The notes: generated by a model from the sequence alone, not told the origin. A stretch of 64,000 bases of DNA from Pseudobdellovibrionaceae bacterium (GCA_044237745.1 JBIIER010000016.1:1053-65052); one strand, 5' to 3'. Shown: positions 1 to 64,000, counted from the first letter of the stretch. Translations and numbers: made by a program.

Positions 1-12
1 AATTTTTTAGTT

Positions 13-261
13 TTAATGAAGTGTGAATAATTTTGGTTTAGAATTCAAATTGCAAAAAGAACATATTGAGACTTCTTGAATTTGTTTTCCGTCAGCAGAA
101 ACATCATGATTAAAATTTAAGTGTGAACCACAGAGAGGGCAATAATTAACTTCTAACAAAAAACTTTCAACTCTTGAGTAATGATCTGATTTTTCAGAGC
201 TAGTTTGCCCTTCTTGATTTTGAGCGTCTTTCAAACGAACTGATATATTAGCAATCTCCAT
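13..261 (-). CDS. small zinc-ribbon protein, function unknown
   Basis: 82-codon ORF with an AGGAGG Shine-Dalgarno a few nt upstream of the ATG at 261. Two Cys pairs (CPLCG ... CSFC) are typical of a Zn-ribbon. No family recognised. Confidence 0.4.
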   Translation of the reverse strand: MEIANISVRLKDAQNQEGQTSSEKSDHYSRVESFLLEVNYCPLCGSHLNFNHDVSADGKQIQEVSICSFCNLNSKPKLFTLH

Positions 262-353
262 AAACCCTCCTAGTTTAGAGTCAAATTTTTCAAATAGAAA
301 TATTTTATGAAAAATTCGTGATTGATTTTTTTTAAATATATCGTCTCAATTTG

Positions 354-392
354 AAAAAACTTGAGGCTAGTTTTCTAAAGACTACCCTCAAG
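354..392 (-). terminator. rho-independent terminator downstream of the CoA-transferase gene
   Basis: On the minus strand there is a CTTGAGG-GTAGT ... ACTAG-CCTCAAG stem-loop (392..360). It is followed immediately by TTTTTT (359..354), about 28 nt after the stop at 421. Confidence 0.6.
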
Positions 393-420
393 TTAAATTT
401 TGTCATGAGTTTTTGGAAAT

Positions 421-1950
421 TTAATACAAAGGTTTGTCTGGACCAAAATTCTTACAGGCCTTATCGTACTCTTCCCACCAGTACTTTAGGCTCTCTAAAT
501 TAGTGATCCTAGGCTCATCTCCAGCTCCCGCTAATTTTAAGTACTCCAAAAGTAGAGGTCTAAAGTAAGGATGCGCACATTTTTCAATCATCTCTTTTGC
601 ACGTTTTTCAGGAGAGCGAATTTCTGTATTCAACACTAATCCCTGCTCTGTTACAATACACTTAATGTCATGCTCAGTGTGATCAATGTGTCGCACATAA
701 GGCATCACACAACTCACCACACTTCCATCTCTCAATCGTCGGATCGAAGGCGTGTGCACCATACTAATGTAAGCATTTCTTAAAAAGTCACCACTTCCAC
801 CAAGTCCATTAATAATTTTTGAACCATCCACGTGAGTAGAATTCGCATGACCATAAATATCCACTTCCACAGGTGTGTTCATGGCAATCACAAAAAGTCT
901 GGAAATAATTTCGGGAGAATTCGACAACCAAGTTGGGCGCAAAATCACACGATCACGGCATTTATCAAAAAGTTCAAAGAATTTTTTCCAAGAGTCTTTT
1001 GAAAACGAAACTGCTGTCGATGAGGCCACTTCAAACTTATCTTCATTCTCAATGTAGCGAAGCATTCCATCTTGAAACACCTCAGTCCAAAAACGAATTC
1101 TTTGAAATGGAGAATCATACAACTCACTCACTACGGCATTAGCAATATTACCCACACCTGATTGGATCGGTGGAATTTTATTTCCCCAGTTGTAACGAGT
1201 TTTACAGTCCCCCAAAAATCCTATCACATTTTCGGCAATTTTTTTATCAATGGCCGAAGTCTCTTTAAAAGCCACTCCATAATCAGGAATTTTAGATTCA
1301 ACAATAGCCACAACTTTACTCATGTCGATCGGCACATGAAAGGAACCTACACGATCTCCCACATTCGTCACAGGCACTGGCCAACCAATGCGCGGATAAA
1401 CACGGGGTTGAGTCATATCATGAAAGCCCGTGTAATCAGGGCCGGCGGTATTGACTTCTAAAATAATTTTTTTAGCTTTAGTGAGAGCCTCACCAGAAAT
1501 TCCCACCGAAGAAGTTAAAATCACTCCACCAGATGGAAGGATTCGAGAGACTTCCACAACTGCAAAATCAATCTCCCCATAAAAACCATACATGAGATTG
1601 CGTGAAAACTGTGAAAGATGAATATCGCTAAAATCCATTGTGCGAGCTAAGATTCTTTTTCTGGATTCAGAAGAAGACATGTAAGGAGCTCTTTTAGCCA
1701 CAAAGGGAGCTAAGGGATTTTCAACATCTTCAGAAAGTGAAGCTCCGCTTAAAAGTGTGATTTTATAATCGGGATGATTGGCAGCAAAATGTCGACCCAA
1801 AGCAGGAATAAAAACCTTAGGCTCTCCTGATTTTGTAAACCCACTGATGGCCAAAGTAGAACCATCATGAATAAATTTGACGGCTTCCTCAACAGGCATA
1901 ACTTTTTTTAATAACTCCGCACATTCTATTCTTTGAGTCAGTTCACTCAT
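421..1950 (-). CDS. acetyl-CoA hydrolase/transferase family protein (succinyl-CoA:acetate CoA-transferase type, AarC/Ach1-like)
   Basis: 509 aa. C-terminal block EVDIYGHANSTHVDGSKIINGLGGSGDFLRNA and N-terminal LAISGFTKSGEPK match my memory of the family signature. Length is typical. Confidence 0.85.
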   Translation of the reverse strand: MSELTQRIECAELLKKVMPVEEAVKFIHDGSTLAISGFTKSGEPKVFIPALGRHFAANHPDYKITLLSGASLSEDVENPLAPFVAKRAPYMSSSESRKRILARTMDFSDIHLSQFSRNLMYGFYGEIDFAVVEVSRILPSGGVILTSSVGISGEALTKAKKIILEVNTAGPDYTGFHDMTQPRVYPRIGWPVPVTNVGDRVGSFHVPIDMSKVVAIVESKIPDYGVAFKETSAIDKKIAENVIGFLGDCKTRYNWGNKIPPIQSGVGNIANAVVSELYDSPFQRIRFWTEVFQDGMLRYIENEDKFEVASSTAVSFSKDSWKKFFELFDKCRDRVILRPTWLSNSPEIISRLFVIAMNTPVEVDIYGHANSTHVDGSKIINGLGGSGDFLRNAYISMVHTPSIRRLRDGSVVSCVMPYVRHIDHTEHDIKCIVTEQGLVLNTEIRSPEKRAKEMIEKCAHPYFRPLLLEYLKLAGAGDEPRITNLESLKYWWEEYDKACKNFGPDKPLY

Positions 1951-2011
1951 TACAATCTCCCCAATAAATCCGTTAAATTTTGATTATGACTCTTCTCTTG
2001 AGATAATCAAC

Positions 2012-2113
2012 TTATGCAAACAGGAGCGAAATTTTTTTAACAACTTCAAAAACTCCCCAAGAAAGAGGAATCACTACAAGCGACCAATATACGAATAATT
2101 GTAATTTTGCCAT
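2012..2113 (-). CDS. 33-aa single-TM protein, likely small subunit/partner of the upstream OFA-type MFS transporter (absent from the supplied ORF track)
   Basis: ATG at 2113 lies 10 nt after the MFS stop, with a GGGG SD-like run between them. Translation is MAKLQLFVYWSLVVIPLSWGVFEVVKKISLLFA. The W..V.IPL.WGV core resembles the tiny ORFs annotated 'MFS transporter small subunit' (recalled, not searched). Confidence 0.5.
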   Translation of the reverse strand: MAKLQLFVYWSLVVIPLSWGVFEVVKKISLLFA

Positions 2114-2123
2114 AAAAATACCC

Positions 2124-3497
2124 CTAACCTTTACTTTCTACTGACGCAAGATTCATAACTTTTCTGTTTGCAATAAAACCCACTAAGAGAACCACTAACA
2201 TGATTTGAAGAGTCAAAGTGTAGCTATCAGCGGCACTCACTCCCCGTTTAATTTGTGCTTCTCTCAAATAGGTAATGAGAGCGGGACCTAAAATACCAGC
2301 AGTTGACCATGCCGTTAATAAACGACCATGGATAGCTCCCACATTGTAGAGACCAAAAATATCTTTTAAATAAGCAGGAATTGTTGCAAAGCCGCCACCA
2401 TACATGCTGATTATTAAACAAGCAGTCCCAATAAAAAGACCCAAGTAATGACCTTTGCCTATTTGTGGAATCAAACTGTATAAAATAATCCCGAGACCAA
2501 AATAAATTGTATAAGTTAATTTTCGACCCAGTTTATCAGAAAAAGAAGACCACAAGAATCTTCCGCCTAAATTAAATAAACTCAAAAGACCTACAAAACC
2601 TGCTGCACCGGCTGCAGTCACATGGTCTGGAAACATTTCTTGAATCATTGGAGACGCTTGAGAAAGAATCGCAATCCCCGCAGTGACATTCGTGCAAAGG
2701 ACTAACCATAAAAGCCAAAATTGTTTTGTTCTCACGGCTTCTTCAACGCTCACATTTCTGACAGGATTTTTTGAATCTTTATTTTTGTTAGCTTCATTAT
2801 TTTGAGATAAGCCCGCTTTTTCTAACAAACTTGGGTGTGGCATTCTGATATTAAAAACCCCAAATAGCATCAGCACTAAATACAAAATGCCCATCACTAA
2901 AAAGGTTTCAAGAACACCATTACCAGTGGCCGATTTAAAATGGTTCATGAGTGAAACCGCCAATGGTGAACCAATAATCGCCCCACCCCCAAAGCCCATA
3001 ATGGCTAAACCTGTGGCCATACCTGGTTTATCTGGAAACCATTTCATCAAAGTAGAGACTGGAGAAATATAGCCCATACCGAGCCCTATCCCTCCAATAA
3101 TACCGTAACCAAAATAAAGTAAAAAGATTTGATGAAAATAAACTCCGAGGGCTGCTAAAAAAAATCCACTCGTAAAACAAACTGTCGAAATAGCCATGGC
3201 CATTCGAGGACCTGCTTTTTCAAGCCACTTTCCAAAAAGAGCTGCTGATAAACCTAGCATCACAAAAGCTAATGAAAATATCCAAGTCACTGTTGAGAGC
3301 TTCCAATCTTCAGGAGCTGATTGAGTCACCCCAAGGACTTGAGTTAAGGGAATATTAAACACACTGAAGGAGTAAGCTTGCCCAATGGCCAAATGAATTG
3401 CTAAAGCGGCAGGAGGGACCAACCAACGATTGTATCCAAGGGGCGCATAGGTGTTTTCTTTTTGTAAAAACCGATGTTGTAAAAGAGATGAGATCAT
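2124..3497 (-). CDS. MFS transporter, oxalate/formate antiporter (OFA) family
   Basis: 457 aa, about 12 hydrophobic segments with a central hydrophilic loop. The N-terminal NRWLVPPAALAIHLAIGQAYSFSVF motif is typical of OFA-family MFS. Adjacent to a CoA-transferase. Confidence 0.8.
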   Translation of the reverse strand: MISSLLQHRFLQKENTYAPLGYNRWLVPPAALAIHLAIGQAYSFSVFNIPLTQVLGVTQSAPEDWKLSTVTWIFSLAFVMLGLSAALFGKWLEKAGPRMAMAISTVCFTSGFFLAALGVYFHQIFLLYFGYGIIGGIGLGMGYISPVSTLMKWFPDKPGMATGLAIMGFGGGAIIGSPLAVSLMNHFKSATGNGVLETFLVMGILYLVLMLFGVFNIRMPHPSLLEKAGLSQNNEANKNKDSKNPVRNVSVEEAVRTKQFWLLWLVLCTNVTAGIAILSQASPMIQEMFPDHVTAAGAAGFVGLLSLFNLGGRFLWSSFSDKLGRKLTYTIYFGLGIILYSLIPQIGKGHYLGLFIGTACLIISMYGGGFATIPAYLKDIFGLYNVGAIHGRLLTAWSTAGILGPALITYLREAQIKRGVSAADSYTLTLQIMLVVLLVGFIANRKVMNLASVESKG

Positions 3498-3617
3498 AAC
3501 TGTTCCTTATTCTTTGAAATCTTTTTTAGTATTTTCTCAAGAGTAAAAGTAATGACATAACAGAGTTCTGGCCATCAAAGATTAGAGCTTGTGCAGAATT
3601 TAAAATAAAATTGGGAT

Positions 3618-3626
3618 ATTATAGCA
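3618..3626 (-). promoter_or_regulatory. candidate extended -10 promoter (TGcTATAAT) for the MFS/CoA-transferase unit
   Basis: The minus strand reads TGCTATAAT, about 120 nt upstream of the MFS ATG (3497). No good -35 was seen, and the AT-rich background makes chance matches likely. Confidence 0.3.
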
Positions 3627-3746
3627 CTCCCCTCTTCACACTTAGTCATGAGCTTTAAAGAAACCTAGTCTAGTTATTGGGTTCTTAAGAGGAGAAAAAC
3701 CCTTTTTGATAGAGTCCCTCATTTTTTTTGGGTAATATCTTCCCAT

Positions 3747-4229
3747 ATGGAAAAATTAAAAAATTGGAAAATTTTCTCAGTGGCCTTCATCATGATGTTT
3801 TCACTTTTACCTCATTCTTCTCTAGGAAAAGTCAAAAAATCAAAAAAATCTCCTCAAAAAAGTGAATCGGAATCTCCAAACATAGTGATCAATGACTTGG
3901 ATTTTGAATTTAAAGATCATCGTGTTTATATCAAAATCAAAAAAGCAAAAGACACTTTTGAAATTACAGATGAACTCGGCACCCGTGCTCTGCAAATAAA
4001 AAACTGCAATAAAAAAATTATTCACGAGTTTTCAGAAGACATCCTCACGCATATTAAAGGCCTTCAAACGTCTCAATCATCCAACAAAAAAAACCCAGAT
4101 CGATGGGTTAAATTTGAGGGCATTCAGTATCCGGTGCTCACTTTTGAACCTGCATTTAAGTTTTTTCATGAAACTTCTCATCGATCTCATGCTTTATTTA
4201 TGGAGAGCCATAGACTGTGCAAAAATTAA
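3747..4229 (+). CDS. secreted hypothetical protein
   Basis: 160 aa with an N-terminal signal-like segment (IFSVAFIMMFSLLPHSSLG) followed by a K/S-rich region. No family recognised. Confidence 0.45.
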   Translation: MEKLKNWKIFSVAFIMMFSLLPHSSLGKVKKSKKSPQKSESESPNIVINDLDFEFKDHRVYIKIKKAKDTFEITDELGTRALQIKNCNKKIIHEFSEDILTHIKGLQTSQSSNKKNPDRWVKFEGIQYPVLTFEPAFKFFHETSHRSHALFMESHRLCKN

Positions 4230-4234
4230 CTTTT

Positions 4235-6214
4235 ATGAATAAAAAATTCTTTATCTTAACAGTTTGTTTAACGTCTTTCTTTTTATTTTTTTCACAAACT
4301 CAATTGGCTCAGGCAGAGATTGGAAAAAAAATAAACAAAGCCATTCATAAACTCAACAAACTCTCTCCTAATACGGATTGTGAGGATTGCAATCTATCCT
4401 CCTCTGGCCAAAACCTCGAAGAATCAGCAGAACAAATAAAAGCAACCAATGCCATCAAAAGTTGTGTAGAAAACATTTGTCCCAATCCAGAGTTCTCCTC
4501 TGCAGCAACTATCGAAAAAATATTTAAACAATCTATGGTGTTACACCCCAATTTGGACAGAGAATTTAACAATCTCTTTAAAGGCCTGCACCAACAAGAT
4601 CTCTTAGTTAAAATTAAAAAGACTCAACTGCTCTTAGATTGGATCAAAACTAAGCCCACAGTAAAAGACCCCGCAGTGATTCGCTTTTACAATCTCACTA
4701 AAAGTATTAAATTATTTTCTAAATTTAAATTTAAAGATGAAGGTCAAAACTTAGTTGTGGATGTTGAGAACACTAAAAAAGAATTTCCAAATCTGACAGA
4801 TGCTCAAATGGATTTACAAATTGAAATTGGCAAGCATGCTTTAAAAGCATTTATGCAACCCGTGTTTCAAGAAACTGATCCCGAACGAATTAAATTTATT
4901 TATCCAGATAATCAATTAAAAGCTCATGTTCAAACTCTGATAAAAAAATATGAAGTCACTCAAAATAAAATACAAAATAATCCTGATTTAGCTTTTGTGA
5001 GATTTATTCCCTCTCTCGCTAAATCTAAAGTCCCGACAATTCTTCAAGATCTTTTAAAAGGAAACGACTTTACTCCTCAAGCCATTGCGGATGTAAACCA
5101 ATACTTTACGACCTTACAAGTTCTAGATGAAGCCACCACCGACGAAGCCTTTAAAAAAATCCTCGACACCCCTCAATCGACAGTTCAAGAAGATATTGAT
5201 AATAATCAAATTGAATCTTACTTACAGGGTTTATTGAAAAAGAGTTATGAACAACTCAATGCGGATCCCAACCCTAAGGAGTTTGAATCCTGCTTAGTGG
5301 CTGTCAATATGGGACAAGAGTTTCTCCCGTCCAATGATGAGCTCCTGCAATACAGAGCTCAAGCCAGCCAAATTAAACCCAATTATTTTAAAAAAATTAA
5401 ACCCCTTCTTTCGGAACATTCTTTTGGAATTCTCCAAAAAGAAAGCGCCAACTGGAAACTTCTACTCCCTCAGAGCAAAGAATATCATCTTTCAAAAATC
5501 AGAAGTTCTCTGACCGACGAACTCAATAGTCTTAAGGAGGATGTCAATCGCTGGAGTGCCATGCCTCAATCTCCAATTAAAGAGATTGCTTATCTGGCGC
5601 AAATTCCTTCAGTAAAAAATTGGGATGAAAAAAATGAGACCTACACTGAACTGTGCAACAAAACGATTCCCAATATTTTTCCGGATGCTTCTTCTTACAA
5701 CTCAGGAAAAGTGTTAATTGGCCCCATGGCTGTTAAATTCCCTCAAGAGGGAGCCGGAATTGTAGAGCATGAACTCAGTCATCTTGTGTACCACACCCTC
5801 TTAGAAAAAGAGATTAGTAAAGAAACTTATAATTGGTTTCAAAAATCAAGAGCCTGTATTTTAGATAACCACACTGAAATGCCTGCTGAAGTTTTTAAAC
5901 AACAAAAAGCCAATCTTTTGACTCAGCCTACAACTTATGAGTCCGAGGATTTTGCTGATTTATTGGCTGCAAAGGCGGTTTATAATAAACAAGATTCTAA
6001 AAACTTTTCTTGTTTATTTGCTCGCAAAATCGATAAAGAACAGTATGCTCCAATGAATTTAAGCAAACCCGATACACAGGAACCTCATTCTAGCGACTTT
6101 TTTAGACTTCTCCATATTGAATTCTTAAAAAATGGAAAAGTCCCAGATGAGTGTCTCTCAGCAGTCAAAAACAGAGGTCAAATTTTGAATTTTAAAGATT
6201 GCTCTCAAAAGTAA
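4235..6214 (+). CDS. secreted putative zinc metallopeptidase (gluzincin; M13-like motif spacing)
   Basis: Start moved to the ATG at 4235, which gives the signal peptide MNKKFFILTVCLTSFFLFFSQTQLAQA. HELSH lies at 5768-5782 and EDFAD lies 59 codons later (5945-5959), like the HExxH ... ExxAD arrangement of neprilysin-type enzymes. Confidence 0.5.
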   Translation: MNKKFFILTVCLTSFFLFFSQTQLAQAEIGKKINKAIHKLNKLSPNTDCEDCNLSSSGQNLEESAEQIKATNAIKSCVENICPNPEFSSAATIEKIFKQSMVLHPNLDREFNNLFKGLHQQDLLVKIKKTQLLLDWIKTKPTVKDPAVIRFYNLTKSIKLFSKFKFKDEGQNLVVDVENTKKEFPNLTDAQMDLQIEIGKHALKAFMQPVFQETDPERIKFIYPDNQLKAHVQTLIKKYEVTQNKIQNNPDLAFVRFIPSLAKSKVPTILQDLLKGNDFTPQAIADVNQYFTTLQVLDEATTDEAFKKILDTPQSTVQEDIDNNQIESYLQGLLKKSYEQLNADPNPKEFESCLVAVNMGQEFLPSNDELLQYRAQASQIKPNYFKKIKPLLSEHSFGILQKESANWKLLLPQSKEYHLSKIRSSLTDELNSLKEDVNRWSAMPQSPIKEIAYLAQIPSVKNWDEKNETYTELCNKTIPNIFPDASSYNSGKVLIGPMAVKFPQEGAGIVEHELSHLVYHTLLEKEISKETYNWFQKSRACILDNHTEMPAEVFKQQKANLLTQPTTYESEDFADLLAAKAVYNKQDSKNFSCLFARKIDKEQYAPMNLSKPDTQEPHSSDFFRLLHIEFLKNGKVPDECLSAVKNRGQILNFKDCSQK

Positions 6215-6236
6215 ACTGGGCAAACCCAGTTTTTTT
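6213..6236 (+). terminator. rho-independent terminator between convergent genes
   Basis: AAACTGGG-caaa-CCCAGTTT hairpin followed by a T-run, directly after the stop at 6214. It overlaps the stop of the convergent VOC gene. Confidence 0.6.
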
Positions 6237-6597
6237 AAAGATTCACAGGAAGATAGAGTTCAACGGCATTGCCATCTGGATCTAAAAAGTTGGCTGATTT
6301 TCTATCCGGAAATTCAGTCAATTCAAGAATTTCAATTCCCAACTCTTGCTCTTTAAGACGCTGACAAACGGCTTCGATATTTTGCACTAAAAATGAAAAC
6401 TGAAAACTCGGCATTTTTGAATCTTGAGCAACAGCACTCGGAATGAGCTTAAACTCCATCTCATTAACCAAGGTTTTTTCAATAAAAGAGCCTTTATTGA
6501 CCTGTGTGGTCTCAAATTTGAGCCCTAAAGCAGAATAAAAATTTTTCATTTTTTCAATTTGTGTCGTTTTTATGCTTAATGAATTAATTTTCATCAT
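6235..6597 (-). CDS. VOC (glyoxalase/bleomycin-resistance/dioxygenase) family protein
   Basis: 120 aa. Size and pattern fit a single VOC module: N-terminal beta-alpha-beta (KNFYSALGLKF) and C-terminal FLDPDGNAVELY. Confidence 0.65.
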   Translation of the reverse strand: MMKINSLSIKTTQIEKMKNFYSALGLKFETTQVNKGSFIEKTLVNEMEFKLIPSAVAQDSKMPSFQFSFLVQNIEAVCQRLKEQELGIEILELTEFPDRKSANFLDPDGNAVELYLPVNL

Positions 6598-6726
6598 TTT
6601 TATGGCCCTACCTATGACTCTATGCCACTCTGATTGACCTCAGATGTCAAGGCCGGATATACCATTTGGTCTTTAACTTAATGAACTTTTTGAGAGCCTC
6701 AGACGCTCCTTCAAAGGACTCCTTTT

Positions 6727-9387
6727 ATGAATCAAAATTCTACGCCGAACCAATTTATTTATTTAAAAGACTATCAAAAGCCTCATTTTGTAGTGGAGTC
6801 CATTGAACTCTTCTTTAATATTGAAAAAGAAGTCACCACCGTCACAGCTTTGCAAAATTTAAAACGCCAAGGAACTGGACCCCTTCTCCTTAATGGTGAA
6901 GAATTGGAATTGGTTTCGATTAAAATCAACGGCCAAGAGTTAGCTAAAAATGAATTTGAAAAAACTGAGGAAACTCTAAAAATCCTCAATCCGCCTGACC
7001 AATTTAAATTAGAAGTTATCACTCTCACTAAACCTCATCTTAACACTTCATTAGATGGACTCTACAAAAGTAAAGATTTTTTAGTCACTCAATGTGAAGC
7101 TGAAGGCTTTAGAAAAATCACGTATTTTATGGACCGCCCTGATGTGATGACAAAGTACACGGTGACTATTGAAGCTGATGCCACTCAATATCCTATTTTA
7201 CTTTCTAATGGAGATCGCCAATGGAAAAAAGATTTAGGAAATGGTCGTCACCAAGTGCAATGGAAAGACCCCTTCAATAAGCCTTGTTATCTCTTTGCTC
7301 TTGTTGCTGGAGATCTTGGCGTGATTAAAGATACATTCAAAACAATGACAGGCAAATCAATCAACTTAGAAATCTATGCTTCTCATGGCAAACAAGATCG
7401 TTGTCATCATGCCATGGTGTCTCTCAAAAAATCGATGGAATGGGATGAACAGGCCTTTGGTAGAGAGTATGATTTAAATGATTACATGATTGTGGCTATT
7501 GATGACTTCAATGCAGGGGCCATGGAAAACAAAGGTCTTAACATTTTTAATGCTAAGTACATTTTAGCTGATTCAAAAACAGCGACTGACCTAGACTTTG
7601 ATCTTGTTGAAAGCGTTGTGGCTCATGAGTACTTCCATAACTGGACTGGAAATAGAATCACTTGCCGTGATTGGTTTCAGCTTTCTCTCAAAGAAGGCTT
7701 AACAGTTTATCGCGATCAAGAGTTTTCTGCAGATATGGGTTCACGCGAAGTGAAGAGAATAGAAGATGTGGTTTCTCTTAGAAACCGTCAGTTTTCAGAA
7801 GACGCAGGACCGAATGCCCATCCTGTTCGCCCTACAAAAGCGATGAGTGTCGATAACTTTTTTACTGCCACTATTTATGAAAAAGGGGCTGAACTCATTC
7901 GCATGATGCAAACCATGACCGGAAAGAAAAACTTTCGCAAAGGTATGGATCGATACTTTGAACTTTATGATGGCCAAGCTGTGACCACAGAAGATTTTGT
8001 ACATGCAATCAGCTCTGCAAATGGACTTGATTGGACTCTTTTTAAAAATTGGTATGATCAAGCGGGAACTCCAGTTGTTGAAGTGACAGAAAAATATTTA
8101 CCTGAACAAAAAGTTTATGAATTGCACTTTAAACAAAGCTGTCCTCCAACTCCTGAACAAGAAACTAAAAAGCCATTTCATATTCCCATAAAATTTGCTT
8201 TATTAGACCCTTCAGGAAAAGAAATTCCAATAAATTCTCCTCAGATTGCCAAAGACTCTGAAGGAAACCCTCTCATCAACCTCACTCAAGCTTCAGAAGT
8301 TTATAAGTTTGAGAACATGGCAGCTCGTCCAGTGCCAAGTCTCTTAAGAGGATTTTCTGCACCTGTTCATTTAAAATGGGATGTTTCAGATGAAACTCTT
8401 TTATTTTTATTAAAGCATGATCAGGATGGCTTTAATCGTTGGGAAGCCCTCCAGACTCTCACTTTAAAATACTTTGAAAAACTGATTTCAAGATCCAATG
8501 AAAGCCGTTTTAAAATTCCTGATTCTTATTTTGAAGCCTTCGATGTGATTTTAAAAGACGAACACATTCCTGCTGGATTTAAAGCTAAGTTATTAGAGCT
8601 TCCTTCGGATGAGTTCTTAATTCAAATGATGCCTGAGTTTTCTTCTGAAGAATTCTTTCAAGCACGCCAAGAGTTAGAAATTGGCATTGCTCAAAAATGC
8701 CATGCTAGTTTGCTAAAAATCTATGAACAGTATCACAATAAAAATTTAGAAACTCTCAATGCCAAAGTTTTTGGCGAGCGCCAGCTTAAAAATATCGCTC
8801 TTATTTACTTAGCCGCTGATGAAGCTGCTTCTGATTTTAAAAAAATCACCACCATGATTTGGGATCAGTTTTCAAAAGCTGCTAACATGACCGATAAAAT
8901 GTGGGCTCTTTCTATGATGAATGATTCTGAGAATGAGGTTCTTAAAGAGATGAGAGAAAAAGCTCTGACTCAGTTTTTTGAAGAATGGAAAGACGATACC
9001 TTAGTTTTGGATAAATGGTTTGGTATTCAAGCTCGAAGCTTGCAAAAAAATACCTTCGAAAGAGTGAAAGCTCTTACAAAACATTCGCATTTTGATTATG
9101 GGAACCCGAATAAGATCTATGCCCTGTTAAGAACATTTTCAGGCGTAAATCTGATTCGTTTTAATGATGAACGCTATGATGCATATGACTTTTTAGCTGA
9201 TGAAATCATTAAAATTGACGAGAAAAACCCGCAAGTGGCTTCTCGTTTGTGTGCTGCTTTTAATCCATGGAAAAAGCTCACTCCAGATCAACAGAAAAAA
9301 GCGAAGGCTTCGTTAGAAAAGATTTTAAAGTTTCCTAAACTTTCTAAAAACTCAAAGGAATTGATTTTAAAATCTTTAGGATCTTAA
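6727..9387 (+). CDS. pepN: aminopeptidase N (M1 family)
   Basis: 886 aa. GAMEN exopeptidase motif and HEYFHNWTGN...WFQLSLKEG zinc site (HExxH-x18-E). Full-length resemblance to PepN. Confidence 0.95.
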   Translation: MNQNSTPNQFIYLKDYQKPHFVVESIELFFNIEKEVTTVTALQNLKRQGTGPLLLNGEELELVSIKINGQELAKNEFEKTEETLKILNPPDQFKLEVITLTKPHLNTSLDGLYKSKDFLVTQCEAEGFRKITYFMDRPDVMTKYTVTIEADATQYPILLSNGDRQWKKDLGNGRHQVQWKDPFNKPCYLFALVAGDLGVIKDTFKTMTGKSINLEIYASHGKQDRCHHAMVSLKKSMEWDEQAFGREYDLNDYMIVAIDDFNAGAMENKGLNIFNAKYILADSKTATDLDFDLVESVVAHEYFHNWTGNRITCRDWFQLSLKEGLTVYRDQEFSADMGSREVKRIEDVVSLRNRQFSEDAGPNAHPVRPTKAMSVDNFFTATIYEKGAELIRMMQTMTGKKNFRKGMDRYFELYDGQAVTTEDFVHAISSANGLDWTLFKNWYDQAGTPVVEVTEKYLPEQKVYELHFKQSCPPTPEQETKKPFHIPIKFALLDPSGKEIPINSPQIAKDSEGNPLINLTQASEVYKFENMAARPVPSLLRGFSAPVHLKWDVSDETLLFLLKHDQDGFNRWEALQTLTLKYFEKLISRSNESRFKIPDSYFEAFDVILKDEHIPAGFKAKLLELPSDEFLIQMMPEFSSEEFFQARQELEIGIAQKCHASLLKIYEQYHNKNLETLNAKVFGERQLKNIALIYLAADEAASDFKKITTMIWDQFSKAANMTDKMWALSMMNDSENEVLKEMREKALTQFFEEWKDDTLVLDKWFGIQARSLQKNTFERVKALTKHSHFDYGNPNKIYALLRTFSGVNLIRFNDERYDAYDFLADEIIKIDEKNPQVASRLCAAFNPWKKLTPDQQKKAKASLEKILKFPKLSKNSKELILKSLGS

Positions 9388-9918
9388 ATGAAAAACTCGT
9401 TTTTTATTAAATTATTTGCGACTTTACTGACTGGAGTGCTTGTCACTTCAGTTTGGTACCTTAAGAAGTCTGAAGATCCTGTTCAGACTTCTGTGATTGA
9501 AGATTTACTAGCTAAACAAAATATTTTTGGATTTAATTATAAAAATCCCAAACCTGAGGTAGAGTATTATATCTTAAATTTTTGGGCTTCATGGTGCCCT
9601 CCGTGTATAGAGGAGACACCCTCACTGATTCGCATGACTCAAAAAAATGCGCCTAAATATCATTTATTTGCCATCTCTCAAAACTCATCTTCTCAAGAAA
9701 TAGACGAGTTTTTAAAAACTTTCCCCACTCTCAGCAATCAAAATACTGAGATCCTTTGGGATGATAATAGAAATCTAGCACGTAAACTCAATGTCGAGAG
9801 ACTTCCAGAAACCTTTATCTATTCTGTGAAAAAGAAAAAGTTTTTAAAAATCAGTGGTTCCACGGATTGGGAGTCTCCTGAAGTTGAAAAATACATTCAA
9901 AATTATTTTAACAACTAA
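9388..9918 (+). CDS. thiol:disulfide oxidoreductase, TlpA/ResA-like thioredoxin-fold protein
   Basis: 176 aa with an N-terminal membrane anchor and a WASWCPPC active-site motif. The start abuts the pepN stop. Confidence 0.8.
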   Translation: MKNSFFIKLFATLLTGVLVTSVWYLKKSEDPVQTSVIEDLLAKQNIFGFNYKNPKPEVEYYILNFWASWCPPCIEETPSLIRMTQKNAPKYHLFAISQNSSSQEIDEFLKTFPTLSNQNTEILWDDNRNLARKLNVERLPETFIYSVKKKKFLKISGSTDWESPEVEKYIQNYFNN

Positions 9919-11651
9919 CCAAGTTTTTTATTGATCACTTGGCACCAGTTAAAAGCTTCACCTAAGCAGGTTTCTATTGCTGGAGTGACCCAATTATCTT
10001 GCTCAACAAAATACACCCGATCAGCAAAAGGTTGGAAGGCCTTATCAACGATTTTTTGAGCAATCATCCCTGGTTTTGCCACAGGCATTGGATGTCCCCA
10101 TCGGGCAATTCTGAGTTCTTCGACATCATTTGAACTCAAGCCTAAAGCTGGAAGAATTTGTTCATTGATTTGTTGTTGGAATTCTTTATTGTAATCTTCC
10201 CAACTTTTATCTGAAAGAATTGTGGCTCTGGCACCTGTAAAAGGAAAGCCTCGATACAGAGTCAAAATCCCCTGATTTTTGGTTTTACAAGCATAGTTAG
10301 CAAACACCACATCTGTGACTTTGTGATTGAGAGTCGATTCAGTAATATCCTCAGTGTTTACTTTTCCGTCTCCTAAAAGATAAAGGTCATAGTAATCTTG
10401 AGAGATTTCTTTATCGAGCAGCACATTAGCCACTAAATAACTATTATAAGAAAATTTTTGAAGAGCTTGTAGACGCTCAGGCTCTAAATCTTGCAATATA
10501 TGTTTCACTACAAATTTTGGACAAGCCATGACCACGTATTCTGCTTCAATGGCCTTAATCTCACCAGCTGTTTCGTAATAAACAGCCACACAATTTTTTT
10601 CGACTTTGACTTTAAAGACTAAAGATTGAGCTCTAAAATTATCAACATGAATTTGATCTAAAGACTTCTCCATGATGTGCTCTGCTATGCGGGCATTTCC
10701 ACCTGCAGCCACATAAACTTTACCGAATTCAGCAGCAAACGCATTGAGTGCCACCGCCGCACTCATTTCAGACGCAGGCGTTGCAAAAGTAGACCAGCAG
10801 TAATGCTCTAGCATAGTCATAATATGCGGATGAATCCTTGGAATTTTAAGAGTCTCCTGAATATGAAAAATAAAATCTGTCGAATCTAACTTATCTACAA
10901 ATTCTCTTTCTTTACCTGGAGCTGGGGGGATTTCAGGATACTGGCGATCGTTTTTGCCTTCATTCACTTCTTTAAAATATTTTGCAAGAAATTGAAACTG
11001 ATCTTTGGCTTCAGGATCCGTTTCTCCTTCCCAAAAATTTTTCAAAATTTGGTTTTTAAATAAAATAGGATCATCTTCGTTTTTAGCTCTCACAATTGAG
11101 TAAATGCCTAAGTCTTTATAAAATTGATCTATTGGAGAGCCATCATCGGCTTCCATAAAATAAGCAGCCCCAATAGAGTAATCTAAGCCTCTCCAAGATT
11201 CTCCCTTAGCATTTCCTCCAAAACGATCGGCTCTCTCTAAAACAATAGGATTGTGTTTTTTAAGTTGATGAGCAGAAATAATTCCACTCATTCCCCCACC
11301 CACAATAACAACTTTGGTTTTTTCACGAGGAATTTGCTCAATGGTCAGATTATTTTTTTTCAAATAGGCTTCAAGACTCCATAAAACCTTGTGAGTTTTG
11401 TCGGGTTGATCTCCCGAGTACACAGCACCTAATTGTTCTCCAAGTGTGCGGTCAATGGGGTTGTAATCATAGCCTTTGGAATTTTTAAGAAGATTTTTTT
11501 TAGTCACTCTGGTGGGATCTGAGGAGGTGCTCGATGTTAAACCGCCATCTGACTTTTTAACAACTGTGGTGCAACTTAAAAGCTCTGGAATAAGAAGCAT
11601 CGATGAACTGTAACTTAACCACTTTAAAAAGACCCTGCGATTTGTAATCAT
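9915..11651 (-). CDS. Tat-exported FAD-dependent oxidoreductase (amine-oxidase/desaturase-like), probable lipoprotein
   Basis: 578 aa. Twin-arginine motif TNRRVFLK followed by LLSC. Dinucleotide-binding VVIVGGGMSGIISA ... ERADRFGGNA. Confidence 0.7.
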   Translation of the reverse strand: MITNRRVFLKWLSYSSSMLLIPELLSCTTVVKKSDGGLTSSTSSDPTRVTKKNLLKNSKGYDYNPIDRTLGEQLGAVYSGDQPDKTHKVLWSLEAYLKKNNLTIEQIPREKTKVVIVGGGMSGIISAHQLKKHNPIVLERADRFGGNAKGESWRGLDYSIGAAYFMEADDGSPIDQFYKDLGIYSIVRAKNEDDPILFKNQILKNFWEGETDPEAKDQFQFLAKYFKEVNEGKNDRQYPEIPPAPGKEREFVDKLDSTDFIFHIQETLKIPRIHPHIMTMLEHYCWSTFATPASEMSAAVALNAFAAEFGKVYVAAGGNARIAEHIMEKSLDQIHVDNFRAQSLVFKVKVEKNCVAVYYETAGEIKAIEAEYVVMACPKFVVKHILQDLEPERLQALQKFSYNSYLVANVLLDKEISQDYYDLYLLGDGKVNTEDITESTLNHKVTDVVFANYACKTKNQGILTLYRGFPFTGARATILSDKSWEDYNKEFQQQINEQILPALGLSSNDVEELRIARWGHPMPVAKPGMIAQKIVDKAFQPFADRVYFVEQDNWVTPAIETCLGEAFNWCQVINKKLG

Positions 11652-11766
11652 TTTGCATCCTTACGCTCAAGATTATTTCTGAAAACTCCTTAAAAATAAT
11701 CTCGTAACTTCAAGAATTTGTCTAGACTCCTGCCTAGCTATTCACAAGACCAAAGTCTACCCAAAG

Positions 11767-11781
11767 TGGCACCAATATTGA
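11767..11781 (+). promoter_or_regulatory. weak sigma-54-like element (TGGCAC-N5-TTGA)
   Basis: TGGCACcaataTTGA lies about 110 nt upstream of the ATG at 11893. The -24 half is perfect, but the -12 GC is replaced by GA. Confidence 0.2.
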
Positions 11782-11892
11782 ATTGTTAAGTAAAAAATCC
11801 TTGTGATTTAAAAGAGAAGACTTAATTAAGAGGCCCTTATCTGACTAAAAATCAGACAGGTGTCTAACAATTTACATTTTAGAGGGCCCACA

Positions 11893-14800
11893 ATGAAGAT
11901 TCTTTTAAATTTAACTCTATCTTTAGTTATTTTTATAAGTATTCAAAATTCTCATGCAAATTCCCATTTGCAATGCCCTCAGGTCTTCAACCGCCCCCTC
12001 AAAAATATCAAAAATCAAAAAACTGAAGTCACGGACCTCTTTACTTTTGGCCAGGCCATGACTGAAGGGATGTTGTTGCATCCCGACCAAGAAGACCTTT
12101 TTGAAATCTACAGAAAGACTTTTTTTGGCGACCCCAAGGTGTCTGTTGACAATAAAACGCTTAATGATGTTTCTGAAATCCTTAGCAAAAACCCAGAACT
12201 TAAAAAAATTCCTTTTAGAGAGTACGAAGTCTCCTCCGTTAAAAAACTCTATTCAGTTCCAGATTCGCTCTCAAAGTATGTCACTTCTCAAATTCAATCT
12301 GCCGGCAATGTGAGAAGCAACCTCCTTCAAATTGAAGCCAATATCGGTTATTGGCGCAAAATTTTAGATTACCAAGAACCGCAAATGCCCGAAGGGCTTG
12401 CAAAAGATCAGCAAAAAGAATGGTCTGCAAAAGCAAAATTTAAATTTGAGAAATATTTAAATAGAATCATTTCTAAAACAAATCGCGGTCTCTTGAGTGA
12501 TTTAAAAAATGAACAGATCGACTATGATAAAAAAGTCATTACACTTTTTAAGACTCTTGATTACCTTTCAAAATGGATGCAAACAAAAAACCGAAATACT
12601 CAACCCATCAGACAAGCCATGGTGGATCTAGTTCATACAGTCGGTTTTGGAAATCAGGCCACTTTGGCTCTTCTTAAAAGTAAAAATGGTCTCGATAAAA
12701 TTGAAGGACTTAAAAAGATTTTGGATGAAAGAGATTCCATCGCTATGGAGCTTGAGTTCCATGGGCACTTTCAAGAATTACAAAAATCTTTAAAGGTAGA
12801 TTTTCCGACGGGTCTTTCAAAAAATGAAAACCCTTCAGTAAATATTCAAAAACTAGAAAAAGAAGTATTGAACAGTCCTTTTACCAGTCTGCCTGTTGAA
12901 ACCTATAGAGTCAGAAGCCTCTCTATTCAAGAAGCCCCTTTTAGATCCTGCTTAGGAGGCTCTGATTGTTCTTCTCGAACTTATTTTAGCAAAGCCTTAG
13001 ATCCAAATTTTAATTATTTTACCATGACTGACAATGCTTCTTATTCAACGGGTCATGTGACTGTAGTTTTAGGAGAGGCCACCAATCCTAAAACCAAACA
13101 TTTAGAACCAGTTGCGTTTGTGGATAAAATTCAAAATATCCCTAATTCACAATTGCCCGTATTTTTTCAGGCCATTGCTTTAAGTCTCAATGAATACGGA
13201 TATAAACTCGGCCTTCCTGAAGATGTAGGAGATCACAATGGACTTTCTAACTTAGAAAACACTCGCGTATTTGTAAAAAATGATGTTCTCCCTCTATTGA
13301 GTCATAAACTCTCTAAGTTTAAACCCCATGCCCATAAATACAATTTTCAGAATAGATACTCTCGAGCCTACAATGACCTCAGCCTTAAAATTTACGAGCC
13401 TGTTTTAATTGATAAAGAAACAGAGATTAAGGTGGGAAGGCATTATAAAACAACTCTTGCTAAAAAAAATCTCGACAAGAATCAATTAATTACTGACTTC
13501 CTCAATCTTAAAGACTCAAAAGAATCTCAAGATGTTTTAAAATATGTTTCTAGCGGCCTGTTTATTGAGTCACTTGAAAAACTCAATTTATACACAACTG
13601 CTGAATACGAAAAAGATTTAGAAAAGATTCTTCAACGCAAAGACATTGATTTTAGCATTAAGAAACAAGCACTTTATGAATCATTTTTTGTAAACCCTTC
13701 GAGCAAAATACTTAAAAAATCTAAAAATATATTCTTAAATAAAATCAGCAGTTTTAATCAGGTTGAAAAACACCAAATAGGCTCTGAAATTAAACAATGG
13801 AGTCAGTCGTCTGATAAAAGAAAACAAATTTTTGCAGATCAGTTGAGAACCTCTTGGAACGTTGCCATTACGAAGGGTGAGCTTGAACAAGTGAAGTCCT
13901 TTATTGATCTTAATTTATTTGATGTGAATTACAAAAATGAAAATGGATTTTCTGGATTTTTAATGGCTGTAGAAGCTGAACAAAAAGCTATTATAGAATT
14001 TTTTATGAACCATCCTCAATTTAACCTCTCTGAAAAAAATGAAAATGGTCATAATCTCATTGAACAAGCTCAACTCATTGGCAAAACAAGTTTAGCAAAT
14101 GAACTTGAAAGCCAACGAAGTGATATCAAAGTTAAAAACTTTAATGTTCAAGATAAAACCACTAAGGGAAGACCCATTTTTAATTTTGTTAAAATCAATC
14201 CTGGACAATATTTTGTAGGCGATCAAAAAAAGGTGGCGGTGACCATTACCAAGCCTTTTGATTTTATGTCGACAATGACATCTCTAAAATTGTGGACAGA
14301 TGTCGTGCAACTGGCAGAACGCCACCTCTCAATTGATTATCAACTTGTTAAAGACCCCTATGCAAACCGTTTTGATGATTTTTGGTTTTCTTCTCACTAT
14401 GATTTAATTGTGTCTCAACATCAAAATAATCAAAAAGGATTGCTCTCCCATATTTTTAATAAATTTTTAAATATTGGAAATAAAACTAATCCAGATATTA
14501 TCAGAAATAACAGTGAAGACTTTGCCGTTGATTGGGTCTCACAAGTAGATATCAGTGATTGGATCAAAGCACTTAACCAGCTTTCTGAACTCAATGACCC
14601 TGTTGTTCAAATTGAGTTAGAAAAACTTTTACCCGGTCATCAGTATGGAGATAAATATGATCTGCCTACAAATGCTCAATGGGAGTATGTTGCTCGCATG
14701 AGAGGTTTAATCGCTGAACATATTTTTAGAGATCATCAAGTCTATCCAATCTATAGTGTGCAAGATCCTAAAAAATACGTTTCTACTATTTTTCCGATGG

Positions 14801-15039
14801 GTACTTTTAAACCTCTATTTATTGAGGGGCAGCCCATCTACGATATGAATTCTGAAGTTTGGGAGTTCATGAAGGACTCTTACAATCAAAACAGACCCCT
14901 TGGTGGAGTGGATCCGGGAATGGCCCATATCATTACTTCAGCCGACTACATTATTCGCAGATCTTCTGAAAGCAGTACAAAGCTTTTCAAAACTCGCGAA
15001 AACAATTTGAGTTTTCGATTGGTACGAAATCCCCGATAA
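11893..15039 (+). CDS. large secreted protein with ankyrin-like repeats and a C-terminal FGE-sulfatase (SUMF1-like, C-type-lectin fold) domain
   Basis: Start moved to the ATG at 11893 (AGAGGG SD; signal peptide MKILLNLTLSLVIFISIQNSHA). ANK-like repeats occur around NENGFSGFLMAVEAEQKAIIEFF / NENGHNLIEQAQLIG. C-terminal blocks FVKINPGQYFVGD, LPTNAQWEYVARM and SFRLVRNP are typical of FGE-sulfatase domains. Confidence 0.6.
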   Translation: MKILLNLTLSLVIFISIQNSHANSHLQCPQVFNRPLKNIKNQKTEVTDLFTFGQAMTEGMLLHPDQEDLFEIYRKTFFGDPKVSVDNKTLNDVSEILSKNPELKKIPFREYEVSSVKKLYSVPDSLSKYVTSQIQSAGNVRSNLLQIEANIGYWRKILDYQEPQMPEGLAKDQQKEWSAKAKFKFEKYLNRIISKTNRGLLSDLKNEQIDYDKKVITLFKTLDYLSKWMQTKNRNTQPIRQAMVDLVHTVGFGNQATLALLKSKNGLDKIEGLKKILDERDSIAMELEFHGHFQELQKSLKVDFPTGLSKNENPSVNIQKLEKEVLNSPFTSLPVETYRVRSLSIQEAPFRSCLGGSDCSSRTYFSKALDPNFNYFTMTDNASYSTGHVTVVLGEATNPKTKHLEPVAFVDKIQNIPNSQLPVFFQAIALSLNEYGYKLGLPEDVGDHNGLSNLENTRVFVKNDVLPLLSHKLSKFKPHAHKYNFQNRYSRAYNDLSLKIYEPVLIDKETEIKVGRHYKTTLAKKNLDKNQLITDFLNLKDSKESQDVLKYVSSGLFIESLEKLNLYTTAEYEKDLEKILQRKDIDFSIKKQALYESFFVNPSSKILKKSKNIFLNKISSFNQVEKHQIGSEIKQWSQSSDKRKQIFADQLRTSWNVAITKGELEQVKSFIDLNLFDVNYKNENGFSGFLMAVEAEQKAIIEFFMNHPQFNLSEKNENGHNLIEQAQLIGKTSLANELESQRSDIKVKNFNVQDKTTKGRPIFNFVKINPGQYFVGDQKKVAVTITKPFDFMSTMTSLKLWTDVVQLAERHLSIDYQLVKDPYANRFDDFWFSSHYDLIVSQHQNNQKGLLSHIFNKFLNIGNKTNPDIIRNNSEDFAVDWVSQVDISDWIKALNQLSELNDPVVQIELEKLLPGHQYGDKYDLPTNAQWEYVARMRGLIAEHIFRDHQVYPIYSVQDPKKYVSTIFPMGTFKPLFIEGQPIYDMNSEVWEFMKDSYNQNRPLGGVDPGMAHIITSADYIIRRSSESSTKLFKTRENNLSFRLVRNPR

Positions 15040-15076
15040 ATTTTTGTAAAATAATTTTATGGAATCCCTCATTCAA

Positions 15077-16052
15077 CTAGAGGAGTCTGAAAATCACTGA
15101 ACCATTTCCAGAATTTCCACCCGTTGTATTTGATTGATTGGTGCCTCCGTTATAGGAGCCACCTCCACCTCCTCTGTAGCCGGTATTGGTCCAAGAAGCT
15201 CCACCACCGCCTGCATAACCGCCGCCGCCGGGTGAGCTATGTCCACTTGACGCGGAACCACCACCGCCACCAAATCCTCCATTGGCTCCATCTCGACCGA
15301 CTCCTCCCGTGCCACCATTTAAAAAACTCATTCCTCCACCACTTGTTGCAGAAACTCCATCATTGGCATTACTTCCATTGGCACCATTTGAATAAAATCC
15401 TCCGCCGCCCCCAGAGGAACCATAGGTTCCACTTCCTCCTCCGGCCCCAGCAGAACCTCCAGCGCCGTTATCGTACCAAGTACCACTTACGGTTCCTAAC
15501 CCCCCGAGCTGTTTTTCCCGGAACTTCCAATATCTCCATGTGCTGCAGTATAAGTAATGGAATTGTAGGCACCGGCACCACCACCCGCAATTATTACTGG
15601 TCCATAAACATCAGTTGAAACAAAAGTGCCACCACCGGCACCATTATTATAAACAGCTGTTGAAATTCCCATTTGACCGACCATAATTCTCAGAATTTGC
15701 GATTTAGTTAAATTAAACGTACCAACCATGACTGCACCTAATCCACCACCTGCAGCACTTGTTCCCGCACCTGAAGCTCCATAAGCAGTAATTTGATAAC
15801 TGCCAGATACAGGAACAGTCCAAAGCTGAATTCCATTAGTGACGCTATAATAAAGTGGATTATTTAACCATGGATAGGGCTAGCATTATATGAGCTGATC
15901 AGCGTTGCTTGAGAAGGCCCCGTACGTCCTGTTGTTCCTGCTGAAGTAAAAGTAAAAGTTGTAAATGGATAAAGTGGGACATTAGCACCATTACCTGCAT
16001 TTCTCCCAAATCCACCAGAAGAAGCTCCACCTCTTGATCCCATTAATGGCAT
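15077..16052 (-). pseudogene. stand-alone ALK/LTK-type TNF-like + glycine-rich domain (GRD) protein, interrupted by two 1-nt frameshifts
   Basis: Three ORF fragments in three frames (16052..15864, 15863..15496, 15495..15077) join into a ~325-aa product. It contains YPFTTFTFTSAGTTGRTGPSQ, GIQLWTVPVSGSYQITAYGASG, ILRIMVGQMG, GGGTFV, VIIAGGGAG, GGFGGGGG and a terminal GSVIFRLL. AGGAG SD precedes the ATG at 16052. The breaks lie at a TT/AAA run (~15862-15869) and at a C6 tract (15500-15505). Confidence 0.7.
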
Positions 16053-16099
16053 AATATTCTCCTACTTTTTTTATATTTCTTATTAAAATATGTAAAAAT

Positions 16100-17287
16100 T
16101 TACATTGTTCCAATCTCTTCTAAAACCTGCTCGCAATCAGTATCTTTTAAGGGAATTTCAGAGTTGATCAAACTCGCAGTTCCTTTAATTTGATTTTGCA
16201 TTTTAATATCACTCACTGGTTTTTGAAGGACTTCATAAATTTTAGTTCTTTCATTGGGAGAATGATTCATTCCTGTTTCAACCACATTTTGCAATCTATG
16301 GACTCTTTGATAGAGTTCAGGATTTTTTACTTTGAGTTCTGCATATTGATCAAAATATTCATTCACCTTACTCGTTACTTGCCCATGAACTTTTTCAGTC
16401 ATGTGGGATTCATAAAATTTTGAATTATGGCGAGCTGATTGAAGTGGGCTCTCTCCTGCCATCATATTGTAAATAGAACTCGAATAAGAGTAGATATCTT
16501 GTTCGTGAGTCGCAATTGAGGACATATTGACTTCAGGTGAAGCAAAATCTTTAGTCATCCCATTAATATGAGAACCTTTTTTTACCATAAAATCATAATC
16601 AGCTAATTCAAATTCTATATCGTTAGCCGTGATCTCACTGATCCCTTTTCCACTCTGGGTAGAGTAGAGAATATTCTCGGGTTTAATGTCAGAGTGAATG
16701 AGATCATGTTTTTTAAGTGCATCAAGGGTTTGCCCACCATTTTGTGCGAATTTTTCAATGATTCCTAATTTACGTTCAAACTCTTTAGGGTTTTTTAAGG
16801 CTTCTTGAGGATCTAATTTTAAATTTGGTATTAATGAATTTGTAGACCCTTGCGCTAAATTTAAAACCACCACTCGCTCAATCTGAATAGACTCCCCTTT
16901 AACTCCGGTATTGACTGTGCACTTGAGATTCGATCCAAAAATCTTGTTAAAATGGCGAGCATCCGCAGATTTTAAGATGGGTTTTAACAACTTCTCATTA
17001 GCTTCCAATTTACCTTGTAGAGCCGCTAAGGTGCTTTTAAATGCTACCTTTTGAATGGTTCCATCGGGCAATCGAACACTGCCTTGATAAATAGAACTTG
17101 TAGCCCCCTTACCAATCGGCTCGGGATTGAATTCATAAATTTTGAGAGAGTCCGCATCTACATGAGGATTCATCGAAGTGCACCAACCAATGGGTTGATT
17201 TCCCCAAGCTATATTATCTTGCAAAAAAGAAATTAAAGACGCGAAGACAAAAAGTACATAGATGAAAGTTTTAAAATTAAGGAGCAT
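16100..17287 (-). CDS. exported/membrane-anchored eukaryotic-like (Hanks-type) Ser/Thr protein kinase
   Basis: 395 aa with N-terminal hydrophobic segment FIYVLFVFASLISFL. Kinase subdomains: IGKGATSSIYQG (Gly loop), KVAFK (Lys), LIHSDIKPENIL (catalytic loop), LADYDF (DFG position), DFASPE (APE), DIYSYSSSIY. Confidence 0.75.
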   Translation of the reverse strand: MLLNFKTFIYVLFVFASLISFLQDNIAWGNQPIGWCTSMNPHVDADSLKIYEFNPEPIGKGATSSIYQGSVRLPDGTIQKVAFKSTLAALQGKLEANEKLLKPILKSADARHFNKIFGSNLKCTVNTGVKGESIQIERVVVLNLAQGSTNSLIPNLKLDPQEALKNPKEFERKLGIIEKFAQNGGQTLDALKKHDLIHSDIKPENILYSTQSGKGISEITANDIEFELADYDFMVKKGSHINGMTKDFASPEVNMSSIATHEQDIYSYSSSIYNMMAGESPLQSARHNSKFYESHMTEKVHGQVTSKVNEYFDQYAELKVKNPELYQRVHRLQNVVETGMNHSPNERTKIYEVLQKPVSDIKMQNQIKGTASLINSEIPLKDTDCEQVLEEIGTM

Positions 17288-18947
17288 GGGAACCTTTTTT
17301 GAGGCTGAGACAAGATTTTACAAATTCGACTTTTTCTTTTTTAAAAATTGAAGACTTATTTTTAAAGCTTTGATTCTGCTCTAGGATCTCTTGAATAGAC
17401 TCATCTACAGCCAATTGGCGTTTTTTTAAATCCGCCCCCGCTCTGAAATTTTTTAATTTTTCTTCAACCCCATTCATTATTTTTTGAACTCCCAAAAGGG
17501 TGCGAGGGGATTTTTGATTCCATTGAGATATTTTTTTTGAAAACTCTTGTGTGTTTTGCCATCCATTTTGTTGAGCTTTTTTAACAAGGGCTTTGAGTCC
17601 ATTAGAGCTCATCGCTTTGCCTAAAGGAAAATCCAAAATTGCGGCTGGGGCCATGATCATTTGATGACTGAGTTCGGTTTGTTGTTTGACCACTTCTGTG
17701 TAAGATTGAATTTGCGCGCTTTGTTCTGCATTCACTTGGTCCACACGATTTTTTTGAGAGATTAAATCTTTGCCAGTTAAGCTCACGCCCACAAGTCCAC
17801 ACACAACGGGAGAGGTAAACACACAAGTCGTTGTGAGCCCAGCTACTGCCACCAGGGCCTTATTCTGCTCCTTTGATTGACATTCTTGTTCGAGGGACTC
17901 TGCAAGTCTGCAATAAGTAAGATTGGCGGGTTTTTGCGATTCCACATTTTGGGTGAGGATTTGATTAAATGCTTGGGTATGATTGTATTCACAAAGATTT
18001 ATTTTTTCGTTTTTTAATTTTTCTAAAGCTGTTTTTTGCTGCTGAGCTAAAGTGGAATAGGCTTTTTTAAGTTGAGAATCTGACAACTCATAATTTTTGG
18101 TGGGATCAGCCTCACTAAGAAGTAATTTAAGGACTGGATTTTGAGAGAGAATGTTTTGACATCTAAGTTCAAAGTTCTCTCCCACTTTTTGAACCAATTG
18201 AGGAACCTGATCATGAAAGGCCAGATTTTTAGCTGACTCAGGGAATTCTTGATAGCTCCCCTCGCTGAGTTTTTGTTCGAGATCTTGGATTTGAGTTTGT
18301 TCTTGAGATTCTAATTTAAGAATTTTTTCTGCAGTTTTTATTTCTTCATTTGTAGCTGCTGGAATATCTAGCTTTATTTTTTGAGGAATCCAAGTCAGAG
18401 GATTTTTATAGGCCCCCGATTTATTTTTAAGTGGCTCAGGGGGTTGAGATAAAATTTTAAAGGCTCTGGCGAGTTTTAAGTTTTCATGGAGAGATTTTAA
18501 TTCTTCATTTTTAAATTTTTGGCAAGCTGGATCTTGAGAGCCTTTGGCTGATTCAAAACAATTTAAATAGGTCTGAGTTTGAGCTTGCGTATAACTCCCC
18601 TGCTCTAAAATCTTTTTTTGAACTTGATCTTGCATTTGCTTAAGAATTACTTGGTCTAGAGAATTTTTAAGAGAGTCTGATACAATTTGGGTTTGAGATT
18701 GAGGATCGCAGGTGAGAACTTTTTGGAGAGGCTTTTTTAAGTTTTTTTGAGAAGACAATTGCTTAAATGTAGACTGATCCATCCATTTAAATTGATGTTT
18801 ATTACAAACGGCGTATTGAGATTCATTGAGGAGATTTGCAACCGCCGGAAGTTTTTTGTTATTCACAGCTAAAACCCTTGAGTTTAAAAACAAACTCAAA
18901 AACAAAATCAAAATGTGCAAAACTTGAAAGACTTCCTTGTATTTCAT
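17277..18947 (-). CDS. secreted Q/K-rich coiled-coil protein with an internal hydrophobic segment, function unknown
   Basis: 556 aa. Signal peptide (ILILFLSLFLNSRVLA), long Q/E/K-rich helical regions and a hydrophobic stretch ALVAVAGLTTTCVFTSPVVCGLVGVSL. Its stop overlaps the kinase start by 11 nt. Confidence 0.5.
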   Translation of the reverse strand: MKYKEVFQVLHILILFLSLFLNSRVLAVNNKKLPAVANLLNESQYAVCNKHQFKWMDQSTFKQLSSQKNLKKPLQKVLTCDPQSQTQIVSDSLKNSLDQVILKQMQDQVQKKILEQGSYTQAQTQTYLNCFESAKGSQDPACQKFKNEELKSLHENLKLARAFKILSQPPEPLKNKSGAYKNPLTWIPQKIKLDIPAATNEEIKTAEKILKLESQEQTQIQDLEQKLSEGSYQEFPESAKNLAFHDQVPQLVQKVGENFELRCQNILSQNPVLKLLLSEADPTKNYELSDSQLKKAYSTLAQQQKTALEKLKNEKINLCEYNHTQAFNQILTQNVESQKPANLTYCRLAESLEQECQSKEQNKALVAVAGLTTTCVFTSPVVCGLVGVSLTGKDLISQKNRVDQVNAEQSAQIQSYTEVVKQQTELSHQMIMAPAAILDFPLGKAMSSNGLKALVKKAQQNGWQNTQEFSKKISQWNQKSPRTLLGVQKIMNGVEEKLKNFRAGADLKKRQLAVDESIQEILEQNQSFKNKSSIFKKEKVEFVKSCLSLKKGSHAP

Positions 18948-19088
18948 AAACTCGATTGTACATTCTCACATCACAAATTAAAATCTAAAACTAGACCTTT
19001 AACCATATGTCTGAATGAAATTCTTTTTTCTAAAGCTTCTTTGCGAAATCAATTTGCGAATTCAAGATCCTCAATTGAAAATAGTCAA

Positions 19089-20384
19089 ATGAAAGCCAAA
19101 ATCTTATTTTTAAAATTCTCTGCTATTGTGTTCTTGGCCATTTTACTTTTACCAAAGGGATCCTCGGCTTCTCTCTTTAATTTTGGTCTTTTTGATCAGC
19201 CTTGTCCTTACGAGGACTTCAAACCATTGAATCAATGTCGTATAGAGGGAGAAGTTCAAACACAAAAAGAACTGAGCCTTCAAGCACGAACGCTCACTTG
19301 CCATGAAACTCAAAAATCAAAGCTTTGTTCAGAGACTCCTAAGAGATATCCCTTTTTAAAAACTCAAATGAGGGAGTGTCATGTCGAAGGACTCTGTAAG
19401 ACTCATCTTCTAGGTTCTAAAAAAGAAGCCATTGAAGGATGCCAAAAAGGTTTGCAAGAGGCCGCTCATCATATTGGAAAGGAACTTCCTAAATCCCTTC
19501 ATGATGCTGAAGAAATGATTTTGCATTTAGGAAAAACTCTTGCACAATTTCTTATAAAGGCCCCTGGGGTCACTTGGAATCAAATCAAACTTTGTTTGTA
19601 TGATTCAGAACACTGTACTTTTGCAGATCTTAAAAAATTTATTGCGAGTCTTCCTGAAAAAACTCAGAACGAAATTCTAGACCTTATGAGCAGTTTGGAC
19701 CGATTTGAGTGTCTTGATAACATCGGACGATTTGAACTTCTTTGCTATCGCAGTGCTTTGATCTCTGCAAATCTTGCAGGTGGTTTCGCGGCTGTGGGTG
19801 TTGGCAAAGTGGTTGTGCGAGAAGCGTTTCTTCCTCTTATTAAAGAGGGGATTCCTAAAAAACCCCTTCCTGAAATAAAAACTGCTGAAACAGTCAAACA
19901 ACCACCTCCTCCACCAATACCTGCCAATGCAGTTGAAAGACTTGAGCAACGTTACGGAAAAAAGGTGAACCTTTTTGTAGATTACCGAGGGGATGAAAAC
20001 TACCCCATGGTGTTTCTAAGAGATTATGACACTAATGCATTCATGGGTACTCTCGATGTTCATTACATTTCAGCAAATAAATCTCTAGAAATGGGCAATC
20101 TTTTTACTTATGAAAATTATCGAAATATGGGTGTGAGTGAAGCCCTTGTTGAAAGCATGCTTAAGGAATTTCCGAAAGTAGAAGTAATTTCCACGGATTC
20201 ACTTACACAAACAAATTTAAAGGTTGTCGAAGATCATATAAAAAAAGGAAAATCAGTCACCGATTCGATTAAAGAATCTCCTGCCTACAAGGTGCGAGCA
20301 AAATTTGGATTTACAGAAATCATTCCCGAATCAATCAATAACAATACTTACGGCTTTAAAGTCCGCCGTCCGACTCAACCTTGA
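19089..20384 (+). CDS. secreted protein with C-terminal GNAT-like acetyltransferase domain
   Basis: Start moved to the ATG at 19089 (signal peptide MKAKILFLKFSAIVFLAILLLPKGSSA). Cys-rich N-terminal half and PPPPPIP linker. The C-terminal part has an R-x-x-G-x-S/A-like motif (YRNMGVSEALVESML) and AYKVRAKFGFTEI, typical of the GNAT fold. Confidence 0.45.
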   Translation: MKAKILFLKFSAIVFLAILLLPKGSSASLFNFGLFDQPCPYEDFKPLNQCRIEGEVQTQKELSLQARTLTCHETQKSKLCSETPKRYPFLKTQMRECHVEGLCKTHLLGSKKEAIEGCQKGLQEAAHHIGKELPKSLHDAEEMILHLGKTLAQFLIKAPGVTWNQIKLCLYDSEHCTFADLKKFIASLPEKTQNEILDLMSSLDRFECLDNIGRFELLCYRSALISANLAGGFAAVGVGKVVVREAFLPLIKEGIPKKPLPEIKTAETVKQPPPPPIPANAVERLEQRYGKKVNLFVDYRGDENYPMVFLRDYDTNAFMGTLDVHYISANKSLEMGNLFTYENYRNMGVSEALVESMLKEFPKVEVISTDSLTQTNLKVVEDHIKKGKSVTDSIKESPAYKVRAKFGFTEIIPESINNNTYGFKVRRPTQP

Positions 20385-20388
20385 GACT

Positions 20389-20601
20389 TTAATTGACTTC
20401 CTCTTTTTCAATATCGATTTGATTTCCTGGCTGAGGGACTTCTGCCAACCATTTCCCATCAGGGCAAGATGTGCCAGAGAGTTTCACTTTGACTTTCATA
20501 AAGCACCCGCAAACAGAACATCGAGCTAGGGTGCTATTAAAAAAAGTGCATTGTTTGCAAATATCAAATCTTGATTGAGCTTTTGCTTGATCGACAAACA
20601 T
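20389..20601 (-). CDS. small Cys-rich (zinc-binding) protein, phage-like
   Basis: 70 aa with pattern C..C-x12-C..CGC-x14-CP.GKW. The start overlaps the upstream stop as TAATG, suggesting translational coupling. The pattern resembles small ORFs common in phage genomes (recalled). Confidence 0.5.
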   Translation of the reverse strand: MFVDQAKAQSRFDICKQCTFFNSTLARCSVCGCFMKVKVKLSGTSCPDGKWLAEVPQPGNQIDIEKEEVN

Positions 20602-21161
20602 TAAGTCACCTCGTAATCAGGCACTTTTTCCCAACTTAAAGTTTGAGAATTCCATGCGAGACCATTTTGTTCATTGGTTGCTAAAGAAGGATTTAAATTC
20701 CAAATTTGCTGAGACTCATCCCAAGTATAAATCTCACCCTCTTTAAAAGCAGGCCTTGCCACAGGAGCGAACCAGGCTTGATCTTTCCATTTCCAAGACG
20801 GGAATGGTTGCTGAGGTTGTGAAGTTTTAAATTTAAAACTCACATCCATTTGAACGCCTTCTTCATGGGACCAAATATTTAAGGTGTAACTATGGAAGGC
20901 TTTCAGATGGAGACTGACCAGCTCAATAAATAATTGATCAGTACTTTCGTAAGTGAGCCCTGGACGAGGAAATTTTTGAAAATCCACCCTTTGATTATTT
21001 TCGTCGAACAATTCATAACCAAAAGATAAATTATTAAAGACCACTGTTTGAGTTTGCTTGGTAAAACGGAATTGCAATTCTGCATATACCGAACCCAGAT
21101 CAACAACACTCATGTTCCATTTTTTATTTATTAAATCGTTTGTAGCTATTATTGAACTCAT
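20601..21161 (-). CDS. Trp-rich hypothetical protein (possible fibre-assembly/chaperone-like)
   Basis: 186 aa. The start is 2 nt after the stop of the glycine-rich gene. The C-terminal half PFPSWKWKDQAWFAPVARP...YTWDESQQIWNL resembles phage tail-fibre-assembly-type W/P motifs (weak, from memory). Confidence 0.45.
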   Translation of the reverse strand: MSSIIATNDLINKKWNMSVVDLGSVYAELQFRFTKQTQTVVFNNLSFGYELFDENNQRVDFQKFPRPGLTYESTDQLFIELVSLHLKAFHSYTLNIWSHEEGVQMDVSFKFKTSQPQQPFPSWKWKDQAWFAPVARPAFKEGEIYTWDESQQIWNLNPSLATNEQNGLAWNSQTLSWEKVPDYEVT

Positions 21162-21163
21162 TT

Positions 21164-22126
21164 TTACACCGCATACTTTATCATAATGATTCCTGATCCA
21201 CCTTTACCGCCACCAGCTGAAGTATAGCCATTTCCATTAGTACCAGAGCCTCCACCACCACCAGTATTAGCTCCACCGGCGCCACCCCAAGTTGGATCTC
21301 CAGATGGCCCTGCAGCACCTGCATTTCTGGCACTTCCACCTCCAGAACTTCCGCCACTCTGGCCAGAACCGCCACCGCCGCCGCCAATTCCACCATTACC
21401 GCCAGCATTACTACAATAACCATCATTACCGCCACCACCAGACCAATAGTAGCCGATACCATCAATACTTAAAGCGATACCTGGGCCGCCATCGCGGCTT
21501 GCATATCCATAACCGTTACCACCGGCACCACCACCGCCACCGCCACGACATGAGCAGCAACCTGCATCATTGGCGCCTCCATTATAACCACCATAGGCGG
21601 TTCCTGTCCAACCTGCTGGCAATGTCATCGATCCCACAGTAGCTCCAGTTCTTGTACTGTAACTATATCCACCAGTATTGGCGACGCCCTGGTTTCGAGA
21701 GGGCACATTTCCAGTGTAACAATGTCCAGCACCACCACCCAAGGCTGTTAAGCCAAAGGCTGTTGTGCTCTCCCCAGGATATCCATCGGCCCAACCAATG
21801 GCTCCAGCACCCCCATTACCCACATAGAGTCCGTATGTTCCAGGCAACATCTGAGCAGAGGCATAGATAATTCCTCCACCGCCGCCGCCACCACCAAGCA
21901 TACCACCGCCACCACCACCGCCAACAAGCATAGCGGTCACAGAACCTTTGCCTGTAAAAGTAATGGAAGCGCTACCCACAGCTAAAAAAGTATGAATTTT
22001 ATAATTGATACCACCAATATTTACAGTTGTGATGGTTCCGCCCGTTCCGACCAATGGGCCCACTCCTGAGTTTCTTTGTCCAAAATTACTTGCAGCAGTC
22101 ACTCCTCGACGACCGACAAATGGCAT
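21164..22126 (-). CDS. glycine-rich domain protein (ALK/LTK-GRD-related, phage-type subfamily)
   Basis: Start moved to the ATG at 22126 (AAGGA SD 7 nt upstream), giving MPFVGRRG.... Motifs: YKIHTFLAVGSASITFTG, AMLVGGGGGGG, many GGxGG runs, CCSCRGGGGGG, terminal GGSGIIMIKYAV. No signal peptide. Confidence 0.7.
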   Translation of the reverse strand: MPFVGRRGVTAASNFGQRNSGVGPLVGTGGTITTVNIGGINYKIHTFLAVGSASITFTGKGSVTAMLVGGGGGGGMLGGGGGGGGIIYASAQMLPGTYGLYVGNGGAGAIGWADGYPGESTTAFGLTALGGGAGHCYTGNVPSRNQGVANTGGYSYSTRTGATVGSMTLPAGWTGTAYGGYNGGANDAGCCSCRGGGGGGAGGNGYGYASRDGGPGIALSIDGIGYYWSGGGGNDGYCSNAGGNGGIGGGGGGSGQSGGSSGGGSARNAGAAGPSGDPTWGGAGGANTGGGGGSGTNGNGYTSAGGGKGGSGIIMIKYAV

Positions 22127-22227
22127 AAGAATTCCTTTCAAGAATTTTAATAGCAATTAAATTTATTTTTAAATTGATTCACAAAAAAGTAAAGCTTCAA
22201 GGATTTTAATATAACAAAGTGGCGGAG

Positions 22228-22278
22228 CCAGCCGAAGTCCGCAGACAGCTCGAAGAGCTGTGGCGAGACGAAGGCTGG
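22228..22278 (-). other. GC-rich extended stem-loop abutting the tRNA 3' end (terminator/processing element?)
   Basis: CCAGCC...GGCTGG outer stem and ACAGCTC-gaa-GAGCTGT inner stem in an otherwise AT-rich region. The outer stem includes the tRNA CCA. It is followed on the minus strand only by a weak T-rich run. Confidence 0.35.
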
Positions 22279-22352
22279 TGATTCCGGCCTGGATTGAACA
22301 GGCGACCCCCAGTTTAGGAAACTAGTGCTCTATCCAACTGAGCTACGGAATC
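22276..22352 (-). tRNA. tRNA-Arg (anticodon CCU)
   Basis: A 77-nt cloverleaf was folded by hand: acceptor GATTCCG/CGGAATC, D-arm GCTC-AGTTGGATA-GAGC, anticodon arm CTAGT-TTCCTAA-ACTGG, variable GGGTC, T-arm GCCTG-TTCAATC-CAGGC, discriminator A, encoded CCA. Confidence 0.92.
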
Positions 22353-22446
22353 ACTCACTTATTTAGTCTCCCAAAAACTGGGAGACGTCAAGAAAGATGA
22401 AAAAGAGAAGGGATGGATTGTGCAATGATTGCGCAATGAGTGAGGT

Positions 22447-23859
22447 TTATTCGTCCTCTAATTCCTCATCACCCACTGAACCCAATGAGTATTTTTCAAT
22501 ACGATAGCGCATAGATCTAAAAGTGATATTTAAAAGCTTAGCCGCTTTCTTTTTCACACCGTTAGCTTGATGAATCGCTTTAATAAGAATTTCTTTTTCG
22601 ATTTGGCCCATGATTTTTTCTAAATCAATGCCGTCTTCTCCCACAATGATTTCGTGAGAAGAAGCCACTTTACGACCAGAAACAGTATTCACAAAAGGAG
22701 GAAGACTCTCTGGCAAAATAGTGGCGCCGCTCTCAAGAGCGACTGTTCTTTCAATAATATTTTCTAACTCTCTCACGTTACCAGGGTAATCATAAGATTT
22801 TAAAGTGGCCAAGGCTTCATCGCTGATGCCACCAATATTTTTAGAAAGCTTATCGTTATATTTTTTAAGAAAGTGATTGGCTAAAAGCTCAATATCATCT
22901 CTTCTCTCTCTTAAAGGAGGAGATTTAATATTGATCACATTAAGACGGTAATAAAGATCTTGTCTAAAAGTTCCTTTTGCCACCATGTCTTCTAAATTTC
23001 TGTTAGTCGCCGCGATGATTCTCACATCCACTTTTGTATCATCTGTGCAACCCACTTTACGAATGATTCTTTCTTGAATCGCTCTTAAGAGTTTTACTTG
23101 GATGTTTAATGGCAACTCACCGATTTCATCTAAAAAGAGAGTCCCACCATTAGCAGCCTCAAAGAGACCTGTTTTGTCCATCATCGCGCCAGTAAAACTG
23201 CCTTTTTTATGACCGAACATTTCTGATTCCATCAGAGCTTCAGGAATAGCTCCGCAGTTAATACTGATAAAAGCTTTATCTTTAAGGGGGCCATTAAAAT
23301 GAATGCTTTTTGCAATCACTTCTTTACCCGTACCACTCTCTCCAGTGATTAATACATTGGTAGGAGACGATGAAACTCTTTTAATCAAATCATAAACTCG
23401 ATGCATGGGTTCTGTATTCCCAATTAGGTTTTGCAAAGAGTATTCTTTTTTAAGAACTTTTTTAAGAACGCGGTTTTCTAATTCTAAATTTTGCGAACGA
23501 AGAGCATTATTAACATTCATTCTCACTTCATCAAGTTTGAATGGTTTTGTTAAATAATCATAAGCACCGAGCTTCATGGCTTCAACGGCAATTTCTGTAG
23601 AGCCAAAAGCAGTGATCATCATAAACACCACTTCAGGATAAATTTCTTTAACGTGTTTTAAGAGTTCCATGCCTGAAACATTCGGCATCTGAAGATCCGA
23701 AATAATCATATCAAAAGTTTTTTTCTTAAGAAGATCAATTGCACGAGAACCGTCTTCGGCTGTCGTAATCTCGAAACCCTCTTTTTTTAACATGATTTCT
23801 AAAAATTCTCGTATTGATTCTTCATCATCTACTATTAATATCCTGGATTTCATTTTCAC
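22447..23859 (-). CDS. pilR: sigma-54-dependent response regulator (NtrC family), PilR-like
   Basis: 470 aa. Receiver domain (ILIVDDE...ISDLQMP), AAA+ sigma-54 interaction domain (GESGTGKE, GAFTGA-type loop KGSFTGA, ESEMFGH) and a C-terminal HTH. Located immediately downstream of the pilS-like kinase and the pilBC genes. Confidence 0.85.
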   Translation of the reverse strand: MKMKSRILIVDDEESIREFLEIMLKKEGFEITTAEDGSRAIDLLKKKTFDMIISDLQMPNVSGMELLKHVKEIYPEVVFMMITAFGSTEIAVEAMKLGAYDYLTKPFKLDEVRMNVNNALRSQNLELENRVLKKVLKKEYSLQNLIGNTEPMHRVYDLIKRVSSSPTNVLITGESGTGKEVIAKSIHFNGPLKDKAFISINCGAIPEALMESEMFGHKKGSFTGAMMDKTGLFEAANGGTLFLDEIGELPLNIQVKLLRAIQERIIRKVGCTDDTKVDVRIIAATNRNLEDMVAKGTFRQDLYYRLNVINIKSPPLRERRDDIELLANHFLKKYNDKLSKNIGGISDEALATLKSYDYPGNVRELENIIERTVALESGATILPESLPPFVNTVSGRKVASSHEIIVGEDGIDLEKIMGQIEKEILIKAIHQANGVKKKAAKLLNITFRSMRYRIEKYSLGSVGDEELEDE

Positions 23860-23901
23860 TCCGTTAAAGTCATTCTCTAGTAACCAAAATTCTTTATCAA
23901 T

Positions 23902-25518
23902 CTAAAACGTATCCCCTGGAAAGCGAATTGTAAAATCAGTGCCTATTCCTAGACCAGAGTCCACATAAATATGGGCCTTGTGATTTTCAAATATTTTATG
24001 AGTCATCGCTAACCCTAAACCTGTGCCTTTAGGCTTGGTTGTATGAAAGGGTTCAAACATTCTTTTTTTAGTTTCCTCAGACATCCCACAACCAGAATCT
24101 TTGATTCTTAAAACCACTTGCGAACCTTGATCCCAAGTTTCTACAAAAAGTTTAGGCTGACTTGTTTTTTCCATCGCTTGAAAGGCATTGATCATAATAT
24201 TTAAAAAGGCTTGTTTCAATTTATCTTTTTCAGCTTTGATCATTTGGGTGCTTTTTAACTGAATCTCCACACTGACATCTTGTCTCAATTGAGCATTGAG
24301 CTTCATGCTTTCTAAAATCTCCGCCACTAATCCATTGATTTGGAGCTTGTCTTGAGGGGGCACAGGTGGTTTTGAGTAGTCTAAAAACTCCGAGATTAAA
24401 TTATTTAAGCGGCTGATTTCTTTAAGAATAATTCGCATGAGCTTTTTGTCGTCTTCATCCGCACTGGTCTCACTGAGCATTTCAATGGAGCCCGAAATGC
24501 TCGCCAGCGGGTTTCTGATTTCATGAGCAATCCCGGCCGCCAACTGCCCTACGGCTGCCATTTTTTCGGATTGTCGGAGCGAAAATTCCATTTTTTTAAA
24601 GTCCGTAATGTCTTCGATAATAAAAAGGTAGCCCTTATGGGTTAAATCCGGAGCCCAAAAAAGCGAGGCATTCACAGCCAAAACCCGCATTTCTTCACCT
24701 TCAAAAAGTGTGATTTCTTTTTTAAGAACAGGTTGATTTTTATGATTCTGCAAGACCTCTCTAGCCATTGTTTTGAGGTCCTCTGAAAAATCAAACAAGC
24801 TGGAGCTTTCAGAAATTTTATGGTTTTTAAAAATGCTTTGAGCTTTTAGATTGGATTGAACTATCTGCCCGTTGATCTCCGTTGTAAAAACTGCCGTCGG
24901 AATATTTTCTAAAACCAGAGTGTTTAGATTTTTAAGTTCCTTTAAACTCTCTGAGCTTTCGAGCCATTTAAGACCCAAAAAATCCAGTTGTTCGCTCAAA
25001 TAACCCGACACCGCAGAGATAGAAAAAAATGAAATGTTATTTAAAAGAATCATAAAGAGATTCGAAAAGTTTTTAATTTCTGGAGCAAAAATCGAGTTGG
25101 CCGTAAAGCCAATACTCGAAATCAAAGCGACTGCCACTCCCGCTTTTGAAGGCAAAATGAGTCCTGCAATCAGAATATTTACAAAGTACATAAACAAAAA
25201 AAGTGTTTGATGAATGCCACTAAAAAATATCAAGAGCGAAATCAAAATCGCGTCTAAAAAAAAGGAACCCATCATCCAAGATGATTTAGCCATAAAGGTT
25301 TCTATTTTTAAAATCATGGCTAAATGAAAGCCAAAACCGGCAATCAAAATCATATAGGTTGGAAAGATAAAATCCCAATTCGTAAATGCATTTTGTGTGA
25401 ATTGAGAAAGCAATACTAATGCTAAGAGCAGAAAATAAATTCCCACTCTTGCTGTTTGTAAAAATAAAAACCTCTTATGAGCTTCTTCTTGATTTTTTAA
25501 CTGCGCTGTTAAAATCAT
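23902..25518 (-). CDS. pilS: sensor histidine kinase, PilS-like
   Basis: 538 aa with a ~6-TM N-terminal domain, a PAS-like region, an H-box AHEIRNPLASISG and HATPase N/G boxes (NAFQAM, DSGCGM, GTGLGLA). Confidence 0.8.
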   Translation of the reverse strand: MILTAQLKNQEEAHKRFLFLQTARVGIYFLLLALVLLSQFTQNAFTNWDFIFPTYMILIAGFGFHLAMILKIETFMAKSSWMMGSFFLDAILISLLIFFSGIHQTLFLFMYFVNILIAGLILPSKAGVAVALISSIGFTANSIFAPEIKNFSNLFMILLNNISFFSISAVSGYLSEQLDFLGLKWLESSESLKELKNLNTLVLENIPTAVFTTEINGQIVQSNLKAQSIFKNHKISESSSLFDFSEDLKTMAREVLQNHKNQPVLKKEITLFEGEEMRVLAVNASLFWAPDLTHKGYLFIIEDITDFKKMEFSLRQSEKMAAVGQLAAGIAHEIRNPLASISGSIEMLSETSADEDDKKLMRIILKEISRLNNLISEFLDYSKPPVPPQDKLQINGLVAEILESMKLNAQLRQDVSVEIQLKSTQMIKAEKDKLKQAFLNIMINAFQAMEKTSQPKLFVETWDQGSQVVLRIKDSGCGMSEETKKRMFEPFHTTKPKGTGLGLAMTHKIFENHKAHIYVDSGLGIGTDFTIRFPGDTF

Positions 25519-25521
25519 GAT

Positions 25522-26742
25522 CTAGCCTCCAGCAACAGAGCCCATCTCAAAGACAGGAAGATACATTGCCAATACAAGAACCGCAATAATGGAGCCCAAG
25601 ACCACCATTAAAATGGGTTCAATCAAGGAGGTTGCCGATTTGATCGCTGTTTCAATATCTTCTTCATAAAAATCAGCCATTTTAGACAAGAGAACATCTA
25701 AATTTCCCGACTGCTCACCGATATTCACCATGTGGCTCACCATATGAGGAATTCTTTTTTGTTGAAACATAGGAACCGCTAAGGGCTTACCACCGATAAC
25801 GGAATCTCGACACTGATTCAGTGATTTTTCGATCACAGAATTACCCGCTGTTTTAGCGGCAATATCGATGGCTTCAACAACTCCCACACCTGAAGAAAGA
25901 AGTGTCGAAAGAGTTCTCGTCATTTTAGCAACAGCTCCTTTTTGGACAACGGTCCCAAAAACTGGAAGTGAAATAAAGAGTTCATCAAAAAACTCTTTTC
26001 CCTGTTCTGTTTTATAAAAAGACATGACCGACAATGGAATGCCTATCATAAATCCTAAAAAGAAATGCCAGTATTCTCTGACAAAATCACTCAAGGCCAT
26101 CACTTGTTGTGTGAGAAACGGTAGCTCCCTTCCTCCTGAGGCATAAAGAGCTGCAAACTTTGGAATTAAGAAATAAAGAATGGCCCAAATAATTAAACCC
26201 GAAACAGCTGTGACAACTCCAGGGTACCAAAGGGCCCCTTTGACTTGCTTTTGAATTTTATCGGCTTTTTCAATGTAAACAGAAAGTCGGCCTAAAATTC
26301 CATCCAAGATCCCGGCTTTTTCTCCGGCACTGACCATGTTCACATAAAATCTATCAAATACATCGCCCCTTTGAGCCATTGATTCTGAAAGCGTTCGACC
26401 AGATTCAATATTAGTTCTGAGTTTATTTAAAACTAATTTAAATTGCTTACTCTGAAATCCTTCTTCAAGAATTTTAAGAGAGTCAGAAATAGGAATCCCT
26501 GCACTGATTAAAGTTGAAAATTGTCTTGTAAAAAGCTTGAGATCTTCGTCTTTAATCCCATTACCAATTCTCAAATACTCTGCCAGACTAAAGCTTTCTG
26601 ACTTTTTAAGAATATAGATTTTTTCGGGAATGAGTTTAATACTGCGAAGTTTTACCCTCACTTCGTTTTCGTTATCAGCGGTGATTTGCCCTCTGACTAA
26701 CTTGCCTTCAAGATCTTTAGCTTGATACAAATAATTTCTCAT
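25522..26742 (-). CDS. pilC: type IV pilus platform protein PilC (GspF family)
   Basis: 406 aa with two GspF-type repeats and 3 TM segments. Sits in the canonical position in the pil cluster. Confidence 0.9.
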   Translation of the reverse strand: MRNYLYQAKDLEGKLVRGQITADNENEVRVKLRSIKLIPEKIYILKKSESFSLAEYLRIGNGIKDEDLKLFTRQFSTLISAGIPISDSLKILEEGFQSKQFKLVLNKLRTNIESGRTLSESMAQRGDVFDRFYVNMVSAGEKAGILDGILGRLSVYIEKADKIQKQVKGALWYPGVVTAVSGLIIWAILYFLIPKFAALYASGGRELPFLTQQVMALSDFVREYWHFFLGFMIGIPLSVMSFYKTEQGKEFFDELFISLPVFGTVVQKGAVAKMTRTLSTLLSSGVGVVEAIDIAAKTAGNSVIEKSLNQCRDSVIGGKPLAVPMFQQKRIPHMVSHMVNIGEQSGNLDVLLSKMADFYEEDIETAIKSATSLIEPILMVVLGSIIAVLVLAMYLPVFEMGSVAGG

Positions 26743-26745
26743 TTT

Positions 26746-27792
26746 TTAGATCCCAACTTTTTTCATCATTTGATCTAAATCATCTAGATCAGGGCTTGTT
26801 AAAAAAGCTGTTTTAATTTCAATTCTTCGTTTCATCACTAAATTTAACAAAGATTGATTCATCGTCGTCATTCCGTATTTTTCTTGTCCTTCACGAATGA
26901 TTTTTTGAAAATCATTCCATTTTTCTTCTTTAATGGCTTGTTGAATCCACTGATTGCCCACAACCACTTCTTGAACAAGTTGCTCGCCTTCTCCCATTGC
27001 AGCCACTAGCCTTTGATTCACTCCACCAATAAAAACTTGTGAGAGTTCATCAGCTCGTTGCGCTCGTTGTGAGTTCTCAAATTGATTTAAAATGTATTTT
27101 AAACTTTGCAAAATAGAAGTCGCAGGAAGCACTAAAAATACCATCTTACCTTGAAGAGCCCAATCTAAAGCTTGCTTGACTCTATGTGAACCTTCATCAA
27201 GAGCAATAATTTGACTATTTGAAATCGAAAATGGAGTCTCAGTGGGCATTTTTTCGATTTCTCTTTTTGAACAAGTTGAGTTTCCGGCTTTAAAATCGAA
27301 TAAATCCCAATCTTGAAAAAGTGTTGCGTGAATATTTTTTTTATTCATTGCTTTTTGAATTAATGAAGCCAGTGTTGAAGACTTACCGGAGCGACTGACT
27401 CCTGAAATCAACATGAGGCCACCTGGTTTAAGAGCCATTTTTTCGCAAGCTTCTAAAATCCCAAGATCTTGAGGGTCCATGTTTTTTTCACTAAAAATTC
27501 TTAATTGTAATTGAATTTCGCCAAAACTTTCAGTGGCATTAAATAAAATTCTTTCGCCACTTTTTAAAAGATTTAAACCTTCGCAAGTGCCTTGATGTTC
27601 CCATCTCTTTTTTTGTTCTTCCGTGAGGAATGAAAACAAAATATTTTTAATTTCAGTAGATGTTAAAATAGAATCATCAAAAGAGGCCCATTCAGCACCC
27701 TTTAAAAAACGCAAGGAGTGACCACTTGCTGCCATCACATCAAATAATTTTTTTTTCTTAGAATAATCTATGATCAAATCCATCATTCTCAT
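26746..27792 (-). CDS. PilT-family ATPase paralog with degenerate catalytic motifs
   Basis: 348 aa, between pilB and pilC as pilT is in Myxococcus/Bdellovibrio-type clusters. Walker A is kept as GVSRSGKSS. The regions corresponding to the Asp box, Walker B (GEMRD) and His box (TLHT) read FQDWDLF, IIALDEGSH and LVLPATS. Confidence 0.6.
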   Translation of the reverse strand: MRMMDLIIDYSKKKKLFDVMAASGHSLRFLKGAEWASFDDSILTSTEIKNILFSFLTEEQKKRWEHQGTCEGLNLLKSGERILFNATESFGEIQLQLRIFSEKNMDPQDLGILEACEKMALKPGGLMLISGVSRSGKSSTLASLIQKAMNKKNIHATLFQDWDLFDFKAGNSTCSKREIEKMPTETPFSISNSQIIALDEGSHRVKQALDWALQGKMVFLVLPATSILQSLKYILNQFENSQRAQRADELSQVFIGGVNQRLVAAMGEGEQLVQEVVVGNQWIQQAIKEEKWNDFQKIIREGQEKYGMTTMNQSLLNLVMKRRIEIKTAFLTSPDLDDLDQMMKKVGI

Positions 27793-27794
27793 GA

Positions 27795-29492
27795 TTACAT
27801 ATCCTTTATGGAGGAATTTACAACCTCCTCAATAGTCGTTTCGCCACGTTTTAATTTCAGCAAAGCACTTCTTCTTAAAGTTCTCATTCCATGAGTTCTG
27901 CAAACTCTTCTGATTTCTGCGGCGGATCCACCTTTAAGCACAAGATCTTTTATCGGTTCAATCATTGGCATCACTTCGTAAATAGCCAATCGACCTTTGA
28001 CGCCCGTGTTGTTACAAATATTGCAACCCTTACCTTTAAAAATTTTGTATTCGGCGACTTCTTTAGGATCGACTCCTAAATTGATTAAAACTTCTGGTGT
28101 TACTTCGATGGGAATTTTACAAGAGTCACAGATTTTTCCGACAAGCCTTTGGGCCACTACAAGACTCAAACTCGAACCAATCACATAACCTGCAATGCCC
28201 ATCTCAATTAATCTCACCACAGTTTGCGGAGCATCGTTTGTATGGAGCGTGCTTAAAACTAAATGGCCTGTTGAGGCCGCTTTAAAAGAAACTTCAGCCG
28301 TTTCTAAATCACGAATCTCCCCCACCATCACGATATCTGGATCTTGACGAAGAAACGATCTCAGTGCCGCTGCAAAATCTAATTCAATATCAGAATGCAT
28401 TTGCACCTGATTAATCCCGTCTAAATTAAACTCCACCGGGTCTTCTGCTGTGCAAATATTGGTGTCTAATTTATTGAGTTCCGCGAGGGCTGAATAAATA
28501 GTGGTGGTTTTTCCAGATCCCGTGGGACCGGTAATAAGAACCATTCCTTGTGGTAAATTAATGGCATGTTTAAAAATTTTAAGATCATCTGGTTCAAATC
28601 CCAACTTAGTCATATCAAGTTGTAAATTAGATTTATCCAAAAGCCTCATCACCACTTTTTCGCCCCAAATAGTTGGAATGATACTCACCCTGAATGCCAT
28701 CTCTTGACCACGAGCTGTGGTGATTTTTATACGACCATCTTGAGGGCGACGTTTTTCTGCAATATCTAATTTAGCCATAATTTTAATACGACTGATAATT
28801 GCGGGAGCGACTTTATAAGGAGGATGAGTGGCTTCGATCAAGATCCCATCAATGCGGTATCTCACACGGAATTTTTTTTCGTATGATTCAAAGTGAATAT
28901 CAGAGGCTTTTCTTTTAATGGCTTCCACTAAAACGGAATTCACAAATTTAATGACGGGCTGCTCATCACTGTCGTCATCGTTCATGAGCTCAGAATTTTT
29001 GAGTGCTTCCTCGCCATCAGAATCTTCGTCTTCTGTTCTGGCCACATCTGAATTTTTAAGATTCACACCACCATAGATTTTTTCAAGAGAACCTAAAATA
29101 GAACTCTCTGGAGCCACTACAGGTTGAATTTTGCATTTAGTAATAAATCTTAAATCTTCTTTGACATAAAGATTCGAGGGATCAGAAAATGCGACCACTA
29201 ATGTTTGTCCCATTTTTTGAACCGGCACAAGAACATGCTTTTCGCAAAAATCACGAGGAATTAAGGGTTGAAGACTGGGATCAAAAGTAAACGCGTTAAG
29301 ATCAATACTTGGAACTTGATAATGTTTTTCAAGAGCCTCACGCATTTGAGGTTCACGCACTTTTCCTTGAGTGAGTAAAACCATACTGATAGGCACACCG
29401 GTACGGCCGTTTTCTTTAATTGCATCATTGAGTACTTCGGGCTTTATGTAGCCTTGAGTGACGAGAATTTCACCCAACTTTAATCCAGACAT
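27795..29492 (-). CDS. pilB: type IV pilus assembly ATPase PilB (GspE family)
   Basis: 565 aa with an N-terminal GSPII domain, Walker A GPTGSGKTT, MVGEIRD, LSTLHTNDA and a tetracysteine motif (CDSC...CNIC). Confidence 0.92.
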   Translation of the reverse strand: MSGLKLGEILVTQGYIKPEVLNDAIKENGRTGVPISMVLLTQGKVREPQMREALEKHYQVPSIDLNAFTFDPSLQPLIPRDFCEKHVLVPVQKMGQTLVVAFSDPSNLYVKEDLRFITKCKIQPVVAPESSILGSLEKIYGGVNLKNSDVARTEDEDSDGEEALKNSELMNDDDSDEQPVIKFVNSVLVEAIKRKASDIHFESYEKKFRVRYRIDGILIEATHPPYKVAPAIISRIKIMAKLDIAEKRRPQDGRIKITTARGQEMAFRVSIIPTIWGEKVVMRLLDKSNLQLDMTKLGFEPDDLKIFKHAINLPQGMVLITGPTGSGKTTTIYSALAELNKLDTNICTAEDPVEFNLDGINQVQMHSDIELDFAAALRSFLRQDPDIVMVGEIRDLETAEVSFKAASTGHLVLSTLHTNDAPQTVVRLIEMGIAGYVIGSSLSLVVAQRLVGKICDSCKIPIEVTPEVLINLGVDPKEVAEYKIFKGKGCNICNNTGVKGRLAIYEVMPMIEPIKDLVLKGGSAAEIRRVCRTHGMRTLRRSALLKLKRGETTIEEVVNSSIKDM

Positions 29493-29567
29493 AAGACCTT
29501 CCCTCCAAGGAAAGCTTTATCTTAACTTGAGTGTCAAATTTTGTAACTGAACTTTGGGCGAGAATTT

Positions 29568-30419
29568 CTAGGATTTTTTGATGAATTCCATCCAAGAATT
29601 AAAATACTCATCAGCAGAAATTTTTTTTTCAAAGAGATCTTCTAAAATTCTGGCATCCATCCAACCATAAATATCAACTGCCGCTAAAGTGGACATCCCC
29701 AAGTGCGCGGCTTCAACTAACAACTGAGGCTCAATCGGAAATAAATTAAAATCAATTATCAGTGCATTCTTTTTTGCAAAATTAAAATAATATAAATCGG
29801 TGAGCAGATCAGAATCCATGGCAGGACTGATGGTATTCACGACACATGAAGAATGAGCTTGTTCTAAAGTGATCTCACTGGGATCCAGAGTAGAAAACTT
29901 CACACTAAAATATTGCCTTTCCAGCTCTTTCACAAGCTTTTGTGCTTTTTCTATATCTCGACTGACAAAGACGATATTTGAAAATCCCAAACTAATCAGC
30001 ACAAAGGCGCTGAGTCTTACTAAAGCTCCATCTCCCACCATAAATGCAGAGGCTCGAGTTTCGAGTTGAGGGGATTTTAAAAAAATAAACTTTTTTAAAA
30101 CTTCTAATAAATAAATTCTGGGCCAAATTTGACCTTTACTTTTAATGATGGTGTCGGCCAAACCAACTCGTCTTACTATTTCAGGAAGTTTAAAATATTC
30201 AGCCGCACAGCTTTCCATGTGTTCTGGGGCTAACCACAGCCAATCAAATTGACTTTGATGTGCCGGAATTAATTCATTCCAATTGAGATCTTTTTCGAGA
30301 GTTGTTTTTTCAACCTTGATGCCTTTTTTTTGAAGAAACTCTTCAACATGTAGACTTCTTAATTTACTTTCGTTTTGTCCTATTTCTAAGAGTTTCAAAC
30401 TTGTCATAAAGAATTCCAT
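29568..30419 (-). CDS. shikimate/quinate dehydrogenase-like protein (divergent)
   Basis: 283 aa. Rossmann region FMVGDGALVRLSAFVLISLGFSNIVFVSRDIEKAQKL resembles the AroE NADP site. The N-terminal substrate-site motifs are not recognisable. Confidence 0.35.
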   Translation of the reverse strand: MEFFMTSLKLLEIGQNESKLRSLHVEEFLQKKGIKVEKTTLEKDLNWNELIPAHQSQFDWLWLAPEHMESCAAEYFKLPEIVRRVGLADTIIKSKGQIWPRIYLLEVLKKFIFLKSPQLETRASAFMVGDGALVRLSAFVLISLGFSNIVFVSRDIEKAQKLVKELERQYFSVKFSTLDPSEITLEQAHSSCVVNTISPAMDSDLLTDLYYFNFAKKNALIIDFNLFPIEPQLLVEAAHLGMSTLAAVDIYGWMDARILEDLFEKKISADEYFNSWMEFIKKS

Positions 30420-30439
30420 TTCCTTAAAGTACGAGTCAG

Positions 30440-31402
30440 TTATTTTAAAATGCTTTTAGCTAATTTTATATCTTCTTGTATCTGATTTTTTAATTCTTCT
30501 ATTCCTGAAAATTTTTTTTCATCTCGCAAAAATTGAATCAATTCCACTTTTAAAGTTTTACCGTAAATATCTTCTTTAAAGTCAAAAAGATGAGTTTCAA
30601 TTTTAGGTTCTGGAAGCTGATTCTCAAACGTTGGATTAAATCCCACACTTGTAACTCCCTTGATCACTTGTAGTTCTTGTTGAGTGACAGGATCTATCAA
30701 AATAGATCTTGTGGCAAACACTCCCGCTTTAGGAACAATTCCCATTTTGATTTTTAAATTAGCCGTTGGCACATTGATTGTGCGCCCTCTTTGCGCTCCC
30801 TTTATAACTTCTCCTTGAAGATAATAAGGTCGCCCCAAAAGTTGATGAGCTTTTTCAACGCTTCCTTGTAAAAGATATTTGCGAATCAATGAAGAAGAAA
30901 CAATCTCTCCCTCTAACTCAATGGCCGCAATCACATCAAAGGCTATATTTTTTTGCAAACACTCTTGATTTAAAACAGAAATATTACCAGCACGGTTTTT
31001 ACCAATCGCAAAATCATGACCCACAATCAAAGCCTGAGCTTTAAGTCCTTGCACAACCCATTGATCTATAAACTCAGCCGGACTTTTTTGTGAAAACTCT
31101 GAAGTAAATTTTTGTATCAGTAAAACATCCACACCCATCGCCTGGAGCTGGGCTATTTGATCTTCTTGATTAAAGAGTTTTTCGATTTTGGTATTTTGCA
31201 TAATCACAGTTCTAGGATGAGGATCAAAGGTCATCACAACAGCAAGCGCTCCTAGCTCCTTGCTTTTACGAACTGTCGCTTCAATCAACTTTTGGTGCCC
31301 CAGATGAAGACCATCAAAATTGCCGATGGTGACCACTGACTTTATGTCTTTACTTCCGTTCATCTGAACCGGAAAATCCCTTAAATTATCAATCACTTTC
31401 AT
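30440..31402 (-). CDS. ribF: bifunctional riboflavin kinase / FMN adenylyltransferase
   Basis: 320 aa. GNFDGLHLGHQKLI nucleotidyltransferase motif, C-terminal riboflavin-kinase block (GRTINVPTANL ... ETHLFDF). Confidence 0.92.
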   Translation of the reverse strand: MKVIDNLRDFPVQMNGSKDIKSVVTIGNFDGLHLGHQKLIEATVRKSKELGALAVVMTFDPHPRTVIMQNTKIEKLFNQEDQIAQLQAMGVDVLLIQKFTSEFSQKSPAEFIDQWVVQGLKAQALIVGHDFAIGKNRAGNISVLNQECLQKNIAFDVIAAIELEGEIVSSSLIRKYLLQGSVEKAHQLLGRPYYLQGEVIKGAQRGRTINVPTANLKIKMGIVPKAGVFATRSILIDPVTQQELQVIKGVTSVGFNPTFENQLPEPKIETHLFDFKEDIYGKTLKVELIQFLRDEKKFSGIEELKNQIQEDIKLAKSILK

Positions 31403-31523
31403 GATATAACCTTTGATTTATTCACTGAATAACTGAGACCACTCTCACAGCTTAATACGGAGACCCACTTTTTTAAATGCTTTTCGTTCAGAAAGAATTG
31501 ATTTTTTTGATTTTTTTGGTATT

Positions 31524-33395
31524 GTGCGATGCGTGAGTCATTCATATTTTTCCAATTTCAAAATTCGTTTTCTTCATAAGTTGCTCAAGCTCCAAAATTT
31601 TTTAGGGGCTTTGTGGGTTTATACTTATCGTCATCGCGGATTTTGGCTCAGATGTCTACTGTGTTGGGGAATTGGATGTTTTGCGCTCAGAAATGATGAA
31701 GTTTCTTCCTATGAGCCGCGCTTTCAACTCCGTGGACTCCAACAATCTTCAAAAGATATTATCCTCATTAATTTAAAACCCAGTGATTTTATCACCAACC
31801 AAAAATTTGATAACTTTGGAATGATGATGAGTCGTGATTTAGGGGAACTCACCGATAGCTTCTATTGGGACCCTAAATTATGGTCTGAATTGCTCATTAA
31901 ACTCCTGGAGAGCAACCCCAAATCCATCGGCATAAGTTTTTATTTTGGAGACTCCATGGGGCAATCAGAAGTTTTTAGAGACCCTCGAGTGGTATGGTCT
32001 GCTTTTTCTAATTACCTTGAAGAACCCCTCTTACAAAATGCGAATAACCCCAACGGCACCACGGTGGCAAATAGCGCCCTTTACAAAGAGGAAGACGGCA
32101 TCATACGTAAATTCCCCTTCTTTTCTACAGAGTTCAAACATTTAACTGAGCAAATCTCTGGCGTGGATTTTCCGAATCTTGATTATTCAATCAGTCGCAC
32201 GATCAACTATCGTGGAGGCCCCGACACTTTTTACTCGATCACTATCCAAGATGTTTTTTCAGACTCCCTCTCTAAAGATTTTTTTAAAGATAAAATCATT
32301 ATCATTGGACCAGAATCACATCCCGGCAACCCCCTTCTCACACCTTATGGATCCATGAATCGTTCAGAAATTTTAGCTAATATTGTCGACAATTTAACTG
32401 AGTCTCGATGGATTCATCGCTTAGATAATTACTGGTATTATGTGATTCTCTTTTTTATCATGCTTTTGGCCGTTTACTTAATCAGCCACTACCCTCAGGC
32501 CATCGCTTTTACGGGTCTGATTCTCCTCTCCACACTTTTGTCGGCCCTCTCAGTTTGGGTCTTTGACACCTATTACTTTTGGTTTCCAATTATTTCGCCC
32601 TTAGTGATGATTTTGTGTATTTGGGTGGTGTTGATTGGTTATCAGGCCACCACCATTGAAAGAAAAAACTGGGTTCTTCATCGCGAAAAAAAATACCTCG
32701 AAGAACTCGAACAGCTTAAAAATAACTTTATCAGCTTGATTTCTCATGACTTAAAAACTCCTATTGCTAAAATTCAAGCCATTGTGGATCGACTGACTAC
32801 GAATCCTAAAAATAATGAAATCATGGGAGACCTTCAGGCACTTCGACTCAGTGGCGAAGAACTGAACAAATACATTCAAAGCATTCTTAAACTTTTGCGC
32901 GTAGAATCTCGAGATTTTAAAATCATTAAAGAGGTTTCTGATATCAATGAAGTCATCGAAGATGTTCTTCAGCAACTGCGCCCACTGGCCGCCGAAAAAC
33001 AAATAGTTTTAGACACCTTTTTAGAACCCATGTTCTCTGTAGAATTTGATGCCACTTTGATTCGTGAGGTGATTTTAAATTTAATCGAAAATGCGATTAA
33101 ATACACTCCCACGACAGGAGTTGTTAAAATTGAGTCACGTGAAGTGGACAACCACATAGAAGTTGACATCACAGACAACGGCGAGGGAATAAAGCCAGAG
33201 GATTTAAAAAACATTTGGGGTAAATTTGTACGTGGCTCCAATCAAGATCTTAAATCTAAGGGTACGGGCCTTGGACTTTATTTAGTTAAATATTTTATCG
33301 AACTGCATGGTGGCCAAGTGAAATTAGAAAGTCAGTATGGAGTGGGAACTAAAGTGGGCTTTAATTTACCAATCGATTCTGAAGAATCCAATTAA
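31524..33395 (+). CDS. CHASE2-domain sensor histidine kinase
   Basis: 623 aa. N-terminal TM, a ~270-aa periplasmic region with CHASE2-like features, 3 TM segments, H-box SHDLKTPIAKI and HATPase (NAIKYT, DNGEGI, GTGLGLY). GTG start assumed. Confidence 0.7.
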   Translation: MRCVSHSYFSNFKIRFLHKLLKLQNFLGALWVYTYRHRGFWLRCLLCWGIGCFALRNDEVSSYEPRFQLRGLQQSSKDIILINLKPSDFITNQKFDNFGMMMSRDLGELTDSFYWDPKLWSELLIKLLESNPKSIGISFYFGDSMGQSEVFRDPRVVWSAFSNYLEEPLLQNANNPNGTTVANSALYKEEDGIIRKFPFFSTEFKHLTEQISGVDFPNLDYSISRTINYRGGPDTFYSITIQDVFSDSLSKDFFKDKIIIIGPESHPGNPLLTPYGSMNRSEILANIVDNLTESRWIHRLDNYWYYVILFFIMLLAVYLISHYPQAIAFTGLILLSTLLSALSVWVFDTYYFWFPIISPLVMILCIWVVLIGYQATTIERKNWVLHREKKYLEELEQLKNNFISLISHDLKTPIAKIQAIVDRLTTNPKNNEIMGDLQALRLSGEELNKYIQSILKLLRVESRDFKIIKEVSDINEVIEDVLQQLRPLAAEKQIVLDTFLEPMFSVEFDATLIREVILNLIENAIKYTPTTGVVKIESREVDNHIEVDITDNGEGIKPEDLKNIWGKFVRGSNQDLKSKGTGLGLYLVKYFIELHGGQVKLESQYGVGTKVGFNLPIDSEESN

Positions 33396-33406
33396 GGGAA
33401 TTGTAT

Positions 33407-34813
33407 ATGATGAATAATTTAAAAGTATTAATTGTGGATGATGAATCTGAACTGCGTAAATCGGTTTCATCCATTTTATTAAGCACCCTTCAGGATGTCG
33501 CATTTGTAATTGAAGAGGCTGAGAACGGCAAAGTGGCTTTTGAAAAAATCCAAGCTCAAGATTTTGATCTTGTCCTGATGGATGTTAAAATGCCTGAGTG
33601 GAATGGCATTGAAACTCTTGTGGCGATTAAAGAATATGATCCACGTATTTTTGTGGTTCTCATGACGGCTCATAGCAATGTTCAAGATGCCATTCTTGCG
33701 ATTAAAGAAGGCGCCTACGATTATTTTGAAAAACCTATTAATCCGCAAAAACTTGTTGAAGTGGTCAGAAAATGTCTTGAGGCCCGAGAAATGGTTTCTA
33801 ACCTCGCCCTCTCAAATCCTATTTTTGATGACGATGTGGAGAGTGAATTTGTAGGTGGCTCTTCTAAAATGAAAGAAGTTTTTAATCTCATCTACAAACT
33901 TTGCAAAGTCGACACCACAGTGATTGTTCGTGGTGAGAACGGAACAGGCAAAGAGCTTGTGGCTAAAGCGATTCACTTTAACTCTCCTCGCAAGAGTGGT
34001 TCTTTTGTGGCCATCAATTGCGGAGCCATCCCTGAAAATTTAATGGAGAGCGAACTCTTTGGTCACGAAAAGGGAGCTTTTACTGGTGCTATTGAACGCA
34101 AAATCGGAAAGTTTCAATTAGCTAATAACGGGACTCTCTTTTTAGATGAAATCGGCGAATTAAAACCCGATATGCAAGTGAAGCTCCTCAGAGTTCTTCA
34201 AGAAAAAAAGTTTGTTCCGGTTGGAAGTAATCGTGAGATTAAAACCAACACTCGCATTATCGCTGCGACTAATCGCAATCTTGAAAAAATGATTGAGGAC
34301 AATCAGTTTAGAGAAGATCTTTTTTATCGCCTCAATGTGATGCCGATTTATCTTCCACCACTCAGAGAAAGAGCCGATGATATTCCGGCTCTTGTTCAAT
34401 ATTTTATTCGCAAGTTTACAAAATTGCATGACAGCCCTATTCAAGGAGCCTCTCAGCAGTTTTTAGACTTGTTAAAAAAATATCGTTGGCCAGGAAACAT
34501 CCGTGAACTTGAAAACATCATTGAGCGAGCTTTTATTTTAGAATCCAACTCCATGATCACAGAAAAAAGTTTGCCCGATCTTATTTTAAATGTGGAACAA
34601 GAAGAGTCTGAAAAATCTGAAGCCGAAAGCAATTTGAGCGCCCTTGATTTTGATGTTTTTAAAGAACAGGCTGAAAAAGAATTTATCATCAGTGCTTTAA
34701 AAGCCAATAAAGGTAAAATCAATCAAACTGTGGCTCAGGCTAATATTCCTAAGAACACACTTTTAAGAAAAATTAAAAAATATAATATCCAAGTTAAAGA
34801 TTACATTTCGTAA
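33407..34813 (+). CDS. sigma-54-dependent response regulator (NtrC/AtoC family)
   Basis: Start set at the ATG at 33407 (AAGGGA SD). Receiver domain (VLIVDDE, MDVKMP), AAA+ domain (GENGTGKE, GAFTGA, ESELFGHEKG) and a C-terminal Fis-type HTH. Paired with the upstream kinase. Confidence 0.88.
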   Translation: MMNNLKVLIVDDESELRKSVSSILLSTLQDVAFVIEEAENGKVAFEKIQAQDFDLVLMDVKMPEWNGIETLVAIKEYDPRIFVVLMTAHSNVQDAILAIKEGAYDYFEKPINPQKLVEVVRKCLEAREMVSNLALSNPIFDDDVESEFVGGSSKMKEVFNLIYKLCKVDTTVIVRGENGTGKELVAKAIHFNSPRKSGSFVAINCGAIPENLMESELFGHEKGAFTGAIERKIGKFQLANNGTLFLDEIGELKPDMQVKLLRVLQEKKFVPVGSNREIKTNTRIIAATNRNLEKMIEDNQFREDLFYRLNVMPIYLPPLRERADDIPALVQYFIRKFTKLHDSPIQGASQQFLDLLKKYRWPGNIRELENIIERAFILESNSMITEKSLPDLILNVEQEESEKSEAESNLSALDFDVFKEQAEKEFIISALKANKGKINQTVAQANIPKNTLLRKIKKYNIQVKDYIS

Positions 34814-34824
34814 AAAAATTGGGA

Positions 34825-35427
34825 TTAGTTCTTAAATTGAGAATTGATAAAAAGAACTGTTTTAAGAACCAGTTGATGTTCAAGCTCATGAACTTTTTGT
34901 TCGGCCTCCTCGAGGCTCAGAGCATGAGCTTGATGATTCGCATTGGCTTGTATACAAGCTTCTTGAAAAAGAATCTCCCCTTCATCGAGCCCTTCTGTGA
35001 CCCAATGAACAGTGGCACCCATAGCGGCTCCATCTTGATAGCTTTTTTCAATGGATTTGAGTCCTGGATAAAGAGGCAAAAGACTCGGATGCAAGTTGAG
35101 CATTTTTTGAGTCCACTTTTGCACAAAACTGGGTGGAATGATTTTTAAAAAACCTAATAAAAAAATAAAATCTATTTTTAAATCTTGAAGCTGTTGAGTG
35201 AGTTGATTCCAATCAGCTTCTAAGATTTTAGGCGGTAACACTAATGTAGGGACACCGGCTTTTTGAGCACGTTCTAAACCAAATGCTTGAGCCTTGCTAG
35301 AAACCACAAGACCCACTTCAAAATCATTGTCTTGATGATCCAATAGAACTTGAAGATTGGAACCATTTCCAGAAATAAAAACAGCCCACTTGATTTTAGT
35401 TTTCAAACTCTTTGTGCTTAAATCCAC
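34825..35427 (-). CDS. purN: phosphoribosylglycinamide formyltransferase
   Basis: 200 aa with ISGNGSNLQ, LNLHPSLLPLYPG and HWVTEGLDEGEIL motifs. Confidence 0.9.
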   Translation of the reverse strand: MDLSTKSLKTKIKWAVFISGNGSNLQVLLDHQDNDFEVGLVVSSKAQAFGLERAQKAGVPTLVLPPKILEADWNQLTQQLQDLKIDFIFLLGFLKIIPPSFVQKWTQKMLNLHPSLLPLYPGLKSIEKSYQDGAAMGATVHWVTEGLDEGEILFQEACIQANANHQAHALSLEEAEQKVHELEHQLVLKTVLFINSQFKN

Positions 35428-35448
35428 TTCCCAACTCCTGAGTTCTGT

Positions 35449-36234
35449 TTAAACAAAAGAGTTGTTCATGATTTCGCCAAAACCACCCGCACCCGGAACA
35501 ATATAGTCTTTAGAGTTCAGACCTTTTTCTTGTTCCCAACGCTCACCTGGTGGAAGCTTTTGAATCTCTGCACTCGACATGCCACGATCCACTCTTAAAG
35601 CATAAATCACCACATCAGGATGATGAGTGATCACATTTTTTAAATACTCTGGAGTCACAATTAAATGCAAAGCGATGTATTTTTTAGCAGAGCCTTTAAG
35701 ATTCTTTTTATAATATTCAATCGTTGAAACTAAAGTATTGCCCGTGGCACCCATAGGGTCTGGAATAAAAACAAAAGACCCTTGCACATCACCACCAATT
35801 TTAGCTCCCCCAATTTGCGTGCCCGTTACTTGCTCTTGCGTATTGGTTAAACGAGAAGCAAAAATATGATCTTGGCGAATTTCAGAATAAGGCAGCACCC
35901 AATGCAATTGCTCATAGCAAATATGGCTCGGAAAAGTTCCCGCTCTTGCAAGGTTAATCACCACCGCTTTTTGATGAGGAGAGATTCTCTCCGTATGCAA
36001 CAGGGCTTCAGGATGTGATTCAGTCATTCGAGTGGGCAAATTGAGAGTTTCAATTTCAAGCTCGCGGCTCATCGCCCAATTCATGAGGTGAGTGTAAAGC
36101 AATTGGGTCATGGAATTGATTTGAGGTTGAAAGGTTTTAGGCGAACACAGTTGCGCTAAAACTCCTCTTAATAAAGGATCTTCAGAAATATGAACATTGT
36201 TACCGTATTTATGTTGGAGCGTTCTCATCATCAC
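35449..36234 (-). CDS. uracil phosphoribosyltransferase family protein (long form)
   Basis: 261 aa. PRPP-binding FIPDPMGATGNTL and C-terminal IVPGAGGFGEIMNN resemble Upp motifs. Longer than the canonical ~208 aa. Confidence 0.65.
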   Translation of the reverse strand: MMMRTLQHKYGNNVHISEDPLLRGVLAQLCSPKTFQPQINSMTQLLYTHLMNWAMSRELEIETLNLPTRMTESHPEALLHTERISPHQKAVVINLARAGTFPSHICYEQLHWVLPYSEIRQDHIFASRLTNTQEQVTGTQIGGAKIGGDVQGSFVFIPDPMGATGNTLVSTIEYYKKNLKGSAKKYIALHLIVTPEYLKNVITHHPDVVIYALRVDRGMSSAEIQKLPPGERWEQEKGLNSKDYIVPGAGGFGEIMNNSFV

Positions 36235-36239
36235 ACCTT

Positions 36240-38024
36240 TTATGTATTTTTAGGGAGTTGTTTTTTAAGTTTTCTTTTTATTTTTGCCAAAAAAGTTTCA
36301 AGAGTTGTGGTGAGCTCTTCACTTTTTAAAATATAACTGACAATAAAATAGCTGATGCCGGCTAAAGCAATGGTAAAAAACAGAGCCATGATTTTAGTCA
36401 ACACACTCTCTCCTAAAAACTCTAAAGTGGGTTGATAAGCCAATAAGGCTACCCAAAGTACAATTCCTGAGAGAATAAATTTGATCACACTTTTTGAAAG
36501 CGTGAGAAGTCCAAAAGGACCAATAAAATAAAAGTAACCCGCCATTAAAAGCACTAAATTAATAAATGAACTTAAAAATGTAGAAGAAGAAAGCCCGACT
36601 AAGCCCCATTGTTTCATCAAGAGCGGAGCAAAAAATAAATGCGAAATTAAAGACACCACTGAAACCGCCGCGGGAAACCAAGTATTTTTAATGGCATAAA
36701 ATGAAGGTACAAATACCCTCACACAGCTCGTAGAAATTAAAATCAATGAGTAGACTTGAACAACTTTTGAAGTTTGCAAAGCGTCTTCCATAGAGAATCG
36801 TCCTCTTAAAAAGAGCACCTCAATAATTGGCAATGCTAAAACATAAAGTCCAATGGCTGCGGGAATAGAAATAAAAAGATTGAGTCTTAAATAGTAATTG
36901 GCTGTTTGTGACATCTTGTCTTTTTCTTGCAAACTCCACATTTTAGAAAGCGTGGGCAAGAGGGCTGTTCCTAAACTCACACTCACTAAAGATAAGGGCA
37001 GCTCTAATAAACGATCGGCCCAATAAATATAAGAGATCGCACCTTCTCCTAATGAAGAGGCAAATTTTAAATTTATGATGGTGGTAATTTGCAATAAACC
37101 CATTCCTAATAATCCAGGCACCATATTTTTTAAAACTCGGCGCACATCTGGATTTTGCCACGCTCTTTTAATATTTAAATCTGCCTTGGGTAAATAATTA
37201 TGGCGAATCAAACTCGGCACTAAGATCAGAGTTTGAAACAAACCCCCAACAACCACACCCCACGCTAAACCATCGCCCGGACTTTTGAGCCAGCTCAAAG
37301 GAATAAAGGTGGAAATAATCATCGCAATATTAAAAAGAGCCGGAGCCATAGCAGCTAGAGCGTATTTACCAAGGGCATTGAGGATTCCCATAAAGTAGGC
37401 GTAAGAACTCATCAGAAAAATAAATGTAAACATGATTTGAGCCATGCGCACAGTGAGTTCAAATTTACCGGGAATCGCTCCGTAGTTTTCATCTAATAAA
37501 AGTTTTAAGATAGGATCTGCCCATACGATTCCGGCCACTGTTAAAGTCGACAATACTAATAAGAGAAGAGTGTAAAAAGAGTTGATAAGATTTTGCACTC
37601 GCGCGCTTGGCAACCCTTCTGCTTGATCTGGATTTTGAACTCGAGCTTCAACAAAGACTGGAATAAAACTGACGGATAAAGAACCTTCACCTAATAGTCT
37701 GCGAAATAAATTGGGCAAACGAAACGCCGTTGTCCAAGCATCTGTAACAGTTCTACTAAAGAGGGCGGCAAAAGCCATATCCCTAAAAAGCCCCAAAACT
37801 CGGCTGGTCAGGGTTCCAAAAGCCATGCTCAAGGCATGAACCACAATGTTTTTTCTCTCATCAGCACCCGTTTGCTGACCGGATTGAGGAGAAAAACCCC
37901 CGTCATTAAGGGTATTTACAGATGAATTTGTGCTCTCATTAGTAGGGTCTGATTTAATTTTATCCATATTTTTCAGATATTTACAGAGTGCAGCGAAAAA
38001 GCCAAGAGATTTCATTGAGTTCAA
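36240..38024 (-). CDS. murJ: lipid II flippase MurJ (MviN family)
   Basis: 594 aa, about 14 TM segments. N-terminal FGTLTSRVLGLFRDMAFAALF motif after a ~60-aa hydrophilic extension, so the true start may be internal. Divergent from rpsT. Confidence 0.85.
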   Translation of the reverse strand: MNSMKSLGFFAALCKYLKNMDKIKSDPTNESTNSSVNTLNDGGFSPQSGQQTGADERKNIVVHALSMAFGTLTSRVLGLFRDMAFAALFSRTVTDAWTTAFRLPNLFRRLLGEGSLSVSFIPVFVEARVQNPDQAEGLPSARVQNLINSFYTLLLLVLSTLTVAGIVWADPILKLLLDENYGAIPGKFELTVRMAQIMFTFIFLMSSYAYFMGILNALGKYALAAMAPALFNIAMIISTFIPLSWLKSPGDGLAWGVVVGGLFQTLILVPSLIRHNYLPKADLNIKRAWQNPDVRRVLKNMVPGLLGMGLLQITTIINLKFASSLGEGAISYIYWADRLLELPLSLVSVSLGTALLPTLSKMWSLQEKDKMSQTANYYLRLNLFISIPAAIGLYVLALPIIEVLFLRGRFSMEDALQTSKVVQVYSLILISTSCVRVFVPSFYAIKNTWFPAAVSVVSLISHLFFAPLLMKQWGLVGLSSSTFLSSFINLVLLMAGYFYFIGPFGLLTLSKSVIKFILSGIVLWVALLAYQPTLEFLGESVLTKIMALFFTIALAGISYFIVSYILKSEELTTTLETFLAKIKRKLKKQLPKNT

Positions 38025-38086
38025 CTTGCATATCGAGAAGCCCTATGTTATCCCCTTAGAGCTTCGATAATACTCAGGAGGAAACT

Positions 38087-38362
38087 TTGGCTAATCATAA
38101 ATCCGCTGCAAAAAGAGCACGTCAAACTATTAAAAAAACAGCTGTTAACACAATGGCTCGTAATTCAGTTAAAACAAGCGAAAAAAACGTTCTTAAAGCT
38201 ATTGATAAAAAAGACAGTCAATCAATCGCTGAACTTTTGAGACTTTTCACAAAAAAAATCTCTTCTGCTGCTTCAAAAGGTATTTTAACTAAATCAGCTG
38301 CTTCTAGAAAAGTAAGCCGTATTTCTAAACGCGTTCATACATTTTTAACTGCTGGTAAGTAG
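38087..38362 (+). CDS. rpsT: 30S ribosomal protein S20
   Basis: 91 aa. ANHKSAAKRARQ N-terminus, TTG start (as known for E. coli rpsT), GGAGG SD upstream. Confidence 0.93.
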   Translation: MANHKSAAKRARQTIKKTAVNTMARNSVKTSEKNVLKAIDKKDSQSIAELLRLFTKKISSAASKGILTKSAASRKVSRISKRVHTFLTAGK

Positions 38363-38388
38363 TATTTATTTTTCCAGAGTCATTAAGA

Positions 38389-38417
38389 ACCCACCCTCTT
38401 CGAACGGTGGGTTTTTT
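38389..38417 (+). terminator. rho-independent terminator of rpsT
   Basis: CCCACC-ctcttcgaac-GGTGGG hairpin followed by TTTTTT (38412-38417). Confidence 0.8.
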
Positions 38418-38458
38418 ATGAACTAATTTGTTTTAAATGAAAGAGATTTTGTTTTTTA

Positions 38459-39313
38459 ATGGCTCACAAAAATAAAACGAACATCAGTCCGTATAAAACC
38501 CGTCAAATAAAACGGGAATCAGAAAAGCATCCCAGTGCACCAAAGCCCGGATCGAACAAAGTTCTTATGGGTCGGCACAAAAAAGCGGATGTTATTTATT
38601 CTGCACAAGAAGCCAACGACAGGCTTTTTGATATCTTTAAAAATCATGAATTTGATCATATCACTCATCAGCAACGAATGAAGCTCGCTGAGTTTTATCA
38701 TTTACTCATGACCACTCAAGAAAACGAAAACTTCACAAGACTTTTAAAATTCAGAGACATTGCGATCAGACATTTTATTGATTGCATGATAGTTGCAAAA
38801 CTTACCAAACTGACTTTTCCATTAATGGATGTTGGAACGGGACCTGGGTTTCCGGGAATGCCTCTTAAAGTTTTGTTTCCTCAAGAAACCATTGTTCTTG
38901 CGGAAGGTGTTCAACGCCGTGTGGAGTTTCTTAAAAAAGTCAGAGATGAATTACAGCTTCCAAATTTAAAAATTCTTGGCCGCAATATTAATCAATCGGT
39001 CACTTATCCAGTGAACGGTGTGATTACTAGAGCCGTTGAAGATGTGGGAAACACACTCGGAAATGTGCTTTACAGCTTACAAACTGGTGGAAAAGTTTTT
39101 TTAATGAAGGGCCCGAATGTGGACCCTGAAATCCCTGACGCTCTTCAAAAATGGGGACAGTACTATGAGCTTGAACAAGACATTGCTTATACACTGCCTC
39201 AAACTCCTCATGAGAGAAGATTGCTTGTCTTTAAAAAAATCAAGGCTCCAGAATTAATTGATCTAGAAACTCTTTTAGATATGGAATACGCTGATTCATC
39301 AGACGACGAATAG
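38459..39313 (+). CDS. rsmG: 16S rRNA (guanine527-N7)-methyltransferase RsmG with basic N-terminal extension
   Basis: 284 aa. MDVGTGPGFPGMPLKV SAM motif and GidB-like core, preceded by a ~70-aa K/R-rich extension and followed by an acidic tail (ADSSDDE). Confidence 0.8.
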   Translation: MAHKNKTNISPYKTRQIKRESEKHPSAPKPGSNKVLMGRHKKADVIYSAQEANDRLFDIFKNHEFDHITHQQRMKLAEFYHLLMTTQENENFTRLLKFRDIAIRHFIDCMIVAKLTKLTFPLMDVGTGPGFPGMPLKVLFPQETIVLAEGVQRRVEFLKKVRDELQLPNLKILGRNINQSVTYPVNGVITRAVEDVGNTLGNVLYSLQTGGKVFLMKGPNVDPEIPDALQKWGQYYELEQDIAYTLPQTPHERRLLVFKKIKAPELIDLETLLDMEYADSSDDE

Positions 39314-39336
39314 TCTTTGATTAAGGACGTAAATTT

Positions 39337-40080
39337 ATGATTCAAATCACCAGCCCTCAAAATGCTTTGTTTAAAATTTGGATGAGCCTGCACTCTTCTA
39401 AAGGAATTAAAAAAGAAAAACAGTTTTTAGTCAGCGGACAAAAACTTGTTGATGAACTTTTAAAAAATAAAAACATTAAAGTTGAGGGTGAAATCATTCA
39501 TGGTGGTCTTGAATCACGCGCCCCCCATGGCACTAAAGTTTATTGTCTCGACAAAACTCTCTTTAACGAAATCGATCTCGTAGGCACTCACTACAATATT
39601 TTTGTGTGTCAGCTCCCTGAGATCTCTCCCTTAAAACCAGATCATCAACCCAATGGACTTGAACTCATCACTCCACTTGGAGACCCTAATAATTTAGGAG
39701 CTCTTGTGAGAAGCGCAGAAGCTTTTGGTGTGCGCACGATGATTTTAACTGAAGATGCCTGCAATCCCTTTCATCCAAAATCAGTGAAGGCAAGCAGTGG
39801 CAGTGTTTTAAGAATGAACTTTTTAAAAGCACCCTCTCTTAAAAATCTTCCTGTGCTTAAAAACATTTGGGCTCTTGATGGACATGGCAAACCCCTTCCA
39901 CAATTTAAATGGCCTAAGGATTTATTTTTATTAGTGGGTGAAGAAGGTCCAGGACTGGCGCAAGCAGATTTAGAATTTAAAATTCCAACTTTGTCGATTC
40001 CCACAGAATCTGTTGAATCGCTCAATGCTGTTGTTGCCACCAGCATTGCTCTTTACAGTTATAAATTACAATCTCACTAA
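39337..40080 (+). CDS. SpoU/TrmH-family RNA 2'-O-methyltransferase
   Basis: 247 aa with GDPNNLGALVRSAEAFGV, LLVGEEGPGL and ESLNAVVATSIALY motifs. Confidence 0.8.
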   Translation: MIQITSPQNALFKIWMSLHSSKGIKKEKQFLVSGQKLVDELLKNKNIKVEGEIIHGGLESRAPHGTKVYCLDKTLFNEIDLVGTHYNIFVCQLPEISPLKPDHQPNGLELITPLGDPNNLGALVRSAEAFGVRTMILTEDACNPFHPKSVKASSGSVLRMNFLKAPSLKNLPVLKNIWALDGHGKPLPQFKWPKDLFLLVGEEGPGLAQADLEFKIPTLSIPTESVESLNAVVATSIALYSYKLQSH

Positions 40081-41255
40081 ATTCGTTTTAAACACCACAA
40101 GCTCACATCGAGTCCGCCATTGTGAGTTTGTGCGATCACTTCTAAATGATAATTTGCAGGAGCTTTTAACTGCGCTCTTTTTGGCAAAAGAATCACAGCC
40201 TTAATCGGACCCCAAGCAGCACAACGATGGATGATTTTTTGAAAATACTCATTCGGTGATTCTGCAATATTTAATCTCTCTCCGTAAGGAGGATTTAGTG
40301 CCATCATAAATGGCGCCGACATCTCAGGCTTTTCACAAGTAAAAAAATCTTGGCCCTTAGAATCCACTTCAATCTCAATATGAGCAAGCTCTGCATTTTT
40401 TTGGGTGAGTTCTAAATTGCCCGCTTCTTTATCTCCGGCAAAAAGTTTGCCGAAACTTTGAGAAGACGATTTAATATTTGATAAAAAGGCTGAAGTTCTT
40501 AAAATCTTTGGGCAGAAATTCCACTTTTGAAAAGCAAAATCTCGCATTTTTTGTGGCGCAAAAATTTGCGAAGCCTCGAGCGCTAATGTGCCAGCTCCCG
40601 ACATAGGATCTATAAAATTCATCTTCTGAAGCTCAACAGTTGAATAACCTTTGATCATTTGACGAATCATCCAAGCGGCTAAGGTTTCACGCAGTGAAGC
40701 CTCTGCTACATAAGTTCTAAAGCCCCTTTTATGAAGATGTTTACCCGAAGTGTTTAAACTTAAAGTGAACTCATCATCAAAAACTCGCACATATAAAAAG
40801 GATTCTTCATCCCCTTTTTGAAATTGATTGCCCCATTGCTTACAAAAAGTTTCTAAAACTCTTTTTTCGTTATTGAGTCTAGACTTTTGCGCAGCCACTT
40901 TAATTCCAGGAGTTTCTTTAAAAGGTATTCCGTCAAAAATGGTTTTATCTTTTTTGAGTTGTTGAAGTCTTCTCTCAAGATCCGGAAAGGATTGGCAATG
41001 AAAGCTTGTCCATCTTAATAAAATTCTTGAGGCCAAGCGCAAATGAAAGTTTAATTGCAAACCGATTTCAAGAGGCAATTTAAGATGCACTCCTCCGAGC
41101 TCTACCTTTAAGTTTTCGCGGCTCAGATCCATGACTCCACTCCATGGGAACCCATCAAGACCCACCAGCCAAGGACGAACCTCTTGAAGCTCTTCTATGA
41201 GAAGGTCTTCCCAACCAGGTTGAGTGGAAATAAAAAAATCTCTGAGTTCGCTCAT
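40077..41255 (-). CDS. THUMP-domain class I SAM-dependent RNA methyltransferase (RlmL/UPF0020-like)
   Basis: 392 aa. DPMSGAGTLALEA SAM motif and NPPYGERL catalytic motif, with an N-terminal THUMP-like region. Confidence 0.78.
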   Translation of the reverse strand: MSELRDFFISTQPGWEDLLIEELQEVRPWLVGLDGFPWSGVMDLSRENLKVELGGVHLKLPLEIGLQLNFHLRLASRILLRWTSFHCQSFPDLERRLQQLKKDKTIFDGIPFKETPGIKVAAQKSRLNNEKRVLETFCKQWGNQFQKGDEESFLYVRVFDDEFTLSLNTSGKHLHKRGFRTYVAEASLRETLAAWMIRQMIKGYSTVELQKMNFIDPMSGAGTLALEASQIFAPQKMRDFAFQKWNFCPKILRTSAFLSNIKSSSQSFGKLFAGDKEAGNLELTQKNAELAHIEIEVDSKGQDFFTCEKPEMSAPFMMALNPPYGERLNIAESPNEYFQKIIHRCAAWGPIKAVILLPKRAQLKAPANYHLEVIAQTHNGGLDVSLWCLKRI

Positions 41256-42274
41256 TCATACCGCCAATACATATCAAAGCCCACAATGAAACCCTTATTA
41301 GGATCCATCTTAAAATAAGTTATATCTGCCGTGGCCGCACTTAAAATCAAATGAAACTCATCCCAGATATAAACATAGTTGAAATACCCACCCACGGACT
41401 TTAAGTCAAAATTATAGCGAGGCCCCAATAAAATACGATCCCATTTATCGGTGATAAATTCATATCCCGTTTGCAGTGAGGTTCCGGTAATAATATTGGC
41501 TTCACGGTCTCTTGTTCTAAAAGGTTCAATATTTAAAGTCAGCATAGTATGGGCAATTTGGTTTCCGGAGTTAATTGAATCCCAAAAAAACTGCACAGTC
41601 CCTTGAGTTTTTAATGCCTCTTGATCATGAAACACGTTTCCGGCCACAGAAAGAATGTGTAAATCAGAAGCAAAAAATTGTTTTTTAATGCCCAGATTGT
41701 AGAACTTAAAAAAGAAACCCGGAATAAAGGCAGTGGCCATCACGTCGTTATCGACACCGTAAGAATAATTCCCCAGAAAATTAATCATGTTCTCATCTTT
41801 TTTTAACACTTCAGCCGTGTATCCCACCGTTAAGCCTTGATAAAGAAGCGGCTTATAACGAGCCGAAACATTGGGTGTTTGAGTGCGCACTAAAAGTTCA
41901 GTTCCACCAAGGTACTCATTGTTTTGTGTGGAGAGATCAATTTTTAAAAGATAATCCCCTGGCTTAATAAAAAAATCACGACTGTGACGGAGTAATAAAC
42001 AGTAGAGCTTACGAGGTGAACCCTCATCAATTTTTAAAATTTGCACGTAGCCCACGGATTTATTTTCCATGGATTCAGAATAAACTGGGAGATAGTCACC
42101 CACTTTAAATAAAAAATTGTCTGTTTCAGCTAAAAGGATTTTTTGATTTTTAAATTCTGTGACCACCGCTTTAGGTGTGGGACCTAATCCCGGACTGATA
42201 AAAACGTCAGAAGCTTGAACTGTCAGACTTCTAAATATTATCAAACACAAGAATATAAAAATCAATCGAACCAT
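41252..42274 (-). CDS. secreted hypothetical protein, possible outer-membrane beta-barrel
   Basis: 340 aa with a signal peptide (IFIFLCLIIFRSLTVQA). The C-terminal half has alternating aromatic/hydrophilic residues. Overlaps both neighbouring genes, so it is probably in an operon with them. Confidence 0.4.
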   Translation of the reverse strand: MVRLIFIFLCLIIFRSLTVQASDVFISPGLGPTPKAVVTEFKNQKILLAETDNFLFKVGDYLPVYSESMENKSVGYVQILKIDEGSPRKLYCLLLRHSRDFFIKPGDYLLKIDLSTQNNEYLGGTELLVRTQTPNVSARYKPLLYQGLTVGYTAEVLKKDENMINFLGNYSYGVDNDVMATAFIPGFFFKFYNLGIKKQFFASDLHILSVAGNVFHDQEALKTQGTVQFFWDSINSGNQIAHTMLTLNIEPFRTRDREANIITGTSLQTGYEFITDKWDRILLGPRYNFDLKSVGGYFNYVYIWDEFHLILSAATADITYFKMDPNKGFIVGFDMYWRYE

Positions 42275-43404
42275 TTTTTAAATCTCACTGGTAAAGAAAA
42301 TAATAAAACAAGACTGATTAAAGCCCCCACGAAGCCCACCCAAAGTGCTTGCTCTATTCCAAAATGATCGGTGACCCACCCTACTGTCAAATTCATAATC
42401 ACAATAAAAAATGAACTGAGCGCTAAGATATAAGAAAGAGCGGAATTCATTTTTGATGCAGGGAATAGTTCTGAGGCATAAGTCAGCGCCAAAGGATAAA
42501 AAGGCGCCATGCATAAACCACACAAAGCAAAAAACTGAGTGCTTTTCCAAAAACCCAATAAAAAACATCCGAGTGTTAAAATCAAAGAAGTCATGAGTTG
42601 AGTTCTGAGTGGAAAACGAAATTTCACAAAACTAAAAAAGATTCTGCCCATTAATAAAAACATAAAAAAGTAAGAAACAAATAAACTCGAATGTGCCAAA
42701 TCGAGCAGTTGAGTTCGACGCACATACAAAGCCAGTCGAGTCGAAATTAAAATTTCTGACATCACATAGGTGGCCATGATAATGCCAAAATAAATTTGAG
42801 CTTTATGATCATTAAGAGTGTTTGGATCTTCGTGGACATGTGCGCTCTGGCGATTTTTACGACTTTTATAAAATAAAGAACTGATTAAAACGAGGGCGGG
42901 CACTAAACTCGCAAATGCAAAATTTGATTTCCAATCATTCGAAACATGGGCCACAGAAGCTACTAGCACTGGAGCTAAATACGAGGCCACTCCATACATA
43001 CTGTGAAGCCCACTCATCATTTGTTGCAATTTATGAGGGGGAGCTCCCACAGAGACCATATAGTTTTGCGAAAGGGCCATCAGACCAAAAGAAACTCCTA
43101 AAAATCCAGAGGCCACAAGCACCAAGGTAAAGGTGGGAGAATAAGCAATCCCTAACATTCCTAAAATCATAAACACTAAACTCAGACGAAGTGTATTCAC
43201 GCTCCCAAGGCGTTTCATCACAAATCGGGCGCCATAGCTGCCTAAAAAACTAAGTGTGGAACAGACAGAAAAAAACCAACTGCCTTGAGAATCAGAAAGA
43301 GAAAAACTTTTAAGGATTTCAGGAAAGAGCGGTCCTCGAATATTATCACTTAATCCAAGGGCCACAAGACTTGCATACGCTAAAAAAATAAACCAAATAT
43401 TCAT
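42262..43404 (-). CDS. MFS transporter
   Basis: 380 aa, about 12 TM segments. MKRLGSVNT loop between TM2 and TM3 is typical of MFS. Confidence 0.72.
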   Translation of the reverse strand: MNIWFIFLAYASLVALGLSDNIRGPLFPEILKSFSLSDSQGSWFFSVCSTLSFLGSYGARFVMKRLGSVNTLRLSLVFMILGMLGIAYSPTFTLVLVASGFLGVSFGLMALSQNYMVSVGAPPHKLQQMMSGLHSMYGVASYLAPVLVASVAHVSNDWKSNFAFASLVPALVLISSLFYKSRKNRQSAHVHEDPNTLNDHKAQIYFGIIMATYVMSEILISTRLALYVRRTQLLDLAHSSLFVSYFFMFLLMGRIFFSFVKFRFPLRTQLMTSLILTLGCFLLGFWKSTQFFALCGLCMAPFYPLALTYASELFPASKMNSALSYILALSSFFIVIMNLTVGWVTDHFGIEQALWVGFVGALISLVLLFSLPVRFKKWFD

Positions 43405-43450
43405 ATCTCCTTAGGCTATCTTGTCTCCCTAAAAGGTGCAATGAGTTCTT

Positions 43451-45715
43451 CTATTTTGGCTTACTCAAGACCCCAAAGACTTTGAGAATTTGAAGAGGGC
43501 CGACTTCGCCCAAACCTTTGGTAGTTTTTTCAACTTCAAAGGCCAAATAACCCGTTAAATCTGGCTGCTTACCTTTGTATAAGAGATATAAAAAGGCATC
43601 TTCTAAAATCACATCTGATGAAAAACTCGAATACTTTTTAAGTAAGGTCGAAAATCTTGGGTAAGCTTTAAGGGCCTCCTGAGAATCTAACACTCCATTA
43701 TGGTTGCTATCAAATTGGGTGATAAGAGATTCCGTATAAACCAACATCATCACCATAGTGTTCACATCTGATGTTTCAATGAGTTTGCCATCAGGATGAG
43801 AGCTGCGAGCCACACTGATGAGAGTCTTCATAAAATCTTGTTTTTGTTTAAGACTTAACTTTTGATAATAGGGTCTAAAATTTTTTAAGTTCCCCATCCA
43901 CTGCGGGAGCTTTAAAATACCTAGGTTTTCAAAGCACTCTTCATGCAAATACTGATTGCCAAAAATATCTCTTTTAAAAACTTGGCAGTTTACAAAATCC
44001 TTTTTCCATTCAGGGGCTTTTTTAAAGGCTCCATAAAATAGAAGTTGAAACCATTCAAAAGTTTCTTCTTTATTTAAAAAAGCATCTCCATCGCCAATGG
44101 ATGTAAACAAATTCCCCTCAATTAAAGATCTCTCTGGAGCGCCTTTAACTCGAGGATCAATAAATCCCATTTCTAGACCAAAATCAGTTAAATCAGAATA
44201 AGCTAAACGCAATGAATTTAAACTCAGCCACGAGAGATTCATAGAAGAAAATTGTTGAGCGTAACCAATAAAAACAAATCTCGTGAGCATTTGATAGCAA
44301 TGAGAGATGGCTAAACCCTCTCTGGTGTAAGTTCGGTTTTGTGATGAATTGTTTTTGGGTTGAATTTTTAAACTGCCATTTGCCCACTGAATTTGTGAGG
44401 TTTTATCAAGGAGATTCCAAAATTCTTTCCAGCTTCGTTTAATCTCATCTTCATCATAACTATTAAGGCCCGACATCAAAGAAATCTTTTTCTCAACAGA
44501 ATAACTTTTAATCAAGTCCTGCAGCCGTTGAGATGTGATTTCACCAGAGGGTAAGTCCTTTAAAAAATCCTGAATCAATGTCCAAACACTGAGTTCTCTT
44601 TTTAATAGAGCTAGATGCCGCTCTTCTAAACCTAAAATATATGTTTGATCATCTCCACGGCGAGTGTCTAAAAGAACACTGATGGCTTTTTTGTAGAGAC
44701 TTTTAAGAATTTTTTGCGAAATCGGTAAATGAAAAAAAGAAACTTTTTGCAATTCATCAATCACATGATCAATTTCTTTAAATGATAATCTTTTAGATTT
44801 ATTCAGTGAGATTGTTTTTTCTACAAGATTAAAACTCCGTAACAAAAACTCATTCCACCCAGTTGTGTATTGAGGTTCATAAAAAGATTTTCCACTCAAG
44901 TTGAGTTCGTAATGCAAAAAAAGCTTGTAGCCTTCTAAGACTGTGTCTTGATTCATACTCCATTGAGTGAGGGAGTTTAAAACAGGAATCCATTTTTCCC
45001 AGATCGAAACCTGGCTCAACAACGGATTGCGATTCATAAAAACATTGAGTTCTCGCAAAAAAATCTGCAGATCTAATAAATTGAGATCCAGTCGAACGCG
45101 ACGATTTTGCGGCCAGAGCGCATTGAGTGACAAACCTAACTGATCCACAGCTGCATCTATTTGATGGAACTCTATGGGATTCAATTGAGAAGGATCTGGG
45201 AGAGTCACAGTAAGAGTTTTTAGATAAGGTTTTAACAGAGCTAATTCAACCTTGAGGGACCCTAAAAGTTTTTGGGTTTCGGCAATTTCCTCTTTAGTGA
45301 TAGCGTCTTCTGTGCCACCAATAAAAGCTTTTTTGAATTTCATCACCACGCGTACAAGATCTTTTGAAAGAATGTTTTCTTTAAAAAAATATCTCGCAAA
45401 AAATAACCTTAAATCCTCTGGAGTGTATGAGTCAGCTGTGACTCCTCGGGTGTATTTAGTAAAATGGCCTAAGGAACTTTTAAGACAGTCGACACCCAGT
45501 TCCCAATCAGAAGAGTCAGATTCAAAATATTTTTTAAGATGAACCGGAATAGCTTGAACGCATTGAAGACTTTGAGTTTCGATTTCAATGACTTCATCTT
45601 GATGTTTTTTATTATCAATAAATTTGGAGAAATAATTTTTACATCCTGTTAAGCTCAGGAGAATTATTATTGTCAATGTGAGTAATTTTTGAAGAGGGTG
45701 AAATTTAAAATTCAT
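43451..45715 (-). CDS. large lipoprotein with a canonical EF-hand Ca-binding loop
   Basis: 754 aa with lipobox LSLTGC. DSNHNGVLDSQE (43711..43676) fits the 12-residue EF-hand loop consensus at positions 1, 3, 5, 6, 8, 9 and 12. A second, looser loop is GDGDAFLNKEE. Confidence 0.5.
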   Translation of the reverse strand: MNFKFHPLQKLLTLTIIILLSLTGCKNYFSKFIDNKKHQDEVIEIETQSLQCVQAIPVHLKKYFESDSSDWELGVDCLKSSLGHFTKYTRGVTADSYTPEDLRLFFARYFFKENILSKDLVRVVMKFKKAFIGGTEDAITKEEIAETQKLLGSLKVELALLKPYLKTLTVTLPDPSQLNPIEFHQIDAAVDQLGLSLNALWPQNRRVRLDLNLLDLQIFLRELNVFMNRNPLLSQVSIWEKWIPVLNSLTQWSMNQDTVLEGYKLFLHYELNLSGKSFYEPQYTTGWNEFLLRSFNLVEKTISLNKSKRLSFKEIDHVIDELQKVSFFHLPISQKILKSLYKKAISVLLDTRRGDDQTYILGLEERHLALLKRELSVWTLIQDFLKDLPSGEITSQRLQDLIKSYSVEKKISLMSGLNSYDEDEIKRSWKEFWNLLDKTSQIQWANGSLKIQPKNNSSQNRTYTREGLAISHCYQMLTRFVFIGYAQQFSSMNLSWLSLNSLRLAYSDLTDFGLEMGFIDPRVKGAPERSLIEGNLFTSIGDGDAFLNKEETFEWFQLLFYGAFKKAPEWKKDFVNCQVFKRDIFGNQYLHEECFENLGILKLPQWMGNLKNFRPYYQKLSLKQKQDFMKTLISVARSSHPDGKLIETSDVNTMVMMLVYTESLITQFDSNHNGVLDSQEALKAYPRFSTLLKKYSSFSSDVILEDAFLYLLYKGKQPDLTGYLAFEVEKTTKGLGEVGPLQILKVFGVLSKPK

Positions 45716-47165
45716 AGCGTATTCCTGCCCCTATACGGTCATTATCAGCAAATTGATTGAGATCCGTAACTAGTAACGAACCCCCTTCAACTTCTTTGGC
45801 TTGGATCAATTGGGCTTCGGTAAAAAATAACCAATTTTTATAGAGATTCATTTCAAAATCTGCAGAAATGAGTTCATTCTCTTCACTCATCAGCCAGCGC
45901 AATTGTGCGCCCCAATTGTTATGATTAATTTTGCTCGGCACTCTAATTTTTGATGCCTTCAGTTGATAGGCCATTTTAAAGGGATATCTAACTAAAGCAA
46001 GCCCACCTGAAGAAGAAGCCAAGTCTCCTTGAAGTTCCGTTTTGCCACCAAAAAATTGCAACTCAGAAAAACTCAATTTGTATTCTTTTTCTCTCACAAA
46101 AGCTCCAACTTGAAGAGCTGAAAGCGAACTCATTTGCGGTGTGGTCCAAGTTTCAAGTGGAACAATGCTATTAGGCTCATCATGCAAGCCCCCCATAAAT
46201 AAACCAAAGTTTTTATTCGACCAGCCTAAATCATAACTTGTTAAACTGTGGTTAAAAACAGCCGGAAAGATATCAACCAAACCCGCATTTTTAGACAGAT
46301 CAAATGCGCCTCTGTATCTCATGGCCATTTGATTCGAGGGTTTATGTGCCCAAGCAAAGCGCATAAAAAAACCAGGGTCCACTTCATTATTAAGTTGGTA
46401 TTTAAAAGCAATTGAAGGCTGTGAAATCACCTCAACAGTAGAGGGCAGAATGATATTGTATTTTACATCCGTATCTTCGCCCCACAAACGCATTTTAGCA
46501 GGAGGCGTTTTAAACCATGGGTTCACTTTTTTAAATTCACCATTATCAATTTCGTATTTTGCCCCCTGATTAGGAATATAAATATTGGATGCAAAAAAAT
46601 CTAAAGTGGAGCGTCCAAAATCTCCATCACCCCACCACTGAGTAAAAAAACCTGTGAGCCCTTGTTCTTCAGGGTTTAAAGGATTCCACTTAAAAAGAGG
46701 CTGCCAAAATCCAAGAGTCCAGTCAGAATCTAAAGCACTCCAACGATGAAGACTGCGGCCCATCTGTAAAGATTGGTGTGGATGGAGCTTCCACTGGATA
46801 AAAATTTCACGAAAATTCACATAATTTAACAAGGGCTGCTGTGGAACCACTAAAAACTCTAATTTGACCTGAAACAAGGAATCGGTCCAAGTCTCTCGCT
46901 CATCAAAATGAGCACCCAAGCCCTTCCAAAAAGGATTCTGATCAGCTGAAAAAGCATTGCTTATAAATTCATCATTTCGATAAAAAATATGACCTTCGGG
47001 TTTAGCTTCTACAACTAAGGTGGTCAGGATGGAGAAAACAAGAATAAGGGGTAAAAACACTTTTGAAGAATTAAAGAACTTGAAAAAAAAACAATGACGA
47101 AGTTTTAGAAATAGCATAAATTTTTTTCTCATCCTCTCCGTCAATATTTGTTTCAGGGGTTTCAT
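45705..47165 (-). CDS. putative outer-membrane beta-barrel protein
   Basis: 486 aa with an N-terminal signal/anchor, abundant aromatic-alternating strands and a C-terminal ...GAGIRYEF ending in Phe, as in many OMPs. Overlaps the downstream lipoprotein gene by 11 nt. Confidence 0.5.
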   Translation of the reverse strand: MKPLKQILTERMRKKFMLFLKLRHCFFFKFFNSSKVFLPLILVFSILTTLVVEAKPEGHIFYRNDEFISNAFSADQNPFWKGLGAHFDERETWTDSLFQVKLEFLVVPQQPLLNYVNFREIFIQWKLHPHQSLQMGRSLHRWSALDSDWTLGFWQPLFKWNPLNPEEQGLTGFFTQWWGDGDFGRSTLDFFASNIYIPNQGAKYEIDNGEFKKVNPWFKTPPAKMRLWGEDTDVKYNIILPSTVEVISQPSIAFKYQLNNEVDPGFFMRFAWAHKPSNQMAMRYRGAFDLSKNAGLVDIFPAVFNHSLTSYDLGWSNKNFGLFMGGLHDEPNSIVPLETWTTPQMSSLSALQVGAFVREKEYKLSFSELQFFGGKTELQGDLASSSGGLALVRYPFKMAYQLKASKIRVPSKINHNNWGAQLRWLMSEENELISADFEMNLYKNWLFFTEAQLIQAKEVEGGSLLVTDLNQFADNDRIGAGIRYEF

Positions 47166-47195
47166 CCTTTAATGAGTTCATCTCCTTAATGTACT

Positions 47196-47211
47196 TGCTA
47201 TCTTTGTGCCA
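47196..47211 (-). promoter_or_regulatory. sigma-54 promoter candidate (TGGCAC-N5-TAGCA)
   Basis: The minus strand reads TGGCACaaagaTAGCA, with GG and GC at the canonical -24/-12 spacing, about 30 nt upstream of the ATG at 47165. An AGGAG SD lies in between. Confidence 0.5.
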
Positions 47212-47313
47212 CCAAAATTCATATTTTGACACTGAGACTCACTGATGGACCTTTGTTTAAAGATAAGAGAACTTAAAGTAAGAGAGCTTGAATAAAAGGA
47301 GTACGTAAATTTT

Positions 47314-48351
47314 ATGTCCTTAAATAATTTGAATGCGCAAAAAATTCTCATTCTTCGTTTTTCAAGCTTTGGTGATGTGACTGAATCTTTAAGCATTCCT
47401 AGTTTTATTCATCAGCACTGGCCGCAGTCAGAAATTCATTGGGCCGTGAGATCTGATTTATCTTCTCTGCTTAAAAATCATCCGCATATTTTTCAGATTC
47501 ACGCTTATGATAAAAAAACAGGCTTGATGGGTCTTATCAAATTAGCTTTTCAATTAAGAAAATTAAATTTTACTCATGTTTATGATGCCCACAATAGCAC
47601 CCGTTCGCGCCTCATTGCTTTGATCACAACTTTTTTAAAGGGCAATGAGCTCTTGAGAAAATCTCAATTTAGATGGAAAAGATTTTTACTTTTTAAATTC
47701 AGAATCAATCACTATGAAATGCCTTTTTCTGGGCAAAGAGATCTGTTAAAACCTCTGCAAAAATGGGAAATGCCTTTTAAGCTTCCTGAAGCTCCTCAGC
47801 TTTTTTTAGACTCTCAATTAAAAACTATTTTTGAAAAATTAAATTTTCCGAAAGGGCGTTGGATTGCTTGCGCTCCTTCTGCGGCTTTTGAACTTAAACG
47901 TTGGCCCCTAGAGTATTGGGAACAACTGGCGAGTTCTATGCTTAAAAAACTTCCAGAAGATTTTCATTTTATTTTTTTGGGCGGACCAGAGGATCACTTC
48001 ATTCAAAAAATCATCGCCCTCAATCCATCACGTTTGCATAATTTTGCCGGCAAGCTTTCTCTCACAGAGAGCGCCAAGGTGATTGAGCAATCTGAACTCA
48101 CGATTTCTAATGATACGGGTCTCTTGCATGTGGCCGAGCAATTGGGCCGCCCGGCCATTGCGTTGATGGGTCCAGCACCTTTTGGCTATCCTTCACGCCA
48201 GAGCACGCAAATTTTAGAACTTCAGTTAGAATGCAAACCATGTAGCAAGCATGGGCAAGGACCTTGTGTGAATGCAAAATATCATGAGTGCCTCAGAGGG
48301 ATTTCTCCACAGCTCGTAGAACAACACGCTCTCAAAAAATTAGCGTTATAA
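47314..48351 (+). CDS. glycosyltransferase family 9 (LPS heptosyltransferase-like)
   Basis: 345 aa with ILILRFSSFGDV at the N-terminus and ISNDTGLLHVAEQLGRP near the C-terminus. Directly upstream of waaA. Confidence 0.85.
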   Translation: MSLNNLNAQKILILRFSSFGDVTESLSIPSFIHQHWPQSEIHWAVRSDLSSLLKNHPHIFQIHAYDKKTGLMGLIKLAFQLRKLNFTHVYDAHNSTRSRLIALITTFLKGNELLRKSQFRWKRFLLFKFRINHYEMPFSGQRDLLKPLQKWEMPFKLPEAPQLFLDSQLKTIFEKLNFPKGRWIACAPSAAFELKRWPLEYWEQLASSMLKKLPEDFHFIFLGGPEDHFIQKIIALNPSRLHNFAGKLSLTESAKVIEQSELTISNDTGLLHVAEQLGRPAIALMGPAPFGYPSRQSTQILELQLECKPCSKHGQGPCVNAKYHECLRGISPQLVEQHALKKLAL

Positions 48352-48361
48352 ATTTAATGAA

Positions 48362-49696
48362 ATGAGATTTGATTTGAAACCCATGATTTATTTTATTCTC
48401 ACTCAATTTGCCAAACTGATCTTAAAAGTTCTTGCGTGGACAGGGAACGAAAAAATTAAAGCTGTGCTCAAGGAGCGTGAGTCTCAAGATAGCTGGATTT
48501 TAAGAAAACCCCCACAATCTTGTATTTGGATTCATGCGGCCAGTGGCGAAGTAGAATATGCCAAACCACTCTTAAGGGAACTTAAAGCAAAATACCCGAA
48601 TCAATATATTTTACTCACCTACACTTCTCCCTCAATCAAGAAATTGATTTTAAACGCCCCAGAATGGGATGCCTTGGTGCCACTCCCATGGGATGAGACC
48701 AATAAGCTTGAAGATTTTTTGAATCGCTTTAAACCCAAGGCATTGCTTTTTGCTCGTACAGACGTTTGGCCAGTACTTTCTCATTTAGCCCAACAAAAAA
48801 ACATTCCGACATTGTTATTTTCGGCTACTTTTAATTCTGAGAGCTCTCGTTTTAAATGGCCTGGGATTATTTGGACTCGTTGGGCTCTTCAATCTTTAAA
48901 AAATATTTTTGTGGTGGAGGCCTCTGATCTTGAGGCACTAAAAAAAGTTTATTGCTCAAACAACTTACCCTCTTCAATCACTGTTGAGGGAGACACTCGC
49001 TACGATCAAGTTCTATGGCGCTTGCAACAAAATCCTCTTGAAGCTTCTTGTTTAAAATTTTCGGGAGCAACTGTTCGTAAAAAGTTTTTGATGGGCTCTA
49101 CTTGGCCAGAGGATTTAAATGTTTTACTCCCTCCACTCTGTCAAAAAGTATTAGGCTCAAAAGTTCAATCGCCAGAATTGGCGCTCACGATTGCTCCTCA
49201 TGAGCTCAAAGAGATCCCTCATTTAGTGATCTCTCTTAAAGATTTAGGTTTAGATCATCAGCTGTGGAGTGAGCTCAATAGAGAAGTTTGGGATCCTTGC
49301 AAAGCTTGGGATCCTTGCAAAGTTTTGATTATTGATAAAATCGGAGTCTTAGCTCCGCTTTATGCTCATTATGATTTTGCTTTTGTGGGTGGAAGCTTTA
49401 AAAAACAAGTTCACTCGGTGATGGAACCTTTGGCCGCAGGACTTTTTGTATTTGTGGGTCCTCATCATATTAACAACCGTGAGGCGGTGGTGTTTCAAAA
49501 TATTTTTGTGAAGGATCATTCTTGCGTGAAGAGCGTGAATAATGAAGCTGAATTTTTGGAAAGTTTAAATGCCCTTTTAAAATTAGACATTGAGACTTTA
49601 AAACATTCATCTTTACAAATTAAGCAAGAGATTCAAAAACGATTGGGTGCCACTCAAAAAACCCTTGAATGGATTGAACAGAATGTTGAACTTTAA
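48362..49696 (+). CDS. waaA: 3-deoxy-D-manno-octulosonic acid (Kdo) transferase
   Basis: 444 aa. IWIHAASGEVEYAKPL motif and C-terminal GGSF...HSVMEP block typical of KdtA/WaaA. Confidence 0.88.
   Translation: MRFDLKPMIYFILTQFAKLILKVLAWTGNEKIKAVLKERESQDSWILRKPPQSCIWIHAASGEVEYAKPLLRELKAKYPNQYILLTYTSPSIKKLILNAPEWDALVPLPWDETNKLEDFLNRFKPKALLFARTDVWPVLSHLAQQKNIPTLLFSATFNSESSRFKWPGIIWTRWALQSLKNIFVVEASDLEALKKVYCSNNLPSSITVEGDTRYDQVLWRLQQNPLEASCLKFSGATVRKKFLMGSTWPEDLNVLLPPLCQKVLGSKVQSPELALTIAPHELKEIPHLVISLKDLGLDHQLWSELNREVWDPCKAWDPCKVLIIDKIGVLAPLYAHYDFAFVGGSFKKQVHSVMEPLAAGLFVFVGPHHINNREAVVFQNIFVKDHSCVKSVNNEAEFLESLNALLKLDIETLKHSSLQIKQEIQKRLGATQKTLEWIEQNVEL
49288..49322 (+). repeat. in-frame 18-bp tandem duplication inside waaA
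   Basis: TTGGGATCCTTGCAAAG at 49288-49304 is repeated exactly at 49306-49322 (period 18), encoding WDPCKA-WDPCKV. Confidence 0.9.
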
Positions 49697-50345
49697 AAAA
49701 ATTAAAATTTTTAATTTTAAGTCTTTGCGTTTAAAAAACTTCCCCTTAGTTTGGGGATTTTTTTTATTAAATCCAAATCTCCTACCAGAAAATCTTAAAT
49801 CTGGTGACGTGCTTTTGCTCTCTTTAAATTGCTACGAGTGCCGCATGATTGAATCAGAAACCAACTCTGCTTATTCGCATTCAGGCGTAGTGATTAGAGA
49901 TGAAAAAAATAATTTACAAATTGCTCAAGCATTGGGCGAGGTTCACCTCACGACTTTGCAAAACTTTGCCCGCAATATCACGGCAGGAACTGAGGTCTCG
50001 GTATTTCGTCCGCAAAAAAATATTTTTCAAGACAACCCTCAAAATATTTTAAGAACATTTAGAACTGATTTTGCGGGTGCCTCCTTTGATCCTGATTTTT
50101 TATGGACCAACAATGACATCTTTGGCAACGAAACCTACTACTGTGCTGAGTTTGTGGCTAAATTTATCAATCGCTTTTTATCTCAACCCATTCTCCCAAG
50201 ACCTATGAGCTTTGCTAAAAATAAAGACTATTGGCAAAAACACTTTGGAGATCACCCCCCTCCTGAGGGAGAGCTGGGTGTATCTCCAGTGGATTTTTCA
50301 ACGACTGAGGTTTTAGAATTTGTAGGGACTGTGAGGGTTCATTAA
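49683..50345 (+). CDS. YiiX-like permuted papain-fold protein (Peptidase_C92/DUF830-like)
   Basis: Start moved to the ATG at 49683. LKSGDVLLLS, SAYSHSGVVI and ETYYCAEFVAKF follow the order seen in YiiX/YaeF-type proteins (recalled). Confidence 0.5.
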   Translation: MLNFKKIKIFNFKSLRLKNFPLVWGFFLLNPNLLPENLKSGDVLLLSLNCYECRMIESETNSAYSHSGVVIRDEKNNLQIAQALGEVHLTTLQNFARNITAGTEVSVFRPQKNIFQDNPQNILRTFRTDFAGASFDPDFLWTNNDIFGNETYYCAEFVAKFINRFLSQPILPRPMSFAKNKDYWQKHFGDHPPPEGELGVSPVDFSTTEVLEFVGTVRVH

Positions 50346-50388
50346 ATCAAAAAAGAGGCTTCAACGTTCATGATTGATTTTATAAAAA

Positions 50389-50760
50389 TCAATCTCCTAA
50401 ATATCGGGCTCTATCTTGAACACAGGTTTTTTCGTACCAAACAGGATCAGCTAATTTTACTGCCTGACTGAAAACCACTTTTTCGCTCTGAGGATCAAAC
50501 ATATAAACATGAAGACAAGGGATACAGTCAGCGTAAAGAACTGCTCTTAAACGTTTTTGATTGGTGGAATTATAAACTTCATCAACCTTTACAACGCTCG
50601 CAGAATGACAACCCAGTGAATAAGAATCTTCATGAGAAGTTGCTAAAGCTAAAGCCATTGAAGAAGCTTCTCCATAGCCCATTTCGGCGCGTGAAATGGA
50701 ACTCAAAACTAAAGATCCAGCCAATGCAGACAAGACTAAAAATGATCTAGATACTTTCAT
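50389..50760 (-). CDS. small secreted hypothetical protein
   Basis: 123 aa with a signal peptide (FLVLSALAGSLVLSSISRA) and four Cys. No family recognised. Confidence 0.45.
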   Translation of the reverse strand: MKVSRSFLVLSALAGSLVLSSISRAEMGYGEASSMALALATSHEDSYSLGCHSASVVKVDEVYNSTNQKRLRAVLYADCIPCLHVYMFDPQSEKVVFSQAVKLADPVWYEKTCVQDRARYLGD

Positions 50761-50817
50761 ATAATTTCTGCTACCTAAAAGACTGATTTCCTTTGAGGTA
50801 GTCAGCTCCTTTAAAGA

Positions 50818-50839
50818 GAGTTCTTAATCTTAAGAACTC
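50818..50839. repeat. perfect palindrome GAGTTCTTAA-tc-TTAAGAACTC
   Basis: 10-bp arms separated by 2 nt, in the 207-bp spacer between the permease stop and the start of the 123-aa gene. Could be an operator or a weak terminator. Confidence 0.5.
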
Positions 50840-50967
50840 AACTCATGCTTTATTTTAATGATCTTAACCAGAAAAGTTTCAAGTAAGAACTTAAGCACAA
50901 ACTCTTTAAAAGTTTTTTTAAAATTCAAAAATTATATTTACTCAACAATTGAGATTTTAAGACTCAT

Positions 50968-52344
50968 TTAATTTTGTTGAGCCTGCTCTCTGGAGTAGTA
51001 ATAATAAACTGGCAAACCCAAACACATAAAAATAAGTCCCTTAAAAAAGTGATTTGGATTCTCGAGGAGAGAGTTAATAATAATAAAAAAGGAACTCAAA
51101 ATAAATACAATCGGCAACACCGGAAACAACGGCGACTTATAAGAAGACTGGTATTTATTTTTTCTGAAATAAAAAATAGTCGAAGCCGTGATCACATAAA
51201 AAATCCAGTTGATCACCACTACATACTCGGTGAGCTGATCAAAAGTTCCGGAGAGAGCTAAAAAGAGAGCAATTGTTCCCTGAATGATTAAACTCCATAC
51301 GGGAGTGTGCATGTTTTGTTCAACATAAGCTAATTTTTTAGGAAGCAATCCATAAGCGGCCATCGCATAAGGCACTCGAGAACCCATGATGATGGAGCCA
51401 TTCATTCCACCTAAGGCAGACACCACAAAAACTAAAGAGATAAAAGGCACTCCCCAACTGCTTAAAAACTTTTGTGCCGCGAGAGTGGCTACGGGCAGAC
51501 TTTCAGGATGCAATTGAGAGTAAGCATTTTGAATTTCTCCCAATGAAAGAATATGAAAATAAGATAAGTTGATTAAAAGATACAAACACATCACTAAAAA
51601 CAATCCCACACCAATGGCTCTTGGAATATTTTTTTGAGGATCTTTAACTTCTCCGGCAATTTTAGGCAAACCGTTCCAACCATCGTAAGCCCAAAGTGCT
51701 GCGATCATCGCAATGCCAAAAGCTTTGATAAATTCCATTGTTGATAAATTCATGGGCGGATTTGTATCTGAAGAAAAAATCTGTGAAAGTGAAAAACTCA
51801 CATTATCTTGTGAGCCCACAAACCAGATGCCTAAGATTAAAAAAACAATGGCAAAAACTTTAAGTGAAGTGATTAAAAGATTAAATCGGGCACCGTACTT
51901 TACTTTTAAACAATTAATACCGGTGAGTAAAATGATGAGAGAAACAGAAACTATTTGAGTGCCATATTGGTATTCTTTGATCGGAAATATCGCACTTAAA
52001 AATTTACTCGAAGCCACCGCAAAAGCCGCAATGGAACCAGGAACCGCAATCGAAAACTTAGACCATCCACAAAAAAAAGCGAGAAATTTGCCGTAGGCTT
52101 CATGAATAATAGCAAACTCTCCACCTGTTTTAGAAACATAAGTCGAAAGCTCAGCATAAGTGAGGGCTCCTGTAAAAGAAAGTATCCCAGCAATCACCCA
52201 AACCGCCATGAGCCATGGAACCGATGGGAGAATCACACTCATTTTTGCCAGTTTTAAAAAAATCCCTGTACCAATAAGGGCACCCACAACAAAAGATGTC
52301 GATTGCCAAAAACCAAGGGAACGTTCGAGTTCAGGTGTTTTCAT
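50968..52344 (-). CDS. APC-family amino acid permease
   Basis: 458 aa, about 12 TM segments. N-terminal GALIGTGIFL motif is typical of the APC superfamily. Confidence 0.85.
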   Translation of the reverse strand: MKTPELERSLGFWQSTSFVVGALIGTGIFLKLAKMSVILPSVPWLMAVWVIAGILSFTGALTYAELSTYVSKTGGEFAIIHEAYGKFLAFFCGWSKFSIAVPGSIAAFAVASSKFLSAIFPIKEYQYGTQIVSVSLIILLTGINCLKVKYGARFNLLITSLKVFAIVFLILGIWFVGSQDNVSFSLSQIFSSDTNPPMNLSTMEFIKAFGIAMIAALWAYDGWNGLPKIAGEVKDPQKNIPRAIGVGLFLVMCLYLLINLSYFHILSLGEIQNAYSQLHPESLPVATLAAQKFLSSWGVPFISLVFVVSALGGMNGSIIMGSRVPYAMAAYGLLPKKLAYVEQNMHTPVWSLIIQGTIALFLALSGTFDQLTEYVVVINWIFYVITASTIFYFRKNKYQSSYKSPLFPVLPIVFILSSFFIIINSLLENPNHFFKGLIFMCLGLPVYYYYSREQAQQN

Positions 52345-52346
52345 TC

Positions 52347-53000
52347 TTAATTTCCTTTAATGAGGATTTGTGGTTTTTTATCGGGATCTAACCATTTAAA
52401 AATCTCTTGAATGGTAGCCTTTGAAACAGCCACACATCCTGATGTCCCATGCTGAGGGGATTGCCAAATATGAAGAAAGATCGCGCTCCCAAATCCCTTG
52501 ATAACTGGGTGGGAGTTATAATCTATGACGAGTCCTAATTCATAGAGATTATCAGACCTTTTCATTTTTTCAAAACTCTTGGCCGTAGTTGGGCCACGAA
52601 CCCAAGTATTGTAATCATCTGAGTCAACATCATCGATGTATTTATCTTCATCGGTCGCCATGATGTAGGGCATTTTGGTCTCTGCCTGAGCGGCGTATCC
52701 CCAACTCGTTGAAAACTCATAAAGACCACTCGGAGTGCGTTTATCGCCCTCGCGTTTTTCTCCTTGGGGAGCAATTCCCTTTAACCCCACAACTGCGGGG
52801 AAGAATTTAATGGGTTGCCATTGGTTTTGGGCGTCTTTTTCATAAAGTGTGAGCGTGGCTTTAATATTTTGCAGGGATTTAACAATGATTAATTGCTGGC
52901 TGGATTCGAAGGAATTTAAATGGGTACTTGCTTGAATCTCAGGGCTTTTAAAAAACACGATCAGCAGGAATAAAAAAATAAATGATTTAATTTTATTCAA
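52347..53000 (-). CDS. L,D-transpeptidase (YkuD) family protein
   Basis: 217 aa with a signal peptide. Catalytic block AIFLHIWQSPQHGTSGCVAV (His ... Gly-Cys). Confidence 0.8.
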   Translation of the reverse strand: MNKIKSFIFLFLLIVFFKSPEIQASTHLNSFESSQQLIIVKSLQNIKATLTLYEKDAQNQWQPIKFFPAVVGLKGIAPQGEKREGDKRTPSGLYEFSTSWGYAAQAETKMPYIMATDEDKYIDDVDSDDYNTWVRGPTTAKSFEKMKRSDNLYELGLVIDYNSHPVIKGFGSAIFLHIWQSPQHGTSGCVAVSKATIQEIFKWLDPDKKPQILIKGN

Positions 53001-53124
53001 AAAAATAAATTGAAAGACATTTTGAAAATTATGTATTTGAGTCTTTGGATTTTTCGTAAGAAGCCTCTTTTAAAATTTCTATTTTAAGTAGAAATTGTAA
53101 AAAAAGCTTTTACCTTTGACCAGT

Positions 53125-53150
53125 CCAGTTCACCCCTTAAGATGAACTGG
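53125..53150 (-). terminator. stem-loop downstream of the fibre/GRD gene (possible terminator)
   Basis: CCAGTTCA (53125-53132) and TGAACTGG (53143-53150) form an 8-bp stem 10 nt after the stop at 53160. On the minus strand a T7 run follows about 18 nt after the stem, which is not ideal. Confidence 0.35.
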
Positions 53151-53159
53151 TCTAGTCAA

Positions 53160-56100
53160 TTATGGATCCACTAAGAATGTGATTGTTACGTATCCGTCAT
53201 TTGGATTTGAACCACCCACATTAGTTTGATTGGATCCGGTATTGTAAGATGAACCTCCACCACCCCATGTGCTGTAAGAACTCCAAGAGCCATTAATAGA
53301 TCCACCAGAATAGCCGCCACCGGCACCAGGATTTCCTAAGGCACCAGGACCGCCACCGCCGAAGCCCCCATTGTGATTTCCACCATAACAACTGGAGATA
53401 TATCCACCATTACCTCCGTTTGAGAATGAAGTTCCTCCTCGAGCCGTATCACAGTGACCTCCACCATTATTACCATTACCAGTTAATCCGCCACCGGCAC
53501 CACCAGTATTACTTCCAATGACATTGCCTCCGGCACCGCCTGAAGCTCCACTCACATTTCCAGCACCGCTGTAATAACCTTGAGAGTTAGTAGTAGTCAC
53601 ACCATCTCCAAATGATGCATCTCTATAGGTCGATGTACCATAAGAAGCAGAAGGAGCTCCTCCTCCTCCACCAGCAACAATAAGTGCATTTGTTCCCGTC
53701 GCGCCGTTGATCACATAGGTTCCTCCACCACCGCCATTTTCATTATAGTGCGGACTCGTATCGGCTTGACCTTTTTGACCCACGAGAATTTGTAAAACAG
53801 TTCCTTGAGTGAGGCTAAAATCACCCGCCATCACGGCACCTGAACCGCCATTGTAATTTAAAGTTCCACCGGCAGCACCTGCTGCAACAATTCGATAGGT
53901 TCCTGTTTTAGGAACGGTCCATTTTTGAATTCCTTGAGAAGACATATTCAGATAGCTCGTATTGGAGGCCCAGGATTGAGAGCTGTAAGCTGATTGGCAA
54001 GTTCCTAAATTTGGCCCTGTATAACCAGTGGCTCCACAAGTTGTAAAAGTAAAAGCATTGAAAGGATAAAGCTGCGGAACAATGCTTCCTGTTTTGGCAA
54101 GAATCATCCAGTTCGCACCATCAGAAACTAAATTTAAATATTGATACTTAGTAGAAAGCACAGCTCCTGTATAATCATCTATTTTTTGCGAACTTGTAGT
54201 AGCAATAGTCACTGTGTTTACGGAGTTATCTATTTTTTTAATACGATACTCACGACCAGAAATCCCCACTGCAGTTGGGAGAGTTAAAGTGATGGAACCA
54301 CTAGATACATTGGCTAATATATTTGTTTGAGAAGCAGTTAATGTTTGCGTGGTTGTCACAGTATTTAATCCCGCTGCAAAGGATCCTGAAACTTGCAAAC
54401 TTGAAGTTGGAGAAGCTGTTCCCACACCCACACTCCCTGCTGTGTAAGAAACATTGCTTCCACTTACAGCCCAAACACCTGTGCTTGGTTGACTCTTCCA
54501 CGTTGTTCCGTCGCTGGTTAACACATTACCAGAGGCGCCAGGAGCTACAGTTTGTACAGCGCTGGTTCCATTACCTAGAATCACACTGTTTGATGCCAAA
54601 CTGGTAGAGCCTGTCCCTCCATTCGCGACTTCAATTTTATTACCATTCCAAGTTCCCGTTGTGATGGTTCCCAATATTGTAAGATTTGTTGATCCCGCTG
54701 TAGGAGAAGCTCCAATATCTGCAGCTGCGGCTCCTGTTTTATTTATTTTAGACCATGATATTGCGGCCGCCGCTGCAATGTCTTCATCGGCCAGAGAAGA
54801 TTTTGCAGCTAGAGTTCCTAAGTTTGGTTTATTAATGAGATCACTATAACTTCCTGAAGTGGCCGCTGTTGATAAACCCGTCACTTGATCAGCTGGTAAA
54901 GAAATATTTTGACAAGAGAACTGATCCGTAATGGAAGACCAAATTAAAGTCTGCGAAGAATTGCAAGTATCCACATTAAATGCTGAAGAGGTCCCTAAAC
55001 TATTTTTAAGATCAGAGAGTTTCATAAACTGAGGCTGCCATCCCATTCCATTTAAAAATCGCAAATACTTTCCATCATCAGTCGCTAATGCCTTACTCAC
55101 ATTCACACCATTGATTTTATCAACAATAGTTTGAGATTGAGTGCCCGAAACATCTCCAACAAGATTTCCGGTAAATGAAGTTGAGGTATTTGCGTTGCCA
55201 GTAATATCTATACCCCACTGGCCACTCGCTGCTGATTGAATTTCTGAAATATTTATTTTTAAAATATTTTCATCTATTTTTAATCCAGATCCAGGCGCGG
55301 CCTTGGCAAATGCCTGAACCGTTCCCGCATCAGGAGTACAAGTCCATACGCCGTTTGTTTTTTTAAGAATTTCACCGTCTGAGCAAGTCGTTGATGCTAT
55401 TTCTCTTAAAGGCTCTGGAACACTTGTTAGTTTTGAATAGTTTAAACTCACAACACTTGAATCAGAAATTGAACTGCTCTTAATATTGGCCCCATTAAAA
55501 TTATTGGCGTCAGACATTTTTAAATATTTATCTGTTGTGCCATTGATGATGGCTAATAAATCAGACAATTTTGTAGCATCCAACTCAGTATTTGTTGAAT
55601 CAACTCCATCAGCTATTCTTAAAAGTCGTTCCTTTGAATAACCACCCACTTGTAAAGATTCAAGTGCCATTGGAACATATTGAATATCTTGCGCTGGCAA
55701 GGGATCGTAATCTGTAAAATTATAATCAGTGTTGTCCTTAAAATAAACATAGAACTTACGTCCCTCTGTTAATGGAGGAGGATTGTTAGTTGATCCATTG
55801 GCACACTCTATTGACTGAGTCGATGTCATAGTTTTGTTCGAAAAAATCTGACCCATGGTTAAACCGGTAGTGTCTGTTCTTGTGAGTGAGTCTTCTTTAA
55901 TTTTAATAGAAAAAACACCGGCTGTATAAGATAAGTCTTTTTCTTGAATGTCTTCAAAAAGTATACAAGAACTTGGCGGCGCACTTTTAATCTGAACCTT
56001 TATGAGCACAGAATTGCTAATTAAAGGTTTACCATCTGGTTTCAGTAATCTTCCGTTATAAGATAAATACTGCATGCTTGGTGGCGCTTCTGCTTGCGCT

Positions 56101-56216
56101 GATAAATTAGAAAAGAAGATGATAGTAAACAAGCAAGTGATCCAAAATAGAATATTGCTTTGTTTTTTTGTTCGAAAATCTTCCACTGATAAATAACCAA
56201 TTGGTCGTTCTCTCAT
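53160..56216 (-). CDS. tail-fibre-like surface protein with C-terminal ALK/LTK-type TNF-like + glycine-rich domain
   Basis: Start set at the ATG at 56216 (AGGAG SD), about 1018 aa, with N-terminal anchor ILFWITCLFTIIFFSNLSAQA. The middle has phage-fibre-type motifs: SGSYSDLINKPNLGTLAA, TGTWNGNKIEVANGGTGSTSL, GNVLTSDGTTWKS, VGVGTASPTSSLQVSG, LTLPTAVGISGREYRIKKIDNS...SDGANWMIL. The last ~304 aa (54074..53160) carry GRD motifs: YPFNAFTFTTCGATGYTGPN, GIQKWTVPKTGTYRIVAAGAAGG, LQILVGQKG, GGGGGTYVI, LIVAGGGGG, GGFGGGGPG, DGYVTITF. Confidence 0.7.
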   Translation of the reverse strand: MRERPIGYLSVEDFRTKKQSNILFWITCLFTIIFFSNLSAQAEAPPSMQYLSYNGRLLKPDGKPLISNSVLIKVQIKSAPPSSCILFEDIQEKDLSYTAGVFSIKIKEDSLTRTDTTGLTMGQIFSNKTMTSTQSIECANGSTNNPPPLTEGRKFYVYFKDNTDYNFTDYDPLPAQDIQYVPMALESLQVGGYSKERLLRIADGVDSTNTELDATKLSDLLAIINGTTDKYLKMSDANNFNGANIKSSSISDSSVVSLNYSKLTSVPEPLREIASTTCSDGEILKKTNGVWTCTPDAGTVQAFAKAAPGSGLKIDENILKINISEIQSAASGQWGIDITGNANTSTSFTGNLVGDVSGTQSQTIVDKINGVNVSKALATDDGKYLRFLNGMGWQPQFMKLSDLKNSLGTSSAFNVDTCNSSQTLIWSSITDQFSCQNISLPADQVTGLSTAATSGSYSDLINKPNLGTLAAKSSLADEDIAAAAAISWSKINKTGAAAADIGASPTAGSTNLTILGTITTGTWNGNKIEVANGGTGSTSLASNSVILGNGTSAVQTVAPGASGNVLTSDGTTWKSQPSTGVWAVSGSNVSYTAGSVGVGTASPTSSLQVSGSFAAGLNTVTTTQTLTASQTNILANVSSGSITLTLPTAVGISGREYRIKKIDNSVNTVTIATTSSQKIDDYTGAVLSTKYQYLNLVSDGANWMILAKTGSIVPQLYPFNAFTFTTCGATGYTGPNLGTCQSAYSSQSWASNTSYLNMSSQGIQKWTVPKTGTYRIVAAGAAGGTLNYNGGSGAVMAGDFSLTQGTVLQILVGQKGQADTSPHYNENGGGGGTYVINGATGTNALIVAGGGGGAPSASYGTSTYRDASFGDGVTTTNSQGYYSGAGNVSGASGGAGGNVIGSNTGGAGGGLTGNGNNGGGHCDTARGGTSFSNGGNGGYISSCYGGNHNGGFGGGGPGALGNPGAGGGYSGGSINGSWSSYSTWGGGGSSYNTGSNQTNVGGSNPNDGYVTITFLVDP

Positions 56217-56606
56217 GGGTTCTCCTAACAAATTACATAAAAATTAATCAACATTAACTCTTCGGAAGATCTAGTTAAAACTTAAACAAAAAATGCTTAA
56301 TTCATGTCTCCTTTTGAGGAAAATAACTTAATTTTTGTTCAATTTGAGACATGCCAAAAAAATTAAAATCTGATGTTTCATATGTAAAAATAAACCCTTT
56401 TTTTCTTGCAAATTGAGGAGCTACTTTAATTGAAAAATGTTTTGTCGAGATTTTTTATAAATAATTTTAAATTCTTAATACTTGAGAATTAATCACCCAG
56501 ATAGACCTCAATCTTTAATCTCAAGAAGATTCCTTCTCACATCTCTCCAAGATACCAACTAGACTTAACAAAGAAAAGAAAAGGGACTTAAAATTGAGGA
56601 GGAGTT

Positions 56607-58418
56607 ATGGCAGATTTTAAATCAGAAAAAATCCTCGTTCATAAAAAAAATAATTTACATAAATTAAATATTCAATCGCATATTGAGTTTAATAAACTCA
56701 GCCAAGAAATCTCTTGGAAAGAAGAATTTAAAAAAAATAAAAACCAGAATTTTAATATCGGATATAGAACCACTAAAAAACATTTGCATTCAGAGATCTC
56801 TCACAAAATCGCACTTAAAATAGTTGGCAAAGAGTGGCCTCAAAAAAAAGAGGCTATAACCAATGTGACTTACCACCAACTGGATCAGCAAAGTGATTTG
56901 GTCTCATGGGGATTGCAAGAATTGGGAGTTCAACCTAAAGAGAGCGTTTTTTTAATTCTTCCAAGAAGAGCGGAATTTTATTCTCTAGCTTTAGGAGTTT
57001 TAAAAAGTGGAGCTCAACTCTCTTGTTTATTTTCTGCATTCGGACCTGAGCCATTGCAAGTTCGTCTTCTAAAAGGTCATGCAAAAATTCTCATCAGCTT
57101 AAAGTCTTATTACCAACGAAAAATTGAACCTATTCTCAAATTTTTACCTGAGTTAAAACACCTCATCCTTATCAATGATTTGCCAGAGTCTCTAGAAATT
57201 CCAAATACCTTAGAATATAAATCTTGGATGCAAAAAACAAAAATTCTCAGTCAAACTGGTTATTTTAACAACAAAGAATCTGTCGTTTTTTGCAAACCAG
57301 AAGACCCTGCATTGATTCATTTTACCAGCGGAACAACTGGACAACCCAAAGGGGCCGTCCATGTTCACGGGGCCGTTTTGTACCATGAGATCTCTGCAAA
57401 GTTATGCTTAGATCTTCAATCGGAAGATCTCTTTTGGTGCACGGCTGATCCTGGTTGGGTCACGGGCATGTCTTACGGAGTGATTGCTCCTCTATTGATT
57501 GGTGCCACATTGCTGATTGATGAGGCCGATTTTGAAGCACAGAGATGGATGCAAATTCTTCAAGAATTTAGAGTGACTAATTGGTACACAGCCCCCACTG
57601 CACTCAGAATGCTCATGAAACAAGGAAATGATTTTTTTAAACCCTTTCACTTTGAAAATTTAAGAATTGCCTCCAGTGTGGGAGAACCTCTGAATCCTGA
57701 AGTGATCTACTGGGCTAAAGAAAACCTCCATCTTTTGATTCATGATAATTGGTGGCAAACAGAAACTGGTGGGATTGCGATTTCAAATTTTGGCTTTATG
57801 AATATTAAACCTGGTTCCATGGGTAAAGCGGTTCCTGGAATGGAAATCCGTTTAGCTCAACAATTGGCAGACGGCACTTTAAAATTTATCACTCAACCCC
57901 ATGAACAAGGTGAAATCATTCTTCACAAAGGATGGCCTTCACAATTTAAAACTTATCTTGAACAAGAAGATCGTTATCAAAAATGCTTTATAGGAGATTG
58001 GTACCTCTCAGGAGATTTAGCCACTCAAGACGAAGAAGGCTACTATTGGTTTGTGGGCAGAAAAGACGATGTCATTAAATCCTCTGGTCATCTTATTGGA
58101 CCTTTTGAAGTTGAGAGTGTGCTCCTCGAACATCCTAAAGTGGCCGAAGCTGGAGTCATTGGCAAACCAGACCCAGTGGCCGGAGAAATCGTAAAAGCAT
58201 TTATCTCTCTCAAAAAAGGTGAGGTTTTTTCTGAAGATTTAAAAATGGAAATCCTCGCACTTGCGAGAAAAAAATTAGGGCCCGCCGTTGCTCCTCGTGA
58301 ACTCGACTTTATAGAAAGCCTCCCTAAAACAAGAAGCGGTAAAATTATGCGTCGTTTGCTAAGGGCCAGAGAGTTGCATTTGCCTGAAGGAGATTTATCA
58401 ACCCTTGAGCCCTCTTAA
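56607..58418 (+). CDS. acetate--CoA ligase-type acyl-AMP-forming synthetase (AcsA-like)
   Basis: 603 aa with FTSGTTGQPKG (AMP motif), WWQTETGG and SGKIMRRLLR, characteristic of acetyl-CoA synthetases. Confidence 0.8.
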   Translation: MADFKSEKILVHKKNNLHKLNIQSHIEFNKLSQEISWKEEFKKNKNQNFNIGYRTTKKHLHSEISHKIALKIVGKEWPQKKEAITNVTYHQLDQQSDLVSWGLQELGVQPKESVFLILPRRAEFYSLALGVLKSGAQLSCLFSAFGPEPLQVRLLKGHAKILISLKSYYQRKIEPILKFLPELKHLILINDLPESLEIPNTLEYKSWMQKTKILSQTGYFNNKESVVFCKPEDPALIHFTSGTTGQPKGAVHVHGAVLYHEISAKLCLDLQSEDLFWCTADPGWVTGMSYGVIAPLLIGATLLIDEADFEAQRWMQILQEFRVTNWYTAPTALRMLMKQGNDFFKPFHFENLRIASSVGEPLNPEVIYWAKENLHLLIHDNWWQTETGGIAISNFGFMNIKPGSMGKAVPGMEIRLAQQLADGTLKFITQPHEQGEIILHKGWPSQFKTYLEQEDRYQKCFIGDWYLSGDLATQDEEGYYWFVGRKDDVIKSSGHLIGPFEVESVLLEHPKVAEAGVIGKPDPVAGEIVKAFISLKKGEVFSEDLKMEILALARKKLGPAVAPRELDFIESLPKTRSGKIMRRLLRARELHLPEGDLSTLEPS

Positions 58419-58443
58419 AAATTTTTTACTTAAGAAGGATGAT

Positions 58444-59394
58444 ATGAAAAACATTTTAAAAAAAATGATCTTAATCCGCAAAATGGAAGAGGCCTGCGCA
58501 GAACTTTACACTCAACAAAAAATACGTGGCTTTTTACATCTCTACATTGGTGAAGAAGCCGTGGCTACGGGAGTTTTTGAAACCATCCGTCCCGAAGATA
58601 ACGTGGTCGCAACCTACAGAGAACACGCCCATGCTCTTCTTAAAGGAATTCCATTAAAATCTATCATGGCAGAAATGTTTGGCAAAGAACAAGGCTGCTG
58701 CAAAGGCCATGGAGGGTCTATGCATTTATTTTCTCGAGAGGTAAATTTTTATGGAGGGCAGGCTATAGTCTCTGCGGGTCTCCCCTTAGCTGTAGGGCTT
58801 GCCTTAGGAAATCAATTGCAAAAAAAAGATCAAACCACTTTTTGTTTTTTTGGAGAAGGGGCCAGTGCCGAGGGGGAATTTCATGAATCTCTTAATTTGG
58901 CTTCACTATGGAATTTACCCATTTTATTTTGCTGTGAAAATAACCTCTATGCCATGGGCACTGCCTGGGACAGATTCTCTGCTCAAACCAATTTAATTAA
59001 AAAAGTTGAGGCCTACAAAATGTATGCACAAACTGTGGATGGAATGAATGTTTTAGAAGTCATTGAAAAAACCAAACAAGCCGTGAACTATATGCAGAGA
59101 GAGCATAAACCGGCATTTTTAGAATTTAAAACATATCGATTTAAGGCTCATTCAATGTTTGATCCTGACCTCTATCGACCTAAAGATGAAATTCTTTTTT
59201 GGAAACAGCATTGCCCGATTGATTCCTTAAAAAAATTTATGCTTGAATCAAAACTCATTTCTGAAAAAGAAATCTTTCAAATGGAGCAATTGATTGATGA
59301 TGAAATTCAAAGTGCTTGTTTATTTGCCGAAGAATCTCCATTTGAATCTGTCGAAAATCTTTTAAATGATGTTTATGCAAAGGGGGGATTATGA
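58444..59394 (+). CDS. 2-oxoacid (pyruvate/acetoin) dehydrogenase E1 alpha subunit, ThDP-dependent
   Basis: Start set at the ATG at 58444 (AAGGA SD). [20 protein letters not shown] and [17 protein letters not shown] (ThDP motif) are typical of PdhA/AcoA. Confidence 0.88.
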
Positions 59395-60356
59395 AACTCA
59401 CCTACCGTGAAGCTTTAAGGGAAGGAATTCGAGAAGCCATTTTAAATGACCCACGAGTTTTTTTAATGGGAGAAGACGTGGGAGCTTATGGAGGAGCCTA
59501 TGCTGTGAGCAAGGGGTTCCTCAAAGAGTTTGGTCCTGAAAAAATTCGTGACACTCCTCTTTCTGAATCCACATTTGTAGGCGCAGGAATTGGCGCGGCC
59601 TTAAGTGGAATGAAACCCATTGTTGAAATCATGACAGTGAACTTTAGTTTGCTCGCTCTAGATCAAATTATTAATTCGGCGGCCTTATTAAGGCATATGT
59701 CTGGCGGTCAATTTAATGTTCCACTTATTATTAGAATGACCACAGGTGGAGGGCGACAGTTAGCGGCTCAGCATTCTCACTCTTTTGAAGGCTGGTTTGC
59801 TCATATTCCTGGTATAAAAATTTTAGCTCCTTCTAACGTCAAAGACGCCCGCTATATGCTCTCTGAAGCCCTGTTAGATTCTAATCCTGTTTTAATTTTT
59901 GAACACGCTCTTTTGTTGAATCAAACAGACGAAGTGGGACCCAAAGAATTTACTTATCAAGCCAACAAAAGTCAGGTTCTTCGAGAGGGAAATCAAATCA
60001 CCCTCATAACCTATGGAGGAATGACATCAAAATGTTTAGAAGCGGCTCAACAATGCTCTCTTTCGGTTGAAGTCATAGATTTAAGAATTTTAAGACCACT
60101 GGATATGGAACCTCTTATAAAATCTGCTCGAAAAACAAAAAATGTTTTGATTGTAGAAGAGGGCTGGAGAAGTGGAAGCCTCTCGGCTGAAATTTCTGAT
60201 CGAATTCACGAAAAGGCTTTTCATAGTCTTCAACAACCTGTGAGAAGACTCTGCAGTCAGGAGGTTCCAACTCCATACGCCAAACATCTTGAAGAGGCGA
60301 CTATACCCCAAACAAAAGATATCTTGTCGGCACTTAATAAAATGTTTGTTTCTTAG
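59391..60356 (+). CDS. 2-oxoacid dehydrogenase E1 beta subunit
   Basis: 321 aa with ATGA start/stop overlap with E1 alpha. [24 protein letters not shown] and VEEGWRSGS are typical of PdhB/AcoB. Confidence 0.9.
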
Positions 60357-60385
60357 AATTTATTTCTGTGATTGAGAGGTTTAAA

Positions 60386-61372
60386 ATGGATTATGAAATA
60401 AAAATGCCCTCACTCGGCGCTGATATGGATCAAGCAAAGCTTTTAAAATGGAAAGTTCACGAAGGCGATCTCGTCACTAAAGGTCAAACCCTGGCAGAAA
60501 TAGAAACCACAAAAGCCGCCGTTGAAATGGAAAGTTATAAAACGGGGGTGATTACAAAACTGATTGCTCACGAAGGTGACATGATTCCTGTGGGCCAGGT
60601 GATGGCTCAATTAGATTTTAGGGATGAAAAAATAGAAAAAACCCCTCTGCAAAAATTGGAGCCTGTTGATGTTCCTGCTCAAGAAGCTTCCATTTCCATT
60701 TTAAAAATCCGCGAAGCAATTGCTTTGGCTATGACAACCTCAAAAAAAGAAATTCCTCATTATTATTTAAAATCAAAAATTTTTGTAGACGATCTCATTC
60801 ATTGGATGGACCTACAAAATAGTCAAAGAAGTGTCGAAAAAAGAATTCTTCTTCCTTCCCTATTTATAAAAGCACTTTCGGTGGCCTTACAAAAAAATCC
60901 TGATCTCAATGGTTTTTTTATAGATAATCATTTTCAAACAAGATCAGAAATACATATCAATATGGCTCTCGCACTCAAAGGAGGAGGAGTGAGTGTTCCG
61001 GCCTTATTAGACACTCATCAAAAAAATCTCGATCAAATCAATGAAGATCTTAAGGATCTCATAGAGAGAGCACGCTCGTTTAAATTAAAACAAAGGGAAC
61101 TCACAGAAGGAACTTTTACTTTGAGTTTTTTAGGAGATCTGGGTGTGGAAGAAGTTTTTGGAATAATTTTTCCTCCACAAGTGGGAATTTTAGGCATTGG
61201 CTCACTCCATGAAGAGGTCGTGGCTAAAAATAAAAATATTAAAGTCGAAAAAGTGATCAATGTGATTTTAAGTGGCGATCATAGAGTGTCTGATGGACTT
61301 TGTGGAGCTAAGTTTTTAAAAGATTTTGAAAAAGAAATAAGAGGATTTTATGAATCAAAAAATAATGTCTAA
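60386..61372 (+). CDS. short dihydrolipoamide acyltransferase (E2): lipoyl domain + catalytic domain, no peripheral subunit-binding domain
   Basis: Start set at the ATG at 60386 (GAGAGG SD). Lipoyl motif EIETTKAAVEME and catalytic SGDHRVSDG. Only about 25 residues of linker separate the two domains. Confidence 0.82.
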   Translation: MDYEIKMPSLGADMDQAKLLKWKVHEGDLVTKGQTLAEIETTKAAVEMESYKTGVITKLIAHEGDMIPVGQVMAQLDFRDEKIEKTPLQKLEPVDVPAQEASISILKIREAIALAMTTSKKEIPHYYLKSKIFVDDLIHWMDLQNSQRSVEKRILLPSLFIKALSVALQKNPDLNGFFIDNHFQTRSEIHINMALALKGGGVSVPALLDTHQKNLDQINEDLKDLIERARSFKLKQRELTEGTFTLSFLGDLGVEEVFGIIFPPQVGILGIGSLHEEVVAKNKNIKVEKVINVILSGDHRVSDGLCGAKFLKDFEKEIRGFYESKNNV

Positions 61373-61649
61373 AACGGAAGTTACAGATCTCTTAAAAAAA
61401 ATTCTTCAAGCAGTGGCTCCAGAAATTAATTTTGCAGACCTTGATCTCTTGAGAACCTTAAAATCACAAGTTGATATTGATTCCTATGATTTTTATCAAA
61501 TACTCTTAAAACTCGAGCAACAAACCGGTGTGAGTGTTCCAGATCCCGTGGTGAGAGAATTAAAAAATCTTAATGAGTTGATTCTTTATGTGGTTAAAAA
61601 AAGTGAGGATCAAGCTTTATTCGCAAACCAAGGAACTACTACTCACTGA
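61350..61649 (+). CDS. acyl-carrier-protein-like protein
   Basis: 99 aa (or 94 aa from the ATG at 61365), overlapping the E2 stop. DIDSYDFYQILLKLEQQTGV resembles the ACP phosphopantetheine-Ser helix II region (DSLD...). Confidence 0.5.
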   Translation: MNQKIMSKTEVTDLLKKILQAVAPEINFADLDLLRTLKSQVDIDSYDFYQILLKLEQQTGVSVPDPVVRELKNLNELILYVVKKSEDQALFANQGTTTH

Positions 61650-62780
61650 AGCATCATGAGCGCCATCAGTCATTGCGGACTCAACAACTTGAGTGCCATC
61701 ATAGACCCATTGGAGGACTTGCTTGACTGTTGTATTTGAGTTTTCTTCTGTTCCATAAATATAGAACTTATTTTGGAAGGTCGAAAGAGTGCTTGCTAAA
61801 GTGTCTTGTGATCCATCACCTAGGGTGATTGGTGTGATATTTGTTCCATCGTAGTTCCAAAGTTTGGCAACTTTGTAATTTCCATTAGATTCTTGACCGA
61901 CTATGTGAATTTTATTTTCGTTAGTCAAAATTCCAAGGGCATCAGAAGCTTTTGTCGCATCTGTAGTGAGAGTGAGATTAGTGACCACACTTCCATCGTA
62001 CTTCCAAAGTTTTGCCACATAAACAGATCCATTATGTTGTTTGCCCGCAATATAAATATCTTGACCTAAAATAGCCAAGGCATTTGGAGAGGCACTCACC
62101 ACTCCTCCAGATAAATCAATTTCTGTGGTCGTTGTTGTGGAGGTCTCAAATTTCCATAATCTGGGACGCGGATAATTCACATAATTAAAACCAGAAATAT
62201 AAAGATCTGTACCTTGAAGAATCATATCAGTAGCTTCATTATCGGTGCTAGAATTTGTTAAGTTATATTCAGTCACGCCACTGCTTGCATTGTATTTCCA
62301 AATTTTTGCCACAGATTTTACTGAGCTGCCATCAACTTGATTTCCAGAAATATAAACATCCTCACCAATAAGAATCATTCCAGTGGCTTTAGCTCCATAA
62401 AAAGTGACCACGACAGAAATCGGAACCGCAGTTGTGGAGGAACCATCGTACTTCCAAAATTTAATAATATCTAAATTAGAGGAACTCTCTTGCCCGACTC
62501 CATATACGAGACTTCCAGAACGAATGATCTTTATGGCTTTGGCGTGTTCGACTCCACTTGTAAAATTAACAGCAGAAATATTTGAACCTTGGGCTTTCCA
62601 AAATTTAGCCACGTTTTTTGTTCCATTAGAGCCAGCTAACTCATAGCCAACAACAGACACTGTCGGCGTTGAACAAACAGGAGTTGAAGAATTTTCTGAA
62701 GATTTTTTTTTGTTATTTTGATCGCATCCTAAATTGAAGAGGATCATAATAAATAACAATGAAAGAGAAAACTGTTTCAT
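61617..62780 (-). CDS. lipoprotein built from ~7 tandem ~48-aa repeats (beta-propeller-like)
   Basis: 387 aa, signal plus LFNLGC. Repeat core (V/I)AK(F/I/L)WKYDG(S/T) occurs 7 times: AKFWKAQG, IKFWKYDG, AKIWKYNA, RLWKFET, AKLWKYDG, AKLWNYDG, LQWVYDG. Each is preceded by D(V/L/I)YI(S/A)G. Confidence 0.55.
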   Translation of the reverse strand: MKQFSLSLLFIMILFNLGCDQNNKKKSSENSSTPVCSTPTVSVVGYELAGSNGTKNVAKFWKAQGSNISAVNFTSGVEHAKAIKIIRSGSLVYGVGQESSSNLDIIKFWKYDGSSTTAVPISVVVTFYGAKATGMILIGEDVYISGNQVDGSSVKSVAKIWKYNASSGVTEYNLTNSSTDNEATDMILQGTDLYISGFNYVNYPRPRLWKFETSTTTTTEIDLSGGVVSASPNALAILGQDIYIAGKQHNGSVYVAKLWKYDGSVVTNLTLTTDATKASDALGILTNENKIHIVGQESNGNYKVAKLWNYDGTNITPITLGDGSQDTLASTLSTFQNKFYIYGTEENSNTTVKQVLQWVYDGTQVVESAMTDGAHDASVSSSSLVCE

Positions 62781-62924
62781 TATGAGAAACTCCTTGAATG
62801 CTAAAACATCATTCTAACAACTCCCTATTCTATCAGGAAGTCCAGTTTCTAGCGAATCAGGAATTCAAAAAATTATAATGATTCTCAATATAGTATATAA
62901 AAATGAATGATTCTCGAATTGAAT

Positions 62925-62949
62925 AAGAACTCTCTAAAAGAGAGTTCTT
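62925..62949 (-). terminator. hairpin terminator candidate after the Cys-rich gene
   Basis: AAGAACTCTC-taaaa-GAGAGTTCTT perfect 10-bp stem, 6 nt after the stop at 62955. On the minus strand it is followed by TATTCAATT (T-poor tail). Confidence 0.5.
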
Positions 62950-62954
62950 ATTTA

Positions 62955-64000
62955 TTACTGACATGAGTATACATGGGCTCCTACGCCTTGATAAGTTGAA
63001 AAACATCCATCATAAACACAACAAGAAGCTTGCGATCCTGAGCAAGAAGCTCCTTTGGAAGGGCTTCCTGAACAAACGGAGGTGCAAGGAGAATTCACTG
63101 GGTCTGCCGGAATACAATTTCCCATAGACCAAGTTTTAGATGTCGTTGTAGTAGTGGTTGTTCCCGTACAAATTTTTCCATCGGTAGATGGTTTTTGACC
63201 TGCAGGACAAGCAGAACATGTTGAATATAAATAGGCTCCTGTAAGTGCTAATTTTTTAGTACTTGCTGCGTAACTACAATCACGTTTTTGAACATTTGCT
63301 GCTAATTCACAATCAGCATCTGTTTTAGCGTAACGAACTCTATAAACCTTGGCTAAGGACTCTCCCATTTTAATTTTTACGGATGTCTTAAGATCTGTAT
63401 AAGTCATACTGCACTCTGCGACTTCACAAATATTTTTTGCATTTAAAAAGAATCCCTCATTACAACTGTATTCACAAGCATTGGCTGTATTACAAGATTT
63501 TTGATGAACTAAAGTCGTTTTAGAAGTTGATTTTACATTTGTATTAAATCCCGGACAAGCTGTTGCGTTCGTGAAAGTTGTCGGTACGGCAGGGCAAACG
63601 TTTGGAACACATTTCTTAGGTATTGATTTATCAAAGGATGCATTGGTTCCACAAGTAGAGCATTTTGCGTCTGTGGCGCCATTGGCACAAACACATTTAT
63701 TTGTAGCTGCATCCATGACAAGTCCAGTAGCGCAAACATTTTGTAGTGGTTTTACACAATACATATGGGATGGATAAACTGGAACACCTTGATAAACATC
63801 GCTTGGCAATTTAAAATCCCAAAAATTTGCACCCTTACTTAATTTCTGTACGTGATCTAAAACAAAAATTCCTTTACCTGTCCATTTAGTTTTGTTGGCT
63901 GTCCATTTTTCGTAGGCACCGACATTTAGGACGACAAAGTTATCAGTCAATTGAGTTCCAACCCACATACCTGTGTAGCCTGCATTATTTTTAAAGATAT
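62955..64000 (-). CDS. Cys-rich secreted protein, 5' end outside the window
   Basis: The reading frame stays open upstream of the listed Met to the window edge. More than 35 Cys in EGF-like spacings and a T7 linker (GTTTTTTTSK). No family recognised. Confidence 0.5.
   Translation of the reverse strand, partial: IFKNNAGYTGMWVGTQLTDNFVVLNVGAYEKWTANKTKWTGKGIFVLDHVQKLSKGANFWDFKLPSDVYQGVPVYPSHMYCVKPLQNVCATGLVMDAATNKCVCANGATDAKCSTCGTNASFDKSIPKKCVPNVCPAVPTTFTNATACPGFNTNVKSTSKTTLVHQKSCNTANACEYSCNEGFFLNAKNICEVAECSMTYTDLKTSVKIKMGESLAKVYRVRYAKTDADCELAANVQKRDCSYAASTKKLALTGAYLYSTCSACPAGQKPSTDGKICTGTTTTTTTSKTWSMGNCIPADPVNSPCTSVCSGSPSKGASCSGSQASCCVYDGCFSTYQGVGAHVYSCQ

Follow-up and report, generated by a model that had tools for sequence, protein, structure and literature searches.

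Five closely spaced genes on one strand, at positions 56607-61649 of the window (the whole stretch of 64,000 nucleotides from a Pseudobdellovibrionaceae bacterium analysed here), constitute an accessory, mobile five-gene unit, which is neither a housekeeping operon nor a Bdellovibrio oddity. The unit encodes an AcsA-like ligase, E1alpha, E1beta, E2 and an acyl carrier protein (ACP), and the identical five genes in identical order (LIG-E1A-E1B-E2-ACP) were confirmed at at least 594 loci in more than 10 phyla, plus annotated plasmids. No publication describing this five-gene cassette was found, and it is apparently unstudied. With it, bacteria in many phyla may handle acetyl on a protein-bound arm, not only on coenzyme A.

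Layout, distribution and neighbours of the cassette

ORF calls and family matches agreed with the preliminary description of this locus as five co-oriented genes with short gaps or overlaps (Table 1). The start of E1beta overlaps the end of E1alpha by 4 nt (ATGA), and the start of the ACP gene overlaps the stop of E2 by 23 or 8 nt (start at 61350 or 61365, respectively), the former start being preceded by the ribosome-binding site AAGAGGA. A Shine-Dalgarno sequence, GAGGAGGAG, is located at 56596-56604 upstream of the ligase start. The upstream intergenic region matched no Rfam family, and its promoter-like matches were not above shuffled controls. No FNR/CRP-like sites above chance were found upstream of the ligase, comparison with the sequences preceding five other copies from Bdellovibrionota revealed no conserved element, and no low-oxygen control site was found in the window.

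Table 1. Positions of the cassette genes and flanking features in the window.
Feature	Position	Strand	Remarks
Upstream intergenic region	56232-56606	.	Between ligase and divergent MAT-fibre gene
AcsA-like AMP-forming ligase, 603 aa	56607-58418	+	AMP-binding and AMP-binding_C
E1alpha, PDH-type ThDP-binding subunit, 329 aa	58405-59394	+	TTG start; alternative ATG at 58444; PF00676
E1beta, 321 aa	59391-60356	+	Transket_pyr and Transketolase_C
E2, 334 aa	60368-61372	+	GTG start; alternative ATG at 60386; Biotin_lipoyl and 2-oxoacid_dh
ACP, 99 aa	61350-61649	+	Alternative ATG at 61365; PF00550
Lipoprotein gene, convergent	61617-62780	-	33-nt overlap with 3' end of ACP gene

Gene order was inspected in the best 80 of the at least 594 loci, and because it was identical in 80/80 wherever the contig allowed, the arrangement is far beyond chance; the same order was also seen at loci L010, L011 and L013. 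Carriers span hundreds of species and include nitrite oxidisers, sulfur oxidisers, rhizobia, Burkholderiales, cyanobacteria, actinomycetes and predatory bacteria. Within the window's own family the cassette was present in one of 36 genomes and absent from the other 35, indicating lateral acquisition. Pairwise distances of the five cassette proteins correlated with one another (r = 0.74-0.88); partial correlations of the ACP distances with each partner were all weak (0.10-0.21).

No conserved neighbour beyond the five genes was found in 83 loci, which fits a function needing only the five products and universal host factors. Where recurring neighbours were present, they were stress or pyruvate genes (PpsA, Hsp20, Usp and class II RNR), in a loose association (3-8 of about 83 loci for each gene family). 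Neither NRPS/PKS nor tailoring genes were found in the window flanks or in the 83 related loci, and no acoR, acoX or butanediol genes were found among the cassette neighbours. The preliminary description mentioned neither the widespread mobile five-gene unit nor the cassette-specific Arg526-to-Leu/Met change in the ligase (see below).

The carrier protein and the E1 and E2 components

The 99-aa ORF, previously suggested to be ACP-like, matched PF00550 (PP-binding) at 27.4 bits (cut-off, 20.8), and its putative phosphopantetheine attachment site is Ser45 (codon 61482-61484) in the motif DIDSYDF. Failure of ACP models or loss of this serine context had been named as an outcome that would speak against the assignment; the Pfam model was passed, and Ser45 was invariant in 50 family members together with Asp44, Asp47 and Pro24. 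The AF2 model was a four-helix fold (pLDDT 89.9) with helix II beginning at residue 45, and superposed on the Thermotoga maritima ACP crystal structure with a TM score of 0.86. The protein is acidic, and its dN/dS was 0.09 in comparison with the near-identical strain L112, a sign of purifying selection. Its family comprises about 1396 clusters at 50% identity, nearly all of them stand-alone proteins, and its best PDB sequence matches were mitochondrial complex-I ACPs. The genome has a separate housekeeping AcpP. Tandem ACP genes occur at one locus (L095), as expected for an arm that carries flux. The profile match, the predicted fold and the invariant serine identify the small ORF as a genuine carrier protein that is conserved, probably functional and strictly linked to the cassette E2 family.

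E1alpha scored 433 bits (cut-off, 394) against the PDH equivalog TIGR03182 and E1beta scored 369 bits (cut-off, 321) against NF006667. The best PDB match of E1alpha was human PDH E1alpha at 229 bits, BCKDH reaching 120-149 bits, and the ThDP motif G[DE]G...NN and YRF[RK]xHSM (with the active-site HS) were conserved across the family. E2 consists of a Biotin_lipoyl domain (aa 10-82), a linker of about 22 residues and a 2-oxoacid_dh catalytic domain (aa 105-324), with lipoyl-Lys49 in ETTKA (codon 60512-60514) and the catalytic motif DHRVSDG (61277-61297) within SGDHRVSDG (aa 302-310). Window E2 reached none of the PDH E2 equivalog cut-offs (TIGR01349, 226 bits vs 445); its closest solved relatives were mammalian PDH E2s, and its catalytic domain resembles that of ordinary CoA-using PDH E2. 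By these homologies, E1 and E2 appear to be of the mitochondrial PDH type, not of the Qnc/NRPS type.

The reported combination in E2 of a lipoyl domain and a DHRxxDG catalytic domain without a peripheral subunit-binding domain (PSBD) was confirmed by the Pfam matches; neither PF02817 nor a family-specific PSBD HMM matched window E2. However, truncation of E2 does not define the cassette, since about 90% of cassette E2s (65/72) keep the PSBD. Among the nearest relatives, the domain was lost at least nine times. Its absence is a sporadic, repeated loss, the PSBD being dispensable in several lineages, and E2 of the window lineage, which has lost this E3/E1-docking domain, is still under purifying selection (dN/dS 0.12 in comparison with L112).

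As stated in the preliminary description, no dihydrolipoamide dehydrogenase (E3) gene is present in the cluster, nor was one found within the window. The proposed search of the rest of the genome yielded two E3 genes (contigs C44 and C11), both next to other E2 genes, and the lack of an E3 gene in an operon need not make its products independent of E3. Campylobacterota copies of the cassette are accompanied by LipA, a lipoyl ligase and the only lipoamide dehydrogenase that scores above cut-off, which is no more than about 7 kb away. Because these copies travel with the genome's only bona fide E3 and with the lipoylation genes, we infer by analogy that the cassette still needs both functions and probably depends on E3, supplied in trans in the window genome. 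A PPTase, also to be sought, was represented by two Sfp-type genes (contigs C27 and C66).

A remodelled acetate ligase

The ligase matched the acetate-CoA ligase model NF003313 (740 bits vs cut-off 729), and its best PDB match was the 572-aa AcsA of 9g79 (457 bits). It has the ANL fold, and the window copy retains both DNWWQTETG, the Trp motif of the acetate pocket, and the catalytic residue Lys579 (codon 58341-58343); among cassette ligases, the former was found in 60/63 and the SGK Lys (Lys609 in Acs) in 61/61. Arg191, Arg526 and Arg584 are the conserved CoA-step arginines of Acs, and Arg526/528 variants are strongly impaired with CoA (PMC10455477). This trio (Se Arg191, Arg526, Arg584) is incomplete in cassette ligases: the Arg526 equivalent is Leu496 in the window (codon 58092-58094) and Leu or Met in 61/61 (motif SGH[LM][IV]G), whereas the non-cassette Acs checked, namely the nearest non-cassette AcsA (Brevibacillus), E. 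coli Acs, PDB Acs and the genome's two Acs paralogues, all have SG[HE]R. The Arg584 equivalent is present in 61/61, and the basic residues of the Arg191 loop (R/K-K) are retained; since these bind the CoA phosphates in Acs, the ligase may be able to use CoA.

Carrier-loading adenylation domains too normally retain the Arg526 equivalent, so its loss alone does not point to an ACP substrate. Cassette ligases share at least 48% identity with one another, but the closest AcsA from outside the cassette reaches 42.6% and canonical Acs no more than 35%, which leaves a gap between the groups. As the genome already holds two canonical Acs paralogues with the arginine, the cassette ligase is unnecessary for ordinary acetate activation. 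From its residues, the cassette ligase is a specialised Acs derivative, in which the pocket motif and catalytic Lys were kept and Arg526 was changed.

Proposed acetyl transfer, alternatives and known systems

We propose, at a likelihood somewhat short of even, that the cassette takes acetyl from pyruvate through acetyl-lipoyl-E2 to acetyl-S-ACP, that the ligase links acetyl-S-ACP reversibly with acetate and ATP, and that E3 acts in trans. Homology strongly suggests that E1alpha/beta remove CO2 from pyruvate and transfer the acetyl group reductively to lipoyl-Lys49 of E2. The E2 catalytic domain would then pass the acetyl to the phosphopantetheine thiol on ACP Ser45, instead of or besides CoA, as suggested by the strict E2-ACP linkage and the translational coupling. 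Holo-ACP would be formed by one of the two Sfp-type PPTases, and dihydrolipoyl-E2 would be re-oxidised by Lpd encoded on C44 or C11, as the Campylobacterota copies suggest. Without the Arg that usually secures the CoA thioester-forming state, the ligase might interconvert acetyl-S-ACP and acetate. The direction from acetyl-S-ACP, AMP and PPi to acetate and ATP is, as a guess, slightly preferred; it might make the module an ATP-yielding shunt from pyruvate to acetate for energy-poor or low-oxygen states. The acyl-S-carrier intermediate of the preliminary description, offered there in place of a classical dehydrogenase, is thus still the most economical reading, with a genuine ACP linked to E2; E1 and E2 look PDH-type.

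A bolder version, which we consider doubtful, is a CoA-independent plug-and-play energy module, in which PDH-type E1/E2 load a private phosphopantetheine arm and the Arg526-remodelled ligase cleaves acetyl-S-ACP with AMP and PPi to acetate and ATP. If so, substrate-level phosphorylation from pyruvate would proceed without Pta-AckA or free CoA, aerobes, lithoautotrophs and predators would use the module to survive energy or oxygen limitation, and the PSBD-less copy would be its minimal form, with docking of E1, E3 and the ligase no longer dependent on the classical domain. Were acetyl really to ride on the carrier, central carbon and energy metabolism would gain a new branch point, probably relevant to low-oxygen or starvation survival, and E2 acyltransferases as well as Acs-type ligases would gain a new class of partner; the window copy would offer a natural minimal version of the five-protein cassette.

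Alternatively, one carrier might be loaded both by the ligase, using acetate, and by E1/E2, using pyruvate, and an enzyme not linked to the cassette might draw on the acetyl-S-ACP, for example to prime lipid, polyketide or storage-polymer synthesis. The constant pairing of two acetyl-generating enzymes with a single carrier, the acetate-type pocket, the tandem ACPs in L095 and the forward direction, which is normal for the ligase step in Acs enzymes, would all suit such a supply role. We nevertheless find it rather unlikely: no conserved consumer gene lies beside the cassette in 83 loci from more than 10 phyla, which is hard to reconcile with supply because a host enzyme must recognise a dedicated, divergent ACP after each transfer, and housekeeping AcpP is already present. 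A similarly low probability is given to conventional chemistry, in which an accessory, stress-induced PDH and an Acs both make acetyl-CoA and the ACP has an accessory role in regulation, structure or buffering. Mitochondrial ACP acts as an accessory in other complexes, and the complex-I matches of the cassette ACP recall this role; E1 scores above curated PDH cut-offs, the alignment of E2 with mammalian PDH E2, the PSBD kept in most family E2s, the probable requirement for E3, and the Arg584 equivalent and basic Arg191 loop of the ligase point the same way. Against it, the invariant change of Arg526 to Leu/Met would cripple a normal Acs, the invariant Ser45 and acidic ACP surface argue for a loaded phosphopantetheine arm, the PSBD is dispensable in several lineages, two canonical Acs are already in the genome, and 35/36 family genomes live without the cassette.

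An AcoABC-type dehydrogenase acting on acetoin (or another 2,3-dione/acyloin) with a distal E3 is very unlikely. AcoA/AcoB/AcoC(/AcoL) systems share with the cassette an E1alpha/beta and lipoyl-E2 operon able to use a distant E3; Aco E1 subunits are closely related to PDH E1alpha/beta, the operons that encode them frequently show no obvious PDH function, and the cassette too is without E3. Full-length alignment of E2 with AcoC-type enzymes, which had been put forward as pointing to such an enzyme, was not obtained, the AcoC model NF011457 matching the lipoyl domain only (75 bits vs 307). Moreover, E1alpha reaches the PDH equivalog, aco regulators and butanediol genes are missing from the neighbourhood, and the acetate-specific ligase and ACP are foreign to Aco systems.

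2-Oxoacid dehydrogenase complexes are the textbook enzymes that deliver acyl groups to CoA, and the only exceptions to our knowledge are rare natural-product systems. The glycolyl-ACP systems QncN/QncL/QncM (quinocarcin) and SclQ1-4 (scleric acid) each combine genes for a ThDP E1, a lipoyl-acyltransferase E2 and a small ACP; they demonstrate in principle that an acyltransferase of the E2 type is able to hand its acyl group to a carrier protein (PMC6335953). The analogy drawn with them in the preliminary description holds for the E1/E2/ACP architecture only (PMC6335953); E1alpha reaches the PDH equivalog and is nearest to human PDH E1alpha. Least probable of the readings weighed here, in spite of the matching parts list (E1alpha, E1beta, lipoyl-acyltransferase, ACP), is that the cassette feeds a secondary-metabolite assembly line with glycolyl-ACP, the C2 unit being drawn by E1 from a ketose phosphate and transferred to ACP by E2. 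The Qnc/Scl systems lie in actinomycete NRPS clusters, use ketose-phosphate substrates and lack an Acs-like ligase; the cassette has such a ligase and a PDH-type E1, has no biosynthetic context at the window locus or the 83 related loci, and is distributed among chemolithoautotrophs and predators and among stress genes, unlike a natural-product role.

Compared with the heterotetrameric-E1 PDH complex (mitochondrial/alphaproteobacterial PdhA-PdhB-PdhC-Lpd), the cassette shares the E1 models, the lipoyl and DHRxxDG E2 and the probable dependence on lipoylation and E3. It differs in the constant presence of an AcsA-like ligase and a dedicated ACP, in the E2 lipoyl motif (MP[ST]LGADM...ETxK[GAS], not ETDKA), in a usually unlinked E3, in the PSBD absent from window E2 and repeatedly lost elsewhere, and in being accessory and mobile, not housekeeping. 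With the short AcsA type (Bacillus subtilis AcsA, PDB 9g79), the ligase shares WWQTETG, the catalytic/acetylatable Lys in PKTRSGKIMRR, the Arg584 equivalent and the hinge GRxDD. Unlike AMP-forming Acs, it has Leu/Met for Arg526 and is always co-encoded with E1/E2/ACP. AMP-forming Acs1 of Syntrophus aciditrophicus runs in the ATP-forming direction (PMC4992975, PMC13404658), and is an example that the Acs family can operate towards ATP.

Gene content and E1/E2 type

Family searches backed every gene assignment in the arrangement recognised in the preliminary description, an AcsA-like ligase, E1alpha, E1beta, E2 and an acyl carrier protein (ACP) encoded together. The ligase has AMP-binding and AMP-binding_C domains and scored 740 bits against the acetate-CoA ligase model NF003313 (cut-off 729), E1alpha scored 433 bits against TIGR03182 (cut-off 394), and E1beta scored 369 bits against NF006667 (cut-off 321). 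In the E2, aa 10-82 form a lipoyl domain and aa 105-324 the 2-oxoacid_dh catalytic domain, which contains DHRVSDG; the E3_binding domain had no match. The 99-aa ORF passed the PP-binding model (27.4 bits, cut-off 20.8) with the context of Ser45 kept, which bears out its reading as an ACP, and the window E2 did not reach the AcoC model in the family search, so neither of the refuting conditions given in the preliminary description came true.

Features of the cassette, of its genome (G000; contigs C11 to C66) and of the compared loci (L-numbers)
Feature	Sequence	Position	Details
Five-ORF cassette	window	56607-61649	all one orientation; ORF reading
Ligase	window		603 aa; strong Shine-Dalgarno GAGGAGGAG upstream
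E1alpha	window		start TTG 14 nt before ligase stop, or ATG at 58444, 25 nt after ligase stop
E1beta	window		ATGA overlap with E1alpha
E2	window		start 11 nt after E1beta (alternative start: 29 nt)
ACP	window		RBS AAGAGGA; overlap with E2 stop 23 nt (alternative: 8 nt)
Lipoprotein gene	window		convergent; overlaps 3' end of ACP gene
Stretch compared with L112	window	53160-62780	L112, a JGI metagenome contig
sucA-sucB-lpd cluster	C44
lipA-E2-lpd-lipB cluster	C11 (L014)	4563-8839	E2 440 aa, aceF-like; no E1 gene alongside
E1alpha/beta pair	C20 (L024)	4263-6430	orphan and divergent
918-aa ThDP protein	C66 (L023)	4583-7339	distantly AceE-like; TIGR00759 119 bits, cut-off 860
280-aa E2-like protein and fatty-acid cis/trans isomerase	C61 (L016)	5254-8910	E2-like protein: C-terminal part of E2 catalytic domain only (PF00198, 106 bits)
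Fused E1alpha-E1beta	L110, Leisingera plasmid	6605-8602
E2 and ACP	L052, Arthrobacter oryzae	6223-8223	E2 cassette-type, PSBD-less; no ligase or E1 upstream
E2 and E1beta fragment	L046, Flavobacterium sp. ZT3R25	5974-8146	E2 cassette-type
Tandem ACP genes	L095, Desulfobacterales	8221-8864	two genes 3' of E2

The E1alpha product gave bit scores of 229 with human PDH E1alpha, 120-149 with branched-chain E1alpha and 101 with Geobacillus PDH E1alpha, and the closest match of the E2 catalytic domain was mammalian PDH E2. From this PDH-type similarity, pyruvate is most likely the substrate of E1. Both the ThDP motif (GDG or GEG ... NN) and YRF[RK]xHSM of the active site are conserved across the family, and the lipoyl domain forms a recognisable subfamily that starts with MP[ST]LGADM and carries ETxK[GAS] at the lipoyl-lysine, with x variable instead of Asp.

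In an alignment of close E2 homologues, a normal peripheral subunit-binding domain (PSBD) separated the lipoyl from the catalytic domain in most sequences, whereas the window E2 and the four E2s nearest to it had a linker there that was short or of low complexity. A tree of the 121 nearest E2s requires 11 changes of the PSBD trait, at least 9 of them forced by well-supported branches, and a PSBD HMM matched 65 of 72 cassette E2s across phyla, the exceptions being the window, two other Bdellovibrionota, one Rhodoferax, one Arthrobacter and two doubtful cases. PSBD loss is therefore sporadic and tolerated. The truncation pointed out in the preliminary description holds for the window E2 but does not define the system; similarly, no E3 gene is found among the five genes of the window, as it stated, but an E3 is evidently needed, judging from the Campylobacterota copies. 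A divergent E3 was present in all seven Campylobacterota loci with sufficient upstream sequence, and in most of them genes for a radical-SAM LipA and an LplA/LipB-type ligase lie immediately upstream as well. In six of these genomes, the cassette E2 was the sole 2-oxoacid_dh protein in five, and the adjacent E3 was the sole lipoamide dehydrogenase above the curated cut-off in all six (433-444 bits vs 408.8). In hosts without other lipoate enzymes, E3 and lipoylation genes come along with the cassette, which indicates that its chemistry is oxidative, lipoate-dependent and NAD-linked.

The window E2 clade lacks the C-terminal L(Q/N)xPxxL tail usual in the family and in canonical E2 cores (the window E2 ends in ...KEIRGFYESKNNV). 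In classical E2s this tail aids the assembly of trimers into the large core, and the oligomeric state of the window E2 may differ from the canonical one.

Distribution and genomic setting

Bacteria and archaea, each species represented by one genome, were scanned with the E2 motifs MPSLGADM and L[SA][AG]DHRV[ST]DG, which yielded at least 594 confirmed cassette loci; in the best 80, genes were assigned by phmmer and a small ACP HMM. In these 80 loci the gene order was ligase-E1alpha-E1beta-E2-ACP wherever the contig permits, and the close E2 homologues from metagenomes and one Bdellovibrio MAG showed the identical five-gene order with differing flanks. Hosts belong to Bdellovibrionota, Acidobacteriota, Campylobacterota, Nitrospira, Chloroflexota, Bacteroidota, Gemmatimonadota, Verrucomicrobia, Cyanobacteria, Actinomycetes and Alpha-, Beta- and Gammaproteobacteria. 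Plasmids and chromids also bear the cassette (Sinorhizobium fredii pSF45436d, Ralstonia wenshanensis p56D2, and a Leisingera plasmid with a fused E1alpha-beta), annotated by NCBI as acsA, pdhA, 'alpha-ketoacid dehydrogenase subunit beta', E2 and 'acyl carrier protein'. As the pairwise distances of the five cassette proteins correlate (r = 0.74-0.88), the cassette moves and evolves as a unit.

Some loci depart from this layout. E1alpha and E1beta are fused (~665-685 aa) at L110, L074, L082, L087, L088 and L091, which stem from the Leisingera plasmid, Caldilinea/Chloroflexota and Pararhodobacter. In Arthrobacter oryzae, a 259-aa ORF without a Pfam match stands where ligase and E1 would be, and the locus is possibly a remnant or a reduced variant of the cassette. 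In Flavobacterium sp. ZT3R25, the region 5' of the E2 has ~1 kb free of ORFs, with E1beta reduced to a fragment, no ACP was detected at the locus, and the neighbours are PEP synthase, SDR and D-2-hydroxyacid dehydrogenase genes; this looks like either decay of the cassette or masking of the stretch.

Flanking ORFs of 83 loci were clustered, and Pfam domains were tallied for 130 neighbours within two genes. No conserved consumer or partner gene occurred in more than ~10% of the 83 loci; the commonest neighbours were Hsp20 (8 loci), PEP synthase (7), universal stress proteins (7) and phosphoribosyltransferase (6). LipA, lipoyl ligase and E3 neighbours were confined to Campylobacterota, and plasmid copies lie near class II ribonucleotide reductase, FtsH and BON-domain genes. 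The surroundings thus have a loose stress and pyruvate flavour and form no pathway. The low-oxygen lxa locus of Burkholderia cenocepacia was considered as a place where the cassette might already have been described and rejected, as the lxa paper contains no such genes. Upstream of the window ligase there was no meaningful match to an FNR/CRP-type low-oxygen site (108 matches in the window vs 86 expected, the sole intergenic one with 2 mismatches) and no riboswitch or other RNA element. No conserved upstream DNA was found among six Bdellovibrionota copies, and promoter and terminator scans showed no excess over shuffled controls.

The window comes from a 3.1-Mb Bdellovibrio-like MAG (G000), in which a MAT-fibre gene adjoins the cassette. 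In a survey of 301 genomes of the phylum, an ACP was regarded as cassette-type at 69 bits or more with full model coverage (AcpP gives ~50 bits). Such an ACP was found in ~65 genomes, comprising 59 of 67 in one family (f19) and scattered cases in four others; in the window's own family, G000 alone of 36 genomes had it. Set against the phylum distribution, this identifies the cassette in the window lineage as accessory and laterally acquired. A role as the housekeeping PDH was rejected, since 35 of the 36 family genomes lack the cassette and G000 has other E2, E3 and E1 genes, with the C20 E1alpha/beta pair and the C66 918-aa protein as candidate E1s for its housekeeping PDH. G000 also encodes a housekeeping AcpP, two Sfp-type phosphopantetheinyl transferases (PPTases) and two canonical Acs paralogues.

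The near-identical strain represented by L112 has the same flanks as the window. Nucleotide identity was 100% over the MAT-fibre gene, ligase, E1alpha and E1beta and 98.1-98.7% over E2, ACP and the downstream lipoprotein gene, with the boundary between E1beta and E2; this step points to recombination, or to a mixture of strains, in one of the two assemblies. Within the differing stretch, dN/dS was 0.12 for E2 and 0.09 for ACP, and both are therefore under purifying selection. Elsewhere in G000, the gene for the 280-aa E2-like protein lies directly 5' of a 930-aa fatty-acid cis/trans isomerase gene (PF06934), an unusual pairing.

The ligase and the carrier protein

The ligase is of the authentic short AcsA type (457 bits with the 572-aa AcsA of PDB 9g79) and retains the acetate-pocket motif DNWWQTETG and the lysine of PKTRSGKIMRR. 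Three arginines of the CoA step were mapped by alignment to Salmonella Acs and tallied in 61 full-length cassette ligases. The Arg584 equivalent was Arg in all 61, and the Arg191 loop retained R/K-K. The Arg526 equivalent was Leu in 36 and Met in 25 and never Arg (SGHLIG in three annotated plasmid cassettes); Arg occupied this position in all non-cassette enzymes checked, namely Brevibacillus AcsA, the nearest non-cassette relative (42.6% identity), E. coli Acs, 9g79, 8rpk, 2p2f and the two Acs of G000. Arg526 touches the phosphate of the acyl-adenylate and keeps the thioester-forming conformation stable, and Methanothermobacter Acs variants at this position had kcat reduced 130- to 326-fold or were unsaturable for CoA (PMC10455477). 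The change to Leu or Met is a clean synapomorphy of cassette ligases and, together with the two normal Acs genes in G000, speaks for a function of the cassette ligase other than ordinary acetyl-CoA synthesis.

An AlphaFold2 model of the ACP, built on 50 family members, was confident (pLDDT 89.9) and showed a four-helix fold in which helix II begins with Ser45 and which has a TM-score of 0.86 to the Thermotoga maritima ACP. The family consensus is IAPE...LR.QLDIDS[MF]DFLNF...IPE.DY, with Pro24, Asp44, Ser45 and Asp47 invariant, and cassette ACPs are acidic (median pI 4.3; window copy 5.0). The ~1396 ACP clusters (50% identity, E <= 1e-10) were nearly all stand-alone proteins of 80-100 aa. Among the best 150 of 1.8 billion representatives, no ACP was fused to E2 or ligase; the only fusions were tandem ACPs, one ACP-OsmC fusion and a few uncharacterised extensions. 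The ACP-OsmC protein (P0215, 239 aa) joins a cassette-type ACP to an OsmC-like peroxiredoxin domain. OsmC/Ohr enzymes receive reducing equivalents from lipoyl proteins; the fusion hints at a tie between lipoyl-E2 and peroxide defence, or could be a gene-call artefact. Tandem ACP genes also occur in the Desulfobacterales cassette.

Mirror-tree partial correlations were uninformative as to the partner of the ACP (0.10-0.21). In 36 complete cassettes, E2 and ligase distances had a partial r of 0.56 with E1alpha and E1beta controlled, compared with 0.04 for E2-E1alpha and 0.21 for E2-E1beta, possibly reflecting coupling of E2 and ligase or mere shared rate variation.

Proposed reactions and comparison with known systems

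From strong homology and the comparative evidence, E1 would convert pyruvate to acetyl-dihydrolipoyl-E2, and host E3 would re-oxidise the dihydrolipoyl-E2. We infer that in between the acetyl group would pass from E2 to the ACP thiol, and that the ligase would act on acetyl-S-ACP. The flow must run from pyruvate through acetyl-dihydrolipoyl-E2 to a thiol acceptor, because PDH cannot run in reverse on thermodynamic grounds and the system depends on E3 and lipoylation. The strict five-gene unit without a conserved consumer, and its repeated transfer into very different hosts, point to a closed system to which the host supplies only E3, lipoylation and PPTase. An ACP that shuttles acetyl between E2 and ligase is the sole scheme that uses all five products, and we favour it tentatively, at somewhat below even probability. 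Within the ACP-shuttle scheme, the ATP-yielding direction (acetyl-S-ACP + AMP + PPi -> acetate + ATP) is mildly preferred, because AMP-forming Acs working in this direction is known (PMC4992975, PMC13404658), G000 has no need of a third acetate activator, and the genes that recur next to the cassette are those for pyruvate metabolism and stress.

Two other arrangements are unlikely, to an equal degree. Acetyl-ACP could be loaded convergently for an unlinked consumer, for which the survey of 83 loci found no conserved neighbour gene. Conventional acetyl-CoA chemistry with the ACP as an accessory agrees with the retained Arg584 equivalent, through which the ligase could still bind CoA, and is at odds with the Arg526 change. 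Carrier-loading adenylation domains normally retain the Arg526 equivalent as well, so its loss alone is no signature of ACP use. An acetoin dehydrogenase, also a lipoyl-dependent E1/E2 system, is very improbable given the PDH-like E1 and the AcoC result.

The gene combination was not found described in full-text literature searches, and its genes are publicly annotated as ordinary acsA, pdh and ACP genes. New here are the phylum-level distribution, which shows lateral acquisition in the window lineage, the repeated PSBD loss in cassette E2s, and the adjacent E3 as the only bona fide one of the genome in Campylobacterota. The Qnc/Scl systems, invoked in the preliminary description for E1/E2 unloading onto a dedicated ACP, are a real precedent for the architecture (PMC6335953). 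However, they lie in NRPS clusters, have no ligase and use ketose phosphates, whereas the cassette has none of that context, includes a ligase and has a PDH-like E1; a Qnc-like glycolyl system is accordingly the least probable reading of all. The cassette is a 2-oxoacid dehydrogenase with a dedicated carrier, and Qnc/Scl are its only described relatives in logic.
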